A DNA stretch of 64,000 bases from an uncultured Chloroflexia bacterium (GTDB lineage Bacteria > Chloroflexota > Limnocylindria > Limnocylindrales > CSP1-4), in the NCBI GenBank assembly GCA_963838115.1, contig CAWIPU010000003.1, positions 26,591 to 90,590 on the forward strand, given 5' to 3'. The notes below the pieces were generated by a model, which was not told where the DNA came from, ran no database searches, and was given only the letters and a program-made list of their open reading frames with translations. This document shows positions 1 to 64,000 of the stretch, piece by piece. The first letter of the stretch is position 1; each line of letters starts with the position of its first letter. The position numbers were made by a program, and so were the translations under genes.

Positions 1-452
1 TAGGTGTTGACGCCGGCGGCCGGAAAGACGCTGCCGATGGTGACGAACTCGCGGTAGATGCCGATGACCAGCGCCGTCGGCGCGAACATCTGTGTGATCA
101 GCACCAGCAACAGGAACAGCAGTCGGCCGCGATAGCGATAGCGTGCCGTGTAGTAGGCCGCGGGCAACGACACGATCAACACCAGCAGTGTGGCGAAGAT
201 GGAGATGATGAGGCTGCTCTTCAAGTAGCCCCACAGCGGCGCCTCTTCCCACACCGTGACGAAGTTGGAGAACTCGAAGCGCGACGGGAGGTATGTCGCC
301 GGGACCGACACCAGCTCGTTCGCCGGCGACAGCGCGGTGATGAGCATCTGGATGTAGGGCGCCATGAAGAAGAAGGCCACCAGCACACCGACGCCCGTCA
401 GCAGGGTCTTCTTGATGGTCGGAGTTCGCGGTCGGGACTGTGTCGTGGTCAC
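1..452 (-). CDS. Carbohydrate ABC transporter permease (MalG-like), truncated by window edge
   Basis: Manual minus-strand translation from GTG 452: MTTTQSRPRTPTIKKTLLTGVGVLVAFFFMAPYIQMLITALSP...YLKSSLIISIFATLLVLIVSLPAAYYTARYRYRGR; abuts upstream permease stop at 454. Confidence 0.85.
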   Translation of the reverse strand, partial: MTTTQSRPRTPTIKKTLLTGVGVLVAFFFMAPYIQMLITALSPANELVSVPATYLPSRFEFSNFVTVWEEAPLWGYLKSSLIISIFATLLVLIVSLPAAYYTARYRYRGRLLFLLLVLITQMFAPTALVIGIYREFVTIGSVFPAAGVNT

Positions 453-453
453 A

Positions 454-1395
454 TCAGGCTCTCCGCCAATCGACGACGCGCAGGTAGAGCAGCACGAAGA
501 GGAGGATGACGCCGAAGTTGACCATGGCCATGGCGGCCGACTGGCCCACATCGAGCAGCTGGAACGCCAGCTTGTACATGTGCGTGGTGGTCGTGTCGGT
601 GAGCGAGCCGGGACCGCCGCGGGTCATGGCCCAGATGATGGGGAACTGGTTGAAGACGTTGATCATGTTGATGATCGCGGCCACCAACAGCGCCGGGCGC
701 AGCAGCGGCAGGGTGAGGCTGACGTAGCTGTGCCACCCGGTCGCGCCGTCCACCTCGCCGGCCTCGTAGATGTCCTTGGGGATGGACTGTAGTCCGGCCA
801 GCAGCACGTAGGTGGTGAACGGCAGTGACACGAAGATAGCCACGAACATGAGCCAGATGAAGGCGGTCGAGGGGTTGCCCAGCCAGTCGTTGATGGGGCC
901 GGAGAGCAGGCCCAGGTCAAGCAGGATGCGGTTGATGATCCCGTAGAAGCCGTCGAGCATCCAGCGCCAGATGGTGGCGGTCATGACCACCGATGCCGCC
1001 CACGGGATGATCAGCGCCCAGCGCACCAGGCGCCGGCCGGGGAAGGCAGCGTTGAGCAGCGAGGCCAACGCCAGCGAGACGAGGATGGTGACGCTGACGA
1101 CGATGACGACCCACGCCAGCGTGCGAGACAGGATACCTGCGAAGTCGGGGTCGGCGAACAGGCGCTCGAAGTTCTCGAAGCCGATGAAGCCCTTGGCCAG
1201 ACCGGAGCGGCTGATCTCCAGCACCGACGTGCGGGCCATCTCGAAGGCCGGCCAGAGCACGACCGCGAAGATGAGCAGGAGCGCGGGGCCGATCCAGGGC
1301 AGCGGTCCCAGGTCGGGCAGTCGCCGACGCCGCCGCGGCGGGTCGGTCCCGCGCTCGGGTGGCTTGTCGACGGGCGCGACGCGTGCCTGGGTCAC
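454..1395 (-). CDS. Carbohydrate ABC transporter permease (MalF-like)
   Basis: Multiple TM helices, EAA loop 'LQSIPKDIYEAGEVDGATGW'. Confidence 0.92.
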   Translation of the reverse strand: MTQARVAPVDKPPERGTDPPRRRRRLPDLGPLPWIGPALLLIFAVVLWPAFEMARTSVLEISRSGLAKGFIGFENFERLFADPDFAGILSRTLAWVVIVVSVTILVSLALASLLNAAFPGRRLVRWALIIPWAASVVMTATIWRWMLDGFYGIINRILLDLGLLSGPINDWLGNPSTAFIWLMFVAIFVSLPFTTYVLLAGLQSIPKDIYEAGEVDGATGWHSYVSLTLPLLRPALLVAAIINMINVFNQFPIIWAMTRGGPGSLTDTTTTHMYKLAFQLLDVGQSAAMAMVNFGVILLFVLLYLRVVDWRRA

Positions 1396-1478
1396 GAATC
1401 TCTCCGTGGAAGTAGAGCGAGGGCCCCAACCCTGCTTGGCTGGGACCCTCGCATGCTAGTCAATCGTGACTGGTTCGG

Positions 1479-2714
1479 TCAGCCTGCTTCGCCGACCGAG
1501 TTGATCCCGTCGAGGATGGCCTGCTTGTCGGCGCCGGGCACGAACGCTGCGCCGATGCCGTCCTGGATGGCACCCTGGACCGAGCCCCACGCAGCCTGGT
1601 CAGAGGGGTAGAAGATGGCCGAGGGCAGGACCTCGATGAATGGGGCCAGGAAGGGGTCTGCCGACATGGCCTCACCAGCGGAGATGGTCGCGGGCAGGAA
1701 GCCGCCCGCCGCGTCGAGGAAGGCCGCGTAGTTCTCCGGCTGGTAGAGGAAGCTCAGGAACTTCTGGATGGCCTCCTGGTTGCCATCCTTCTTGAAGCCG
1801 AAGAAGTAGTCCTGCACGCCAAGCGTGATGGACTCCTTGCCGTCGGCGGCGGGGAAGGGGACCACGCCCCAGTCGACGTCGCTCTGGTACGTGTTCTCAA
1901 GCTCGCCGGGCAGGAAGATGGCGCCGTTGAGCATGCCCACCACGCCCTGGCCGAAGAGCTGGAAGGCGCCCTCGGTACGGTTGAAGGAACCGGGGTTCGG
2001 CTGCGTGCAGCCCATGTCGACCAGCTCCTGCAGGAAGTCCAGGGTCGCCAGGTTCTCTGGCGAGTTGACGACCCAGTTGGTACCGTCGAAGTACTGGCCA
2101 CCGTTGCCGCCGGCCCAGATGAGGAACTCGGCCTGGGCCTCCTCAGGTCCCAACGGGAGTGCCAGCGGCACGACGCCGGGCTGCGTGTCGAGGATGGCCT
2201 GGCAGACAGCCTTGACGTCGCTCCACGTTGCCGGAGGCTCCACGCCGGCGGTCTCAAGGATGGCCTTGTTGTAGAAGAACAGGCGGTCGGACGCCAGGTC
2301 CGGCACCGCGTACTCGACACCGTCGTACTTGGAGTTGTCGCGGAAGCCCTGGATCAGGTCGGCCAACGTGGCTTCATCCACGATCTGGTCGGCGGTATAC
2401 AGCAGGTCGTCGGCGGCGAATGCGGCGAAGTAGTTGAGGTTGGCGATGTCGGGCGGCTCGCCGGTGGCGATGCGCGTGGTCACGACCTGGTCGATGTCAT
2501 TCCAGTTGACCACCTGGACGGTGACGTCGATGTCCGGATTCGCTTCCATGAACCGGCTTGCCAGGTCATCGAAGTAGGGCTGCATGGCATCGGTGTATTG
2601 GGCCGCGATCATCTCGATGCTGGTGCGATCCTGGGCGGCCACCGGCACTGCGCCAGCTACAGCCAACAGGCCCGCGGCGCCGAGAGCCACGACTCCTGAG
2701 AAATGCTTGGTCAT
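1479..2714 (-). CDS. Sugar ABC transporter substrate-binding protein (family 1)
   Basis: ATG 2714 after GAGGAGG RBS; signal peptide ending VAA-QD; 'PDIANL' and 'FFYNKAILE' motifs. Confidence 0.9.
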   Translation of the reverse strand: MTKHFSGVVALGAAGLLAVAGAVPVAAQDRTSIEMIAAQYTDAMQPYFDDLASRFMEANPDIDVTVQVVNWNDIDQVVTTRIATGEPPDIANLNYFAAFAADDLLYTADQIVDEATLADLIQGFRDNSKYDGVEYAVPDLASDRLFFYNKAILETAGVEPPATWSDVKAVCQAILDTQPGVVPLALPLGPEEAQAEFLIWAGGNGGQYFDGTNWVVNSPENLATLDFLQELVDMGCTQPNPGSFNRTEGAFQLFGQGVVGMLNGAIFLPGELENTYQSDVDWGVVPFPAADGKESITLGVQDYFFGFKKDGNQEAIQKFLSFLYQPENYAAFLDAAGGFLPATISAGEAMSADPFLAPFIEVLPSAIFYPSDQAAWGSVQGAIQDGIGAAFVPGADKQAILDGINSVGEAG

Positions 2715-2757
2715 GGGTACTGACCTCCTCCATGTATCCGGGTCCGCCGGCGGCGTC

Positions 2758-2789
2758 ACATCGGAACATCAGGACGTACGGACGTCCGG
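2758..2789. promoter_or_regulatory. Tandem 8-bp repeats ACATCGGA-ACATCAGG-ACGTACGG-ACGTCCGG, putative repressor operator
   Basis: Upstream of the SBP gene; same unit recurs at 7670-7685 and 9067-9090. Confidence 0.6.
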
Positions 2790-2872
2790 TCCTCATCGTG
2801 CCACCGATGTCAAGCCCTTCCACCGGTATCGGGCGCTGGTGCGCCGCGGTGAACTGCCTGATACTGCTCCCT

Positions 2873-3310
2873 GTGGTCGCCGAGCTGCACGCCAGCCGAC
2901 ATCTCCTCCGCGCCAGAGACCTGGCCGATGCGCGCTACGCCGAGCCGCTCACCGTCGCCGACCTGGCAAATGAGGCTGCTCTGTCCGTGGCCCACTTCAG
3001 CCGCGAGTTTCGGCGCACGTTCGGCGAGCCGCCCCACCGCTATCTCATGACTCGCCGTCTGGAGCGTGCGGCGGCTCTGCTCCGCACGACGGACTGGCCG
3101 GTGGCGAGGATCGCGGTCAGCGTCGGTTGGGAGAGCGTCGGTTCCTTCACCACCAGCTTTGGCCGGGTCTGCGGCATGTCGCCGACGCGCTACCGGGCCT
3201 CACGCCCGGCCGCCAGCCGCATGGCGCAGGTCCCCGCCTGCGTGGTGCGTGCCTACGCTCGTCCGCCGAACCGCACGTTTCGAGAAGACAGGGCTTCCAC
3301 AGCCGGCTAG
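2873..3310 (+). CDS. AraC-family transcriptional regulator (HTH only)
   Basis: 'EPLTVADLANEAALSVAHFSREFRRTFGEPPHRYL...SFTTSFGRVCGMSPTRYR'; GTG 2873 chosen as start. Confidence 0.88.
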   Translation: MVAELHASRHLLRARDLADARYAEPLTVADLANEAALSVAHFSREFRRTFGEPPHRYLMTRRLERAAALLRTTDWPVARIAVSVGWESVGSFTTSFGRVCGMSPTRYRASRPAASRMAQVPACVVRAYARPPNRTFREDRASTAG

Positions 3311-3363
3311 CGTCAGCCCATCGATCGGCCGCATGGGCCGACGCGCAGCCGGCAGGAGGAACG

Positions 3364-3810
3364 ATGATCAGGTTCGCAAGCGCCATGCTCTGGGTCCATG
3401 ACCAGGACGAGGCATTGGCCTTCTACGTCGACAAGATCGGCCTTGAAGTTCGCTCTGATGTCACCGTGCCCGAGATGGGCGACTTCCGCTGGCTGGCCGT
3501 CGGCCCTCCAGGTCAGCCCGACATCTCGATCGTGCTGATGGCCATCAGCAGTCCACCGATCCCCGACACCACTACCCTTGAGCAGGTCCGCGAGGTCGTG
3601 GCCAAGGGCCAGGCCAACGGTATCTTCCTGATCACCCAGGACATCCGTGCCGACTACGAGCGCCTGACCGCGCTGGGCGTGGAGTTCACGGCGCCGCCCG
3701 AGGAGCGCTTCTACGGCATCGATGCCGGGTTCCGCGATCCGTCCGGCAACCACAACCGTCTCACGCAACCGACGCCGGCGTCAGACTGGGAGCCCGGCCG
3801 AGCCCACTGA
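3364..3810 (+). CDS. VOC/glyoxalase family protein
   Basis: 'LWVHDQDEALAFYVDKIG...FRDPSGN'; GGAGG RBS before ATG 3364; typical partner of the short AraC gene. Confidence 0.88.
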   Translation: MIRFASAMLWVHDQDEALAFYVDKIGLEVRSDVTVPEMGDFRWLAVGPPGQPDISIVLMAISSPPIPDTTTLEQVREVVAKGQANGIFLITQDIRADYERLTALGVEFTAPPEERFYGIDAGFRDPSGNHNRLTQPTPASDWEPGRAH

Positions 3811-3827
3811 CGGGGTAGCATCGGACC

Positions 3828-4883
3828 GTGCCGTCCGTCCTCTCGCGAAAGATCCCGCTGGCCGAGCTGCATTGCCACCTTGGCGGTGCCGTATCGCCAG
3901 CCATCATGTGGGGCATCGCCCACTCCCAGGGCATCCGGCTGCCCAGCAAGGACTTCTGGGAGTTCCGCGAGATGATCACCGTGTCCAAGCGGCGCGGGCG
4001 GTCCTTTGATGGCTACCTCCAGCTGTTCCACTGGACGGAGCTGATCCAGTCCTCCCCGCTCGCGGTGGAGCGTGCCGCCTACGAGGTCATCGGCGGGGCC
4101 TACCGCAAGAACCACATCACCACCATGGAGCTGCGCTTCAATCCCATGAAGCGAAACCGTGGCGGCGAGCAGGACCTGGACCACATCATCAGCGCCGCCA
4201 TCCGCGGCATGGACCTGGCCACCCTCGAGTACCCCATCAAGCCCGGCCTCATCCTCTGCCTCGACCGCGCGTTTCCCGAACACCTCAACGAGATCATCGT
4301 GGAGAAGGCCATCGCCTACCGCCATCGCGGCGTGGTCGGCATCGATATCGCCGGCCCGGAGTCGGCCACCTTCGACCCGGCGCACTACAAGGCCGCCTTC
4401 CGACGCGCACGCCAGCACGGCCTTGGCATCACCGTGCATACCGGTGAGTCGGGCCCGGTAGAAGAGGTCGCCGAGGTCATCCGCCACCTCGAGCCAGATC
4501 GCCTTGGCCACGGCGTCAAGTCGGCCTATGACGAGAAGACGATGGGCATGATCCGAGAACGCGGCATCACCCTGGAGCTGTGCCCCACCAGCAACCTCAA
4601 CTCCCGCGTCGTGTCGGGCTGGGACGAGTTCGCCTGGATCATCGACACGTTCCACCAGAACGGTGTGCGCTACACCATCAACACCGACGGCCCGGAGATG
4701 CTCAACACCTATATCCGCGATGAGATGGCGTCGCTGGCCCGCCACGGCATCCTCTCGCTGGAGCAGCAGGAGCAGGCCGCGGCATGGGCGCGTGAGGCCT
4801 CCTTCGTGGAGGGTGCCTCCGACGTCCCGGCGCCCAGGCGCACCCCCGCGACGCGTCGCCAGATCGAGCGCGAAGAAGCCTGA
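3828..4883 (+). CDS. Adenosine/adenine deaminase family amidohydrolase
   Basis: HCHLGG, HTGE, RLGHG, LCPTSN, NTDGP metal-binding motifs. Confidence 0.88.
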   Translation: MPSVLSRKIPLAELHCHLGGAVSPAIMWGIAHSQGIRLPSKDFWEFREMITVSKRRGRSFDGYLQLFHWTELIQSSPLAVERAAYEVIGGAYRKNHITTMELRFNPMKRNRGGEQDLDHIISAAIRGMDLATLEYPIKPGLILCLDRAFPEHLNEIIVEKAIAYRHRGVVGIDIAGPESATFDPAHYKAAFRRARQHGLGITVHTGESGPVEEVAEVIRHLEPDRLGHGVKSAYDEKTMGMIRERGITLELCPTSNLNSRVVSGWDEFAWIIDTFHQNGVRYTINTDGPEMLNTYIRDEMASLARHGILSLEQQEQAAAWAREASFVEGASDVPAPRRTPATRRQIEREEA

Positions 4884-4918
4884 GTCGACCGCCCCAGTCG
4901 ACCGCAGAGGAGACGAGC

Positions 4919-5623
4919 ATGCGTGTGATGGCCATCGGCGCCCACCCCGACGACCTGGAGATCCTGTGCGCGGGCACGCTGGCCCGATATGCCGCCGAGG
5001 GGCACGACGTGACGATGTGCCACGTGGCGCGCGGTGACCGCGGCTCGTACGAGCACACCCGCGACGAGATCGCGGAGATCCGCGACCTCGAAGCACGCCG
5101 GGCCGCGGAGGTGATCGGTGCCGGGTACCTGGCCTTGGGTGTGGCCGACGGCGAGGTCGACGCGTCCGACCCTCGTCAACGGGAGCTGACGGTCGAGGCC
5201 ATCCGGGTGTCGCGGCCAGACGTGGTGCTGGCCCACGCTCCCAACGATTACATGACCGACCACGTCGAGGCCTCGCGGCTGGCGCTGGACTCGAGCTTCC
5301 TGGCCACGCTCCCACTGTTCGAGACTTCCTCGCCGCACCTGGCCGACGTGCCGGCGTTGGCCTACATGGAGACCGTGTCCGGCAACGACTTCGTGCCCAC
5401 CGAGTTCGTCGATATCTCCGACTTCCTCGAGTCCAAGCTGGCCATGCTGGCGCAGCACCAGAGCCAGTTGGCCTGGCTGGCCGACCACGACGATGTCGAC
5501 ATGCTCGAGCAGGTGCGCACGGTGTCGAGGTACCGCGGGCTCCAGTGCGGCGTCGCGGCGGCCGAGGGCTTCATCGGCTGCAACGTCTGGCTGCGGGCGC
5601 GAACGAGCCGCTTCCTGCCCTGA
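4919..5623 (+). CDS. PIG-L/LmbE family N-acetyl-sugar deacetylase
   Basis: AHPDD and DH zinc motifs, 'HQSQ'. Confidence 0.9.
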   Translation: MRVMAIGAHPDDLEILCAGTLARYAAEGHDVTMCHVARGDRGSYEHTRDEIAEIRDLEARRAAEVIGAGYLALGVADGEVDASDPRQRELTVEAIRVSRPDVVLAHAPNDYMTDHVEASRLALDSSFLATLPLFETSSPHLADVPALAYMETVSGNDFVPTEFVDISDFLESKLAMLAQHQSQLAWLADHDDVDMLEQVRTVSRYRGLQCGVAAAEGFIGCNVWLRARTSRFLP

Positions 5624-5644
5624 ACGACTGCCAGTTGCCCTGAG

Positions 5645-6625
5645 CTAAAGGAGCGCCTCTGCTTCGGCGAGGGTGGCTTGGCCGTCGACGCCACCGATGG
5701 CGCGCGTGGAGAGCGTGCCGCAGGCCACCGCCAGGGCCAATGCCTCCCCCAGCGGTCGACCGTCGAGGAAGCCGTAGAGGAAGCCGGCATCGAAGGCATC
5801 GCCGGCACCGGTCGAATCGACCACTTCGACCTGGTCGGCCGGGAGCCGCAGGGCCTCATCGCCACGCACGGCCAGCGCACCGTCTGCGCCCAGCTTCACC
5901 ACTACCGTCAGTGGAGCCGCATCGGCGGAGCGGCCGGCATCCTGGGCTCGGGCGATGAGCGCAGCGGCGGCCTCAAGCGGATCCATGACGCCCGAGATGA
6001 GCGCCGCCTCGCGCTCGTTGGGCAGGAAGATGTCCGCCTCCGCCAGCATCGGGTCGATGCCCTCCCAGCGCCGGTCGGGATCCCAGTTGGTGTCGAAAGA
6101 GGTCGTCACTCCAGCGGCGCGAGCTTCGCGGAACAGCGCCGGCAGACCGGGGCGCAAACGCGGCTGGATGGCCGTGGAACCGGCGTGGAGGTGTCGGATC
6201 TGCGAGAGGATCTCACGCGGCACGTCTTGTGCGCGCAGCCGGTCTATGGTGCCGGTCGCGGTCAGCATGGCGCGCTGGTCGCCCTTGCCCAGGTGCACCG
6301 TGGCACCGGTAGGGATGGCCGGCTCCACCGAGACGGTCGAGGTATCGACACCGCGGTCGCGGAGGGCTTCGAGGATGGCATGGCCCAGCATGTCATCACC
6401 GACGATGCCGCCGTGCGCCACGCGCAAGCCCAATCGCGCCGCTCCGCAGGCAGTGATGGCCGACGAGCCACCCACGGTCAAGCGGATGGTGCCGACATAC
6501 TTCTCGACCTGGCCGAACTCGGGCACCACGTCATCACCGATGACGAGGATGTCCGGATTGACGTCACCGATGACGTAGAGGTCGGTCTCGCGCTCAGGTG
6601 CCCGGGTCGGCGGCGTGTCAGTCAC
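5645..6625 (-). CDS. PfkB-family carbohydrate kinase
   Basis: GGSSAITA N-terminal signature, PNEREA, DSTGAGDAF signature. Confidence 0.92.
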   Translation of the reverse strand: MTDTPPTRAPERETDLYVIGDVNPDILVIGDDVVPEFGQVEKYVGTIRLTVGGSSAITACGAARLGLRVAHGGIVGDDMLGHAILEALRDRGVDTSTVSVEPAIPTGATVHLGKGDQRAMLTATGTIDRLRAQDVPREILSQIRHLHAGSTAIQPRLRPGLPALFREARAAGVTTSFDTNWDPDRRWEGIDPMLAEADIFLPNEREAALISGVMDPLEAAAALIARAQDAGRSADAAPLTVVVKLGADGALAVRGDEALRLPADQVEVVDSTGAGDAFDAGFLYGFLDGRPLGEALALAVACGTLSTRAIGGVDGQATLAEAEALL

Positions 6626-7598
6626 TCACGTTGCCTGGGTAGTCGGTGTACCAGCCCTCGGCCAGCACGACATGCTCAAGGAGAGGCGAGCGCTCTCGCC
6701 AGGGACGCGCCTCGCTTTCGACGATGTCGACCAGCCGTTGCATGCGAGCGACACCGACCGATGCCAGCCAGGCGTCGCGCTCCGCCCCGACCATGTTGGC
6801 GCCTTCCTTCCACACCGAGCGGCCGACCAGCACGCCCGAGGCGCCGGCGGCGCAGGCGATCTCCGTCTGTGCCTCGAAGGTGGCGTCGTCGACGCCGGCC
6901 GAGAGGATGGCCCATGGGATGGCTGTTGCCTCGTCCAGCTCGGCACAGGCCTCCTTCCAGCGCGTGCGGTCCGTGACCGAGGCGTCGAAGGGGAACTCGC
7001 ACTTGAGCACGTCGCCACCGAGGGCGGTGAGGCGTCGCGCCGTGCGCACCACCACATCGCGTCGCGCATCATCGGTCAGCGTCGCCCCCTCCTGGAGCGC
7101 GAAGCCAAGGGTCTCCAGGAAGAGAGGGATGTCGACATCGGCGCACCACTCGGCCACCTCGATGAGCAACCGCTCCTGGTCCTCCGCCCTCTCGGCGTCA
7201 GGGTGGTAGTAGAGCAACAGCTTCACCGCGTCGGCGCCCATGCGCTTGATCTGGGTGACACCCCAACCCGGCATGAGACGGCTATGCCGCGCCGTAGAGG
7301 GGCCCTCGTAGCCCGTCTCTTCCACCGACACCAGCAGGCCGCAACCGGGAGGTAGCGAGCCGTCGGCGACCGCCGGACCGGCGCCCAGTTCGGGGTCCAG
7401 CAAGATGCCGCTGGCCGTGCCGGCGATGGCGCGCACGACGGCCTGCTTGACCTCCACCATCCGTTCGTAGGTGACGGCATCTGGATCGTCCGGTCCGAGC
7501 AGCCTGCGCAGGTTGTTGCGATGGTCGAGCGCCAGGATCGAGAACGTGCCGCGGTCGGAGGCACAGGCGTCCAGGCCGCGAAGTGTGCCGAGCCTCAC
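6618..7598 (-). CDS. Tagatose-1,6-bisphosphate aldolase-like class I aldolase (LacD family)
   Basis: LALDHR, ILLDPE, 'AVKLLLYY', 'DVLKCEFP', 'ILSAGV', 'VGRSVW' motifs. Confidence 0.85.
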   Translation of the reverse strand: MRLGTLRGLDACASDRGTFSILALDHRNNLRRLLGPDDPDAVTYERMVEVKQAVVRAIAGTASGILLDPELGAGPAVADGSLPPGCGLLVSVEETGYEGPSTARHSRLMPGWGVTQIKRMGADAVKLLLYYHPDAERAEDQERLLIEVAEWCADVDIPLFLETLGFALQEGATLTDDARRDVVVRTARRLTALGGDVLKCEFPFDASVTDRTRWKEACAELDEATAIPWAILSAGVDDATFEAQTEIACAAGASGVLVGRSVWKEGANMVGAERDAWLASVGVARMQRLVDIVESEARPWRERSPLLEHVVLAEGWYTDYPGNVSD

Positions 7599-7669
7599 GG
7601 CAGCATCCTCCTTGTGGTGTGAACGGCAGCTTCAGCGGTGGGCCACCGTGTCGATGCTACCATCGCCCG

Positions 7670-7685
7670 AGGTACGGACGTCCGT
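7670..7685. promoter_or_regulatory. AGGTACGG-ACGTCCGT, operator-like repeat in the divergent aldolase/GH4 promoter
   Basis: Matches the repeat units at 2758-2789 and 9067-9090. Confidence 0.5.
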
Positions 7686-7754
7686 ATCTCATGCGGCAAG
7701 CATCGTGTCGGCTGCCGGAACGGCACCGGCTGAAGCGCTGGAGGGAGACGATCG

Positions 7755-9050
7755 ATGACGCGTATCGTGCTGGTTGGCGCTGGAAGCGTCGAATTCACCC
7801 GCAATCTTCTGGGCGACATGTTGGTCTACCCGGAGTTGCGTGAGGCCACCATCGTGCTGCACGACATCGATGCCGATCGCCTTCGCACGGCTGAGCGGAT
7901 GGCGGCCTGGACAGCCTCGGCCCTTGGCGCCTCACCGGCCATCGAGGGCCATCTCGATCGACGTGCTGCACTCGAGGGAGCGGACTTCGTCATCGACACC
8001 ATCCAGGTTGGTGGCGCCCGAGCGACCCAGATCGACTTCGACATCCCGGCGCGCTACGGGCTCCGCTACACCATCAACGACACCATCAACGTGGGTGGCG
8101 TGATGCGCGGACTGCGCTCGATCCCGGTCGTGCTCGACATCGTGCACGACATGGAACAGGTGTGCCCCGATGCTTGGTTCCTGAACTACACCAACCCCAT
8201 GGGCATGCTGGTGCGGGCCGTTGCCGAGCGCAGCGGGATCAGGACCGTGGGGCTGTGTCACTCCGTCTTCTGGACCATCGACACCCTCGCGGGCTACCTG
8301 GGCCTGCCGCGCGAGGAGATGGACTACGTCTCGGCGGGGGTCAACCACCTGGCCTTCCTGCTGCGACTCGAGCACCGTGGCCGCGACCTCTATCCCGAGC
8401 TGCGATCGTTCGTGGCCGAGGGTCGGGTGCCCGATGACGACCTGGTACGGGCGGAACTCTTCTCCCGGCTCGGCTACTACCCTACTGAATCGTCCGAGCA
8501 CCACGCCGAATACAACCCTTGGTTCATCCCCAAGGGAGATGCTGTGGAGCGCTATCACATCCCCATCGGGGAATACCTCGATCGCGTCGCCCACAACCTC
8601 GATGAGTACGCTGAGACCAAGCGACGGCTCGACGCCGGCGAGCCCTTCGAGATCGAGCAGAGCGGCGAGTACGCCGCGGTGATCATCCACTCACTGCTGA
8701 CCAGCGAGCCCGCTCGCATCGTGGGCAATGTGATGAACGATGGATCGCTGATCGCCAACCTGGCCGCCGACGCGTGCGTCGAGGTCACCTGTCTGGTCGA
8801 TGGCACCGGGGTCTGGCCGGTGCATGCTGGAGCCTTGCCGCCCCAGTGCAGTGCTTACATCGGTCCGGCCGTGGATACGCAGGCTTTGACCGTGCGGGCA
8901 GCCCTGGACCAGGATCGTGAGGCCATCTATCACGCGGTCATGCAGGATCCCCAGATCATGGCACGTCTGAGCCTGGACGAGACCTGGCGGCTGACCGACG
9001 AGTTGATCGAGGCCGAGGCCGAGTGGCTGCCCGGCTGGCTCCAGGCTTGA
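7755..9050 (+). CDS. Family 4 glycoside hydrolase (alpha-galactosidase MelA-like)
   Basis: GAGS NAD-binding start, NYTNP, GLCHS, GVNH, 'TESSEHHAEY'. Confidence 0.92.
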   Translation: MTRIVLVGAGSVEFTRNLLGDMLVYPELREATIVLHDIDADRLRTAERMAAWTASALGASPAIEGHLDRRAALEGADFVIDTIQVGGARATQIDFDIPARYGLRYTINDTINVGGVMRGLRSIPVVLDIVHDMEQVCPDAWFLNYTNPMGMLVRAVAERSGIRTVGLCHSVFWTIDTLAGYLGLPREEMDYVSAGVNHLAFLLRLEHRGRDLYPELRSFVAEGRVPDDDLVRAELFSRLGYYPTESSEHHAEYNPWFIPKGDAVERYHIPIGEYLDRVAHNLDEYAETKRRLDAGEPFEIEQSGEYAAVIIHSLLTSEPARIVGNVMNDGSLIANLAADACVEVTCLVDGTGVWPVHAGALPPQCSAYIGPAVDTQALTVRAALDQDREAIYHAVMQDPQIMARLSLDETWRLTDELIEAEAEWLPGWLQA

Positions 9051-9066
9051 CACTCCTGCGACGATG

Positions 9067-9090
9067 ACATCCGGACATCCGGACATCCGG
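9067..9090. repeat. Perfect tandem repeat (ACATCCGG)x3 upstream of the SBP gene, putative operator
   Basis: Directly visible; continues as ATGT, giving the palindrome ACATCCGGATGT. Confidence 0.75.
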
Positions 9091-9137
9091 ATGTTCCCCG
9101 GCCGACGGGCCGTGGTCGTACGCAGGAGGTTGGCTCG

Positions 9138-10424
9138 ATGATCGAACGATCAGGAAATCGCCGACGCGCCGGCTTTGCGCTCATCGGTAGTGCCATGCTG
9201 GTAGGTGCGCTGGTGGCGCCAGCGGCGGCGCAGGAGCCCAGCGGCAAGATCACCTATGCCATCTGGGGCGATCCATCCGAGCTCGCCAGCCAGATCGCTC
9301 TGGTCCAGGCTTTCGAGGCGGAGCATCCCGACATCGACGTGGAGGTCACGGTCTCGGACTGGGATGCCTATTGGACCGGGCTCCAAACCAGCATCGCCGG
9401 CGGCGATGCACCCGACGTCTTCGCCATGGATGGCCCCATATTCCCCGACTACCAGTCCCGTGGCGTGCTGCTCGACCTGCAACCGTACATCGCCGCCGAT
9501 GGCTTTGATGTCTCCGCCCTCGCCGACGCCGGAGTGGCCCACTTCACCACCACCGACGGCGGTCAATACGGCCTGCCTCGCGATCTCAACGTGGTCCCGC
9601 TCTTCTACAACAAGACGATGTTCGATGCCGCCGGCATCCCTTATCCGGACGAGACCTGGGACTGGAACAAGCTGGTCGAGGTGGGGCAGCAGCTGACCAT
9701 CGACGAGAACGGGGACGGCCTGCCCGAGCAGTGGGGTTTCTATACCGAGACCACCGACATGGAGAACTTCTGGAGCGAAGCCGTCTGGCAGAACGGTGGT
9801 GAGATCATCTCCGATGATCGCACCCAGACGCTGCTGGGCAGCGACGAAGCGGTGGGCGGCTTGCAGTTCCTGCAGGACCTGATCTACAAGTACAAGATCA
9901 TGGCTACGCCCGACCTGTTCGCCGAGACTGGCGATGCCTTCGAGCAGGGCCTGGCCGCGATGGAAGCCAATGGTTCGTGGCTCGTGCCCACGCACACGGC
10001 CGCCGGCATCGACTTCGGCATCGCACCCTTGCCGGCCGGTACAGCAGGGCATGCCACCAGCCTCAACCCCACCGGGGCAGTCGTCTCGGCGAGCTCCAGG
10101 AACCCCGATGCTGCGTGGGAGTTCGTCAAGTGGCTGGTGGGTCCTGAGGCCCAGGAGATGCTGATGCAGGGGAAGGTCGCGCTACCGGTCGACAAGTCGG
10201 TCCTCGAGGGTAGCTACGCATCCGCGTTCGAAGGCTCGGACGTGATGGCGGCCATGCTCGAGCATGCTCACTTGAAGCCGTCGTTCGCGGGCTACTCGGA
10301 ATGGAGCACCATCCTCCAGAACGAGCTGGATACCAACCTGTTCAATGCCCCCAACAAGACCGCCCGCGAGGCGATCGATTCGGTCATCGGACAGCTTGAC
10401 GAGATCCTGGCTGCACAGCAGTAG
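9138..10424 (+). CDS. Sugar ABC transporter substrate-binding protein
   Basis: AGGAGG RBS; signal peptide ending AAA-QE; 'APDVF', 'LFYNKTMFDAAG'. Confidence 0.92.
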   Translation: MIERSGNRRRAGFALIGSAMLVGALVAPAAAQEPSGKITYAIWGDPSELASQIALVQAFEAEHPDIDVEVTVSDWDAYWTGLQTSIAGGDAPDVFAMDGPIFPDYQSRGVLLDLQPYIAADGFDVSALADAGVAHFTTTDGGQYGLPRDLNVVPLFYNKTMFDAAGIPYPDETWDWNKLVEVGQQLTIDENGDGLPEQWGFYTETTDMENFWSEAVWQNGGEIISDDRTQTLLGSDEAVGGLQFLQDLIYKYKIMATPDLFAETGDAFEQGLAAMEANGSWLVPTHTAAGIDFGIAPLPAGTAGHATSLNPTGAVVSASSRNPDAAWEFVKWLVGPEAQEMLMQGKVALPVDKSVLEGSYASAFEGSDVMAAMLEHAHLKPSFAGYSEWSTILQNELDTNLFNAPNKTAREAIDSVIGQLDEILAAQQ

Positions 10425-10493
10425 CCGGGATCGGAAGACCTCGGCCATGGCGCTGGTTCCCTCCGTCGCCGTGGCCACAGCCGTGAGCCGATC

Positions 10494-11468
10494 GTGAGGA
10501 TCTCCGGCAGTCCCGTGGTGGAGGGTACCTCCACCGGACAGGGCGCCCAGGGAGTTGGTTCGCCCCTCGAGGGGCGAACCAACAGTTCGCGCAGCCCTCT
10601 ACATGGGGAGAGTCGCTGGGCCTGGCTCTTCCTGGCTCCCACCATCCTGGGCCTGGCGGTCCTCTCAGCGGGACCCATCCTTGCCACGCTGGGGATCAGC
10701 CTGACCGACTGGGACCTGTTGACCCCGCCGCAGTGGGTGGGTCTCGACAACTTCACGGCGCTCGCCGAGAGCCCGCGCTTCTGGAAGGCGATGCAGAACA
10801 CCGCCTTCTACACGCTGCTCTCCGTGCCCGTCGGCATGCTCATCGCCCTGGCCATCGCCCTCGGTCTGGACCAGGCCATCCGCGGGATCGCCTGGATCCG
10901 CACCATGTACTTCCTGCCCTTGGTGACCTCGGCGGTGGCCGTGGGCCTGGTGTGGCTCTGGATCTACTCGCCCCAGGGCGGACTGCTCAACGCGCTGACC
11001 GGCATCTTCGGTGTTCCGCCCCAGCGCTGGGTATCCGATCCCTTCTGGGCCATGCCGGCCATCATCGTGATGAGCATCTGGCAGGGCCTGGGTGTCAACA
11101 TCATCATCTTCCTGGCCGGTCTGCAGGCGATCCCACGGGAGTACTACGACGCTTCCGACGTGGACGGCGCCGGCCGTTGGGGGCGCTTCCGCAACGTGAC
11201 GCTGCCGCTGCTGACTCCGAGCATCTTCTTCACCGGCATCCTGAGCTTCATCGGTGCCATGCAAGTGTTCGACCAGGTCTACATCCTGGCGCGACCGGGA
11301 CCACCCACCGAAGCCACCATCACCCTGGTCTACTTCATCTACGAGGAAGGCTTCCGCTTCTTCCGCATGGGCCAGGCCAGCGCCGCGGCCTGGGTGCTGT
11401 TCGTCGTCGCCGCCACGTTGACGTACTTCTACTTTCGTCTGCAACGCCGCTGGGTGCACTACCAGTGA
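10494..11468 (+). CDS. Carbohydrate ABC transporter permease
   Basis: 'LAGLQAIPREYYDASDVDGA' EAA loop; start uncertain. Confidence 0.9.
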   Translation: MRISGSPVVEGTSTGQGAQGVGSPLEGRTNSSRSPLHGESRWAWLFLAPTILGLAVLSAGPILATLGISLTDWDLLTPPQWVGLDNFTALAESPRFWKAMQNTAFYTLLSVPVGMLIALAIALGLDQAIRGIAWIRTMYFLPLVTSAVAVGLVWLWIYSPQGGLLNALTGIFGVPPQRWVSDPFWAMPAIIVMSIWQGLGVNIIIFLAGLQAIPREYYDASDVDGAGRWGRFRNVTLPLLTPSIFFTGILSFIGAMQVFDQVYILARPGPPTEATITLVYFIYEEGFRFFRMGQASAAAWVLFVVAATLTYFYFRLQRRWVHYQ

Positions 11469-12385
11469 GGGCGACGTCAGCCGCGGGGATCGACGCCAGG
11501 CGCCCGCGCTCTGACCGCTCGGTGATGGCCCGCAAGCGCCTTCGCCTGCTCTGGCTCTACCTGATCCTCATCGTCGGTGGCGTGATCATGCTGGTGCCCT
11601 TCGTCTGGATGATCACGACCTCGCTCAAGACCCGAGCCGAAGTCTTCAGCTCGCCCATGCTGTCCTTCCCCTCGGGCCTGCACTTCGAGAACTACGAGCG
11701 CATGTGGAATGCGCTCCCCGGGGTCACCTTCGGTGATTTCTTCCTGAACTCCTTCAAGATCGCGACCCTGAATACGGTCGGTATCCTGATCAGCTGTTCC
11801 CTCGCGGCCTTCGCCTTCGCGGTGTTGCGCTTCCGCGCCAAGGGTCTGCTGTTCGCCCTGGTCATGGCCACCCTGATCATCCCCTTCCAGGTGGTGCTGG
11901 TTCCCAACTTCATCCTCTACCGCACGCTGCCCGACCCCTTCAGTGACAGCGGCAACTTCATCGGGACCCAGGAGCCGCTCTGGATCGGTGCCTTCCTGGG
12001 CGGCGCTTTCGGCATCTTCCTGATCCGCCAGTTCTTCCTGACCATCCCACGCGAGTTGCCCGACGCGGCCCGGGTCGACGGGGCTAGCCCCTGGGGCATC
12101 TTCCGGCACATCTACCTGCCGCTGGCCAAGCCGGTCCTGGCGACCCTCGCCATCTTCACCTTCATGTGGAGCTGGAACGACCTCATCAACCCGCTCATCT
12201 ACCTGCGCGACCTGCCCGACTACACCACCACCGTGGGCCTGGCGTTCTTCCAGGGCCAGTACGTCGGCAAGTGGCCAGAGATGATGGCCGGCACCGTCGT
12301 CAGCATCATCCCCATGGTGCTGCTCTTCGTCATCGCTCAGCAGTATTTCGTGCGCGGGATCGCCATCAGCGGGCTGAAGGGCTAG
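11465..12385 (+). CDS. Carbohydrate ABC transporter permease
   Basis: GTGA overlap with upstream stop; 'RQFFLTIPRELPDAARVDGA', 'WSWNDL'; true gene is the C-terminal part of ORF 10733..12385. Confidence 0.9.
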   Translation: MRATSAAGIDARRPRSDRSVMARKRLRLLWLYLILIVGGVIMLVPFVWMITTSLKTRAEVFSSPMLSFPSGLHFENYERMWNALPGVTFGDFFLNSFKIATLNTVGILISCSLAAFAFAVLRFRAKGLLFALVMATLIIPFQVVLVPNFILYRTLPDPFSDSGNFIGTQEPLWIGAFLGGAFGIFLIRQFFLTIPRELPDAARVDGASPWGIFRHIYLPLAKPVLATLAIFTFMWSWNDLINPLIYLRDLPDYTTTVGLAFFQGQYVGKWPEMMAGTVVSIIPMVLLFVIAQQYFVRGIAISGLKG

Positions 12386-12437
12386 GGATGGCTCTCACGC
12401 GGCGGGCGACCCCAGGTGTGTCCACGAGGAGGAGACC

Positions 12438-13166
12438 ATGATGGACGAGGCTCAGGGCCTGCCCTTGTATCGACGTATCCAGACGGACCTGCGTGACCGC
12501 ATCCAGAGTGGCGAGTTGGCGCCGGGCGGCCAACTGGAGACCGAGCAGGAGCTCATGTCGCGTTACGGGGTCAGCCGTGCCACCGTGCGGCAAGCGCTGG
12601 CTGGTCTGGTGGCCGAGGGACAGGTAGAGATTCGGCGTGGCCTGGGGACCTACGTGCGCAAGGCCGCGCTGGAGCACCGACTGGGCGGTTTCTATAGCTA
12701 CAGCCGGGAGATCGAGAGCCATGGCATGAAGCCGGGAACTCGCGTGCGAAGCCTGCGCGTGGAGAAGGCGGATGAGCACGTGGCCGCCGCACTGGAAGTC
12801 TCACGCGGCGCTGCAGTGGTGGCCCTGCGCCGGATCCGTCTGGCCGACGAGGAGCCCATCGTGACCGAGACCAGCTACTTGCCGGCAGCACGCTTCGCCG
12901 GACTGGAGCAGGTCGATTTCACCCGTCGCCGGCTCTACGACACGCTGACGATCACCTACGGAGTGCGACCCACGCGTGCTCGGGAGGCCTTCCAGCCCAT
13001 CCTGATGAACGATGATGAGGCCGAGGCACTCGGTGGTGTGACTGGCAGCCCCGCACTGCAGGTCGAGCGCACGACCTACGACGCCGACGGCCTGATCATC
13101 GAATTCTGCCAATCCATCCTGCGCGCCGACCGCTATCGCTATTCGGTAGAGCTGCGCGAAGCCTGA
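12438..13166 (+). CDS. GntR-family regulator, HutC/UTRA subfamily
   Basis: 'ETEQELMSRYGVSRATVRQAL...RRGLGTYV' wHTH plus UTRA domain. Confidence 0.93.
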   Translation: MMDEAQGLPLYRRIQTDLRDRIQSGELAPGGQLETEQELMSRYGVSRATVRQALAGLVAEGQVEIRRGLGTYVRKAALEHRLGGFYSYSREIESHGMKPGTRVRSLRVEKADEHVAAALEVSRGAAVVALRRIRLADEEPIVTETSYLPAARFAGLEQVDFTRRRLYDTLTITYGVRPTRAREAFQPILMNDDEAEALGGVTGSPALQVERTTYDADGLIIEFCQSILRADRYRYSVELREA

Positions 13167-13188
13167 CCAGTCACAAGGAGCAGCTGCT

Positions 13189-14244
13189 ATGACCGCGCCC
13201 CAGTCACTCACCGCCGCCGACGTCCGAACGCGCGTCGAGTCCACCACGGGTTGGCGAGAAGCCAGCACCGGTGGCGAGGCCATCGCCGCCGCCCTCGAAG
13301 TGGCTCGCTCAGCGTCGCAGGACATCGTCGACCGTCTCGACGGTGCCGCGCGCATCGTCATCACCGGTGCCGGATCTTCGTTCTACATCGCACAGGTGGC
13401 GGCCTTCGCCATGCGAGCCCACGGGCAGCTGCCCGCTGAAGCACAGCCGCTCTCGGAAGTCCTGCTGCGACCGGACGCGGTCTTCGCCGGGCCGGCCCTG
13501 GCCGACCAGCCGGTCATCGTGGTCTCGCGCTCCGGCTCCACCACCGAGGCGTTGGAGGTCATCAAGGCTGCCCGCGATCGCGGGCAGTACGCCCTGGCGG
13601 TCACCTGCCGTCCCGAGTCGCCTATCGCGGGCCTGGCGGACACAACGCTGGCCGTGCCGGAAGGGGACGAGGAAGCCATCGTGATGACGCGCTCATTCGC
13701 CTCCCAGACCGCGCTGCTCATGCGCCTGGCTGCGCGCCTTGGCGCCGACGCCTTCGCCGCCGATCTCGATGCCATCCCATCGCGCTGGGAGGGGCTGGCG
13801 CCCTATATCGAGCGGGCCTTCGAGCTGGCCGCTGCCAACCCGTCGCGGCTGGTGGTGCTTGGTGGCGGCGCCGCCTTCGGTCTCGCCAATGAAGCGGTGC
13901 TGAAGGCGACCGAGACGGGGCAGGTGCCGGCCTCCGCGTTCCATCCCTACGAGTTCCGCCACGGGCCCATCTCGGTATGCGAGCCGGGCATGCTGGTGGT
14001 CGGCATCCTCGGTGGCGAGACCGAGGAGGATGAGCGACGTGTGGTCGATGAGTCCGCGGCGCTGGGCGCCACGACATGGGCGCTGGGTCCCGACGGACCG
14101 GCTGCCGATCTCGATGAGATCGCCCGACTGCCGCTCGTCCTGCACGTCCTGCAGGCGCTGGCGCTGGGCATCGCCGTCCGCCGCGGCTGCGACCCTGAAG
14201 AGCCCCGGCACCTGGGCCAGGTTGTCGTCCTCGACCGCGTGTAG
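13189..14244 (+). CDS. SIS-domain sugar-phosphate isomerase/deaminase (AgaS / GlmS C-terminal-like)
   Basis: GAGSS, SRSGSTTE, 'EEAIVMTRSF', 'EFRHGP'. Confidence 0.88.
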   Translation: MTAPQSLTAADVRTRVESTTGWREASTGGEAIAAALEVARSASQDIVDRLDGAARIVITGAGSSFYIAQVAAFAMRAHGQLPAEAQPLSEVLLRPDAVFAGPALADQPVIVVSRSGSTTEALEVIKAARDRGQYALAVTCRPESPIAGLADTTLAVPEGDEEAIVMTRSFASQTALLMRLAARLGADAFAADLDAIPSRWEGLAPYIERAFELAAANPSRLVVLGGGAAFGLANEAVLKATETGQVPASAFHPYEFRHGPISVCEPGMLVVGILGGETEEDERRVVDESAALGATTWALGPDGPAADLDEIARLPLVLHVLQALALGIAVRRGCDPEEPRHLGQVVVLDRV

Positions 14245-14246
14245 CG

Positions 14247-14657
14247 TTGCCACGCATGCTTCGCTTCGATCTCTCGACGAGCCGGCACACGCAGGCTATC
14301 GACGTGACGCACCTCTTCGCCTCCCGTGCCTGGCCCGACGGCCTGCTGCTGGCGTCGGTCGAGCACACCACGGCGGCCATCTTCCTTGGCGAATCGGGCT
14401 CGGAGATGTTCGCCGACTACGAGCGGGTGGCGGCCGGCCTCGTCGAGTCCTATGGACCGTGGCAGCACGAGACATGGAACCCCGGGAATGCCCAGTCGCA
14501 CGTGCTCTCGAGCTTCATCGGTGGTCAGCTGTTGCTGCCCATCACGAACGGACGGCTGGACGTAGGCACCTGGCAGCGCGTCGTCTTCCTTGAGCTCGAC
14601 GGTCCGCGGCAACGGCACGTCGCGGTGATGAGCCTAGCTACGCAGTCAACGGAGTAG
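14247..14657 (+). CDS. YjbQ/UPF0047 family protein
   Basis: HTTA, GNAQSH, GTWQ...ELDGPR motifs; start may be ATG 14256. Confidence 0.88.
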   Translation: MPRMLRFDLSTSRHTQAIDVTHLFASRAWPDGLLLASVEHTTAAIFLGESGSEMFADYERVAAGLVESYGPWQHETWNPGNAQSHVLSSFIGGQLLLPITNGRLDVGTWQRVVFLELDGPRQRHVAVMSLATQSTE

Positions 14658-14670
14658 CCATCCAGATTAC

Positions 14671-15021
14671 CTAGCGGGAGATGCCGCCGAGGTACTCGTA
14701 GTGGGCTGTCTCGATGTCTGCCAGCTCTGCCCAGAGATCCGCATTGACGTCGCCCATGACCGAGATGCGCAGGTTCTCCGTGTTGGAGAACAGCGCCGGC
14801 ACCAGGTCGGCCACGTTGCGATTGTGGAAGACGAACGCGTCGGCATCCTTGAACACCTCCACGTTGACGTTCCTGGTGCCGTCGGCGGCGAGGAAGTAGT
14901 CGTAGCGCAGGGTGTCAGGCTCCTCCTGCGTCTTGGCGAAGAGTGCCGCGGCAGCAGCCTTGAACGCATCGAGGTGGCCGGGTTTGATGTCGAACTCGAC
15001 GAAGAGCGTGGTGGTGGCCAT
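14671..15021 (-). CDS. ABM-like (putative quinol monooxygenase) protein
   Basis: 'EFDIKPG...EEPDTLRYDYF' dimeric alpha/beta barrel pattern; GGAGG RBS. Confidence 0.75.
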   Translation of the reverse strand: MATTTLFVEFDIKPGHLDAFKAAAAALFAKTQEEPDTLRYDYFLAADGTRNVNVEVFKDADAFVFHNRNVADLVPALFSNTENLRISVMGDVNADLWAELADIETAHYEYLGGISR

Positions 15022-15044
15022 GGGTGTTCCCTCCAGTGTGTGCG

Positions 15045-15866
15045 CTAGCGGTCGGTGGCGCGGCGTTGGCGCCGGGCCTCGTAGAAGAGTACGGCCGCAC
15101 TGGCCGAGACATTCAGGCTATCGGCGAGGCCCAGCATGGGGATGCTCAGCGGCGTCACGCCGTCGCCCGACCAGGCTTCGCTGAGGCCCGCCGTCTCGGC
15201 GCCCACCACGAGCGCGATCGGTTCGGTGAGGTCGACCGAGTCGTACTCGAGCGCGGCTTCGACGCGGGCGGTCAGGACGCCGATGCCGTGCTGGCGCAGA
15301 AAGGCCAGGGCTTGGGCCGATGTGCAGGCCGCAAGGGGCAAGCTGAAGATGGTGCCCAGGCTGGCACGGATGGCGTTGGGGTTCCAGATGTCTGACACCG
15401 CGTCGGCCACGATGACCGCGTCCACGCCGGCGCCGTCGGCTGAACGCAGCAGCGCTCCCAGGTTGCCCGGCTTCTCCACCTGCTCGACGACCGCGATAAG
15501 GGGTCGCTCCGGCAGCGGGTCCGCGAGCCGCGCCAGGTCGGTCGGTGGCATCTGGAATACCGCTACGATGCCCTCGTCGCGCTCTCCGTAGGCCAGGCGC
15601 GCCAGCAGTTCTGGTGTGGCCTCGATCAGCTCTCCGCTGCTGGCCAGCCTGGGCAGCAGCGCCCTGGCAACGTCACTGCGGACGCGGTCGATGGCGACCC
15701 AGGCTTCGATGAGCGGGACGCCGGCGTCGAGGGCGCGGCCGATCTCCCGGGCACCATCGACAAGGATGTGGCCGCGCGCGCGGCGCTCTCGTGCGTCGCG
15801 TAGCGAATGGGCGGCCTTGAAGCGAGGGTTCTGGCGGCTGCTGACGTCAGGTTCCGACGGTGTCAT
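15045..15866 (-). CDS. TrmH/SpoU family RNA methyltransferase
   Basis: 'EKPGNLGALLRSA', 'GAETAGLS', 'IPMLGLADSLNVS'. Confidence 0.93.
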   Translation of the reverse strand: MTPSEPDVSSRQNPRFKAAHSLRDARERRARGHILVDGAREIGRALDAGVPLIEAWVAIDRVRSDVARALLPRLASSGELIEATPELLARLAYGERDEGIVAVFQMPPTDLARLADPLPERPLIAVVEQVEKPGNLGALLRSADGAGVDAVIVADAVSDIWNPNAIRASLGTIFSLPLAACTSAQALAFLRQHGIGVLTARVEAALEYDSVDLTEPIALVVGAETAGLSEAWSGDGVTPLSIPMLGLADSLNVSASAAVLFYEARRQRRATDR

Positions 15867-15902
15867 CGGGGGCTGGACGGTGTCATGCGCGCCTCGGCGG
15901 TG

Positions 15903-16361
15903 TCATCCGGGCTTGCCCGCCTGTGACGACTCTTCGAACGCCTTCGTGAGTTGCTCGGTCAGCTCGTCTGACCAGTCGGCCCCGAACACGCGGAAGGTGG
16001 GGATGTCGAAGCGACGGATCTGCGAATCGGGGTGGGCCGCCGCGTACTCGGCCATGCAGCGGTCGACTTCATCGATCGACTGTCCCCAGAACTTCTCACG
16101 GTACGCATGGATGTAGACATCGCGCGGTATTTCCTCGTCGGGCATGCGTGCCGTCAGGTAGGTGGAGTTGCCCACCAGGTCGGGATCATCGCAGGCAGTC
16201 TCCCCGGTCAGCGGCTGGCTGATGACGATGCCGCGGCGTGCGATCGACTGCACCACGTCGCGTTGGTCACCGGGGTCGAACGACGGCTCCGCCAGCGAGT
16301 AGCAGCCGCCGAGGAGCAAGGGCATCACCAGCAGCAGGATGGCTCGGGTCACAGACATCAC
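15903..16361 (-). CDS. Hypothetical lipoprotein
   Basis: Lipobox LLGGC; GC-biased codon usage; TAGGCT-N6-GTG start. Confidence 0.75.
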   Translation of the reverse strand: MMSVTRAILLLVMPLLLGGCYSLAEPSFDPGDQRDVVQSIARRGIVISQPLTGETACDDPDLVGNSTYLTARMPDEEIPRDVYIHAYREKFWGQSIDEVDRCMAEYAAAHPDSQIRRFDIPTFRVFGADWSDELTEQLTKAFEESSQAGKPG

Positions 16362-16512
16362 CCCGCTAGCCTAGCCACAGCCGCACCATCGCGGTGTTTC
16401 GAGGTACGCCTCGACGGCGACCGTGGCGTCACCGGGAAGCTGTCCCGGGCTGTCCTGAGCCGTCGCGGGCCTCGTCTCGGCCCAATTCGCTTATCGTCGC
16501 TACCATTCCCGC

Positions 16513-17811
16513 GTGCCCAGACTCCGTCCATTCCGCGCATTGCGGTTCGACGCGTCCGTCGATGACCTCTCGGCGGTGCTCGCGCCGCCCTACGACATCA
16601 TCAGTCCCGCTGATCGTCTGGCGCTGCTCGATCGGGACCCGCACAACATCGTGCGGGTCGAGCTGCCGGCCGACCTCGGCACGGCGGGCGCGAACGACTA
16701 CGCAACGGCCGCAGCCACCCTCGCCGAGTGGCGCGAGGCTGGGGTCCTGGTCAAGGACGCTGAGCCGACCGTGACCATCCACGAGATGCGCTGGACCGAT
16801 GGCGGAGGTCGTGAAGGACGCGCGACCGGGCTCTTCTGCCGCCTCCGTCTCGAGGAGTACGGTCCTGACGGGGGTGTGCTGCCGCATGAGAAGACCCATG
16901 GCGGGCCCAAGGCCGATCGCTATGCGCTGCTCGAGGCCACACGCCTCAACAGCAGCCCGCTCGTCTTTCTGGCCGGGTCGGATCCGGCAGCGACCGCTGC
17001 GGCCCTGTTGGCGCTCACCGAGGGCGCGCCGGACGTTGAGGTGACGACCGCCGACGGGGTGCGTCACCGGCTCTGGATCCGTGACGCCGCCGCGGCCAAG
17101 CCGGTGCTGGACCTGATGTCGGGCGCGCCGCTGACGATCGCCGATGGACATCATCGCTACGAGACGGCGCTGAAGTACCGCGCCGACCACGCGGTCGATC
17201 CAGATGCCGTGGCTGATCCAGCTTGGGACTACCTGCTGGCGCTCATCTACCCACTCGACCAGTCTCCAGCGGCGCTGCCGACGCACCGCGTCATCCGCGG
17301 GTTTCCCTGCGGCGAGGATCTGCTGGTGCGAGTGACGTCGTTCGTGGCGGTCGAGCGGTTGCCGGACCTCGAGACGCTGTTGGTTCGCATGGCTGAGCCG
17401 GTCGAGTTCGAGTCGGGGGCGACCGGCACCGGCCGCATCGGCCTGTTCACGCGTGGCTTGGCAGCCATCCTGACCGTCGATCGTGCTGCGGTCGAGGCGA
17501 GCCTCGATGCGAGCCTCTCGGTCGGCTCCAGGGGGCTGGACGTCAACGCGCTCAGCGTGATCATCGAGCACGCCTATGGCGATGACGCTGCCACCATGGC
17601 GGCCGAGGGCCGGCTTTGGTACGTCAAGGACGCCACCATCGCGACCACACAGGTTGCTGGCGAGGAGGCATCTGCCGCCTTCCTGCTCCACGAGATGCCG
17701 CCAGCGGCCATCGCCTTGGTAGCCGGGGCCGGCGAGGTCATGCCGCAGAAGTCGACCTACTTCGACCCCAAGGCGCCGACCGGGCTCCTGCTCAGCCCAC
17801 TCGAATGGTAA
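16513..17811 (+). CDS. DUF1015 family protein (ParB/Srx-like)
   Basis: 'PPYDII', 'LPHEKT', 'IADGHHRYETA', 'MPQKSTYFDPK'. Confidence 0.88.
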   Translation: MPRLRPFRALRFDASVDDLSAVLAPPYDIISPADRLALLDRDPHNIVRVELPADLGTAGANDYATAAATLAEWREAGVLVKDAEPTVTIHEMRWTDGGGREGRATGLFCRLRLEEYGPDGGVLPHEKTHGGPKADRYALLEATRLNSSPLVFLAGSDPAATAAALLALTEGAPDVEVTTADGVRHRLWIRDAAAAKPVLDLMSGAPLTIADGHHRYETALKYRADHAVDPDAVADPAWDYLLALIYPLDQSPAALPTHRVIRGFPCGEDLLVRVTSFVAVERLPDLETLLVRMAEPVEFESGATGTGRIGLFTRGLAAILTVDRAAVEASLDASLSVGSRGLDVNALSVIIEHAYGDDAATMAAEGRLWYVKDATIATTQVAGEEASAAFLLHEMPPAAIALVAGAGEVMPQKSTYFDPKAPTGLLLSPLEW

Positions 17812-17846
17812 GAGAGCCGGCCTCGGGTAGAGGGGAGAGCTACAGG

Positions 17847-18743
17847 ATGGACCCAGACCTTCCGAAGGGAGCAGCTGCCATCGCCGGGAACGGGCGAGGT
17901 GGTGACCGAACGGATCTCGGTCGCCCGCCGGGCAAGCCCGTGCGTAAGGATGAGATCGTGCTCGAGGAGCGCGGGCTCTATGTCGAGTCCTGGCTGCCCG
18001 AGCGCCGATCACGCCGGCGACCGTTGTACTACCTCCACGGTGAGCTGGGCGGCTCCTGGCTGTGGGAGGCGTATCTGCGGTACTTCGCACAGCGCGGCTG
18101 GGAGGGGCATGCTCTCAACTTGCGGGCCCACTTCTGGTCGCAGACGGCACCCATCGAGGAACTCGACTTCGAGACGTATCTTGAAGATGCGGTGGCAGGC
18201 TTCGAGGCGCTCGAGCGTCCGGCCGTCATCGTCGGTCATGGCCTTGGCGGCCTGTTGGCGATGAAGCTGGCCCAATCCCACCAGATCGATGCGCTCATCC
18301 TCATCAGCCCGGCCATACCGGCGCCTCTGCGCCCGGTGCCGCCGTCACACGTCATCCGTCTGGTTCCGGCCTTCTACCAGGCCGAGCTCATCGACTGGGC
18401 CGGCGGTGACGAGCAGGTGCAACGACAGAACCCGGACCTGACGCTGGCCGACGTGCGTCGCATCCAGCACCTACTCGGCGCTGAGAGCGGTGCTGCCCGT
18501 CGGCAGATGCTGGCCGGTGTCTACATCGATCGAGACAAGCTGCCCGACGTACCCTCGCTCGTGGTCGGCGCTGGGCTGGACCGCCAGTTCGCCGAGGCCG
18601 ACTGCGCCCGATTGGCCGAGTGGCTGGGAGCGGAATACCAGCCCTTCGGAGCGCATTCACACTACGGTGCCGTGCTCGGCGAGGAGGCCTTCGTTCAGGT
18701 CGCCGACACCATCCGCTCGTTCCTGGAGCACCACCGCTTGTAG
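17847..18743 (+). CDS. Alpha/beta-hydrolase fold protein lacking the nucleophile Ser (GHGLGG)
   Basis: 'YLHG...SWLW', 'LNLRAH', 'IVGHGLGG', C-terminal 'HSHYG'. Confidence 0.8.
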   Translation: MDPDLPKGAAAIAGNGRGGDRTDLGRPPGKPVRKDEIVLEERGLYVESWLPERRSRRRPLYYLHGELGGSWLWEAYLRYFAQRGWEGHALNLRAHFWSQTAPIEELDFETYLEDAVAGFEALERPAVIVGHGLGGLLAMKLAQSHQIDALILISPAIPAPLRPVPPSHVIRLVPAFYQAELIDWAGGDEQVQRQNPDLTLADVRRIQHLLGAESGAARRQMLAGVYIDRDKLPDVPSLVVGAGLDRQFAEADCARLAEWLGAEYQPFGAHSHYGAVLGEEAFVQVADTIRSFLEHHRL

Positions 18744-19232
18744 GGTGGCCTGTCACTGTGGACAGCGCCCACCGCGCCTTGGCCACACCTGCCGCCGCGT
18801 GCTCCGGGCGGTGGCCGACGGCTCACTTCTTCGCCATTTGACGGGCCTCGCGCCGTTAGGCACGAATCTGCTGGTTCAGCCCCGAGCGGTCTGCATAGCC
18901 ATCCATACGGAACGGTCAGAAGTGCCGGATATGCAGCCAATGTGGATACGGATGCGATCGAGCACAACCCTGCCGCTCGGAAACCAGCCCTAACGGAACC
19001 AGCGGCCACATCTGACCAGGAATCCAGCGCGGCCACGAAGGGGGTGCCCCAGCGCCGCGTGGCGGGATCGATCGCCTCGGGAGCCGGGTGCGCGCGCCGC
19101 GACTACGAAGCGGGCCAGGCTTGCGACGGCGGGCGACGGCGGGCGACGGTGCGACCTACGCGGGCACACGCAGGTGGACGACGCGCTGGTGGACAGACTC
19201 GCCGAAGGTCGGCTAACCTAATCCGGCAACAA

Positions 19233-19309
19233 GCCGCATTCGTCTAGAGGCCCAGGACACCGCCCTCTCAAGGCGGAGATCACCGGTTCGAATCCGGTAT
19301 GCGGTACCA
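19233..19309 (+). tRNA. tRNA-Glu (anticodon CTC)
   Basis: Acceptor GCCGCAT/ATGCGGT, anticodon arm CCGCC-CTCTCAA-GGCGG, T-loop TTCGAAT, encoded CCA. Confidence 0.97.
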
Positions 19310-19321
19310 GCGAACATCCCC

Positions 19322-19355
19322 ACGCCCCCGGACCGCGCCCCGGGGGCGTACTTCT
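19322..19355 (+). terminator. Hairpin terminator after tRNA-Glu
   Basis: ACGCCCCCGG...CCGGGGGCGT followed by ACTTCT. Confidence 0.6.
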
Positions 19356-19408
19356 ATCTGCCGCGGAGTGACTTCGCTACAGTCGGACCATGCAGAGAAT
19401 GACCGCTC

Positions 19409-20485
19409 GTGGACGCTGAGAACCGTCGTCGATATGTGGTGCTGGCGGAAGGGCAGTTCGGAGAGCCCGGCTCCAAGACCGCCATGGGTGTCATCAAGTA
19501 CGGCCGCGATCCGATCGTGGCGGTGCTGGACAGTACCCGCGCCGGGCGCGACGTCGCCGAATGGCTGGGCCAGGAGCACGCCGCGCCCATCGTGGCCACG
19601 CTGGGCGCGGCCTTGCCACTGGGGCCGTCGGCACTCCTCATCGGCACCGCACCTCAGGGCGGCAAGATCCCACCCGAGTGGCGGGCCATCGTCGCCGACG
19701 CCATCGAGCATGGCCTCGACATCGTCAGCGGCCTGCACGAGTTCGTCTCGGACGACCCCGAGTTCACGGCCCTCGCGGCGACGCATGGCGTCGAGCTCAT
19801 CGACCATCGGCGCCCTCCGGAGCGCCACGAAGTGGCCATGGGGCGCAAGCACGGCCCCGGCAAGCACGTGATCCTTACCGTCGGCACCGACTGCGCCATC
19901 GGCAAGATGACCGTGGCCCTGGAGCTCCGTCGTGCAGCGCAGGCAGCCGGTCTCTCGACGGCCTTCGTGCCCACCGGCCAGACCGGCATCATGATCGAAG
20001 GTTGGGGTGTCTCGGTCGATCGCGTCATCAGCGACTTCATCAACGGCACCGCGGAGTGGCTCGTCGAGCAGGCGGAGCAGATGGGCGATTGGATCTTCGT
20101 CGAGGGACAGGGCTCCCTCGACCATCCCGCCTATTCGGCCGTCACCCTGGGCCTGGTCCACGGCACCACGCCGCACGCCATGGTGCTGGTGCATCAGCCT
20201 GGCCGAAGTGGCCACTTCGGTTGGGAGCAGAACACCGGTGTCGCTTCGCCCACCCTGTCGCTGGCGGACAACATCCGCCTCTACGAACTGGTGGCCAATG
20301 CCGTTGCGCCGTCACGTGTGGCGGCCATCGCCCTCAACACCGCGCTGCTATCCGACGCGGACGCAAGAGCGGAGATCGAACAGGTCGCCGTCGAAACCGG
20401 ATTGCCCGTCGATGACCCATATCGTTTCGGCCCGGAGCGACTCTTTGCCGAGCTCCGCGCCTCGCTCGAAGGAGATGCCCCATGA
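19409..20485 (+). CDS. DUF1611 protein (DgcN-like D-amino-acid N-acetyltransferase)
   Basis: 'KTAMG', 'SGLH', 'VGTDCAIGKMT', 'TGQTG', 'VEGQGSL.HPAYS'. Confidence 0.88.
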   Translation: MDAENRRRYVVLAEGQFGEPGSKTAMGVIKYGRDPIVAVLDSTRAGRDVAEWLGQEHAAPIVATLGAALPLGPSALLIGTAPQGGKIPPEWRAIVADAIEHGLDIVSGLHEFVSDDPEFTALAATHGVELIDHRRPPERHEVAMGRKHGPGKHVILTVGTDCAIGKMTVALELRRAAQAAGLSTAFVPTGQTGIMIEGWGVSVDRVISDFINGTAEWLVEQAEQMGDWIFVEGQGSLDHPAYSAVTLGLVHGTTPHAMVLVHQPGRSGHFGWEQNTGVASPTLSLADNIRLYELVANAVAPSRVAAIALNTALLSDADARAEIEQVAVETGLPVDDPYRFGPERLFAELRASLEGDAP

Positions 20486-21540
20486 CGTTCCAGCTTGACA
20501 CCGAGGTCATGGCCCTCTCCCTTCGCGTCCCGTTCAGGATCGCCCGCACGGAGGACCCGGATTCCTCGCAGATCGTGGTGTCGCGCCTACGGCACGACGA
20601 CGTCGAGGGCCTGGGTGAGAGCAACTCGCTGGCCTACTACGGCGAGACCCTCGGGACCGTCGAGGCCGTGCTGCCGCGCCTGGTGGGGACACTTGAGCAG
20701 CTGGGCCCGCTACCGGATGAGCCGCCCAAGGTGCTGGCTTGGTTGGAGCGTTCGGCCGACCTGATGACCGACGCCCTGGGCAACCACGGTGGTGCCAAAG
20801 CCGCCATCGACATGGCGCTCCACGACATCGCCGGCAAGCACCTGGGCCTGCCAGTCTGGCAGCTCCTGGGCACCTCCGACGACGTGCCTCCCACCGACTA
20901 CTCGCTGGGCATCGATGAGCCGGCCACGGTGGCCGAGCGCGCGCGAGAGGCCGCTCACTTCCCGGCTCTCAAGATCAAGGTCGGCGGACCAGCCGACATC
21001 GAGACGCTCGAAGCGGTGCGGGCGGTCTTCAGTGGCCCACTTCGCGTCGATGCCAACACCGGTTGGCAGCCGGAGCAGGCGGCCGCGCTCATCCCCGAAC
21101 TCGACCGGCTCGGCGTGGAGCTGATCGAGCAGCCCTTCAAGGCACGTATGCTGCCGGAACTGCGCTGGCTGAAAGAGCGCTCGAGCTTGCCCATCATGGC
21201 CGACGAGTCGGCCGTCTTCCCCGAGGACCTGCCGATGCTCCAGGGCGTGGTCGATGGCGTCGTGGTCAAGCTGGCCAAGTGCGGCGGCATCGGTCCCGCG
21301 CTGCGCATGATCCGCCAGGCGCGCGAGCTGGACATGAAGGTGATGCTCGGCTGCATGATCGAATCCAGCATCGGCGTGGCCGCTGGCGCGATGGTGGCCA
21401 GCGAGGTCGACTGGCTCGATCTGGACGGCAACCTGATGCTGGTCGAGGATTCCTTCGGCGGCCTTGAGCTGGGTGATGATTGTCGTTGGCAGCTGACATC
21501 CAAGCCCGGCCTTGGCATCTTGGCCGCTCGCGCCGGCTGA
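20482..21540 (+). CDS. L-Ala-D/L-Glu epimerase family enolase-superfamily enzyme (DgcA-like)
   Basis: KIK, DAN, EQP, DES, KLAK, 'GCMIES', DLDG; ATGA overlap with DUF1611 gene. Confidence 0.9.
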   Translation: MTFQLDTEVMALSLRVPFRIARTEDPDSSQIVVSRLRHDDVEGLGESNSLAYYGETLGTVEAVLPRLVGTLEQLGPLPDEPPKVLAWLERSADLMTDALGNHGGAKAAIDMALHDIAGKHLGLPVWQLLGTSDDVPPTDYSLGIDEPATVAERAREAAHFPALKIKVGGPADIETLEAVRAVFSGPLRVDANTGWQPEQAAALIPELDRLGVELIEQPFKARMLPELRWLKERSSLPIMADESAVFPEDLPMLQGVVDGVVVKLAKCGGIGPALRMIRQARELDMKVMLGCMIESSIGVAAGAMVASEVDWLDLDGNLMLVEDSFGGLELGDDCRWQLTSKPGLGILAARAG

Positions 21541-21859
21541 GCGATCGAAGCGAGTCCCTTGTGGCCCACCCGGAACCTGCCGAGCGTCATCAGATGCAAC
21601 CACGACCAGTCGATGTGGACAAGCTCGTGGACAACTTCGTGGACGACGCCCTAGCGCCCCGCTGAGGGTCGGCCGTATCATCTCGGGAGCCACCCGGACC
21701 GTGCTCTGAGGTGGCGTGAGAGGGATAGCCCAGGGGTCTGCGGACGTCTCCGAACGGGCTGAGAGTGTCGTTGTGCGTCGGCCATCGTGCTGCGCCGACG
21801 GACTTGTATGGATCGTCTTAACGCGGGGGCGCTTCGGCGCGCCCGGAAGGTGGGAGAGG

Positions 21860-22237
21860 GTGTCGATAGAGCGGCTGGGCAACGCACTGCCCGAGACAGG
21901 AGAAGAGCGTCTCATCGGCAGGCCCGGAGCCGTCGTCGGCGCTGGGGCGATCGTCGGTCCGGTAGCTATCGTCGGCCCGGCGGACGTCGTCGATCCCGAC
22001 GCGGAGGCGGTCGAGTTCGTCCGCTTCTGCTACCGCCGGCGCGCGGTGGCGTGGCCGGAGCTGTACGACGAGATGTGTGCCGTAGCCGCTCGCGGCGACT
22101 ACCGCGGCATGGAGTACGAGGAGCTCCAGCGCCTCGGCATCGGCTTCGCGCTCGCAGCCCTGCCTCGCATGGCCGAGATGGCCAACCGGGTCATCGCCCA
22201 GGAACGTCGCCGTGAGCCTATCGCAGCGATCGCCTGA
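21860..22237 (+). CDS. Small hypothetical protein with N-terminal hexapeptide-like repeat
   Basis: GTG after GGAGAGG; structured C-terminal part 'VEFVRFCYRRR..WPELYDEMC'. Confidence 0.65.
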   Translation: MSIERLGNALPETGEERLIGRPGAVVGAGAIVGPVAIVGPADVVDPDAEAVEFVRFCYRRRAVAWPELYDEMCAVAARGDYRGMEYEELQRLGIGFALAALPRMAEMANRVIAQERRREPIAAIA

Positions 22238-22288
22238 TGGACCCTGTCGGAGCCGACACAGCCTGGGCCGCACGCCGCCTCGCTCGAT

Positions 22289-22933
22289 TCAGTCTCGCCG
22301 GCCGCCTGCCATCTTCACCGCCATCTCCACCGGCATCTCCATCGAGATGATGGCGTCGTAGCCCAGCCAGCGCTCCAGGGGCCGGGTCTTCTCCACCCCC
22401 GTGACCCGAAACCCCAGGCGTTCGTACAGCGCCTGAGCGCGCGGGTTGGTGTCGACGACATGGAGACGCAGCCAACGCAAGCCGTCCTCGCGGGCGACGC
22501 TGACGGCTTCATGCAGTAGCCGCGTACCGATGCCCTCGCCGCGATCCGCCGGCGCCACCGCCACGCCATCGACGTACAGCTCATCGACCGCCGGATGGTG
22601 CTCGGCAAGGCGAAGCCCCAGCACGGCCCGGATCGATCCGCGGAGGCCGAGCAGGTCGCGGTAGGGGCGTGGATCCCAGGGGACGTCCAGCAGTCCGCCG
22701 CGGTAGCGGCCGCTACCGGAGCTGAGCCCTAGCATGCCCGACAGCTCATCGCCGCGTCTCGCCACCACCGCGTGGTCGGCAACGAAGACACGATCCATGA
22801 AGTCCAGCCTCTTCTCCTTGTCAGGCAGGGCGATCCGGAGCTTCTCGCCGAAGGCCTCGTCGAACAGGATCACACCCGCTCGGAGCAGATGCTCCGGCAG
22901 GCCGCGCTGGATGACGGTGGTCTCGACGTCCAT
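22289..22933 (-). CDS. GNAT family N-acetyltransferase
   Basis: 'LYVDGVAVAPADRGEGIGTRLL', 'NPRAQALYERLGF'. Confidence 0.9.
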   Translation of the reverse strand: MDVETTVIQRGLPEHLLRAGVILFDEAFGEKLRIALPDKEKRLDFMDRVFVADHAVVARRGDELSGMLGLSSGSGRYRGGLLDVPWDPRPYRDLLGLRGSIRAVLGLRLAEHHPAVDELYVDGVAVAPADRGEGIGTRLLHEAVSVAREDGLRWLRLHVVDTNPRAQALYERLGFRVTGVEKTRPLERWLGYDAIISMEMPVEMAVKMAGGRRD

Positions 22934-23004
22934 CTGTAAACGCAGCCTACCCGACGCGACCGATGGCCCTACCGGCGAAGCGTTCAGCCTGCCACGCTGG
23001 GTCG

Positions 23005-23601
23005 ATGTACACGTCACGCTCGACCACGCCGCTGCCTCCGCCCCGGACCGACGGCAGCATGGCCCTGGAGGCAGCCCTCGCCCTGCGTCACACGGTGCGC
23101 GAGTTCCAAGCCCATGACCTGACCGAGGCTGAGATCGGACAGCTGCTGTGGGCAGCGCAGGGCGTCACTCACGAAGATGGTCGGCGCACCGCGCCTTCGG
23201 CCAGCAATCTCAAGGCGCTGGAGACGTACGTCGTCACTGCCGACGGCCTCGCTCGCTACATGCCGGACGAACATGCCCTCGCCCCGATCGACGACGCTGA
23301 TCTGCGGTCACGACTGGAGGAGGCCACCGGTGGCCAGCCGTTCATCGGCCATGCGCCGCTGGTGGTCATCTTCAGCATCGTGCCGGGTCGCGTCTCCGGG
23401 CGTCACGGCGAGGAGCGCGCTATCCGCTATGCGGACCTCGAAGCCGGCCATGCTGGACAGAACCTGCTGCTGCAGGCGGTGGCGCTGGACCTTGGGGCTG
23501 TGCCCGTCGGGTCATTCGACGACCGTGCCGTGTGTCAGCTGCTAGAGCTGCCCGACGGCGAGAAACCGCGCTACCTCTTCACGATCGGTCGCCCCGGCTA
23601 G
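23005..23601 (+). CDS. SagB/ThcOx-type nitroreductase family protein
   Basis: 'LLWAAQG', 'RTAPSA', 'LEAGHAGQN..LQAVAL.LG'. Confidence 0.88.
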   Translation: MYTSRSTTPLPPPRTDGSMALEAALALRHTVREFQAHDLTEAEIGQLLWAAQGVTHEDGRRTAPSASNLKALETYVVTADGLARYMPDEHALAPIDDADLRSRLEEATGGQPFIGHAPLVVIFSIVPGRVSGRHGEERAIRYADLEAGHAGQNLLLQAVALDLGAVPVGSFDDRAVCQLLELPDGEKPRYLFTIGRPG

Positions 23602-23622
23602 GGTTCAGCCCGCTCCGTGAAG

Positions 23623-23853
23623 TCAGGCTCGGATCTGGCGACGAGCCAGCTCGGCCTCGATGACGCGCTCGGCCTCCACGTAGCGGTCGATCTCCATGCG
23701 CAGCTCGTTGGCCTCCGGTCGATAGAGGTGCACCTGGCCCTGCAGGACGTAGCTGAGACGGCGCGAGGTCATGCGCACGTGGTCGAGGTTCTTCATCAGG
23801 ACCAGCGGGTCCATCGAAGCCAGGTCGTCGGGGTGGTACATGGGCTGCTGCAT
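23623..23853 (-). CDS. Small hypothetical helical protein (76 aa)
   Basis: MQQPMYHPDDLASMDPLVLMKNLDHVRMTSRRLSY...; TATACT box just upstream; good codon bias. Confidence 0.65.
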   Translation of the reverse strand: MQQPMYHPDDLASMDPLVLMKNLDHVRMTSRRLSYVLQGQVHLYRPEANELRMEIDRYVEAERVIEAELARRQIRA

Positions 23854-23960
23854 CGCCGCCCGAGTATACCGAGACCGGCCTTCCACCAGCGGGGTGGCAC
23901 TACACTCGGAGCTGCCCGACGGCGGATGCTTGGGGCCACAAGAACGAGAGGACGTGAGCC

Positions 23961-25877
23961 ATGGCACGCTGGACGAGCGACTCCTACTCCGCCAACGGCG
24001 GCTTCCCGCCGATCTCCGAATACGCATTCCTGAGCGACTGTCACTCGTTGGCGCTGGTGGCGCGTGATGGCTCGGTCGAATGGGCCCTCTTCCACCGGTT
24101 CGACGGGCGACCGGTCTTCGGGCGCATCCTCGACCGCGACATCGGCGGCTTCTTCCGCATCGCCCCCGCTGACGACGAGGTGGACATCGAGCGCCGCTAC
24201 CTGCCCGGTACCAATGTGTTGGAGACGTCCTTCCGAACCGCGAGCGGCGAGGTCACGCTCACCGACTTCATGCCGGTCGAGCCGGACGACCAGGACGTCG
24301 GCGTGGCGCACCGCCTGGGCGCGCGTCACTCGCTCATCCGCGTCGTGCGTGGCGTCAGCGGTGAGATGGGGTTGGCGCTCACGTTCCGTCCCCGTTTCGA
24401 GTACGGGCTCACCACGCCCCACGTCATGCAACTTGCGGATGACCTGGTGGTTGCGACCGGCAGCGCTGACGTACTGCTGCTGGAGAGCGAGATCGAGCCG
24501 CTCACGCGCGACGGTCGCGGCGGCGTCGATGCGCGATCCACGGTCCGGGCCGGGGACGAACGCGTCGTCAGCATCACCTGGTCGACGCCCAGCGGGCCCG
24601 TGACCGACCGGATCGCGCACGACGAGGCCATCGCTGAGCTCGGATCCACCGTGCGCTTCTGGCAGCGCTGGAACGAGCAGACGCGCTACGAGGGCCCCTA
24701 CCGCGAGGTCGTCGAGCGAAGCGCGCTGGTCATCAAGGGCCTGACCGACGGTAAGACCGGTGCCGTCATCGCTGCTGCCACCACCTCGTTGCCCGAGACC
24801 ATCGGCGGTGGACGCAACTGGGACTACCGCTACACCTGGGTTCGCGACTCCAGCACCATGCTCGACGCACTCATCCGTTTGGGCCACGACTACGAGTGTG
24901 CCCGCTTCAGCCGCTGGATCCGGGACACCACGGCCGGTCGCGCATCGGAGCTCCAGATCATGTACGGCATCGGCGGCGAACGCATCCTCAGCGAGACCGA
25001 GCTGTCGCACCTTTCTGGCTATCGTGGCTCGCAGCCGGTCCGCATCGGGAACGGCGCCTGGGACCAGAAGCAGCACGACACCTACGGCTGGCTGCTGGCC
25101 TCGACCTGGTTCCGCGAGGCGCATGCGGGCGACGTGGGCGAGGTGGGCGAGCACGTGGATGCCCACTACCAGCGCTTCATCGATGAGGTCGTGGAGCTGG
25201 CCATCGACGAGTTCGATGTCGTCGACGAGGGCATCTGGGAGGTGCGCGGTGGCGCCCAGCATTTCCTCTTCTCAAAGCTGCTGATGTGGCTGGCCGTGGA
25301 CCTGGGTGTGCGTCTCGTCGATCGTCACGACGGTGCCGCTGCGGTCCCGGTCCGCTGGCGCGAGGCACGCGACGAGATGCGCCGCCGTATCGAGACCGAG
25401 GGCGTTGACCCGGTCCGTGGCGTCTTCACACAGGCATTCGGCTCGACCGCGCTGGACGCAGCCGCGCTGCAGATCCCGACCGTCGGCTTCCTGCCGGCCG
25501 ACGACCCGCGCATGCTGGCCACCATCGAGGCAATCGACCGCGAGCTGGGCGTGGATGGGCACATCTACCGCTACCGTACCGATGACGGCCTCGACGGCGA
25601 GGAAGGAACCTTCGTCTTTTGCACCTTGTGGATGGTGGCGGCGCTGGCACGCAGCGGCCAAGTCGAACGAGCCCGCGAGCGTTTCGAGATGGTGCTCTCA
25701 CACGCCAACGACCTGGGCCTGTTGGCGGAGGAGATCGACCCCCGTAGTGGCCAGCAGTTGGGCAACTTCCCGCAGGCGTTCAGCCACGTCGGAGTCATCT
25801 CCGCCGCCCTGGCCATCAACGCCGCCGAGAAGGGCCTGAAGGGCTGGGTCCTGGGCTCACCGGAGTCGCTGGCGTGA
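23961..25877 (+). CDS. Glycoside hydrolase family 15 (glucoamylase/trehalase-like)
   Basis: 'TTSLPE..GG.RNWDYRYTWVRD', 'GIWEVRG', 'LAEE...GNFPQAFSH'. Confidence 0.93.
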   Translation: MARWTSDSYSANGGFPPISEYAFLSDCHSLALVARDGSVEWALFHRFDGRPVFGRILDRDIGGFFRIAPADDEVDIERRYLPGTNVLETSFRTASGEVTLTDFMPVEPDDQDVGVAHRLGARHSLIRVVRGVSGEMGLALTFRPRFEYGLTTPHVMQLADDLVVATGSADVLLLESEIEPLTRDGRGGVDARSTVRAGDERVVSITWSTPSGPVTDRIAHDEAIAELGSTVRFWQRWNEQTRYEGPYREVVERSALVIKGLTDGKTGAVIAAATTSLPETIGGGRNWDYRYTWVRDSSTMLDALIRLGHDYECARFSRWIRDTTAGRASELQIMYGIGGERILSETELSHLSGYRGSQPVRIGNGAWDQKQHDTYGWLLASTWFREAHAGDVGEVGEHVDAHYQRFIDEVVELAIDEFDVVDEGIWEVRGGAQHFLFSKLLMWLAVDLGVRLVDRHDGAAAVPVRWREARDEMRRRIETEGVDPVRGVFTQAFGSTALDAAALQIPTVGFLPADDPRMLATIEAIDRELGVDGHIYRYRTDDGLDGEEGTFVFCTLWMVAALARSGQVERARERFEMVLSHANDLGLLAEEIDPRSGQQLGNFPQAFSHVGVISAALAINAAEKGLKGWVLGSPESLA

Positions 25878-25968
25878 CGCCGCATCCTCTCGCTGCCTCG
25901 CTGAGCCGGGTGGCTCAGAATGGAGTTCACGCCCGCGTCCGTGGCGTGGATCGATCACAGGAGGACAC

Positions 25969-26394
25969 ATGAAGGTCGCCATCGTCTACGAGACACACAC
26001 CGGCACCACCAGTGCGGCGGCAGAGTCGATGGCGCAGGTGGTGCGTGCCGCCGGCCACGAGTGCAGCGTGCAGTCGATCTCCCACACGGATGCCAAGGCG
26101 GCGACCCGCGCCGATGCCATCGTGCTGGGCGCCTGGACCAAGGGTTACTTCATCATCAAGCAGCACCCCTCCGAAGGTCTGATGACCTTCATCGAAGGCA
26201 TGTCCATCAATCACCGGCCGGTGGCTGTCTTCACCACCTACAAGCTGGCCGTGGGCTCCACGCTGCGGCAAATGGCCAATGCCGTCGAATCATCGGGTGG
26301 CAAGGTGACCGGCATGTACAAGGTCAGGGGCCCCAAGGTTCCTGAGGGATTCCCGGCTTGGGTCAATTCGCTTGGCAGCGGCGCAGCCGTCTGA
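25969..26394 (+). CDS. Flavodoxin-like protein
   Basis: 'IVYETHTGTT' FMN loop; AGGAGG RBS. Confidence 0.8.
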   Translation: MKVAIVYETHTGTTSAAAESMAQVVRAAGHECSVQSISHTDAKAATRADAIVLGAWTKGYFIIKQHPSEGLMTFIEGMSINHRPVAVFTTYKLAVGSTLRQMANAVESSGGKVTGMYKVRGPKVPEGFPAWVNSLGSGAAV

Positions 26395-26411
26395 GCTGAC
26401 AGCTGCCGCCT

Positions 26412-26457
26412 GCAGCGAAGGACCCCCTCGCGGACGAAGGGGTCCCTGGTTCGCTGC
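26412..26457. terminator. Hairpin between convergent genes
   Basis: GCAGCGAA-GGACCCC...GGGGTCC-CTGG-TTCGCTGC inverted repeat. Confidence 0.6.
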
Positions 26458-26466
26458 GAGTCGGGT

Positions 26467-28107
26467 CTAGAGATCCAGCTCGCCCGTCAGGTGCACCTCG
26501 ACACCAAGTGCGTCGAACATGGCCGCCTTGGCTGCCAACGCCTTCTTGCCCATCTCCACGTCCGGCGCGTACACCACCTGGATGTGGTTGCTGCGATGGC
26601 GCGCCATGAACTGGTCGCGGGAGACCCCCGGCATCACCAGGTGCATGATGGGCCAGTTGCTGCTGGTGGCGTCCCAGCGCCGCTGCGTCTCCTCGTCAGG
26701 CAGCTCGATGGCCTCGCCCAGGCCCATGTCGACCTGTAGCTTGCCGTCCATCAGGAAGACGCGACTGTAGACGACCGGGCCGGCCTTGCTGACACCCTTG
26801 ATGGTGCCGCCGCCGAGACGGAAGTACATGGGGCTCTGGCGCTCGGACACGACGCCCTCGTAGCCACCGCGGAGATGGGAAGGCGGGACCGAGCCGGAGA
26901 TCTCCATGATCCACACGAAGTCGTCCCCCCAGGGGTCGCCCCAGCGCACGTCATGCAGGCTGGTGGAGGGGTTGAGACCCATGGCGGTCCAGACGCGGTT
27001 GGTGATGAGCGCGTCCACGCCGGCACCCCAGTCGACCTCGTTGAAGTGCGGCAGGGGCTGGCCCGGATAGAGCTCGTTGCCGTCCTCGTCGTAGGCGGGT
27101 GGACGGTCGATCTCGTTGAGCAGGCCCTCGGCCAGGTCTGACGCCGGCACCAGGTCCTTCAAGCCTTGCTGGTACTGGATGCCGATGCCGGCACAACCGA
27201 AGTCCTTGGCGATGCGAAGCGCGGCGATGTACATCTTGCACTGGCTGATGACCTGGTCCTTGGTGAGCTCGGTCTCCCAGTCCTCGCCGAAGTCGAACGT
27301 CATGCCGCGATCGACCAGCCAGGCGAAGACGGCCTCAGCCTCCTCGTCGCTGACGGTGGTCATCCGGTAGAAGAGGGCCGACTGGCTCAGGCGCTCCTTG
27401 TAGATGCCCAGCGGGTTGATGTACTCGTCATCGAAGATGGCGTTATACATGCCCATGCAGCCTTCGTCGAAGATGCCCATGATGGCCTTCTTCTGCTGCA
27501 GCTCGGCGGCCAATGCCCGGCCCAGCTCGGCCTCGTTCGCGGGCAGCTTGGAGGCATCGAGGTCGCGCACATGCGACGTGTCGTGCTCGATCTTGCCCGT
27601 CTTGACCCATTGCTGGAGCGCTTGGCGAGCCCACACGTCGCTGAAATCCTCGCTCCAGATGGTGCTGTACTCCATGCCCGCCTTGGTCATCGAGGCGTTG
27701 AGGTTCAGCAGTCCCACCAGTCCTGGCCACTGGCCGCTCCAGTTGGCCGCGGTGAGGATGGGGCCGCGCTGCGACTTGAGGCCCGAGAGGACGTGGTGGC
27801 TGTACTCCCAGACGGCCTCGGCGATGATGACCGGCGTATCGGGGTGGATGTCGGCGAAGACGTCCATGCCCATGCGCTGGTTCCAGATGAAGCCGTGTCC
27901 GTACTCCGGGTCGTATGCGTGGCCGCGGCGAACGGTCCAACCGACTTCGGCCAGGACCTCGGCGATCTGCTGCTCCAGCACCTGCTGAGCCGGCCAGCCG
28001 GCAACGTTGGCGGGGTGGCGAAGGTCGCCACTGGTGACCAGCACGACCTCATTGGGCGTGGGCGGGGCCGGCTCATGGAGCTGCGGGACCGCATAGTCGG
28101 TGGGCAT
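26467..28107 (-). CDS. L-fucose/D-arabinose isomerase-like protein
   Basis: ATG 28107 after AAGGAGGAG; 'WPGLVGLLN', 'GIQYQQGLKD', 'HFNEVD', 'HDVRWG', 'SNHIQV'. Confidence 0.8.
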   Translation of the reverse strand: MPTDYAVPQLHEPAPPTPNEVVLVTSGDLRHPANVAGWPAQQVLEQQIAEVLAEVGWTVRRGHAYDPEYGHGFIWNQRMGMDVFADIHPDTPVIIAEAVWEYSHHVLSGLKSQRGPILTAANWSGQWPGLVGLLNLNASMTKAGMEYSTIWSEDFSDVWARQALQQWVKTGKIEHDTSHVRDLDASKLPANEAELGRALAAELQQKKAIMGIFDEGCMGMYNAIFDDEYINPLGIYKERLSQSALFYRMTTVSDEEAEAVFAWLVDRGMTFDFGEDWETELTKDQVISQCKMYIAALRIAKDFGCAGIGIQYQQGLKDLVPASDLAEGLLNEIDRPPAYDEDGNELYPGQPLPHFNEVDWGAGVDALITNRVWTAMGLNPSTSLHDVRWGDPWGDDFVWIMEISGSVPPSHLRGGYEGVVSERQSPMYFRLGGGTIKGVSKAGPVVYSRVFLMDGKLQVDMGLGEAIELPDEETQRRWDATSSNWPIMHLVMPGVSRDQFMARHRSNHIQVVYAPDVEMGKKALAAKAAMFDALGVEVHLTGELDL

Positions 28108-28234
28108 GGGTGTATCTCCTCCTTGGGTCGATGATGGTGCTGTCATGATGCGCCGCGCGGCAGCGGTTCGCAGTGCCAACCTGGCCCTATCGGGGTCGTC
28201 CACATGGACCCGTTGCAGGCCCTATCTTGAGCAC

Positions 28235-28792
28235 ATGAGCTGGCACGTCCGACGAGCACGCGCGACCGACCTGGCGTCGGTGGCGGAGATCGTCAACCAC
28301 CATATCGAGTTCGGCGTGGCGCATTTCGGGGAGAGCGCCCAGAGCGCCACGGAGTGGACGGCCGATTGGGAGGCCCATCAGGAGCGCTACCCCTGGCTGG
28401 TGGCCGAACGGGTCGGCGCCATCGATGGACTGGCCTACGCCAAGCCCTTCAATACGCGTGCCGCGTATGGCTGGACCGCGGAGGTCTCCGTCTACCTGCG
28501 CGACGGGTGCCAGGGTCAGGGTCTGGGGTCCGCGCTGTATGGCCGACTGATCCCCATCCTCGATGCGCAGGGCTACCGCTGCCTCATCGCCGGCATCACC
28601 ACGCCCAACGACCCCAGCGTGCGGTTGCACGAGTCGTTCGGATTCCGCCACCTGGGGACGCTCGAGCGGGTCGGCTACAAGCACGGCGCCTGGCGCAACG
28701 TCGGTTCCTGGCAGCGGCTGGTGGGGCCTGAGGATGACTCGGATCCGGGGCCGGTATGGTCGGTCAGCGCGGTCGACGACTCGGCTGGATAG
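28235..28792 (+). CDS. GNAT acetyltransferase, phosphinothricin/MddA (Pat) type
   Basis: 'RAAYGWTAEVSVY', 'PNDPSVRLHESFGF', 'GYKHGAW'. Confidence 0.9.
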   Translation: MSWHVRRARATDLASVAEIVNHHIEFGVAHFGESAQSATEWTADWEAHQERYPWLVAERVGAIDGLAYAKPFNTRAAYGWTAEVSVYLRDGCQGQGLGSALYGRLIPILDAQGYRCLIAGITTPNDPSVRLHESFGFRHLGTLERVGYKHGAWRNVGSWQRLVGPEDDSDPGPVWSVSAVDDSAG

Positions 28793-28905
28793 CTTCGCGC
28801 CGACAGGGGAAGACACCTCGTCTCCTGTGCTGATGTTCAACGCGCCCGGGTCGACTTCGCGCCGCTGGTATGTCCGTTCCGCTTGCCGTGCGGTATCTTC
28901 TGCCG

Positions 28906-29454
28906 ATGCAGCACGACTACGACATCCGCGTGGCCCAGGAGGCCGACCTCGAGCAGTTCGCCGAGATCGTCAATCACTACATCGAGACGACGGCCATCAA
29001 CTTCCACGATCGTCCCCAGTCGGAGGCCGATTGGGAGGCGACGTGGCAGGTGCTCCACGAACGCTACCCGTTCATCGTGGCTGAAAAGGACGCAGTGCTG
29101 GGCGGCATCGCCTACGCTTCTCCATGGAAGATGCGCGGTTCGTATGACTGGACCTGCGAGGTCACCGTGTACGTGCGTGCCGGCCACGAACGGCAGGGTA
29201 TCGGCCGAGATCTCTCGGCCCGCATGCTGGAGATCCTCGAAGCGCAGGGTTATCGCGCCGTGGTAGCCGTCATCGCGCTGCCCAACGACGCCAGCGTGGC
29301 GCTCCACGAATCGATCGGCTTCGAGCATTCGGGCACGCTCAAGAACCTCGGTTTCAAGCGTGACGCCTGGCGTGACGTCAGCTTCTGGGAGCGCACCTTC
29401 GGCGATGCCGATACGCCGCCGGAGCCCATCAAGCCGGTCACCCAGGTCGTCTGA
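28906..29454 (+). CDS. GNAT acetyltransferase, Pat type (tandem paralogue)
   Basis: 'RGSYDWTCEVTVY', 'PNDASVALHESIGF', 'GFKRDAW'. Confidence 0.9.
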   Translation: MQHDYDIRVAQEADLEQFAEIVNHYIETTAINFHDRPQSEADWEATWQVLHERYPFIVAEKDAVLGGIAYASPWKMRGSYDWTCEVTVYVRAGHERQGIGRDLSARMLEILEAQGYRAVVAVIALPNDASVALHESIGFEHSGTLKNLGFKRDAWRDVSFWERTFGDADTPPEPIKPVTQVV

Positions 29455-29465
29455 CCCAGTTTCTA

Positions 29466-29499
29466 CATGACTAGCTAGTTAGGCTAGTATCTAGTCATG
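29466..29499. promoter_or_regulatory. Inverted-repeat operator of the TA operon overlapping -10 and start codon
   Basis: CATGACTAG (29466-29474) ... CTAGTCATG (29491-29499); TAGTAT -10 at 29485-29490. Confidence 0.7.
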
Positions 29500-29751
29500 A
29501 TTCGTCTCAACATCCACGAAGCCAAGACACACCTGTCACGGTATCTGCCCGCCTTGGAGGCGGGTGAGACGATCATCCTGTGCAAGCGCAACGTGCCCAT
29601 CGCTGAGATCCGGCCCATCGCGAAGCGTCAGACGGAACCGCGAAAGCTAGGGTTCGCGAAAGGGCAGTTCGAGGTGACCGACGCGTTCTTCGAGCCCCTC
29701 CCGGAGGACATCCTGGCGGCATTCGAAGGTCGTGAAGTGGGCGAGGAGTGA
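29497..29751 (+). CDS. vapB: Phd/YefM-family antitoxin
   Basis: 'LNIHEAKTHLSRYL...GETIILCKRNVPIAEI'. Confidence 0.9.
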   Translation: MIRLNIHEAKTHLSRYLPALEAGETIILCKRNVPIAEIRPIAKRQTEPRKLGFAKGQFEVTDAFFEPLPEDILAAFEGREVGEE

Positions 29752-30134
29752 GGCTGCTGCTCGACACCGTCGCCTTCCTTCTCGCTGCGACTGATGATCC
29801 ACGCCTCAGCTCTCGTTCGAGGGCGATCCTTGAGGACCCAGACAACACGTTGTACCTGAGTGCCGCATCGGCATGGGAGATCGGGGTCAAGCACGCCAGC
29901 GGCAAGCTCCCCTTGCCCCAGTCGCCGGAGCGATATGTCCCTAGACTTCGTGAGGAAATGAGGATCGAGACGCTGCCGCTATCCGAGGAGACCGCACTTC
30001 GCGCCGGCCGACTGCCGGGCATCCACGGCGACCCGTTCGACCGCATGCTCGTCTCGCAGGCCATCTCGATGGGGTTGACCATCGTGACGCCCGACGAGGC
30101 CATCCGGCAGTATCCCGTGCCGACGATCTGGTAG
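29748..30134 (+). CDS. vapC: PIN-domain toxin VapC
   Basis: 'LLLDT', 'SAASAWEI', 'HGDPFDRMLVSQA'; GTGA overlap. Confidence 0.93.
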   Translation: MRLLLDTVAFLLAATDDPRLSSRSRAILEDPDNTLYLSAASAWEIGVKHASGKLPLPQSPERYVPRLREEMRIETLPLSEETALRAGRLPGIHGDPFDRMLVSQAISMGLTIVTPDEAIRQYPVPTIW

Positions 30135-30197
30135 CCGAGGACGACCGACCAGCGGACTGCTAGCGTCTCGTCATCCACGCAGGTGAAGGGGGAGGGG

Positions 30198-30457
30198 ATG
30201 GCCTACACGTACGCAGTCCTCGGAGGCGGCCGACAGGGAACCGCTGCGGTCTATGACATGGCGCTCAACGGCGACGCAATCGTGTGCTCATCGCTGACAT
30301 CAGCGCCGATGCGGCTCGTCGCTCGGCCGAGCGCGTCAACGCGCTCATGGGCTCGGAGGTCGCGCACGCGCAGCAGCTGGACGTCACCGATCGCGACGCC
30401 CTGGTCGCGTTCCTGAAGCCGATCGACTCTTTTCTCTCCGCCGTGCCCTACTGGAAC
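30198..30457 (+). pseudogene. N-terminal remnant of a saccharopine/lysine dehydrogenase-like gene, frameshifted and truncated
   Basis: 'MAYTYAVLGGGRQGTAAVYDMA' then after a frameshift near 30278 'VLIADISADAARRSAERVN...LDVTDRDAL...LSAVPYWN'; similarity ends there. Confidence 0.7.
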
Positions 30458-30569
30458 ACCGAACGGCGTGCGGGCCATCGGTTGCCGGGTGCGCGTACCC
30501 TGTGGTGGGGCGTCGCGCACAAGGTCGAGGGCACCGTTCGGGGAGCGGTCCTGGGCGGAGGAGGATCAC

Positions 30570-31559
30570 ATGAAGGCCATCGTCCGGAGCGCATACGGAC
30601 CGCCTGAGTCGCTGACGCTGGCCCAGGTCGAGACGCCCATGCCGGGCGACGGCGAGGTCCTGCTGCAGGTGTGTGCGTCATCGGTCAACGCGGCCGACTT
30701 GGACTACCTGTACGGCCGACCGGCAATGACCCGGATGGGCACCGGGCTGCGGCGGCCCAAGAGCCCGCGGCTAGGCCTCGATGTGGCCGGAGTGGTGGAA
30801 TCAGTCGGGCCAGGTGTGACCCGTTTCGCGATCGGGGACAAGGTCTTCGGCGACCTTACCGAATGTGGCTACGGCGCCTTCGCCGAGTACGCCATCGCGA
30901 CCGAGGAGGCGCTGGCACCGAAACCCGCCGCGCTGACGTTCGAGGAGGCCGCGACCGTGCCCCAGTCGGCCGTCCTGGCATTGCAGGGCCTGCGTGCCTG
31001 GAAGCCCCTCAAGGCTGGGCAAACGGTCCTGGTGAACGGGGCTTCCGGCAACGTCGGGCCTTTCGCGCTGCAGCTCGCGCGGGCCTACGGCGCCGCGGTG
31101 ACCGGCGTCTGCAGCACGGCCAAGGTCGACTTCGTGCGGTCGCTGGGCGTGGACGACGTCATCGACTACACGCGGGCGGACTACACCGCTAGCGGGCGGC
31201 GCTGGGACCGCATCGTGGACGTGGCCGCCCACCGTTCGGTCTTCGCGGCTCGCCGATCGCTACGACCCGGCGGTGTCTATGCCTGGGCCGGCGGTGACAT
31301 GCGGTCGCTGCTGGGCGTGGTGACCATCGGGACCGCGCTCTCGATCGTCAGCAGCCGCAAGTCGAGCCTTTTCTCCTGGAAGCCGGCGAACCCGCAAGAC
31401 ATGGCCGAGTTGACCAGGATCATCGAGGCTGGCCAACTCAAGCCGCGCATCGACCGCACGTTCAGTCTGGAACAGGTGCCGGAGGCGCTGCGCTACCTGG
31501 AGGACGAGCGCGCCATGGGCAAACTGGTCATCACCATCGGGCGTGAGTCGCCGACCTGA
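30570..31559 (+). CDS. NAD(P)-dependent MDR oxidoreductase (quinone-reductase-like)
   Basis: GGAGGAGG RBS; 'SVNAAD', 'GAFAEY', 'VLVNGASGNVG', 'GKLVI'. Confidence 0.92.
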   Translation: MKAIVRSAYGPPESLTLAQVETPMPGDGEVLLQVCASSVNAADLDYLYGRPAMTRMGTGLRRPKSPRLGLDVAGVVESVGPGVTRFAIGDKVFGDLTECGYGAFAEYAIATEEALAPKPAALTFEEAATVPQSAVLALQGLRAWKPLKAGQTVLVNGASGNVGPFALQLARAYGAAVTGVCSTAKVDFVRSLGVDDVIDYTRADYTASGRRWDRIVDVAAHRSVFAARRSLRPGGVYAWAGGDMRSLLGVVTIGTALSIVSSRKSSLFSWKPANPQDMAELTRIIEAGQLKPRIDRTFSLEQVPEALRYLEDERAMGKLVITIGRESPT

Positions 31560-31670
31560 CGTGCGGTGGGGGCGCGGCTAGGGTACCGTCCGCCGAACAC
31601 GCGGGCGTCTTTCGCGTACCGCGCCACAGGCCGGGCGATCATGCCCGCAAGAGATGGAGGATCCCGCCAC

Positions 31671-32519
31671 ATGAGAGCACGTTTCGGCATCTCGCTCGGC
31701 ATCTCGCTCGTCCTCTCGCTACTGGCCGCACTGCCCGCCATGGCCATCACCAAGCACTATGAGAAGGACTACGTGCATCCGTTCGTGGGGCTGATCGTCT
31801 TCTACGACGAGAACGACGTCTTCAGCCATCGCTGTTCCGGCTCGCTCATCGACTCCACGACCTTCGTCACGGCTGGCCATTGCACCGACGACGAGCAGGG
31901 CGGGGTCATGACCTCGGCTCGTATCTGGTTCAACCAGGCCGGCGGAGCGGGATACGACCCCGACACCGACATCGACCCTGTCAGCGGCTATCCCTCGGAA
32001 TGCCGCATCGCCGAGTGCCGTATCTCGCATGAGATGTACAACTATGGTTTTGACGCGTTCACCGGCTTCCCCGACACCCACGATGTCGGCGTGGTCATCC
32101 TCGACGAGGGCTACAAGCCGGGCCTTTTCGGGAAACTGCCAAAGGGCGATGTCCTGAACGATGCATTCAAGGGTGCGCGGGGCGGCAAGGATGTCTTCTT
32201 CCGCGCCAGCGGTTACGGCCTTTCCTACGCCAGCCCGGTCCGAGCCGTCTCGTTCCGCGAGCGCCTGATGGCCGATGGCAAACTGGTCAACCTCAAGAGC
32301 GCCAACAACGCAGGCTTCAACCTGCAGACCCAGGGCAACGGCAAGGGCAAGGGCGGCACCTGCAGCGGTGACTCGGGCGGCCCCATCTTCTATCCCAAGG
32401 CCAGCAACCAGATCGTGGCCGTGACCTCATTCGGCATGAACGCCAACTGTCGTGGTGTCGACTTCGCCTATCGGCTCGACCGTCCGGATGTCCTCGCTTG
32501 GATCGAGAACCCAGACTGA
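31671..32519 (+). CDS. Secreted trypsin-like (S1) serine protease
   Basis: Signal peptide; catalytic triad motifs TAGHC, HDVGV, GDSGGP. Confidence 0.9.
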   Translation: MRARFGISLGISLVLSLLAALPAMAITKHYEKDYVHPFVGLIVFYDENDVFSHRCSGSLIDSTTFVTAGHCTDDEQGGVMTSARIWFNQAGGAGYDPDTDIDPVSGYPSECRIAECRISHEMYNYGFDAFTGFPDTHDVGVVILDEGYKPGLFGKLPKGDVLNDAFKGARGGKDVFFRASGYGLSYASPVRAVSFRERLMADGKLVNLKSANNAGFNLQTQGNGKGKGGTCSGDSGGPIFYPKASNQIVAVTSFGMNANCRGVDFAYRLDRPDVLAWIENPD

Positions 32520-32618
32520 GCCGACGCTCCGACAGCCACCATGGAGACGGGCCCCGGACGCGGGTGATCGGGGTCCATCCTTCTCGGCTGCACTGAAAGG
32601 ACGGGTAGGGCTTTGGAC

Positions 32619-33395
32619 ATGGGTGTGAGCGGCCAGCTGGCCGTCGTGACAGGGGCTAGCGCCGGTATCGGCTTCGCCATCTCAAGCGTCTTCATCGAAG
32701 AGGGTGCGGAGGTCGTCATCAACGGTCGCGACGCGGCCAAGCTCGACGCCGCGTGCCAGAAGCTCGGCCCGCGCGCGCGTGGGATCGTGGCCGATCTGAC
32801 GACGCCGGAGGGCGCGGACGCGCTCTACGCCTTCGCAGCCGAGCGCGGGCCGATCGAGTTCCTGGTGAACAACATCGGCCGCTTCGAGCCCGAGGACTTC
32901 TTCGAGATCAGTGATGAGCGCTGGCTGGAGTACTTCGAGGCCAATCTGATGACCGGGATCCGCATCACCCGGTTGGTCATGCGGGAGATGCTCGATCGCG
33001 ATCGTGGGTCGATCGCCTTCATCGCCAGCGAGGCGGCCCTGCGATCGCTGCCACACATGGTGCACTACTCCACGACCAAGACCGCCCTGCTCGGCCTCTC
33101 CCGGTCGCTGGCCGAACTGACCCGTGGCACCAACGTCCGCGTCAACGCCTATCTGCCTGGACCGACCGCGACGGAGTCGTCTCGGCCCTACTTTGCCGGA
33201 GTGGCACAGCAGCGCGGTACGACGACGGAGGCGGCGATCGCCGAGTTCTTCCGGACCGACATGCCTGACTCGCTGTTGCAGGACTTCATCGAGCCACGAC
33301 TGCACGGCCGTGCGCTGGTCCAGCTGATGACCAACCCGGCCCAGAATGGGACCGCCATGCGAGGCGATGGTGGCGCCGTCCGATCGATCATCTGA
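32619..33395 (+). CDS. SDR family oxidoreductase
   Basis: TGASAGIG, VNNIG, YSTTK. Confidence 0.9.
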   Translation: MGVSGQLAVVTGASAGIGFAISSVFIEEGAEVVINGRDAAKLDAACQKLGPRARGIVADLTTPEGADALYAFAAERGPIEFLVNNIGRFEPEDFFEISDERWLEYFEANLMTGIRITRLVMREMLDRDRGSIAFIASEAALRSLPHMVHYSTTKTALLGLSRSLAELTRGTNVRVNAYLPGPTATESSRPYFAGVAQQRGTTTEAAIAEFFRTDMPDSLLQDFIEPRLHGRALVQLMTNPAQNGTAMRGDGGAVRSII

Positions 33396-33455
33396 GGGTC
33401 GGCCGAACACGGGATGGTCGAAACCAACGCTCTGTGCGTAGACTTGCGCTGTAGA

Positions 33456-33531
33456 GTCCCCGTAGCTCAGTGGACAGAGCAGCCGCCTTCTAAGCGGCCG
33501 GTCGCAGGTTCGAACCCTGCCGGGGACGCCA
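33456..33531 (+). tRNA. tRNA-Arg (anticodon TCT)
   Basis: GTCCCCG/CGGGGAC acceptor, GCCGC-CTTCTAA-GCGGC, GGTTCGAACCC, encoded CCA. Confidence 0.97.
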
Positions 33532-33851
33532 TCCTTATCGTATCGCGGTGGGAAAGCGCGACTTCCAAAGCCTGAGGGGGACGTGACACCGGCGCGCCGG
33601 TCATTCGGGCAGGGTCTGATCTCGGTCCATGGGGGCGCGCTGCTGTGACGCAGCTGCGGAGTGGCCAGACCCAGGTGCAGGGACGCGTCGAGAGGTCACG
33701 CGAGTGGTGGACGGACCCTGTCGCCTGTGTCCGGATCGCTGGTCGAGGACAGGATCGGGTCGTGGTCGCCCACCTGCCGAGCGCACGACGCTTGACGCAC
33801 GGTGCTCCGCTTCGACGTATCGTCAGTCTCTGCACTAGATAGGAGAACACG

Positions 33852-34130
33852 ATGACCGATGAACTCGGCGGGCGCGAGTCCCCGCGGACCCGCGCGACCC
33901 GGGGTCGCCAATTCAAGCCACATACACTGGAGCTCGCGGACGGCGGAAGGCTCGTCTTGGGTGTCGACGGCTCGATCGACCACATCGATGAGCGTGGCAC
34001 CGGTATGCAGCGCTGGGATCCCGACGACCCAGAGTGGCCGGATCAGGCCATCCGGTTCGGGCTATACCCGCAGGCTCCCACCATCGCTCCACACGGGCAG
34101 GTCCAGGGGGCGAAGCCACCGCGACGGTAG
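33852..34130 (+). CDS. Small hypothetical protein
   Basis: AGGAG RBS; plausible beta-rich sequence. Confidence 0.6.
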   Translation: MTDELGGRESPRTRATRGRQFKPHTLELADGGRLVLGVDGSIDHIDERGTGMQRWDPDDPEWPDQAIRFGLYPQAPTIAPHGQVQGAKPPRR

Positions 34131-34192
34131 CGCTCCAGGATCGCCGAGCACACCAGGCGCGCCCCAACGACAGGACGTGTGTCGGTCGGTGG

Positions 34193-35263
34193 TCAGGCGA
34201 GCCCGGGCAGTGAGCCGTCGGGGTCGTAGCGGCCGAGTGTCTTGGCGGCCTCGATCAGTGCGTGGATGTTCTCCGCCGGCGTCTCCGGCGGCAGTGCGCA
34301 CCCCGCGGCGAGGATGAGCCCACCGCCGGGACCCAGGATGGACAGCTCTTGGCGGGCGGCCTCGGTGACACCATCGGGCGTCCCGCGCGACATGATCCCA
34401 GAGGGGTCGATGGTGCCGATGATGGTGGCTCGGCCCCGGGTCGCCTCCTTGATGGCTGCCAAGTCGCACTTGTAGTCGAGGCCCAGCATCGTCGCGCCGG
34501 TCTCGACCATGTCCGGCACGATTCCGGTGGCGTTGCCGCAGATGTGGTTCTGCAGTCGAACGCCGTCCTTCAGCAGGCGCTGGGTCACGGCCTGCTCATG
34601 TGGCCAGGCGATCTCTCGATAGATGGCTGGTGAGCAGACATCAGGCCCGGCGATGGACTCACCCATCGAGGTAGTGTGGGCGCCGGCTTCGATCTGCGCG
34701 ACCGCAAAGCGGTAGAACGCCTCCTCGCAGAAGTCGAGTAGCTGGTGCAGCTTGTCCCGCGCCCCGGGGTTCATCTGGGCCATCAGGAACTCCTCCATGC
34801 CCACGATCATCGAGGCCAGGGAAAAGGGACCTTGGTCGGCGAGACCCATGACGTGGCCGTGCTCACCGACCTCCCTGGCCACGATGCGCGTGGCCTTGAG
34901 CATCTCCACCAGCGGTTCGGTCTTCTCGGGGTCGGGCAGCTTCAACTTGTCGATGTCGTCAAGGCTGGTGATGGCCGGCTCCAGCGACACCGGGGCGGAA
35001 TTCTCCAGCAGCTCCACGCCTACCCCGCATGCCTGTGCGAGGGTGGCCGTGCCACTTTCCACGAACAGCATGTCGTGGCCGAACTCCCGCCACTGCGCGA
35101 GCAGCCCTTCGGCGAGCGCCTCGCCGTTGCGCATGAACTCCGGGAAGGGCACCGACGACTCCTGCGCCGCGACCATGAAGTCGTGCAACTCGACGGGGAC
35201 GCGGTCAGGGATGCCCCCCGCCAGCACGGTCTCGACTCGTTCGACCGCCGTCATCATGGACAT
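34193..35263 (-). CDS. Uroporphyrinogen decarboxylase / MtaA-CmuA methyltransferase family protein
   Basis: 'DRVPV', 'GPFSLA', 'NHICG', 'LAAGCALP..TP.EN'; start at MSMMTAVERV. Confidence 0.85.
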   Translation of the reverse strand: MSMMTAVERVETVLAGGIPDRVPVELHDFMVAAQESSVPFPEFMRNGEALAEGLLAQWREFGHDMLFVESGTATLAQACGVGVELLENSAPVSLEPAITSLDDIDKLKLPDPEKTEPLVEMLKATRIVAREVGEHGHVMGLADQGPFSLASMIVGMEEFLMAQMNPGARDKLHQLLDFCEEAFYRFAVAQIEAGAHTTSMGESIAGPDVCSPAIYREIAWPHEQAVTQRLLKDGVRLQNHICGNATGIVPDMVETGATMLGLDYKCDLAAIKEATRGRATIIGTIDPSGIMSRGTPDGVTEAARQELSILGPGGGLILAAGCALPPETPAENIHALIEAAKTLGRYDPDGSLPGLA

Positions 35264-35494
35264 CGCCGGATGGTAGCAGTTGGTTTCCCGAGGGCCTGCT
35301 CGAGTTTCGTTCTTCTTGCCCCGGTCACCGCCGTGACCGTGTCGTCTCAAACCACCGCCGGATCGCGGCCGGCGCCGCCACGGACGTACCCTGACGTCCG
35401 AAGTACCTCGTGACGCCGCCCTTCGGCTCCGCCGATCGCCGTGCGCCTCGGCCGGGGTCGAACTCCCGGAGGACCGAACAGCGAAGATGTGGCG

Positions 35495-35800
35495 GTGACA
35501 TCGATCGCGGACGGACCCGAGCTGATACCAAGCCTGCAGGAACGGGCTGCTCGCGCTCAGCCGGCCGCGCACATCAGCGATCTCAAGGGCTGGAGGCTGG
35601 GCGTGGCGCCTGGCTGCTCCTGGTGGATCGGTACGGTGCTGCGCACGCCACACCCGGACCCAACGAGATGGCGCAGGGTCGACCAGGTGGAGCGGTTCTA
35701 TGCTGTCTGCGCCGCCAAGCCGAGCTTCCAGATCACCCCGGGGGTGTGCCCCGATGGGCTCGACGAGCTGCTGGCAGGGCGCGGCTATCGGCTTGAGGGC
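35495..35800 (+). pseudogene. Truncated N-terminal fragment of a GNAT-like acetyltransferase
   Basis: 'LQERAARAQPA...GCSWWIGTVL...ERFY...FQITPGVCPDGLDELLAGRGY' with no acetyl-CoA-binding half; family recalled, not searched. Confidence 0.5.
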
Positions 35801-35830
35801 AGCGGGGCCAGGGCCGGGATCCGAGGATGC

Positions 35831-36214
35831 TCAGTCCATCGCTGAGAACAGGAACAGGACCAGCGCGAGGGCACCGGCCACGATCGCCACCGTCAGAGCC
35901 AAGTGCGCGAGGATGGCCGGCCGATAGGTGCCCGTGTCGATCTCGCGTTCGGTGCGCACGAAGCGGTAGGCACCCATCATCGAGACGACCGCGCCTAGCA
36001 CCACGATGGCGATGCCGATGATCGAGCCCGTCGCCACCGAGCTGCCGTCTTCGAGGGCGAAGCGGTCGACCAGGAAGCCGATGGCTACCACACCCAGGGC
36101 CGTGCGTTGCCAGGCCAAGAGCGTTCGCTCGTTGGCCAGGTGGTCGCGAACAGCCGCTTCGGGCATGTCCCGGCGGTCAGTCCGCTGCGGGCTGCCATTC
36201 GAGTCAGTCATCAC
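35831..36214 (-). CDS. YidH/DUF202 membrane protein
   Basis: 'RDHLANERTLLAWQRT' signature plus 3 TM helices. Confidence 0.9.
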   Translation of the reverse strand: MMTDSNGSPQRTDRRDMPEAAVRDHLANERTLLAWQRTALGVVAIGFLVDRFALEDGSSVATGSIIGIAIVVLGAVVSMMGAYRFVRTEREIDTGTYRPAILAHLALTVAIVAGALALVLFLFSAMD

Positions 36215-36399
36215 CGATCCTCATCGGCCCATTCTGCAGCACCGCCACGTCAAGCACTCCGGCCCGATGCGGTGCGTATCGGCAACACGTTGCAGCGGAT
36301 GGTGTGCCTTAGGGCGGCTACGCGTGGGTCTGGGTTAGCAGCAGCGGGGTATGCTCCGCGTCTGTCGTCCTGGTCGTGCGGGATGAGAGGGGATAAGAG

Positions 36400-38427
36400 A
36401 TGTCACTACTCGAACGTGTCGAGGCGGCCAAACGAGGGATCGCCGCACCCGTACCCGGTGCACCTGTGCCCGGATCGCCCATCCCCGATGCACCGGCCGC
36501 GACCACGCCAGAGATCGGATCGCCGCCAGCGCCAGCACCCGCGTCGAGGCAGCAGCCTGTGCTGTCGCCCCGCATGTCCGCCCGCGAGCTGAGCTTCCGA
36601 GACATCCGCAACCGTGTCGGGGAGGCGGTCGCGGATGCCTTGTCCTCCCGGATCGACCTCTCCAACCCCAGCGGCGTGCGCGAGAGCCTGGCTCGCGAGA
36701 TCGATGAGTTCATCGGTGACTTCATCTTCGAGAACGACCTGAGCCTGACCCGCGACGAGCGCCGCCGGCTGGTCGAGGGCGTCATCGATGAGGTCGCCGG
36801 CTTCGGGCCTATCGAGCCCCTGCTGGCCGACTCGACCATCACCGAGGTCATGGTCAATGGCCCCGACCGTGTGTACATCGAGCGTGCCGGGCGCATCGAG
36901 AAGGTGCCGGTCACGTTCCGTGACGACGAGCACGTCCTCAACGTCATCGACCGCATCATCACCCCCCTTGGCCGACACATCGATGAGACCAGCCCCCGCG
37001 TGGACGCCCGTCTCCCCGACGGTTCCCGCGTCAATGCCATCATCAAGCCGCTCAGCCTGATCGGCCCCGTCATCACCGTGCGCAAGTTCGCCACGCGCTT
37101 CGCCGTCGACGATCTGGTCCGCTTCGGCACGGCCAGCCCGGAGATGTTCGACTTCCTTAAAGCCTGCGTGGAAGCGCAGCTGAACATCTTCCTCTCGGGT
37201 GGCACCGGGTCGGGCAAGACCACCACGTTGAACGTCATCTCCTCGTTCATCCCCGATACCGAGCGCATCGTCACCATCGAGGATGCCGCCGAGTTGCAGC
37301 TCAGCCAGCGGCACGTCATCACCCTCGAAGCGCGTCCGCCCAACCTCGAGGGAAGCGGTGAGATCACCATCCGTGACCTGCTGCGCAACGCGATGCACAT
37401 GCGACCCGACCGCATCATCGTGGGCGAGTGCCGCGCCGGCGAGGCGCTGGACATGGTGCAGGCCATGACGACGGGTCATGACGGCTCGCTCTCGACCGGC
37501 CACGCCAACACACCGCGTGACATGCTGCGACGCCTGGAGACGATGATCCTGATGACCGGTTACGATCTGCCGCTGCGGGCCATCCGTGAGCAGATCGCCT
37601 CCGCCGTGGACGTGCTGGTGCACACCGCCCGACTGCGCGACGGCTCGCGCAAGATCACCAGCATCACCGAGGTCTTCGGTGTCGAGGATGACGAGATCCT
37701 GACGCAGGAGATCTTCCGCTACCAACAGACCGGCGTGATCGACGGCAAGATCCAGGGCGACCTGAAGCCGACGGGCATCCGGCCCACCTTCATGCCCACG
37801 TTCGAATCGCGTGGCGTGACGCTGCCGCCGGGTCAGTACGGCATCCCGCCGCAGGATCCGGCGCAGCCGGCGCGACCCGGCAAATCACGCTGGGGCTTTG
37901 GTGGCGTAGCTCCGGCCGTTGCCGTCGTGCCGGCAGGGCTGGGTCGGGGTCGCGTCACGGTGGCCGGCGGCATGGCTTACGTGTCAGCCATCGGTCCGGT
38001 CGATCCCGAGACCGGCCAGGTGAGCAACCCTGATATCAAGCTGCAGACTCGCCAGTGCCTGGCCAACCTGAAGGCCAGGCTCGAGTCGGTCGACAGCTCG
38101 CTCGACGCGGTGGTCTGGGCCAACTGGTCCCTGCGCGAGGCATCCGAGTTCGACACGTTCTACGAGGAATGGCAGCGCTGGTTCTCTGGCGAATCGCCGG
38201 TCGGGCAGGGCACACTGCTGCCACTGTCGCACCGGCGTGCCGGCTTCCGTGTGTCCGTCGGCGTGATCGCCTCGGTCCCAGCCGACCTGGCCGCAGCCCC
38301 GGCCGACTCAGCCGACCCAGCTGCCGAGGACGCCGCGGCCAAGCCCCCTGCGGTCATCTCGGTCGAGCGCCCAGTGGGCGCCGGCTCCACAGTCGCCATC
38401 CGCGTCGACGCGGATCGGCGAAGCTGA
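36400..38427 (+). CDS. cpaF: TadA/CpaF (VirB11-family) secretion ATPase fused to a C-terminal RidA/YjgF-like domain
   Basis: 'EVMVNG', 'VDARLPDGSR', Walker A GGTGSGKTT, IEDAAEL, RPDRIIVGE, 'TGH'; from about 37936 'MAYVSAIGPVDPETG...IKLQTRQCLANLKARLE'. Confidence 0.9.
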   Translation: MSLLERVEAAKRGIAAPVPGAPVPGSPIPDAPAATTPEIGSPPAPAPASRQQPVLSPRMSARELSFRDIRNRVGEAVADALSSRIDLSNPSGVRESLAREIDEFIGDFIFENDLSLTRDERRRLVEGVIDEVAGFGPIEPLLADSTITEVMVNGPDRVYIERAGRIEKVPVTFRDDEHVLNVIDRIITPLGRHIDETSPRVDARLPDGSRVNAIIKPLSLIGPVITVRKFATRFAVDDLVRFGTASPEMFDFLKACVEAQLNIFLSGGTGSGKTTTLNVISSFIPDTERIVTIEDAAELQLSQRHVITLEARPPNLEGSGEITIRDLLRNAMHMRPDRIIVGECRAGEALDMVQAMTTGHDGSLSTGHANTPRDMLRRLETMILMTGYDLPLRAIREQIASAVDVLVHTARLRDGSRKITSITEVFGVEDDEILTQEIFRYQQTGVIDGKIQGDLKPTGIRPTFMPTFESRGVTLPPGQYGIPPQDPAQPARPGKSRWGFGGVAPAVAVVPAGLGRGRVTVAGGMAYVSAIGPVDPETGQVSNPDIKLQTRQCLANLKARLESVDSSLDAVVWANWSLREASEFDTFYEEWQRWFSGESPVGQGTLLPLSHRRAGFRVSVGVIASVPADLAAAPADSADPAAEDAAAKPPAVISVERPVGAGSTVAIRVDADRRS

Positions 38428-38450
38428 GACCCGGGGTTCCTGACCCGTCG

Positions 38451-40865
38451 ATGGCGAACGACGCCCACGAACTCTTCATCGGCCATCGACTCGACGATGA
38501 GGGTCCTCTGACCGTCGATCCGGCCGACCTGACGACGCACGGCGTCATCGTGGGCATGACCGGTTCGGGCAAGACCGGGCTCGGCATCGACCTGCTCGAG
38601 GATGCGCTGTTGCAGGGTGTGCCCTGTCTGGTCATCGACCCCAAGGGGGACATGGGCAACCTGCTGCTGACGTTCCCGGACCTGGCGCCGTCCGATTTCC
38701 GGCCTTGGATCGAGGAGGCGGCCGCCGCTCGCGAAGGCATCACGCCCGACCAGCTCGCCGCCAAGACAGCCCAGACGTGGCGTGATGGACTCGGGCGAAG
38801 TGGCATCGCGCCCGAACGCATCGCCAGGCTGCGCCAGGCTGCCGGCTTCACCATCTACACGCCCGGGTCCAACGCGGGCGTGCCGCTGAACCTCATCGGC
38901 TCGCTGCAGGCGCCGGCCAGCGGCGACGATATCGAGGTCCTTCGTGACGAGGTCGAGGGCTTCACCTCCGGTCTGCTGGGCCTGGTCGGTATAGAGGCCG
39001 ACCCACTCGCGAGCCCTGAGCACATCCTCATCGCCAGCCTCATCGAGCGCAGTTGGACCGCCGGCATTGATCTCGACCTGGCGACTCTGCTGGGCCAGAT
39101 CCAGGATCCGCCCATGCGCAAGCTCGGCGTCCTCGAGTTGGACACCTTCTACCCGCCGCGAGACCGCGCCGCGCTGGTCACCAAGCTCAACGGCCTGCTG
39201 GCCTCGCCTTCGTTCGCTGCCTGGAACCAGGGGTCGGCCATGGACATCGACGCCATGCTCCGCGCCGGCGGCCGACCACAGGCAGCCATCGTCACGGTTT
39301 CGCACCTGTCCGATAGCGAGCGCATGTTCGTGATCACGCTGCTGCTCTCCAGGATGGTGACATGGACGCGTCGCCAGCCGGGCACGGGCGAGCTGCGGGC
39401 GCTGATCTACATGGATGAGGTCTTCGGCTACGTTCCGCCCACCGCGAAGCCGCCGGCCAAGAAGCCCATCCTTACGCTCTTGAAGCAGGCGCGCGCCCAC
39501 GGCGTGGGCATGGTCCTTTCGACCCAGAACCCGGTCGATCTCGACTACAAGGCCATCAGCAATGCCGGCACCTGGATGATCGGCCGGCTTCAGACCGAGC
39601 GTGACAAGGCGCGACTGCTCGAGGGCATGATCGCGGCTACGGGCGCGGTGGACATGGCTTCGGTCGACGCCACCATCTCCGCGCTGGACAAGCGTCAGTT
39701 CCTGCTGCACAGCACCAGCACCGATGTGCCTCAGCGGTTCTCGACGCGCTGGGCCATGTCCTATCTGGCTGGGCCACTGACGCGTGACCAGATCAGGCTG
39801 CTGACCGTCGAGCAAGCGCTAGAAGCACCCGGACCGCCCGCCGCGCCAGCCGCCGCGCCAGCCGCCGCCGGACCAGCCGCCGACACGGCCGAACCGCCCG
39901 TCGCGCCCGTTGCTGCGCCAGCGCCCGAGCTGGCCGATGACGAGACGCGGGTCGCGCCGGAAGTCGCCGCCGACGTGCGCGTCTACTATCTCGACCCGGC
40001 GGCTCCATGGGCCGCGGCAGTCAACGCTGTGTCCGGAGGGAAGCGTCTGGCGGCAGGTCTCGTGACACATGTGCAGATGCTCTTCGATGACACCAAGGCT
40101 GAACTCCGCGAGGAGGTGGAGTGGGAAGCTGTCGTCTTCATCGAGGGTCGACAGGTCGACTGGGGTACCGCTCACGCGGTGGACCACGACCCCCGCGACC
40201 TTCGGGCCGAGGAGCCCGAGGGGGCCGTCTACGTGCTGCCGGGAGCACCCATCAAGGAGCAGGCCTGGTTCCGAGGGGCGGCCTCTGACCTCAAGGAGTA
40301 CCTCTACCGAGAGCAGACCATCACGTTGCAGACCAATCGCGAGCTGAAGCTGTACTCGCGCCCCGACGAGACGAAAGCGGCCTTCAGCGAGCGCTGCCGT
40401 GCTGTCGCCGACGAGGCCAAGGACGCGGAGGTGGCGAAGATCCGCGAGCGCCTCAGCAGCAAGATCGATCGGCTGAATGCCTCGATCGCGGCACACCAGG
40501 ACCGTATCGCCGAGATGGAAGCCGACGTGGCCGACCGCCGCAACCAGGATCTCATCTCCATCGGCAGCTCTGTGCTCGGTCGCATCCTGGGTGGTCGTGG
40601 CAGTGCCACCACCATCGCCCGCTCGGCTGGCCGAGCCGCGACTCGCGGTCAGTCCGCTGCGCAACGCATCGAAACCATCGAGAACCGCATCAACGAAGAT
40701 GACCTCAAGCTCGAAGACCTCGAAGATGACCTGCGTGAGGCCGTCACCACCATCGATGAGGAGTGGAGCCAGAAGGCCGGGGCCATCGAGCCGTTCGAGG
40801 TCGGCCTTGAGAAGAACGACATCAGCATCGATGAGCTGAGCCTCGTCTGGCTGCCGGTCGGCTAG
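38451..40865 (+). CDS. HerA/FtsK/VirB4-superfamily ATPase (DUF87-like) with Pro/Ala linker and C-terminal coiled coil
   Basis: 'THGVIVGMTGSGKT', 'IDPKGD', 'YMDE', 'KQARAHGVG..LSTQNP'. Confidence 0.88.
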   Translation: MANDAHELFIGHRLDDEGPLTVDPADLTTHGVIVGMTGSGKTGLGIDLLEDALLQGVPCLVIDPKGDMGNLLLTFPDLAPSDFRPWIEEAAAAREGITPDQLAAKTAQTWRDGLGRSGIAPERIARLRQAAGFTIYTPGSNAGVPLNLIGSLQAPASGDDIEVLRDEVEGFTSGLLGLVGIEADPLASPEHILIASLIERSWTAGIDLDLATLLGQIQDPPMRKLGVLELDTFYPPRDRAALVTKLNGLLASPSFAAWNQGSAMDIDAMLRAGGRPQAAIVTVSHLSDSERMFVITLLLSRMVTWTRRQPGTGELRALIYMDEVFGYVPPTAKPPAKKPILTLLKQARAHGVGMVLSTQNPVDLDYKAISNAGTWMIGRLQTERDKARLLEGMIAATGAVDMASVDATISALDKRQFLLHSTSTDVPQRFSTRWAMSYLAGPLTRDQIRLLTVEQALEAPGPPAAPAAAPAAAGPAADTAEPPVAPVAAPAPELADDETRVAPEVAADVRVYYLDPAAPWAAAVNAVSGGKRLAAGLVTHVQMLFDDTKAELREEVEWEAVVFIEGRQVDWGTAHAVDHDPRDLRAEEPEGAVYVLPGAPIKEQAWFRGAASDLKEYLYREQTITLQTNRELKLYSRPDETKAAFSERCRAVADEAKDAEVAKIRERLSSKIDRLNASIAAHQDRIAEMEADVADRRNQDLISIGSSVLGRILGGRGSATTIARSAGRAATRGQSAAQRIETIENRINEDDLKLEDLEDDLREAVTTIDEEWSQKAGAIEPFEVGLEKNDISIDELSLVWLPVG

Positions 40866-41018
40866 CACGGATCCGGTCCACATGGACCGCCACCAGGTGT
40901 CCCTTTGTCATCTGCCCCGGGGGCGACGCCGCTATAGTGTTCCCGAACAGCCCGCATACCTATGCGCTCGGTCACAAGTCCGGGCGACAGGGCTGGGAGG
41001 AAAGGTCAAAGGAGGACC

Positions 41019-42059
41019 ATGAAGACACGTGTTATCGCGCTGACCGCGTCCGTCGCCCTGGCGGCAGTGATGGCGGTCCCGGTCGTGGCCCAGGATGAAT
41101 CGATGGCTCCAGAGTCGATGGCGCCCGAGATGGCGCCGGAGTCGATGGCGCCCGAGATGGCCGCGCCGCAGCCGTTCCCTGACGACGCCAAGCCCTACGT
41201 CGCCATCGTTTCCAAGGGCTTCCAGCACCAGTTCTGGCAGGCCGTCAAGAAGGGTGCCGAGGACGAGGGCGCCGCGCTCAACATGGATGTCAACTTCATC
41301 GGGCCCGCGACGGAGTCCGATGTAGCCATCCAGATCGAGATGCTGCAGGCCGAGTACGACAAGGGCCCCGATGCGGTGTGCTTCGCTGCGCTGGATAGCC
41401 AGGCCGCCAACCCGCTGCTGGAGCAGATGCAGGCGGACGGCATCCCCGTCATCGCCTTCGACTCCGGCGTCGACAGCGACATCCCCATCACCACCGCCGC
41501 GACTGACAACGTCGCCGCTGCGGCCCTCGCCGCAGACAAGATGGCCGAGCTCATCGGTGGCTCCGGCAAGGTCGGCGTCATCGTCCACGACCAGACCAGC
41601 CGCACCGGCATCGACCGATCCGAGGGTTTCGTCAACCGCATGGCCGAGGCCTACCCGGACATCGAGATCATCGGCCCCCAGTACGGTGGTGGCGACCAGC
41701 TCAAGTCCACCGACCTGGCCAAGGCCATGATCACCGCCAACCCGGACATGAAGGGCTTCTTCGGTGGCAACGAGGGCTCCGCCATCGGCGTCCTGAACGC
41801 CGTCAACGAGCTTGATATGGCCGGCAAGATCGTGGTCATCGGCTACGACTCCGGTATCGCCCAGATCAACGCCATCAAGGACGGCACCATGGCCGGTGCG
41901 GTCCAGCAGAACCCGATCGGCATCGGCGCCAAGTGTGTCGAGGCCTCGGCGATGGCACTCGAGGGCATGGATGTGCCCCCGGTCATCGACACCGGCTTCA
42001 TCTGGGCCGATGCGTCCAACATCGATAGCCCCGAAGTCCAGGCCGTCCTGTACGAGTAG
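41019..42059 (+). CDS. Monosaccharide ABC transporter substrate-binding protein (RbsB-like)
   Basis: AAAGGAGG RBS; 'SKGFQHQFWQAV', 'AFDSG', 'TDN', 'GYDS'. Confidence 0.93.
   Translation: MKTRVIALTASVALAAVMAVPVVAQDESMAPESMAPEMAPESMAPEMAAPQPFPDDAKPYVAIVSKGFQHQFWQAVKKGAEDEGAALNMDVNFIGPATESDVAIQIEMLQAEYDKGPDAVCFAALDSQAANPLLEQMQADGIPVIAFDSGVDSDIPITTAATDNVAAAALAADKMAELIGGSGKVGVIVHDQTSRTGIDRSEGFVNRMAEAYPDIEIIGPQYGGGDQLKSTDLAKAMITANPDMKGFFGGNEGSAIGVLNAVNELDMAGKIVVIGYDSGIAQINAIKDGTMAGAVQQNPIGIGAKCVEASAMALEGMDVPPVIDTGFIWADASNIDSPEVQAVLYE
41097..41168 (+). repeat. Coding tandem repeat E(S)MAP x5 in SBP N-terminus
   Basis: ESMAP-ESMAP-EMAP-ESMAP-EMAAP. Confidence 0.85.
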
Positions 42060-42087
42060 GACTGAGCCCCTGAGCTTAGGGGATGGG

Positions 42088-42118
42088 CGGGACTGCCGCA
42101 CTCACCGCGGCAGTCCCG
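42088..42118 (+). terminator. Stem-loop between SBP and ATPase genes (attenuator or mRNA stabiliser)
   Basis: CGGGACTGCCGC...GCGGCAGTCCCG 12-bp stem. Confidence 0.65.
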
Positions 42119-42146
42119 TTCGTCTATCCACGCCAGCGAGGACCCC

Positions 42147-43673
42147 ATGTCGGCTGACCTCCTCATCCGGATGCACGGCATCGACAAACGCTTCCCGGGT
42201 GTCCAGGCACTGAAGGACGCCCAGTTCGATCTGCGCCCAGGTGAGGTCCACGCACTGGTCGGTGAGAACGGCGCGGGCAAGTCGACGCTGATGAAGGTGC
42301 TCACCGGCATCTACCAGCGCGATGCGGGGACCATCGAAGTCGATGGCCAGAAGGTCGAGGTGCCGAACCCCCGCGCCGGACGCGACCTGGGCATCAGCAT
42401 GATCCACCAGGAGCTGGTCTTGGCCCCGCATCTCACCGTGGCCCAGAACATCTACCTGGGCCGTGAACCACGTGGCCGCCTCAGTTTCACGGTCGATGAC
42501 AAGGCGCAGGTGCGCCAGACCACCGAGCTCATCGAGCAGCTGGGACTCAGGTTGGATCCCACCGCCAAGGTCATGGACCTGAAGGTGGCGCAGCAACAGA
42601 TGGTCGAGATCGCCAAGGCGCTGTCGCTGGACGCCTCCGTCCTCATCATGGACGAGCCGACCGCCGCGCTCACCGACACCGAGATCGGAGAACTCTTTCG
42701 CATCATCCGCTCGCTGCGCGAGCAGGGCAAGGGCGTCGTCCACATCTCCCACCGGCTCGAGGAGCTGCGCCAGATCTCCGACCGGGTCACCGTCATGCGC
42801 GACGGTCAGCACGTCGACACGGTCGAGACGGGATCCGTCTCGATCGACGACATCATCTCGATGATGGTCGGGCGCACCATCTTCGAAGAATCGCCCCACG
42901 TGCCGGCGGACGCCGCCGAACAGCCGGTCGTCCTGGAAGTCAGGAACCTCTCGCGCGGTCGCGCCGTGCAGGACGTTTCCTTCGAGCTGCGGCGCGGGGA
43001 GATCCTGGGCGTCGCCGGACTCGTCGGCGCCGGTCGGACCGAGCTGGCGCGTCTCATCTTCGGCGCCGACCGCAGGGATGGCGGCGAGATCCGAGTGAAT
43101 GGCGCTCCCGTCGAGATCGCCAACCCGGCCCAGGCGGTCGAGCTGGGCATCGCCTATCTCTCCGAGGACCGCAAGCGACACGGGCTGGCCCTCGGCCTGG
43201 ACGTCGAGAACAACGTGGCGCTGGCCTCCTTCAACAACCTGCTCAAGTCGTTCGGCCGCATCGATACCAGGCGGACCGCCGAGATCGCCGAGCAGCGCGT
43301 CGAAGAGCTGGATATCCGCACTCCCAGCATCAAGCAGAAGGCCCGCAACCTGTCTGGCGGCAACCAGCAGAAGCTCGTCATCGCCAAGTGGCTCACCGCA
43401 GAGATGGATGTGCTCATCTTCGACGAGCCCACGCGCGGCATCGATGTGGGTGCCAAGCAGGAGATCTACCACCTGCTCAACGAACTGGCGGCGGCGGGCA
43501 AGTCGATCCTCATGATCAGCTCGGAGTTGCCGGAGATCCTGCGCATGAGCCACCGCATCATCGTGATGTGCGAGGGTCGCCTGACGGGCGAGCTGACTGC
43601 GGCCGATGCCGACCAGGAAAAGATCATGACGCTCGCGACGCAACGCGAGTCGGTCGCCCAAGCGACGAGTTGA
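42147..43673 (+). CDS. Sugar ABC transporter ATP-binding protein (RbsA-like)
   Basis: [13 protein letters not shown] twice, LSGGNQQK. Confidence 0.95.
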
Positions 43674-43684
43674 CGAGGACACAG

Positions 43685-44675
43685 ATGCAGAGCGCAGCAA
43701 CACGAGTCGGGTCCATCTTCAAGTCAGACGCCGTCCAGAGGCTGTTGGCGCTCGGCGCGCTGGTCATCCTCATCATCTTCTTCGCCATCGCGTCTCCGTT
43801 CTTTGCGACGTGGAGCAACGCCCAGGGCATCTTCCTGGCCACCTCCGTCAGTGGGCATCCTGGCCATGGGCGTCACGTTCGTCATCATCACGGCCGGCAT
43901 CGACCTGTCGATCGGAACGGTCATGACCCTGTCGGCCGTCATGACTGGCGTCTTCGTCACCAACCTCGGTCTGCCCTGGGGCATCGGCATCGTGGCCGGC
44001 ATCGCGACCGGTACCGTGATGGGCGCCATCAACGGCACGCTCGTGGCGCGCTTCAGCCTGCCGCCGTTCATCGCCACCCTGGGCATGCTCAACATCGCGC
44101 GCGGCCTCTCGCTCGTCATCTCGGAACTGCGCCCCATCTACTTCCCCGACCAGCCCGAGTTCAACCAGGCGTTCATGGGCTCGCTGCTGGGGGATCTGGG
44201 ACTGCCCGATCTGCCCAACCTGTTCTTCGTCTTCATCGCCGTCGCCGTCATCGCCGGCTTCATCCTGAGCAAGACCGTCCTGGGCCGCTACATCTTCGCC
44301 ATCGGCAGCAACGAGGAAGCCACGCGCCTCTCGGGTGTACGGTCGATGCGCTACCTGGCGTCGGCCTACGTCCTCTCCGGCATGTTCGCGGGCATCGCCG
44401 GCGTGGTCATCGCGGCTCGCCTCAACTCCGCCCAGCCCGCGGTCGGCTTCGGTTACGAGCTCGATGCCATCGCCGCCGCGGTCATCGGTGGCACGTCGCT
44501 GGCCGGTGGTGAGGGCTCCATCTTCGGCACCGTCATCGGCGCCTTCATCATCAGCGTGCTGACCAACGGGCTGCGCCTGATGGACGTGCCGCAGGAGTGG
44601 CAGACCGTGGTCACCGGCTGCATCGTCATCCTGGCGGTCTACCTCGACATCATCAGGCGCCGCCGGCAAGGCTGA
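43685..44675 (+). CDS. Sugar ABC permease (RbsC-like), split by a 1-nt frameshift near 43853-43855
   Basis: 'MQSAATRV...GIFLATSVS' joins 'GILAMGVTFVIITAGIDLS' if one G of GGG is removed. Confidence 0.85.
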
Positions 44676-44709
44676 GTCGGGCCAGGGCAGGGGGCCGTGG
44701 CGCCGATCC

Positions 44710-45024
44710 CTAGCGCAGCTTGACGGCCGTCCCGTAGGCCAGGATCTCGCTGATGCCGGTGGCGATCATGGAAGTCGTGTAGCGCACGGCCACGATGCCA
44801 TCGGCGCCTTGTGCCTGCGCTGCCGCGATCATGTTGGCGGTCGCTTCGTCGCGGGTCTCCGTGATGAGCCGGGAGTACTCGGGCACAGCACCGCCGAGGA
44901 TGTTACGAAAACCGGCCGCGATGTCATAGCCGAGGCCGCGGGCGCGGGCGGCGTTGCCCCGAACCACGCCGATGGTCTCCGCGATCTCACGGCCCTCGAT
45001 GCGGTCAGACGTGGACAGGATCAT
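44710..45024 (-). CDS. YbjQ/UPF0145 family protein
   Basis: 'IGVVRG', 'GADGIVAVRY', 'AYGTAVKL'. Confidence 0.9.
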   Translation of the reverse strand: MILSTSDRIEGREIAETIGVVRGNAARARGLGYDIAAGFRNILGGAVPEYSRLITETRDEATANMIAAAQAQGADGIVAVRYTTSMIATGISEILAYGTAVKLR

Positions 45025-45086
45025 GTGGTCGCTCTCCGTATGTCACTCTGCCCCGCCCGGCACTCCGGTTCCGCCATCGGCAGCGG

Positions 45087-45290
45087 GTGAGTACAGCGTA
45101 CGCCGCCGCGCCGTCCCTGTCGCTGGGACCCGACTACCGCAAGCTGTGGTCGGCCGCGACGGTGTCCAACCTCGCCGATGGCATCGTCGCGGTCGCGGCC
45201 GTGGTCAGCATCGCCATGCTCTGGTTCTGCCGCCACCTCACCGATGCGGAGTTGACCGCGCTGGATCGCCCGCTTCGAGCTGACATCTCC
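45087..45290 (+). pseudogene. Internally deleted MFS transporter remnant
   Basis: MFS-type N-terminus 'LGPDYRKLWSAATVSNLADGI' fused directly to a C-terminus-like 'AVVSIAMLWFCRHLTDAEL'. Confidence 0.5.
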
Positions 45291-45544
45291 CATGGCCCCG
45301 TGCTTGGAGGCCGATGGGTCTGCTGCGGTGCCGTTGGGCAACAGACCCTCGGTACCCGTGGGGCTGACCCAAGTACGGGTTGTTGCGGAGCAGTGCGGAC
45401 GCCACCATGCGACCCAACACCTCGATAGACCGCATCACACGTGCCTTCTTCGATCGTGGTGTCCTCGGCCAACCAGTGGCGCCGAGTCCCCGAGCAACCG
45501 AGCACCCGTCCAGCAGCCCACTGAACGCGAAGTAAGGAACGTAG

Positions 45545-45739
45545 ATGGCGTCCATGGCAGTCAACGAGCTCGGTCCGATGCTCACCGCGAGCGAGGTCGC
45601 TGAGCTTCTCCACCTACATGTCAACACGGTCAAACGCCTCGGGGATCGTGGTGAGTTGCCCTTCTATCGTGTCTGCAAGCGGGGCGATCGCCGCTTCCGC
45701 CTCGAGGATGTGATGGCCTTCCTGGCAAGGAATCGCTAG
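45545..45739 (+). CDS. Excisionase/BldC-like small MerR-type HTH DNA-binding protein
   Basis: 'MLTASEVAELLHLHVNTVKRLGDRGELPFYRVCKRGDRRFRLEDV'; AAGGA RBS. Confidence 0.88.
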   Translation: MASMAVNELGPMLTASEVAELLHLHVNTVKRLGDRGELPFYRVCKRGDRRFRLEDVMAFLARNR

Positions 45740-45916
45740 AGCGACTCGACAGCGCGCAACCCTGGCCCTGGTCGAATCGAACGCCTGCCCCAACGCCGCC
45801 GGAACACCTGTGACCGGCGGCGTCGGACTGCCTGGGCGTGCCTTCCAGCTCCCGCGCTCCGATCGGGCAGGCGTACCTTGCAGCTGCTGCAAGTCCGGGC
45901 GATCGTCAGCCCCACG

Positions 45917-46336
45917 TCAGCCTTTGGTCGCGGCGCGTGCCTGTCCGACCCAGTCGTCGCGCCTGATGCGATCGGCGGCGATGTTGATCTGCGGTGCGAT
46001 GCGCTCGACGTCGGCATCGCTCCACGCAGCGATCTGTGCCAGCCTGGTCACCCCGAGCTCCGCAAGGCGTTCGGCACTTAGCGCGCCGAGCCCCTTGAGT
46101 GTGGTGAGGTCATCAGCCACGCCGGCCTCGCTCGCGGCCTCACCTTCCCCGCTCGCGGCCGAGACGACGTCCGCGTTCGGGCCGCCCGGCTCGTCTTTAT
46201 GCGACGCCGTGGCGTCCTTCACCTCCACATCGACCCCACCCTTTTCCGCGCGCTTGCGCCTCGTCCACGCCGCAGCCCCGGCTGCGCTCGCGGCAGCTGC
46301 GACAGCAGCGACCATCGTGCCGATCCTTGCCTTCAT
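45917..46336 (-). CDS. Small protein with N-terminal hydrophobic segment and C-terminal helix-hairpin-helix domain
   Basis: 'DDLTTLKGLG....ERLAELGV..LAQIAAWS...RIRRDDWVGQA'; GAGGAGG RBS. Confidence 0.8.
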   Translation of the reverse strand: MKARIGTMVAAVAAAASAAGAAAWTRRKRAEKGGVDVEVKDATASHKDEPGGPNADVVSAASGEGEAASEAGVADDLTTLKGLGALSAERLAELGVTRLAQIAAWSDADVERIAPQINIAADRIRRDDWVGQARAATKG

Positions 46337-46346
46337 CCTGCCCTCC

Positions 46347-46886
46347 TCATATGCCCGGCTCGTGCTGTCCCCAGCGCTCCTCGTGGACGACCTCTTGGTA
46401 GCTCTTGCGGCCACCGGACTGCGACGGCCGGGTCAGGTCGTCGGGGTCGGTCGGCCAGCCTAGCGCGATGATGTACTGGCACTGCTTGTCCACCGGCAGC
46501 CCCAGCACGTCCGCTGCCAAGTCGAAGTCATTGACCGTGATGGGGCAGGAGCCGATGCCCATGTCCCATGCCGCCAGCGTGATGTTCTGGGCGGCCCGGC
46601 CCAGGTCCCAGAGCACCGAACGCGCATGCTCGGGCGCGGGTGCATCGACGATCAGCGCGATGGCAGCACCAGCATAGGGCAGGTGCTTGGCGTAGATGGT
46701 CACGCCCGAGAGACGCTTGAGCGACTCGGGGTCGCGGACGGTCACGAAGTCCCAGAGTTGGGTGTTCTTCGAGGACCCTGTCTTGCGTGCCGCATCGGCG
46801 ATGGCGCGCACCTCATCCTCGGTCAAGGGTCGTGGCTCGTAGGCGCGGATGACCCGCAGCGTTCGGATGGCCTTGAGGGTGTCCAT
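46347..46886 (-). CDS. Nitroreductase family protein
   Basis: 'RVIRAY', 'GSSKNTQLWDF', 'DLGRAAQNITLAA..MGIGSC'. Confidence 0.9.
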   Translation of the reverse strand: MDTLKAIRTLRVIRAYEPRPLTEDEVRAIADAARKTGSSKNTQLWDFVTVRDPESLKRLSGVTIYAKHLPYAGAAIALIVDAPAPEHARSVLWDLGRAAQNITLAAWDMGIGSCPITVNDFDLAADVLGLPVDKQCQYIIALGWPTDPDDLTRPSQSGGRKSYQEVVHEERWGQHEPGI

Positions 46887-46926
46887 GGCACGAGTCTATC
46901 TGGCCGCGGGGTCGTAGACTGCGCCG

Positions 46927-47475
46927 ATGCCGACACGATTTGGTTTTCCCGCCGTCATCGAGGTCGTGGTCGAGATCCCGGCCGGGAGCCGCAACAAGTA
47001 CGAGTACGATGAAGAGGCCAAGGTCATCCGGCTCGACCGGGTGTTGTCCTCTGCGGTCTACTACAACTTCGACTACGGTTTCATCGAGGGTACGCGCGCC
47101 GACGACGGTGATCACACCGACGCCATGTTGCTCATCGACGAGCAAACGTTCCCCGGCTGCCACGTTTGGGCGCGCCCGGTGGGAGTGCTGCGGATGGCCG
47201 ACGAGAAGGGTGTCGACTACAAGGTGTTGTGCGTGGCCCTGGCCGACCCCATGTACGCACACCTTGAGGCGTTGCGGCAGGTCTCGCCGCACAAGCTGCT
47301 GGAGATCGAGCAGTTCTTCAACACCTACAAGAACCTTGAGGATAAGTCGGTCCAGATCGACGGCTGGGCCGGTGTGGCGGAGACGCTGGAGATCCTGCGC
47401 ACCGATCGCGGGCGCTGGCTTGCCGAGCAGGAGACCGCGGTCGCCGGCGAGGCCGCAGGCACACCTGAGGCGTAG
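46927..47475 (+). CDS. ppa: Inorganic pyrophosphatase (family I)
   Basis: 'EIPAGSRNKYE', 'YGFI..T.ADDGDHTD', 'DEKGVDYK', 'FFNTYK'. Confidence 0.93.
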   Translation: MPTRFGFPAVIEVVVEIPAGSRNKYEYDEEAKVIRLDRVLSSAVYYNFDYGFIEGTRADDGDHTDAMLLIDEQTFPGCHVWARPVGVLRMADEKGVDYKVLCVALADPMYAHLEALRQVSPHKLLEIEQFFNTYKNLEDKSVQIDGWAGVAETLEILRTDRGRWLAEQETAVAGEAAGTPEA

Positions 47476-47478
47476 GGC

Positions 47479-48804
47479 ATGGCCGCGCGGTTCGAGCTGA
47501 TCGACATCGGCGGCCGTCAGGTCAAGGTCACCAACCCCGACAAGGTCTACTGGCCCGGACCGGGTCACACCAAGATGGACCTGCTGCGCTACTACCTCGC
47601 GGTGGCCGACGGAGCGTTGCGGGGCGCGGGTGGACGGCCCATGGCGCTCAAGCGCTTCGTCGATGGCGCCGCTGGTGACTTCTTCTTCCAGAAGCGCGCA
47701 CCGACCAGCCGGCCCGAATGGATCGACACCGTCCGGCTGGCATTCCCATCAGGTCGCACGGCTGAGGAGGTCGTCCTGCGCGATGCAGCTTCCCTGGCCT
47801 GGGTGGCAAACCTTGGCTGCCTGGATCTCAATCCGCATCCGGTGCGCGCGGAGGACCTTGAGCATCCCGATGAGTTGCGCGTCGACCTGGACCCTGTGCC
47901 CGGCGTGCCCTGGTCGGACGTGCGCGAGGTGGCCATGGTGACGCGCGAGGCGTTGACCTCGGTCGGCCTCGTAGGCTGGCCCAAGACCTCGGGCTCGCGC
48001 GGCGTCCACATCAACGTACGCATCGAGCCGCGCTGGACCTTCCCGGAGGTGCGGCGCGCGGCGCTGGCGCTGGCCCGCGACGTCGAAGCGCGGGCGCCGT
48101 CGATCGCCACCAGCAAGTGGTGGAAGGAGGAGCGCCACGGCGTCTTCCTCGACTACAACCAGAACGCCAAGGACCGCACCGTGGCCTCGGCCTACTCGGT
48201 GCGTCCTCTGCCCGATGCGCGCGTGTCCATGCCGCTGACCTGGGACGAGGTGCCCGACGTGGTCGCTGAGGCGTTCACGCTGGCCACGGTGCCGGCACTG
48301 TTCGCGGCACAGGGCGACCGACATGCCGGTATCGACGAGTCGGTGGGGTCGCTCGAGGACCTGCTGGAGCTGTCTGCTCGGCACGAGGCGGAGGGCATGG
48401 GCGACGCGCCCTGGCCACCGAACTATCGCAAAGGGGCGGACGAGCCGACGCGCGCGCCGCCGTCGAAGCGCCGCCGCGGCAGCGATCCTTCACCTTCCGG
48501 TCGCCGCCGCAGCAGCAAGCCGCTCATCGAGATCGCTCGAGCGCTGAAGAAGGCTGATGCGCTCGCCGGCCTGGAGCGCTGGCAGGCACGCCATCCTGAT
48601 GCGGCGGCACGCCTGGAGCCGGCCGACGTGCTGGTGGACGCCATGCGTGGTCGCTCCACCACCTGGACGCGCATCCGGATCAACCTGGAGCACGTGCCCG
48701 AAGCCCAACGTCCGCCTCAGGAGGCCTTGGATCCCGACGAGGACCCATGGGCGGGGTATCGGGAGCCTCCGCGACCTTCTGAGGAGGCGGGTCAGCGCCC
48801 ATGA
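47479..48804 (+). CDS. LigD-type primase-polymerase (Prim-PolC-like) with C-terminal extension
   Basis: 'TNPDKVYW', 'FFQKR', 'DLDP', 'KTSGSRGVH', 'DYNQNAKDRTVASAYSVR'. Confidence 0.9.
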   Translation: MAARFELIDIGGRQVKVTNPDKVYWPGPGHTKMDLLRYYLAVADGALRGAGGRPMALKRFVDGAAGDFFFQKRAPTSRPEWIDTVRLAFPSGRTAEEVVLRDAASLAWVANLGCLDLNPHPVRAEDLEHPDELRVDLDPVPGVPWSDVREVAMVTREALTSVGLVGWPKTSGSRGVHINVRIEPRWTFPEVRRAALALARDVEARAPSIATSKWWKEERHGVFLDYNQNAKDRTVASAYSVRPLPDARVSMPLTWDEVPDVVAEAFTLATVPALFAAQGDRHAGIDESVGSLEDLLELSARHEAEGMGDAPWPPNYRKGADEPTRAPPSKRRRGSDPSPSGRRRSSKPLIEIARALKKADALAGLERWQARHPDAAARLEPADVLVDAMRGRSTTWTRIRINLEHVPEAQRPPQEALDPDEDPWAGYREPPRPSEEAGQRP

Positions 48805-49030
48805 CATGCAGGACCGCCCGCCATGTCGCGGCCACCACGCCGATGACCGGGACCACCAGGAACATGCCCAGGATGCCTGCCGCCGCCGAGCCGGCCGGGA
48901 TCGCCAACAGCACGATGGCGGGGTGGATGTTGGTGGTCCGCCCGTAGACGACCGGCGCCACGACCTTGCCCTGCACCAGGTTGAAGGTGATGGTCCAGAT
49001 GGCCAGGATCACGATGTCGAACCGGCCATG
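48790..49030 (-). pseudogene. C-terminal fragment of an AI-2E family transporter
   Basis: 'NLVQGKVVAPVVYGRTTNIHPAIVLLAIPAGSAAAGILGMFLVVP' without the N-terminal TM region. Confidence 0.7.
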
Positions 49031-49075
49031 TGCTGCTCTCGCTCGTGCGCCGGACCGGCACACGCCAGTCGAAGG

Positions 49076-49924
49076 TCAGTCGGGGATCCAGTCGAACGTG
49101 TCTGGCTGCGGGCCGACTCGCCCGGCCTCCCCGCGGTCGAGCATCCCCAACGCTGACAGGTCGGCGGTCGTCAACTCGAACGAGAAGACGTCCAGGTTCT
49201 CACGCATCCGGCTCGCGGACATCGTCTTGGGGAACACGACGTCACCCCGTCCTATGTGCCAGCGCAGCACCACCTGGGAAGGCGAGCGACCGAGGCGGCT
49301 AGCGATCTCTACGACGACCGGATCCGCCAGTATCGCTCCCTGCGCCAGGGGCGACCATGCCTCGGTGACGATGCCGTGCGCTGCGCCATAGGCTCGAACC
49401 TCCTCGTTGGGCAGGTACGGATGCACCTCGATCTGGTTGACCGCCGGAGGCGTCGCCGTCTCGGCGGCCAGCCGCTCCAGGTGCGCGATCTGGAAATTGG
49501 AGACGCCGATGGCGCGGGAGCGCCCATCACGCATGAACTCCTGCATGACCTTCCAGGTGGCGACGAAGTCGCCGTCGAAACGCGTGGGCAACGGCCAGTG
49601 GATGAGGAACAGGTCGATATAGACAAGGTCGAGCTCCGACAGCGAGCGCTCGAACGCTCGTCGTGCGTCATCGGGACGGTGCCAGGCGTTATTCAGCTTG
49701 CTGGTCACGAAGACCTGGTCACGTGGGAGCCCGGATGCGCGGATGGCCTCGCCGACGCCACGCTCGTTGCCATACATCTGGGCGGTGTCGATGTGCCGAT
49801 AACCCGCCTCGATGGCGGCGGTCACGACGCTGGCCGTGTCGTCGGGTGGCACAAGGTAGGTCCCGAACCCGAGCTGTGGGATGGCTGTGCCACCGTGGAG
49901 GGGGAGAGAAGGTACAGCGGTCAT
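49076..49924 (-). CDS. Aldo/keto reductase (2,5-DKG reductase-like)
   Basis: 'GYRHIDTAQMYGNE', 'LIHWP', 'IGVSNF', 'NQIE'. Confidence 0.93.
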   Translation of the reverse strand: MTAVPSLPLHGGTAIPQLGFGTYLVPPDDTASVVTAAIEAGYRHIDTAQMYGNERGVGEAIRASGLPRDQVFVTSKLNNAWHRPDDARRAFERSLSELDLVYIDLFLIHWPLPTRFDGDFVATWKVMQEFMRDGRSRAIGVSNFQIAHLERLAAETATPPAVNQIEVHPYLPNEEVRAYGAAHGIVTEAWSPLAQGAILADPVVVEIASRLGRSPSQVVLRWHIGRGDVVFPKTMSASRMRENLDVFSFELTTADLSALGMLDRGEAGRVGPQPDTFDWIPD

Positions 49925-49976
49925 GTGGCCAGCATACCCAGCGAGCGGGCCCACGTGTCCGCGGGCGCACGAAGAA

Positions 49977-50000
49977 CGACCCCCGGGTGCCCGGGGGTCG
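49977..50000 (-). terminator. Rho-independent terminator
   Basis: CGACCCCCGGG/CCCGGGGGTCG stem followed by TTCTT on the minus strand. Confidence 0.7.
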
Positions 50001-50025
50001 CTGCTGCCGTTGGGAGGTGGGCGGT

Positions 50026-51201
50026 CTAGCCCTCGACGCCTCTCCGCCTGAAGTGGCGTCGGCCCACGAACATGGCCAGGAAGATGAGCAGATAGCTCGC
50101 GAGCACGAGGATGCTTGCTCCGAGGGAACCCTCTTCGCCCCTGATGGCCTCCTCGAACCCGACATCGAGCGCCTCGAAGCCGGCGGCGAAGGTGATGATG
50201 CCCAGGCCGACAAGCACACCCAGGAGGCCCATGACGATGCCGAAGGCGCGGCCCCAGCCGCGATGGCCGAAGATGCCGATGGCGCCGACGACCTGGATGA
50301 TGCCGAGGATCAGCGCGATGCCGCCGACGGCCACGATCTGATCGTCCGCCTGTCTCGCCAGATCCATCGCTTCAGCGCTGAGCGTGGTGTCACCGATCAG
50401 GTCGGTGACGCTATTGACCCAGAGGACGAGCGCCCCAAGGACGCCCAGGACGACGCCCCAGGTAAGCATCACCCAGCCCGCGAGAACGGCGAGGAACGAA
50501 CGGCCATACCGGGGGCCATCCGTCTCCCAGGCCTGCGCCTGGCCCGGCCACGGTTCCTGACCCGGTTGGGCATAGGCATAGGGCTGGGGTGCCTGCGGAT
50601 AGCCGCCCTGCTGGTACTGCTGCTGGCCGTACGCCGACTGGTCGTAGTAGCCGGGCTGCTGCCCGTACGCCGACTGGTCGTAGTACTGCGGCTGCTGGTA
50701 CTGCGGCGGATAGCCTGGCTGTTGGCCATAGGCGGCCGGATCGTAGTACTGCGGCTGCTGAGCTTGCGGCTGCTGAGCTTGCGGCTGCTGGTACTGCTGC
50801 TGGCCGTACGCCGACTGATCGTAGTAACCCGGCTGCGGCTGCTGGTACTGCGGTGGCTGCTGATACTGCTGCGGCTGCTGATACTGCTGGCCGGGGTCGG
50901 GCGCGGTCACCTGCTGCTCACTGTAGGTAGCCGACTGCGGCTCGGGGGCCGCGAAGGCTTGGGTGTCGGACGGCGCTGGCTGTTGGCCCTGTGGCGCCGG
51001 CTGTTGCACTGGCTGCGCCGGTTGCGCGTATGCGGTGTCAGCCGACCACGCCGCGTATTCGGCGGAGGTGTCCCCGCCTCCAGCGGCAGCTTGTGGCTGA
51101 TCCTGCCCCGGCGCCTGATTCCAGGCTGATGTCTCGCCGCCGCCGGAATCTGCCGGTGGCTGCGCGCCGGTCGCGCCATCGCGCGGTTGGTTCTGGTCCA
51201 T
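50026..51201 (-). CDS. Membrane protein: long Q/P/Y-rich repeat N-terminus plus about 4 TM helices
   Basis: GGGAGGAG RBS; YYDQSAYGQQ repeats; hydrophobic C-terminal helices. Confidence 0.85.
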   Translation of the reverse strand: MDQNQPRDGATGAQPPADSGGGETSAWNQAPGQDQPQAAAGGGDTSAEYAAWSADTAYAQPAQPVQQPAPQGQQPAPSDTQAFAAPEPQSATYSEQQVTAPDPGQQYQQPQQYQQPPQYQQPQPGYYDQSAYGQQQYQQPQAQQPQAQQPQYYDPAAYGQQPGYPPQYQQPQYYDQSAYGQQPGYYDQSAYGQQQYQQGGYPQAPQPYAYAQPGQEPWPGQAQAWETDGPRYGRSFLAVLAGWVMLTWGVVLGVLGALVLWVNSVTDLIGDTTLSAEAMDLARQADDQIVAVGGIALILGIIQVVGAIGIFGHRGWGRAFGIVMGLLGVLVGLGIITFAAGFEALDVGFEEAIRGEEGSLGASILVLASYLLIFLAMFVGRRHFRRRGVEG

Positions 51202-51268
51202 GAGCTCCTCCCTGAGTAGGCACCCGCAAGTGTACCCGCCTCGAGACCATTAACGAATAGTCACAACC

Positions 51269-52348
51269 TCACTCATCCGCAAAGATATGGCGTATTTCGA
51301 ATGGGACGGTCGTCTCCAACTGATGGTAGCGGCAGTCGGCGGCAGACTTGTCGGGTCGCCAGCGTCGAAACGTGGTGGCATGGCGGAAGCGGTCGCCCTG
51401 CAGGTGATCGTAGGCGACCTCCACCACACGTTCCGGACGAAGGGGCTCCCACGAGAGGTCCCGGCCGCGGTTCCAGCGCGATGTGGCACCGGGCATGCGC
51501 TGGTCGGTCTCCGCTGCAGCCCAGTCAGCCCATGCCCGCCAGGGGTGGTGGTCCAGGGCGTTCTCGCGCAACGACTCGAGCTCTGCGGCCAGCTCGGCGC
51601 GTCGATCCCACTTGAACGATGCCGTGACGCCGACGTGATGCAACACGTCGGCGTCGTCGAACAGACCCAGGATCAGCGAACCCACATGAGTGCCTACGCC
51701 GTTCTTGTGCCAGCGGAAGCCTGCGACCACGCAATCGGCCGTGCGCGCGTGCTTGATCTTGAGCATCCGCCGCTTGCCGGGCGTGTAGGGCGCGGCGGCG
51801 TCCTTGGCGACCACGCCGTCGAGTCCGGCGCCTTCGAATCGGTCGAACCAGTCGGCCGCCTGTGTGCGGTCTCGTGTCATCGGCGTCAGGTGGACAGGCG
51901 AGCGAGTGTCGGCCAGGGCGTTCTCGAGGCGCAGCCTGCGGTCCGCCTGCGGCGTCCTGAGGAGCGAGTCGTCATCCATCGCCAACAGGTCCCAAGCGAC
52001 GTAGGAAGCGGGCGTCTCCGTCGCAAGCATGGCCACCCGCGATGCGGCGGGATGGATGCGCAGGAGAAGCGCGTCGAAGTCCAGCGCTCCGTCACGCGCG
52101 ATGACGATCTCACCATCGACCACGCACCGTGGCGGCAGGTTCGCGCGTAACGGTCCGGCAAGCTCCGGGAAGTAGCGGTCGAGCGGCTTGCGGTCCCGAC
52201 TCTGGATGAGCAGCTCGTCACCGTCGCGAAAGACCAGTGCGCGGAAGCCATCCCACTTGGGTTCGTACAGCCAGCCATCGCCGCTCGGCAGCTCGGCGAC
52301 GGCCTTGGCGAGCATGGGCTCGATGGGCGGCTCGACGGGCAACGGCAT
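51269..52348 (-). CDS. ligC: ATP-dependent DNA ligase (LigC-type)
   Basis: 'PMLAK', KWDG adenylation motif 'YEPKWDGFR', 'DGEIV', 'GLDGVVAK', 'LKIK'. Confidence 0.92.
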   Translation of the reverse strand: MPLPVEPPIEPMLAKAVAELPSGDGWLYEPKWDGFRALVFRDGDELLIQSRDRKPLDRYFPELAGPLRANLPPRCVVDGEIVIARDGALDFDALLLRIHPAASRVAMLATETPASYVAWDLLAMDDDSLLRTPQADRRLRLENALADTRSPVHLTPMTRDRTQAADWFDRFEGAGLDGVVAKDAAAPYTPGKRRMLKIKHARTADCVVAGFRWHKNGVGTHVGSLILGLFDDADVLHHVGVTASFKWDRRAELAAELESLRENALDHHPWRAWADWAAAETDQRMPGATSRWNRGRDLSWEPLRPERVVEVAYDHLQGDRFRHATTFRRWRPDKSAADCRYHQLETTVPFEIRHIFADE

Positions 52349-52406
52349 GGCCGCACGATACTCCGTCGAGGCGGGACCCACAACGCTGCGTGGTAGCCTC
52401 GACGAT

Positions 52407-53138
52407 GTGTCTGCTCCTACCTTTCGAGGCGATCCATACCGCGTCCTCGACGTTCGCCACGACGCGTCTGGCGACGAGATCAAACGACGCTGGCGTGAGC
52501 TTGCCCGGGAGCATCATCCGGATCGTGCGGGAGCCGATGGTGATGAGCGTCTTCGACTGACCACGCGGATGGCTCGGATCAACGCGGCCTATGACGTGCT
52601 GCGAGATCCACTGCGGCGAGCTCGTTTCGACGCCACGCCCCATGCTCGCCGCGAGCGCTATGCTGAGGGTCCCGCTCCTGGCGACCACACGAACGGGCCC
52701 CCGCCCCCGCCACCCTCGCCACCGGTCACCGCGCGTTTCGACACGTCAGCGTCATTCCAGCCGTTGGGTAGCGTCGCAAGGGCGCGCGATCGATCTCGGC
52801 GGCACTCCACTCTGGCGGGCCAGCCTCCGCGGGAGTGGCGTCGCTACCGCCGCGGTCCGGACCTGCGTGCCAGCGCCCCCAACGGTCCCGTACATCGACG
52901 AACGGATCATTCGAGCATCCGAATGCCGAGCCTGGGCGAAGCTCGTGCCACCGTCCTGGGCTTCGGCCGGTTCCACGGCCAGACCCTCGGCGACGTGGCC
53001 GACAAGGAGCCGACCTACATCGACTGGATCGCCTCTACCATCACCCGCGATCGCGACCTGGTCATGCGAGCCCGCGTCATCGCCGGCGACCTTGATGCAC
53101 GTGGGGTCGAGCGTCGGCCGCGTGTCGCCGAGGCGTAG
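52407..53138 (+). CDS. J-domain protein with C-terminal FGxxxG domain
   Basis: 'DPYRVLDV...EIKRRWRELAREHHPD...INAAYDVLRDP' and 'LGFGRFHGQTLGDVADKEPTYIDWI'. Confidence 0.85.
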   Translation: MSAPTFRGDPYRVLDVRHDASGDEIKRRWRELAREHHPDRAGADGDERLRLTTRMARINAAYDVLRDPLRRARFDATPHARRERYAEGPAPGDHTNGPPPPPPSPPVTARFDTSASFQPLGSVARARDRSRRHSTLAGQPPREWRRYRRGPDLRASAPNGPVHRRTDHSSIRMPSLGEARATVLGFGRFHGQTLGDVADKEPTYIDWIASTITRDRDLVMRARVIAGDLDARGVERRPRVAEA

Positions 53139-53160
53139 ACGCAGAAGCATCTGAATTCAG

Positions 53161-53198
53161 TCGAGTCGCCCGGCCTGTCCGCTGGCCTGGCGACTCGA
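53161..53198. terminator. Hairpin downstream of the J-domain gene
   Basis: TCGAGTCGCC...GGCGACTCGA inverted repeat. Confidence 0.55.
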
Positions 53199-53594
53199 TG
53201 TCTGCCGAGATAGATAGATGACCTCGCCGTCGATCCCACCACTGGCGAGACCCGGAGCCAGCCGGTTTACCTGTTACTCGACTCGTGACCCGGAGACGGC
53301 GACCCAGTTTCCGTGTGGCGCAAGACATTTTCGATGCACGGTGTCGATAGCACCACCACGTTGACCTTGTCGGATCGCGGTTCGTCCCGAGCCCGGTAGT
53401 CGACGCCTTCAGGGCCCGTGCCAGCGTCTAGGACGACGGCAAGGCCAACGATAGGGCCATTTGGCCCCTGTCGGCAATGGCAACTTCCTCAGATGGGCCT
53501 ATGACCATCGGACCTGCCTGGTCTGGCAGGGTGGAGTCTCTTGCTCGCGCGATGTGTGATACCGGGGTCAGCCCTCAGCGGCTTGGGGCCCGCG

Positions 53595-54803
53595 CTACAG
53601 CGCCCCGTCCAGGATCGCCGTGAGCTCCTGGTCGGTCAGCTCGATGGGATTGGTGCGCATGGAGCTACCGGGTGAATCGGCCACGATGACCGGGATCTGC
53701 GCCGCGGTCATCTCGAACGCCGACAGTGGCGGCACCCCCAGCGCATCGACCCACTCGTGCAGCGCATCGACCAAACCCACGCGGGCGGCCTCATCACTGA
53801 TGCCATGCGGCAGCTGGGCCAGGATGCGACCCGCCTGAGCGTATTTGGGCAATGCCGGCGAGCTGGGATCTCGCGCTGCCAGCGCCGTGATGTTGGCCTC
53901 GGTGACTTGCCACAGGACAGCCCCGCAGGCCATGCCGTGGGGGATGGACAGCTGGGCTCCAAGGGGGCTGGCGAAGCCGTGGACCGCGCCGAGTCCGGCA
54001 TTGGCGAGGCAGATGCCTGACAGCAACGCCGCGTACGCCATGTGGCTGCGCGCCACGGGGGCAGCGCTGCCATCGGGTTCACCGAACCACGGCAGCAGCC
54101 CTTCGCGAGCGGCGACCATGCCGTCTTGCGCGAGCGCATCGGTCAGCGGCGTAGCCCTTTGTGAGGTGTACGATTCCAGCAGCTGGGTCAGCGCATCAAG
54201 GCCATTGGAGGCGATCAGGGCGGGCGGCGCGCTCTCCAGCAGGTCGGGATCGACCACCGCATCCCGCGGCACCATCGATTCGTCACGGAACGAGCGTTTG
54301 TAGCCCTGCGGTCCGCGCTCGCTGATGACCGCGTTTCGGGTGGCCTCAGACCCGGTACCCGCGGTCGTGGGCACAGCGACCACGGGCACGGCCGGGCCAG
54401 GGTAGGGGAGTCCGCGACCGACGCCTTCGAGGTGGTCCATCAGCTCCGTGTCGGTGCGCAGCAGGCCGGCGATGCCCTTGGCGGTGTCCAGCACGGCGCC
54501 GCCGCCCACGCCGAGGACGACACCGATGTCCTCGCTTCGGAAGCGGGCCACCGGCACCTCGACGTCGCGCGGGCCCGGCTCGCCGGTGACCGAGGTGGAG
54601 CCCGCGAGCGTGACTCCGGCCGCCGCCAGTCCGGCCTCAAGCTGCGCGCGCCGGGGCGAGGCACTGAAGGAGTGGCCGCCGGTGACGAGAAGGACACGAG
54701 AGCCGTGGCTCGCCACGATGGCCGGCACCTGGGAGAAGACGCCGGCTCCGAAGGTGATGCGCGGCAGGCGCCCGAGCGCAAAGGCGGGGACGGCGTCGAC
54801 CAT
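53595..54803 (-). CDS. Iron-containing alcohol dehydrogenase
   Basis: 'GGGAVLDTAK', 'PTTAGTGSEAT', 'DALTQ', 'GAVHG', 'PHG'. Confidence 0.92.
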   Translation of the reverse strand: MVDAVPAFALGRLPRITFGAGVFSQVPAIVASHGSRVLLVTGGHSFSASPRRAQLEAGLAAAGVTLAGSTSVTGEPGPRDVEVPVARFRSEDIGVVLGVGGGAVLDTAKGIAGLLRTDTELMDHLEGVGRGLPYPGPAVPVVAVPTTAGTGSEATRNAVISERGPQGYKRSFRDESMVPRDAVVDPDLLESAPPALIASNGLDALTQLLESYTSQRATPLTDALAQDGMVAAREGLLPWFGEPDGSAAPVARSHMAYAALLSGICLANAGLGAVHGFASPLGAQLSIPHGMACGAVLWQVTEANITALAARDPSSPALPKYAQAGRILAQLPHGISDEAARVGLVDALHEWVDALGVPPLSAFEMTAAQIPVIVADSPGSSMRTNPIELTDQELTAILDGAL

Positions 54804-55111
54804 CAGGTGGCCTTCTGGCTGTCGATGTAGATGCCCGTGTAGAGGTCGCTCCGGCGCTCCCTGGACATCAGCTCGGGTGCCATCTCCTTGAACGCCCGAT
54901 AGTGAGCGGTGGCGCGGTGGGCATCGCGCGCGGCTTCGTCCAGGTAGCACTCCCACAGCATGAACTCGGTGGGGTCGTCGTTGGACTGCGCAACGTCGAA
55001 GCGCAAGCAGCCCGGCTCGGCGATCGAGCCAAGGTAGTTGGCCCTGATCATGGCCTTGAAGTCCTCGACCTTGTCAGGCTTGATGTAGACGTGGACTGCC
55101 GCGATGAACAT
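54803..55111 (-). CDS. ABM-family protein (LsrG-like)
   Basis: 'EPGCLRFDV...F.LWECY...AHRATAHY'. Confidence 0.85.
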   Translation of the reverse strand: MFIAAVHVYIKPDKVEDFKAMIRANYLGSIAEPGCLRFDVAQSNDDPTEFMLWECYLDEAARDAHRATAHYRAFKEMAPELMSRERRSDLYTGIYIDSQKAT

Positions 55112-55179
55112 CGGTCGACCTCCTATGGTCTGGGGCTCGATCGGCGCGGCGCCCCATGGCGCGGCGCCCGATGTTGGCG

Positions 55180-55893
55180 CTAGTGCGCGTCCCCCGGCTG
55201 ACCATAGTAGGCGCCCGGGCCATGCTTGCGATCGAAGTGCCGCCGCAACAGGGCCTCCTGGACGTCCGGCGCATGGGGGTCGATGGAGAGCGTTCGTACG
55301 GCCATGGCCGCGACCGCCTCCAGTGCGATGGCGTTGACCACCGCGGCGTCGGGGTCCACGCCCCAGGTGAAGGGGCCGTGTGAGCGCACCAGCACGGCCG
55401 ACATGCGCAGCGCATCATCGGTACGGCCATCGATCGTCTCGATGATGACGTTGCCCGTCTCCAGCTCGTACTCACCGGCGATCTCTTCCTCGGACATCAG
55501 TCGCGAGGTGGGCACGGCGCCGCGGAAGTGGTCGGCATGGGTCGTGCCGAGTGCGGGGATGTCATGGCCGGCCTGTGCGAAGGCGGCCGCGAACGAGCTG
55601 TGGGTGTGGACCACGCCACCCAGCTGCGGGTACGCCTGGTAGAGCCGCAGATGCGTGGGGGTGTCGCTGGACGGACGCATGGCGCCCTCCAGCACGCGAC
55701 CGTCCTCGAGCGAGACGACCACCAGATCCTCCGGCTGCACCTTGTCGCAGGCCACACCGCTGGGTTTGATGACGAGCGCATTGGCCTCACGGTCCACGCC
55801 GCTGACGTTGCCGAAGGAGAGGGTCACCAGGCCAGCCCGTGTGAGGTCCGCGTTGGCCCTCGCGACCTGTTCCCGGAGTGCCATGTCGATCAT
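55180..55893 (-). CDS. araD: L-ribulose-5-phosphate 4-epimerase
   Basis: 'SFGNVSG', 'IKPSGV', 'PSSDTPTH', 'HTHS', 'HADHF', 'RKHGPGAYYGQ'. Confidence 0.93.
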   Translation of the reverse strand: MIDMALREQVARANADLTRAGLVTLSFGNVSGVDREANALVIKPSGVACDKVQPEDLVVVSLEDGRVLEGAMRPSSDTPTHLRLYQAYPQLGGVVHTHSSFAAAFAQAGHDIPALGTTHADHFRGAVPTSRLMSEEEIAGEYELETGNVIIETIDGRTDDALRMSAVLVRSHGPFTWGVDPDAAVVNAIALEAVAAMAVRTLSIDPHAPDVQEALLRRHFDRKHGPGAYYGQPGDAH

Positions 55894-55910
55894 GCCACGA
55901 GGATAGCAGT

Positions 55911-55946
55911 TTGACCTTAGGCATACGTTTGCATACACTCGATTGC
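55911..55946 (+). promoter_or_regulatory. Housekeeping-sigma promoter of araA (TTGACC-N17-TACACT) with LacI-type operator GCATACGTTTGC in the spacer
   Basis: Exact 17-nt spacing; near-identical element at 61527-61562. Confidence 0.8.
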
Positions 55947-55995
55947 GTGCCCGTGTGACTGTTCGCTCGGGGCTTGTGCAGGAGGCGCTACGACG

Positions 55996-57498
55996 ATGGC
56001 ATTCGATGGGCTGCGGATCTGGTTCCTCACGGGTAGCCAGGAGCTCTACGGCGAGGCCATCCTGGCCAAGGTGCTGGAGCAATCGAGGGAGATGGTGGCA
56101 GGCCTCACGGCTGTGCCAGAGATCCCGATCCAGATCATCCACAAACCGACCGTCACCACACCCGATGCCATCCGCCGGGCCTGTCTGGAGGCTTCTGCCG
56201 ACGATGCCTGTATCGGGGTCATCGGCTGGATGCACACGTTCAGCCCGGCCAAGATGTGGATCGCGGGAGTGCAGGCCCTCTCGAAGCCCTTCCTGCACCT
56301 CCACACCCAGTACGGTGCCGACCTGCCCTACCGCGACATCGACATGGACTTCATGAACCTCAACCAGTCGGCCCACGGGGACCGCGAGTTCGCCTACCTC
56401 ATGAGTAGGCTGCGGCTGCCCCGCAAGATCATCGCGGGCCACTGGGCCGATCCGGGCGTGCAGCGTCGCATCGGCGCCTGGAGCCGTGCCTGTGCCGGCG
56501 CCCACGAGGCCCGCACCCTGCGCGTCATCCGCTTCGGCGACAACATGCGCGAGGTGGCCGACACCGATGGCGACAAGGTGGAAGTGCAGGCGAAGCTCGG
56601 GACCTCGGTCAACACGTACCCCGTCAACGAGCTGGTCACGGTCGTGGACGAGATCGCCGATGCCGAAGTGGAGCGGCTCTGTACCGAGTACGACGAGACC
56701 TACGAGGTCGTGCCACCGCTGCGTCCCGCTGGTGAGCGACGCGGCTCGCTGCGTGATGCCGCGCGCATCGAGCTGGGCCTGCGGGCCTTCCTGGCGGACC
56801 ACGGCGCCATGGCCTTCGTCGACACCTTCGAGGACCTGGGGGGCTTGCAGCAGCTCCCGGGCATCGGGGCCCAGCGCTTGATGGCCGACGGCTACGGCTT
56901 CGGCGCCGAGGGTGACTGGAAGTCCTCGCTGCTGGTCCGCATCGTGAAGGCCATGAGCGAGGGGCTCCCCGGTGGCGTGTCCTTCATGGAGGACTACACC
57001 TACGACCTGGGCGCCGCGAGTCCCGCGGTCCTGGGCGCGCACATGCTGGAGGTCTGCCCCAGCATCGCCGCCGCGACCCCGACGTGCGAGATCCATCCGC
57101 TCTTCGTGGGTGGTCGCGAGGATCCCGTGCGGCTCGTCTTTTCTGGTGCCGCCGGTCCGGGGGTCGTGGTGGGCCTCGTCGACATGGGCACGCACCTGCG
57201 GCTGGTGGCCGACGAGATCGACGCCGTGGCGCCACCGGAGGAGCTGCCGAAGCTGCCGGTGGCCCGGGCCTTGTGGGAGCCGCGACCCGACTTCAGCACC
57301 GCCGCCGAATCGTGGCTGCTCGCGGGCGGTCCCCACCACACCGCCTACAGCCAGGCGGTCGGGCTCGAGGTCATCGAGGACCTCGCCCGCATGCTCGACG
57401 TGGAGCTGCTGGCCATCGATGCCGACACCACGGCCCGCGGCTTCGCCAAGGAGGTGCGCTGGAGCGCTGCCTACCGGCACCTCGCCGGGGCGGTGTAG
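55996..57498 (+). CDS. araA: L-arabinose isomerase
   Basis: 'WFLTGSQELYG', 'WMHTFSPAKMW', 'NQSAHGDRE', 'GAEGDWK', 'FMEDYTY', 'HMLE', 'GGPHH'. Confidence 0.97.
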   Translation: MAFDGLRIWFLTGSQELYGEAILAKVLEQSREMVAGLTAVPEIPIQIIHKPTVTTPDAIRRACLEASADDACIGVIGWMHTFSPAKMWIAGVQALSKPFLHLHTQYGADLPYRDIDMDFMNLNQSAHGDREFAYLMSRLRLPRKIIAGHWADPGVQRRIGAWSRACAGAHEARTLRVIRFGDNMREVADTDGDKVEVQAKLGTSVNTYPVNELVTVVDEIADAEVERLCTEYDETYEVVPPLRPAGERRGSLRDAARIELGLRAFLADHGAMAFVDTFEDLGGLQQLPGIGAQRLMADGYGFGAEGDWKSSLLVRIVKAMSEGLPGGVSFMEDYTYDLGAASPAVLGAHMLEVCPSIAAATPTCEIHPLFVGGREDPVRLVFSGAAGPGVVVGLVDMGTHLRLVADEIDAVAPPEELPKLPVARALWEPRPDFSTAAESWLLAGGPHHTAYSQAVGLEVIEDLARMLDVELLAIDADTTARGFAKEVRWSAAYRHLAGAV

Positions 57499-57881
57499 GA
57501 GCACGGCGCCGGCGCAGAGCGGCAGGGAGGCCGCGCCTTCGCCGCCGTGACGCCATCAGCCATGCACGATGCTACATCGGGCCGGAATCCCGATAGGGCG
57601 AACAGCAACGGCCGCTTTGCGCGTCTGTACCCGGGGCGGAGGCGTCGCTGCTCAAACGGCGTCAGCCGTTATGCTCCGTGGGCATGATTGGGAGCGATCA
57701 GGCGGTGTGGTGGAGCTGACTGATCGTCGATCCCCACGCATGGGGTGACTATGTTCGCTCTATGTGGGATGCCGTCCCGATATGCCCGGTGCGTGCCAGC
57801 CTCATCGTGTCGGCAGGCAGGTCCACCGCGTAGCGCTGGACTTGTAGGACGATTCGAAGCCGTTCCGAGTGAGGAGTAGGC

Positions 57882-58695
57882 ATGAGTGGTCGGATCGAAG
57901 GTAAGGTGGCGATCGTCACCGGCGGTGGCCAGGGCATCGGCGCAGCCATCAGTGAGCGATACGCCGCCGAAGGCGCCAATGTCGTCATCGCCCAGCGCAG
58001 CGGATCGGTCGCGCAGACCCAGGCGGAGCGCATCGTGGCAGGCGGTGGCTCAGCACTGGCCGTCGCCACCGACGTGGCTGATCGCGAGCAGCTCCGAGCG
58101 CTCGTCGCCCGCACACTCGAGCACTACGGTCCGCCAGACATCCTCGTCAACAACGCCGGCATCTTCGTGGCCGATGACCCCCTTGAACTGACCGAGGACG
58201 CCTGGCAGCGCTGCCTGAGCATCGACCTGGAGGCCGTTTGGTGGCTCAGCCGAGAAGTGCTGCCGCACATGATCGATCGCGGCGGCGCCATCATCAACAT
58301 CGCCTCCACGCACTCGTTCCAGATCGTGCCCGGCTGCTTCCCTTACCCGGTCGCCAAGCATGCGCTCATCGGTCTCACGCGCGCGTTGGCTGCCGAATAC
58401 GCCTCACGCGGCGTTCGCATCAACGCCATCGCGCCGGCCTACATCGACACCGACATGGTGACGCGCTACTTCGACCGCTTGAGCAACCCCGCCGCTGAGC
58501 GCGAGCGGGTGGGTGGTCTCCATCCCATCGGCCGCATGGGGCAGCCCCACGAGGTCGCCGGGCCGGCGCTGTTCCTCGCCAGCGACGACGCCAGCTTCAT
58601 CAGTGGCGAGGTGCTCATGGTCGACGGCGGCATCACCACCGTCTACAGCGGGCATGGCGACCCCATTCGTGCCAGGGGCCGGCCCGACCATCTAG
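57882..58695 (+). CDS. SDR family oxidoreductase; probable frameshift near the C-terminus
   Basis: [17 protein letters not shown]; SDR fold ends at 'VDGG'; alternative frame '[11 protein letters not shown]' ends at 58695, so read-through to 59246 is treated as an artefact. Confidence 0.85.
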
Positions 58696-60378
58696 GCCGA
58701 ACGATCGAGGGCTCGGTCGCGGATGGCACGCAACCGCTTCATGGCGTCGTTGGCACCGCGGCCGAAGTAGTCATGCAGCGTCTTGTACTCGGCATACAGC
58801 TCGTCGTAGACCGCCGCTGCGGCAGCATCAGGCGCGTAGTGGTCGTCGCGCAAGCGTGCCATGGCGGCCGTCGCGTCCTCGATGCTGTCGTAGCCACCCG
58901 CCTCCGCCCCCGCCGCCACCGCGGCCCACATGGCCGAGCCCAGCGCGGGTGTCTGTGTCGACGCCGCGACCGAGATCTCGCGCCGCGTGACGTCCGAGTA
59001 GATCTGCATCAGCAGCTTGTTCTTGTCGGGCAGGCCGCCGCAGGCGACGATGTCGTTGACCGGCACGCCCGACCCTTCCAGCGACTCCACGATCATGCGC
59101 GTACCGAAGGCGGTAGCCTCGATGAGCGCCCGATAGACCTCCGGCGCCTTGGTCGCCAGCGTGGCGCCCAGGACCAGGCCGGAGAGGTCGACATCGACCA
59201 GTACCGAGCGGTTGCCGTTCATCCAGTCCAGCGCCACCAGGCCTGATTGGCCCGGGGTGAGCTTGGCAGCCTCGCGCTCTAGCACTTCGTGGACGCTGAC
59301 GCCTTCAGCTTCGGCCTGCTCGAAGTACGCGGCTGGGACCAGGTTGTCGACGAACCAGCCGAAGATGTCCCCGACGGCCGACTGGCCAGCCTCATAGCCG
59401 AAGAGTCCCGGCAGGATGCCGTCCTCGACCACGCCGCACATGCCCTCGACGGTAGCCTGGTGGTCCGAGAGCACCATGTGGCAGATGCTGGTACCCATGA
59501 CCGCCACCATGCGACCCGGCTCGGTCACCGTCGTGGCCGGCACCGACACGTGCGCATCGACATTGGCGACCGCGACCGCCGTGCCTGATCGCAGTCCCGT
59601 CCAGGCCGCTGCCTCTTCACTCAGCCCGCCCGCCTTCTCGCCGATCGAGACCACCTCGCGTGACATCTTCTGGTCGACCACATCGGCGAAGCGGGGATCG
59701 AGCGCGGCGAAGTACTCGGAGCTCGGGAAGCCATCCGACTTCGACCAGATGGCCTTGTAGCCGGCGGTGCAGCTGTTGCGACTCTCGACGCCGGTCAATC
59801 GCCAGACGACCCAGTCGGCCGCCTCGATGAACCGGTCCGCCGCGTCGTAGATCTCCGGCGCCTCATCGAGGATCTGCAGGGCTTTGGAGTAGAACCACTC
59901 CGACGAGATCTTGCCGCCGTACCTGGGCAGCCACTCCTCGCCGCGTTCGCGGGCGACGGCGTTGATGCGATCGGCCTCCGGCTGGGCGGCGTGGTGCTTC
60001 CACAACTTGACCCAGGCATGCGGGTTGCGGCGGAACTCGGGCAGCGCCGCCAGCGGTGTGCCGTCAGCCTTCGCCGGCAGCATGGTGCAGGCGGTGAAGT
60101 CGATTCCCACCCCGATGATGTCCGACGCCTCCACGCCGGCAGCGGCGATGGCCGCCGGGATGGCCTGCTGAAAGGTGCGCAGGTAGTCGTCGGGAGTCCT
60201 GGAGCGCCCACTCGGGCGGCAGCCGCACGTCATCGTCGGGTGCCGGCAGGATCTCGTCGATGACGCCGTGCGAATAGGGGTAGACGCTGCTGCCGAGCTC
60301 TCGCCCGTCGCTCGCGTCGATGACGACGGCACGGCCCAATTCGGTCCCGAAGTCGACACCGATGACATAGCTGGCCAC
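58692..60378 (-). CDS. araB: Ribulokinase (FGGY family), split by a 1-nt insertion at about 60195
   Basis: '[11 protein letters not shown]...WALQD' joins 'PDDYL...GIDFTACT...WKHHAAQ...[10 protein letters not shown]...DWMNGNRS'. Confidence 0.9.
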
Positions 60379-60380
60379 GT

Positions 60381-61481
60381 TCAAGCTCCTTCTTGCTGCC
60401 GGCCCGATGCGGGCCCCGTGGAAGCTCGCACCACGAGCTCCGGTTCGAGGATGGGGTGAAAGTCGATGCTGGCCTCGTGGTCGCCGATGGCGAGGTCGAT
60501 GGCCGCGAGGACCATGGCCTCGGTCGGCATCCGCAGCGTGGTCAACGCAGGCACGCTGACCGCAGCCACCGGAATGTCGTCGAAGCCGGTCACCGACAGG
60601 TCGTCCGGCACCCGCAGGCCGCGGCGGTGGGCGGCGTGCAGCACGCCCATGGCGATGACATCGGTGGGCGCCACGATGGCGGTCGGCGGTTCGGGCAGAT
60701 CCATCAGGAGGTCCAAGGCCGCCGCACCACCCTGGTAGTCGTTGGCGGCTTCCTGGCGATACGGGACCGGGACGGTCAGTCCGTGACCGTGCATCGAGGC
60801 CACGTAGGCATCCTCGCGCTCGGTGATGTCGCCCAGCCGTCGCGGACCCGCGAAGGCGATGCGCTCATGGCCCAGTCCAACGAGGTGGTCGACCACGGCC
60901 ATGATGCCGCTGCGATTGTCGACGCTGACCGTGGGGATGCCGCTCTCGCGCGAGCCGTGCCAGAGGGCCACCACCGGGATGCTGGTGTTCTGGAGCTCTT
61001 CGATGAGCTCCGGTCGATCACGTAGGTCCCCCAGGAAGAGGAGGGCATCACAGTGGCGCGCTTCCAGGATGCCCCACAGGGCCTCCGCCTCGTCGGCGCT
61101 GCGGTGTGCGTGCCCCAGCACCACGTTGTAGCCGCGTCGGTTGGCTTCCAGCGAAGCGGCTTCGATGGCCCCGGCGAAGAATGGGTCGGTGATGTCGCGG
61201 ACGATCACGCCCAGCAGCATGGTGGGAGCGCCGCGCAGCCCACGTGCCAACGGGTTGGGTCGATATCCCAGCTGTCGCGCGGTCTCCACGACACGCTGGC
61301 GCGTATTCTCGGCGATGGGTACCGCGGTGGGCGTTCCGCTGAGCACGCGCGAGACGGTCGACTGGGAGACGCCGGTGGCGTCGGCGATGTCGCGCATGGT
61401 GGGCACGCTCGCGGTAGGTCGCTTGGTGCGAGTGCCGGCAGTCGCTGACACGGTGCTGGGCCTGTCTGCTGTCTGCGACAC
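60381..61481 (-). CDS. LacI-family transcriptional regulator (arabinose locus)
   Basis: '[20 protein letters not shown]', 'YRPN..ARGL', '[12 protein letters not shown]'. Confidence 0.93.
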
Positions 61482-61526
61482 GATCCTCTGCCCTCCGGCT
61501 GCGCCGACGCCGTCTGCGGACTTGGT

Positions 61527-61562
61527 TTGACGCCAAGCATACGTGTGCATACACTCGTTTGC
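61527..61562 (+). promoter_or_regulatory. Housekeeping-sigma promoter (TTGACG-N17-TACACT) with LacI-type operator GCATACGTGTGC
   Basis: 26-bp segment differs from the araA promoter at 2 positions. Confidence 0.8.
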
Positions 61563-61622
61563 ACAGGCGTTGCAAAGCGCGGAGCGCAAGCTTCGTGTCA
61601 GCGTCGAGGGATGAGGACAGGG

Positions 61623-63191
61623 ATGCTTGCCACCTCGCCAACAGCGGCAGGAGTGACACCACCCGCGCCGGAGCCGATCCTGGAGATGCGCTCCATCGAC
61701 AAGCGCTTTCCGGGGGTTCATGCCCTCGACGACGTCTCCATGGACGTTCTTCCGGGGGAGGTCCACGCTCTGGTCGGCGAGAACGGTGCCGGCAAGTCGA
61801 CCCTGATGAAGATCCTCGCCGGCGTCTACAGCCTCGATCGCGGCGAGATCATCTACAAGGGTCGGCCCTATGCCCCGCATACACCGGGTGCTGCGCGGGA
61901 TGCCGGCATCGTCACCATCTACCAGGAGCTGAACCTGGTACCCGATCTCTCGGTCACCGAGAACATGTACCTGGGCATGGAGCTGGCTCGCGGGCTTTTC
62001 CTCGACGGGCGCGCCATGCACAAGCGCGCACGTCAGCTACTGGCGGAACGTCTGCACCTGGAGATCGATCCGCGCACGGCTGTGGGCAAGCTGGGCGTCG
62101 GCCAGCAGCAGATGGTAGAGGTGGCCAAGGCGCTGCTGCACGAGGCCGACATCATCATCATGGATGAGCCTACGGCGGCGCTGAGCCCGCGCGAGATCGA
62201 CGATCTCTTCCAGATCGTGCGCGAGATGAAGAGCCATGGCGTCTCGACCATCTTCATCAGCCATCACCTCGATGAGACCTTCGAACTGTCCGACCGCACG
62301 ACGGTGCTGCGCGACGGGCAACTGGTGGCCACGCTGCCGACGGCCGACCTCGACACACAGGAACTCATTCGTCTCATGGTCGGTCGCGACCTGGCCAGCC
62401 ACCAGCCCAAGCGGCCGGCTGCCATCGGCGATGAGGTGATGCGCGTCGAAGGTCTGACCCGGCACGGTGTCTTCGAGGACATCAGCTTTTCGGCACGGGC
62501 GGGCGAGATCATCGGCCTGGCCGGACTGGTCGGAGCGGGCCGCACCGAGGTGGTGCGCGGCATCTTCGGCGCCGATCCCCTCGACGCCGGCCGCGTCTTC
62601 ATCGAGGGCGAAGAGGTCAGCATCAAGAATCCGCGTGACGCCATCGACCACGGCATCGCTCTGTTGACCGAGGACCGCAAGGGTCAGGGGCTGGTGCTGA
62701 TCTTCGACGTGCGCGAGAACATCACCCTCTCGATCCTCGACCGGCTCAGCCGCGGCCAGTTGACCAACAAGGCCCGCGAGCGAGAGATCGCCGGCAGCTT
62801 CATCGACCGTCTGGCCATCAAGGCCTCCAGCCAGGAGCAGCTGGCTCTCAACCTGTCCGGCGGTACCCAGCAGAAGGTGGTGCTCAGCAAGTGGCTGGCC
62901 GCAGAGGCGCGGGTCATCATCTTCGACGAGCCGACTCGCGGCATCGACATCGGTGCCAAGGCCGAGATCTACGAGATCATGAACGAGCTGGTGGCGCAGG
63001 GTGACACCATCCTGATGGTCAGCTCGGAGCTGCCGGAGATCCTGGCCATGAGCGACCGCATACTGGTGATGCAGGGTGGCCGCATCCGGGGCCAACTCAG
63101 CCGTGAGGAAGCGACCCAGGAGCGGATCATGCACTACGCCACCGCCTCCGATGGTGCTGATGACTCCAACGGCAGCGGAGTGGCGACATGA
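61623..63191 (+). CDS. Sugar ABC transporter ATP-binding protein (likely arabinose)
   Basis: [13 protein letters not shown] twice, LSGGTQQK. Confidence 0.93.
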
Positions 63192-64000
63192 ACCGCACCA
63201 ACTCGCTCGTCCGCAGCGTCATCTCAGGGGCCGGCCCGGCGCTGGTGCTCATCGCCATGGCCGTGGCGCTGTGGGTCATGTCGCCGGCGTTCCGCTCGCC
63301 CACCAGCCTCATGCTCATCGGCTTGGAGGCATCAGCGCTGGGCCTGGTGGCCGCCGGTCAGACGTTCGTCATCCTCACCGGCGGTATCGACCTCTCGGTG
63401 GAGGCGATGGTGTCCTTCAGCGGCGTCATCGCGGCCATCCTCATCGCCGGCACCAACGCCAGCGGCGGCCAGATCGCGGGTGGCTTCCCTTCCTGGATCG
63501 CGATCCCTATCACTCTCGGCCTGGGGCTGCTCATCGGCTCCGGCCAAGGCGTGCTCATCACGGCCTTTCGCATGAACCCGCTCATCGTCACGCTTGGCGT
63601 CAGATCCATCCTCCTGGGATCCGCCCTGGTCCTATCGCGTGGCTCGGGGATCTACATCAAGAAGGATGACCTGCTGGGCCTCATCACGGGCCGCGTCGAT
63701 GTCCTCGGCATCAGCATTCCCATCCCGCTGATCCTGACGATCATCATCTACGTGATCTGCTGGATCGTTCTCAAGCAGACCAAGTTCGGGCGCTACACCT
63801 ACGCCATGGGCGGCAACGAGACCGCGGCACGTCTGTCTGGCGTGCGCACCCATCTGGTCAAGCTCACCATCTATGGCATCTCCGGATTCCTTGCCGCCCT
63901 GGCGGGCATCCTGGTCATGGGTCGGCTGGAATCGGGCGCCTACCAGAACGGCACCAACCTGACGCTGATGTCAGTCGCCGCCGTGGTCATCGGTGGCACC
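63188..64000 (+). CDS. Sugar ABC transporter permease, truncated by window edge
   Basis: ATGA overlap; manual translation [29 protein letters not shown]...[15 protein letters not shown]...[21 protein letters not shown]. Confidence 0.9.

Follow-up and report, generated by a model that had tools for sequence, protein, structure and literature searches.

Tad pili extend and retract by means of one motor ATPase, CpaF. In the newest proposal for how it does both, a 'motor inversion' model put forward in a preprint, the ring flips and its C-terminal face, to which platform engagement during retraction is assigned, drives retraction (10.64898/2026.02.24.707734). Support for the flip comes from AlphaFold3 models, on which the proposal partly rests, from point mutants and from an artificial C-terminal mCherry tag; as reported in the preprint, either this bulky tag or the R387A mutation abolishes observable retraction, and extension persists. 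In the accessible part of a survey of 292 CpaF orthologues, three architecture classes only are distinguished, all of them by N-terminal differences (PMC12019362).

A second, separate body of work concerns the RidA/YjgF/UK114 family. Arg105 of RidA is essential for imine hydrolysis, and several subfamilies lack it: the residue is replaced by Trp in Rid4 and Rid7 and is variable in Rid5 and Rid6, with the equivalent of Glu120 kept in all of them (PMC4433059). The Rid fusions named in the accessible text of that study are of tandem Rid domains only.

Here we analysed a gene that joins these two families. It lies at 36400..38427 on the forward strand, as do all its parts given below, of a 64,000-nucleotide stretch of DNA (the window) from an uncultured Chloroflexia bacterium, and it encodes 675 amino acids plus a stop in a frame that is open under table 11. 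The initial annotation, made from the letters alone, had read it as a complete TadA/CpaF ATPase fused in frame to a RidA-like domain, and both Pfam domains indeed score above their cut-offs. As that annotation had also supposed, we found no description of a CpaF/TadA–Rid fusion in the literature searched.

The ATPase half is of the CpaF type

The start codon at 36400 is backed by an N terminus (M1-S2-L3-L4..R6-V7-E8) that 90% or more of 45 homologues share, and a purine-rich stretch (GAGAGGGGA) is found 8–16 nucleotides 5' of this ATG. A scan for promoters and terminators gave nothing above shuffled sequences. In a full-length AlphaFold2 (AF2) model, the protein has, near its N terminus, a Pro/Ala-rich disordered region (residues ~17–57, 36448..36570, pLDDT <50), the counterpart of the intrinsically disordered region of 'class II' CpaF (PMC12019362). 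It is followed by a three-helix bundle (residues 61–132, 36580..36795; helices 61–84, 90–112 and 118–132) that aligns with Caulobacter CpaF, and then by an N-terminal domain (NTD/N2D, 36796..37104) that includes alpha5 and loop 8 of the extension face (residues 176–199). The C-terminal ATPase domain (residues ~240–470, 37117..37809) contains the Walker A motif GGTGSGKTTT (residues 267–276, 37198–37227), the Asp box, Walker B, the His box and an extended pore loop (residues 311–323).

The Pfam T2SSE match begins within this body at residue 133 and runs to residue 409 (E 4.2e-62; 210 bits against a cut-off of 24.9). The closest solved relative is Caulobacter CpaF (9e24; E 7e-123 over residues 14–465), and the next family, 2oap, follows at E 3e-41. 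NCBIfam TIGR03819 is the best match yet falls under its cut-off of 373, both for the fused protein (307) and for the canonical copy (350). Catalytic motifs, the Asp box, RPDRI(I/V)VGE and the His box among them, are invariant in 45/45 aligned sequences. Judged by these features, the ATPase body is complete, with all catalytic motifs present.

Compared with CpaF of Caulobacter crescentus (PDB 9e24–9e29, 8rkd), the domain order is the same, from disordered region through three-helix bundle and NTD to ATPase domain, and conservation covers the catalytic motifs as well as the platform contacts predicted for the extension face. Thus G191, R192 and D195 of the NTD (Caulobacter G204, R205 and D208) are invariant in 28/28 fused and 44/44 canonical copies, and E331 and G334 of the extension face (Caulobacter numbering) are likewise invariant in all 28 fused copies. 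By contrast, the fused protein carries approximately 190 additional C-terminal residues, running from a Pro-rich connector through a linker and a Rid-fold domain to a tail. The connector (residues ~471–498, 37810..37893; consensus LPPGxFGIPPxDPxxPxxxGKxRW) is conserved: P476, G481, P483 and K495 are invariant in the 45-sequence alignment, and conservation reaches 90% or more at D486, P487, R497 and W498. Canonical CpaF copies stop at about residue 484. The linker that follows (residues ~499–515, 37894..37944) is variable, with unconserved columns and pLDDT <50 at residues 496–507.

A degenerate Rid domain predicted to form trimers

The Rid/YjgF fold occupies residues ~516–626 (37945..38277), close to the 37936–38274 at which the initial annotation had placed a RidA-like stretch. 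Its assignment rests on a Ribonuc_L-PSP (PF01042) match at residues 520–600 (E 1.4e-10; 41.7 bits against a cut-off of 27.3), on sequence matches to solved structures in the PDB (E 2e-10) and on an AF2 model of the region with a mean pLDDT of 79, reaching 86–93 over most of the fold. The best Foldseek matches of this model are YabJ and RidA (rmsd 1.7–2.0 Å over approximately 112 columns, probability 1.00, target-length-normalised TM-score ~0.75). Pfam and Foldseek thus agree that the C-terminal region has the Rid fold, and the mismatch against which the initial annotation had cautioned was not seen. An Ala/Pro-rich tail ends the protein (residues 627–675, 38278..38424); it is disordered (pLDDT <50 at 633–675), varies among homologues, which are mostly about 600 to 685 amino acids long, and is shared with the closest relative (L003) only.

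The residues on which Rid catalysis depends are replaced. PVGQG (residues 600–604, 38197..38211) stands in place of the P-A-R-(S/T) motif that carries the catalytic Arg, aligning with P-A-R-T/S in the two RidA paralogues of this genome and with 'PAR' of TTHA0137 (2csl). 'VSVG' ('VS[IV]G' across the family) aligns with V-E-I-E or V-E-V, leaving Ser/Gly at the Glu120 equivalent. Both substitutions had been read correctly from the bare sequence in the initial annotation. The equivalents of the Arg, Tyr17 and Glu120 are all replaced, and the replacements are more than 90% conserved in 116 fused domains; P600, G602 and Q603 are invariant in 45/45 sequences. Consistent with this divergence, the domain scores 37 bits against the RidA model TIGR00004, for which the cut-off is 106. 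These data indicate that the Rid-type domain is probably enzymatically dead.

Like Rid4–Rid7, the fused domain is missing the catalytic Arg, and like the RidA/YjgF/UK114 family as a whole it has the fold, with a trimer predicted for it. Set against the subfamily descriptions of Rid4–Rid7, however, it has Gly/Gln at the Arg position within an invariant PxGQ and has lost the Glu, and its fusion partner is a motor ATPase. The Arg is kept in 10/10 of the closest free-standing Rid relatives, so its loss happened in the fused lineage. The fused domain stems from a free-standing Rid subfamily that is specific to the lineage and has not lost the Arg.

We modelled the Rid domain as a homotrimer. The model scored an ipSAE of 0.83 against 0.31 for the best control, with at least 91% of contacts the same between runs and a partner pLDDT of at least 79, although solved Rid trimers may drive this score; in calibration, the mark was reached by 20/30 solved homo-pairs and 1/23 single chains. 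Domain residues 116–124 (protein residues 598–606), which span PVGQG, lie in the modelled trimer interface. The full-length AF2 monomer (pTM 0.44) is too uncertain to position the Rid domain relative to the ATPase.

Two further annotations were noted. The only PADLOC result is weak, pairing PD-T4-2_B with the Rid region (E 1.6e-5), and Pfam PF27713 is listed in the precomputed annotations of database matches.

The fusion is confined to one family of Chloroflexota

Of the 120 best database clusters, 116 contain both T2SSE and Ribonuc_L-PSP; they came from many assemblies and sources, although the count overstates independence as the compared sequences are kin. Four long matches that lack PF01042 (P0004, P0016, P0070 and P0075) were considered as other fusion types and proved to be tandem T2SSE proteins. 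When the domain alone was used as the query, 120/120 of the best matches carried both domains, in proteins of 371–1182 amino acids. Homologues are therefore fused as well, and the possibility raised in the initial annotation, that a lost stop codon had joined genes that are separate elsewhere, is not borne out. Contigs of two public DNA runs, which are fragmentary and may include the source sample, also cover the junction at 37751–37981 without difference or gap. Among the public runs listed, none is of RNA.

The fused type occurs in 58/120 sampled genomes of the window's family (59/121 counting the window's own) and in 0/285 genomes of other Chloroflexota families, and the fusion is thus confined to one Limnocylindria-type family. 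Within it the spread is patchy, extending to 29 of the 49 genera sampled and to two of the four other genomes of the window's own genus. Apparent fused forms in a family designated f4 (L097 and L098) were rejected: these are free-standing Rid genes in high-GC open frames with no CpaF upstream (best tblastn E 0.21, on the opposite strand). Added to the three N-terminal classes described before, the fusion makes a fourth CpaF architecture and the first with a C-terminal domain.

The fused gene lies apart from a canonical tad locus

The tad genes sought elsewhere in the 3.54-Mb genome turned up as one ordinary locus with its own canonical CpaF. Beside that CpaF, on contig C6, are the sole two T2SSF matches of the genome, and the window is on contig C3; the fused gene is accordingly not flanked by tadB/tadC, as the initial annotation had noted. 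The fused core is 66% identical to the canonical CpaF of the same genome. Relative to known CpaF/TadA proteins, the fused protein differs in being a second copy in its genome and in being encoded apart from tadB/tadC, and in every case the fusion lies elsewhere than the single tad locus. De novo clustering of the open reading frames within plus or minus 8 kb identified no conserved neighbour, with no family present in more than 7/28 fusion loci. A HerA/DUF87-like ATPase gene directly downstream (start probably at 38451, 23 nucleotides past the stop) was considered as an operon partner and discarded, as no other fusion locus with available flank was seen to carry it. In an 80%-identical relative (L004), a sugar-binding protein gene directly follows the fused gene. 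T2SSF is found in 111/120 genomes of the family, and because it is near-universal there, co-occurrence of the fused gene with tad genes is uninformative.

The equivalent of R387 varies among fused ATPases

In a tree of ATPase cores, 28 fused and 44 canonical sequences fell on opposite sides of a single branch (SH-aLRT 100). Fused ATPases evolve about twice as fast as canonical ones; mean column entropy was 0.46 for the fused set and 0.21 for the canonical set. We then compared the two sets at the residue whose mutation is reported to abolish retraction. R373 (codon at 37516..37518) is the equivalent of Caulobacter CpaF R387 by ungapped alignment to 9e24. This column is R in 44/44 canonical copies, whereas the 28 fused copies have K (11), R (8), P (6), A (2) or Q (1) there. 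Among 213 positions invariant in canonical copies it is the third most variable, and the top two (442 and 469) also lie in the C-terminal part. Conservation in the fused copies is therefore asymmetric: the extension-face residues are invariant, and the R387 equivalent, retained as R in 8/28 only, is unconstrained, unlike in CpaF/TadA.

This relaxation does not extend over the whole retraction face. The preprint (10.64898/2026.02.24.707734) names three regions of the retraction face, and with boundaries that we approximated, the N terminus of alpha11 is the one region that is specifically relaxed. The beta13–beta14 turn is as conserved in both sets (entropy 0.32 in fused and 0.42 in canonical copies, boundaries again approximate), and the greater variability of the C-terminal motif, similarly delimited, is in proportion to that of the core, with a fused-to-canonical ratio of 1.9 against 2.2 for the whole core. 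These results suggest that the fused gene is a fast-evolving, neo-functionalised paralogue of the Tad motor ATPase CpaF, for which we propose a new function below.

Discussion

The explanation that we favour for these observations is that the gene encodes a duplicated CpaF whose C-terminal face is capped by Rid trimers, yielding a motor that is extension-biased or gated on the TadB/TadC platform. We hold this reading tentatively, at a probability of roughly 40%. Rid trimers would cover the C-terminal, retraction face of the fused ring, and the orientation of the capped paralogue would be naturally restricted, with a bias towards extension, or the motor would be gated; it would share TadB/TadC with the canonical CpaF. 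The other activity would fall to the canonical CpaF, with labour divided as in PilB/PilT. As conserved neighbours are absent, none being shared by more than 7/28 loci, the tie between the fused ATPase and the Tad platform is one that we infer. As a counterpoint to a cap, the flexible linker of approximately 45 residues could swing the Rid domain clear of the C-terminal face.

Two described arrangements resemble the one proposed. PilT-type retraction motors are commonly encoded apart from pilus genes, and PilB and PilT of type IVa pili are two paralogous hexameric ATPases on one platform. Here, however, both paralogues are of the CpaF type and 66% identical, and the specialisation that we propose would come from an appended cap and not from a diverged face. 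Engineered CpaF–mCherry (10.64898/2026.02.24.707734) likewise has a folded domain added at the C terminus of CpaF, one that reportedly obstructs the C-terminal face, but the fused protein differs in being natural and conserved, in its predicted oligomerisation and longer linker, and in coexisting with an unfused CpaF.

We weighed three other explanations. That the fusion is an artefact or a decaying gene, with a non-functional tail produced through stop-codon loss, frameshift or mis-assembly, is refuted by conservation, and we give it next to no weight: the in-frame architecture is identical in 116/120 best clusters and 59/121 family genomes, the Rid domain retains many invariant residues, and the junction at 37751–37981 is intact in contigs of two public runs. 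The domain could instead be a ligand-sensing regulator, in line with the sensor idea of the initial annotation. The inter-subunit cleft of the Rid-like trimer would then bind a small molecule, such as a metabolite or nucleotide second messenger, and motor activity would follow the level of this ligand. Rid clefts hold small carboxylates in solved structures (PMC4433059), and the former active-site residues of the fused domain (P600, G602, Q603, T605, R612, R613 and G615) are invariant and not decayed, lying in or adjoining the modelled subunit interface; the Arg-Arg pair, newly fixed, might accommodate an anionic ligand. Yet trimer packing explains conservation at this interface equally well, what the fused domain has lost is precisely the carboxylate-binding Arg together with the Tyr and Glu equivalents, and no metabolic gene is conserved beside the fusion in the 28 loci. 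We consider a sensor unlikely on balance, although it would be compatible with the cap model in the form of a gated cap.

It is also conceivable that the paralogue left the Tad pilus to become the motor of another machine, with its partners encoded elsewhere and the Rid domain serving as an adaptor. The orphan gene and its variable context, the fast evolution of the fused ATPase and the patchy distribution would all fit, as would four metagenome-assembled genomes (MAGs) in which the fused gene was the only T2SSE found and T2SSF was not found. These MAGs are 73–90% complete, however, and their number is about that expected from incompleteness alone; the tad genes form one block, which the absence of a single contig would take away. 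Moreover, the predicted extension-face platform contacts are invariant in 28/28 fused copies, the core remains 66% identical to the genome's canonical CpaF, and the genome is without a further T2SSF-type platform. We regard this alternative as improbable, more so than a sensor.

Whichever role it has, this protein family shows a C-terminal fusion that is natural and conserved, borne by a CpaF paralogue alongside an unfused copy. If the Rid cap blocks or gates the C-terminal face, the fusion would offer a direct evolutionary and experimental handle on the flipping model, and an Arg-less Rid domain would for the first time have an assigned role, as a structural element on a motor protein. That Tad systems with two motors have arisen in this way, through a trimerising dead-Rid cap that turns a duplicated CpaF into an orientation-locked or ligand-gated extension motor, is doubtful enough that we advance it with reserve. 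If it is true, it would represent an independent natural test of motor inversion as the basis of Tad pilus reversibility, and PilB/PilT-like specialisation reached by a route other than that of type IVa pili.

An orphan CpaF paralogue carries a catalytically altered Rid domain

The open reading frame at 36400–38427 (+) encodes 675 amino acids, with a T2SSE ATPase domain (PF00437) at residues 133–409 (Pfam, E 4.2e-62) and a Rid/YjgF domain (Ribonuc_L-PSP, PF01042) at residues 520–600 (E 1.4e-10; 41.7 bits versus a cut-off of 27.3). The N-terminal 482 residues matched the solved CpaF of Caulobacter crescentus (E 7.1e-123 over residues 14–465), with an archaeal secretion ATPase as the second-best family (E 2.9e-41), and a sequence search with the last 195 residues found solved Rid-family proteins (2dyy, 2.3e-10; 2csl, 9.8e-10). 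An AlphaFold2 model of residues 483–626, built on 26 sequences, had a mean pLDDT of 79, with most of the fold at 86–93; among PDB structures, Foldseek placed it closest to YabJ, RidA and other YjgF-family proteins (rmsd 1.7–2.0 Å over ~112 columns, probability 1.00). The full-length model (mean pLDDT 67.7, pTM 0.44) shows a disordered N-terminus (17–57), three helices (61–132), the NTD and ATPase domain, a low-confidence linker (496–507), the Rid fold (~516–626) and a disordered Ala/Pro tail (633–675). The reading frame, domain matches and models therefore confirm the fusion described in the initial annotation, coordinates and motifs included.

The Rid domain had also been called catalytically degenerate, and alignment with the two free-standing RidA paralogues of the genome (137-aa and 127-aa frames) and with 2csl bears this out. 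It reads P-V-G-Q-G in place of P-A-R-(S/T), G-RGR in place of the YSQ Tyr region and V-S-(V/I)-G in place of V-E-I-E; all three replacements are conserved at more than 90% in 116 fused domains, and P600, G602, Q603, R612, R613 and G615 are invariant in 45/45 sequences. According to the available part of Niehaus et al. 2015 (PMC4433059), the Arg of this motif is essential for imine hydrolysis; in Rid4–Rid7 its place is taken by Trp or a variable residue, but the Glu is kept. With the Arg gone the fused domain does not fit RidA, and with the Glu gone it does not fit Rid4–Rid7 either.

The genome contains two T2SSE genes, the fusion gene and a 477-aa CpaF on another contig (C6), whose ATPase bodies are 66% identical. 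The latter lies in the single ordinary tad locus (C6:371000–389000), with a LuxR-type response regulator and a HisKA_3 histidine kinase upstream, then a CpaE/TadZ-like protein (an N-terminal receiver domain fused to a ParA/MinD ATPase), CpaF, TadB, TadC and a DUF192 gene. This locus holds the only two T2SSF (TadB/TadC) genes of the genome, in agreement with the earlier description of the fusion gene as an orphan. A maximum-likelihood tree was built from 72 ATPase cores, leaving out the partial matches of ten loci (L049, L050, L051, L061, L069, L072, L075, L079, L080 and L082). One branch with SH-aLRT 100 separated the 28 fused from the 44 canonical (unfused) cores; with midpoint rooting only and no outgroup, this is consistent with, but does not prove, a single origin of the fused copies. 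Mean column entropy was 0.459 in fused and 0.213 in canonical cores, and despite this greater variability the catalytic motifs are all invariant among fused copies. Judged by sequence, the fused ATPase is a paralogue that has stayed intact while evolving fast.

The fusion is genuine, family-restricted and patchy

Recurrence of the same fusion in other sequences shows that it is no artefact. When 5.8 billion proteins were searched, both PF00437 and PF01042 were present in 116 of the top 120 clusters (63–90% identical), as confirmed by blastp of the Rid domain. With the Rid part alone as the query among proteins of 371–1182 aa, there were 645 matches at E ≤ 1e-5, and the best 120 all (120/120) had a T2SSE domain; the source labels were Limnocylindrales, Limnocylindria or Chloroflexota, apart from one Saccharimonadales MAG and one Anaerolineaceae MAG. 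Although fragmentary, contigs from two public DNA runs, which may come from the source sample, span the junction (37751–37981) with no difference and no gap.

The four clusters without PF01042 were set aside as tandem-T2SSE proteins. These metagenome proteins (P0004, 1155 aa; P0016, 919 aa; P0070, 998 aa; P0075, 937 aa) have two or three complete T2SSE domains per polypeptide at 49–56% identity to the query core of the fusion protein, and could be CpaF multimers linked covalently or the product of merged gene calls. At two loci (L062, frame 7710–11420, and L057) and in genomes G134, G217 and G164, fusion genes lie within much longer open frames (~900–1260 aa), which may be genuine extensions or just frames left open by high GC. 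In one fusion homologue (L073:9309–9743), a short part of the Rid domain consists of unrelated residues although both sides align well, as a compensated frameshift or a misassembly would give.

Across 201 genomes sampled from the class, the fused domain was matched over its full length (E ≤ 6e-40, 51–67% identity, in long open frames) in 45 of 60 other members of the window's family and in none outside it. A genus-balanced family sample had the fusion in 58 of 120 other genomes, in 40/70 high-quality genomes (the window's genome counted) and in 29 of 49 genera; in the window's own genus, 2 of 4 other genomes had it. In a phylum sample of 301 genomes, it occurred in 11/15 genomes of the family and 0/285 of other families. 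Thus, the fusion is restricted to this family and patchy within it. The class, family and T2SSF tallies take in six genomes flagged as unpublished (G151, G067, G087, G112, G123 and G251); none is a cited fusion holder, and no individual claim depends on any of them.

The class search gave ten further matches (E 1e-24 to 1e-18, 39–44% identity to the fused domain), all of which were retrieved. These are free-standing proteins of ~125–135 aa from Limnocylindria-class genomes (loci L089–L098, in G171, G128, G095, G050, G027, G131, G021, G137, G195 and G162). They share NEEWxRWFPxDPP with the fused domain, the fuller signature of the free-standing subfamily being NEEWxRWFPxDPPARQGA. All ten retain the Arg (PARQG in nine, PARSG in one); the Tyr position holds Tyr, Phe or Leu, and the Glu120 equivalent is already absent. 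Because the signature is shared and the free-standing relatives keep the Arg, the fused domain most likely derived from this lineage-specific subfamily, with the Arg lost at, or after, fusion. Two of the ten sit in long open frames, with no CpaF upstream. Both the subfamily and the fusion are found in G128, G095, G050, G131 and G137.

Genomic context of the fusion gene

No conserved neighbour was found: de novo ORF clustering across 28 loci gave no family shared by more than 7 of them, and tblastn with the window's neighbour genes gave no conserved partner at fusion loci. In the window, a gene for an ~800-aa ATPase (38451–40865, +) starts 23 nt past the end of the fusion gene. Its product has a HerA/DUF87-type P-loop at the N-terminus and a long coiled coil at the C-terminus, with no NCBIfam match and only weak PADLOC matches (mad8, 7e-14; HerA, 3e-9). 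Among loci with flanks available, the gene adjoins the fusion only in the window's genome; in an 80%-identical relative (L004) it is absent, and a sugar-binding protein gene directly follows the fusion. This gene could be an insertion of defence-type or mobile character. On the other side, 185 nt separate the fusion gene from a divergent upstream gene for a DUF202 (YidH-like) membrane protein (35831–36214, −); this pairing recurs only in the closest relative (L003).

A predicted Rid trimer and the proposed retraction face of CpaF

A three-copy model of the Rid domain passed its controls (ipSAE 0.83 versus 0.31 for the best control). Runs agreed on at least 91% of contacts, and partner pLDDT was 79 or higher; in the calibration, the mark was reached by 20/30 solved homo-pairs and 1/23 single chains. 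The PVGQGT stretch falls inside the modelled interface. Because many Rid trimers have been solved, the model indicates likeness to them rather than proof.

According to the available part of a 2026 preprint (10.64898/2026.02.24.707734), flipping of CpaF is proposed to reverse pilus movement, the platform being engaged by the N-terminal face for extension and by the C-terminal face for retraction. As reported there, observable retraction is abolished by R387A and by an mCherry fused to the C-terminus, where it blocks the C-terminal face sterically. The fusion described here is likewise C-terminal, but natural and with a predicted oligomerising domain; combined with the face model, this suggests a motor that would be orientation-restricted or gated. 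R387 corresponds to R373 of the fusion protein (ungapped alignment). This column is Arg in 44/44 canonical copies and K (11), R (8), P (6), A (2) or Q (1) in the 28 fused copies, the third most variable in fused copies among 213 positions invariant in canonical ones, after 442 and 469, both in the C-terminal part. By contrast, the equivalents of the extension-face contacts listed in the available part of PMC12019362 (G204, R205, D208, E331 and G334) are invariant in 28/28 fused copies, and the R206 equivalent is Arg in 25/28. Two observations, made with approximate motif boundaries, count against a simple 'idle C-face': the beta13–beta14 turn is equally conserved in fused and canonical copies, and the C-terminal motif varies more in fused copies only to the extent that the core as a whole does.

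Discussion

We regard as established that a conserved, catalytically dead Rid domain is fused to an orphan CpaF paralogue. In the proposed mechanism, Rid trimers would cap the retraction (C-terminal) face of this paralogue, and the cap would bias or gate a second motor serving the single Tad machine. Resting on precedent and one asymmetric conservation signal, this reading is tentative, with a probability of roughly 0.4. A rival reading takes the Rid domain as a ligand sensor, which is compatible with a cap acting as a gate. Alternatively, the fused protein may be a motor for another machine. Co-occurrence is uninformative here, because T2SSF genes, usually a single pair per genome, are present in 111/120 family genomes. 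Four MAGs (G207, G229, G242 and G261; 73–90% complete) yielded the fused gene as their sole T2SSE and yielded no T2SSF; these speak only weakly against dependence on a Tad platform, because chance loss of one contig, given the incompleteness of ~59 holders, predicts that number.

We found no description of this architecture in the literature on CpaF/Rid fusions and on pili of Limnocylindria, nor in the available parts of the CpaF and Rid surveys (PMC12019362 and PMC4433059), the former of which reports only three architectures among 292 CpaF orthologues, all differing at the N-terminus. If Rid trimers do cap the retraction face, the interest of the fused architecture would rise.
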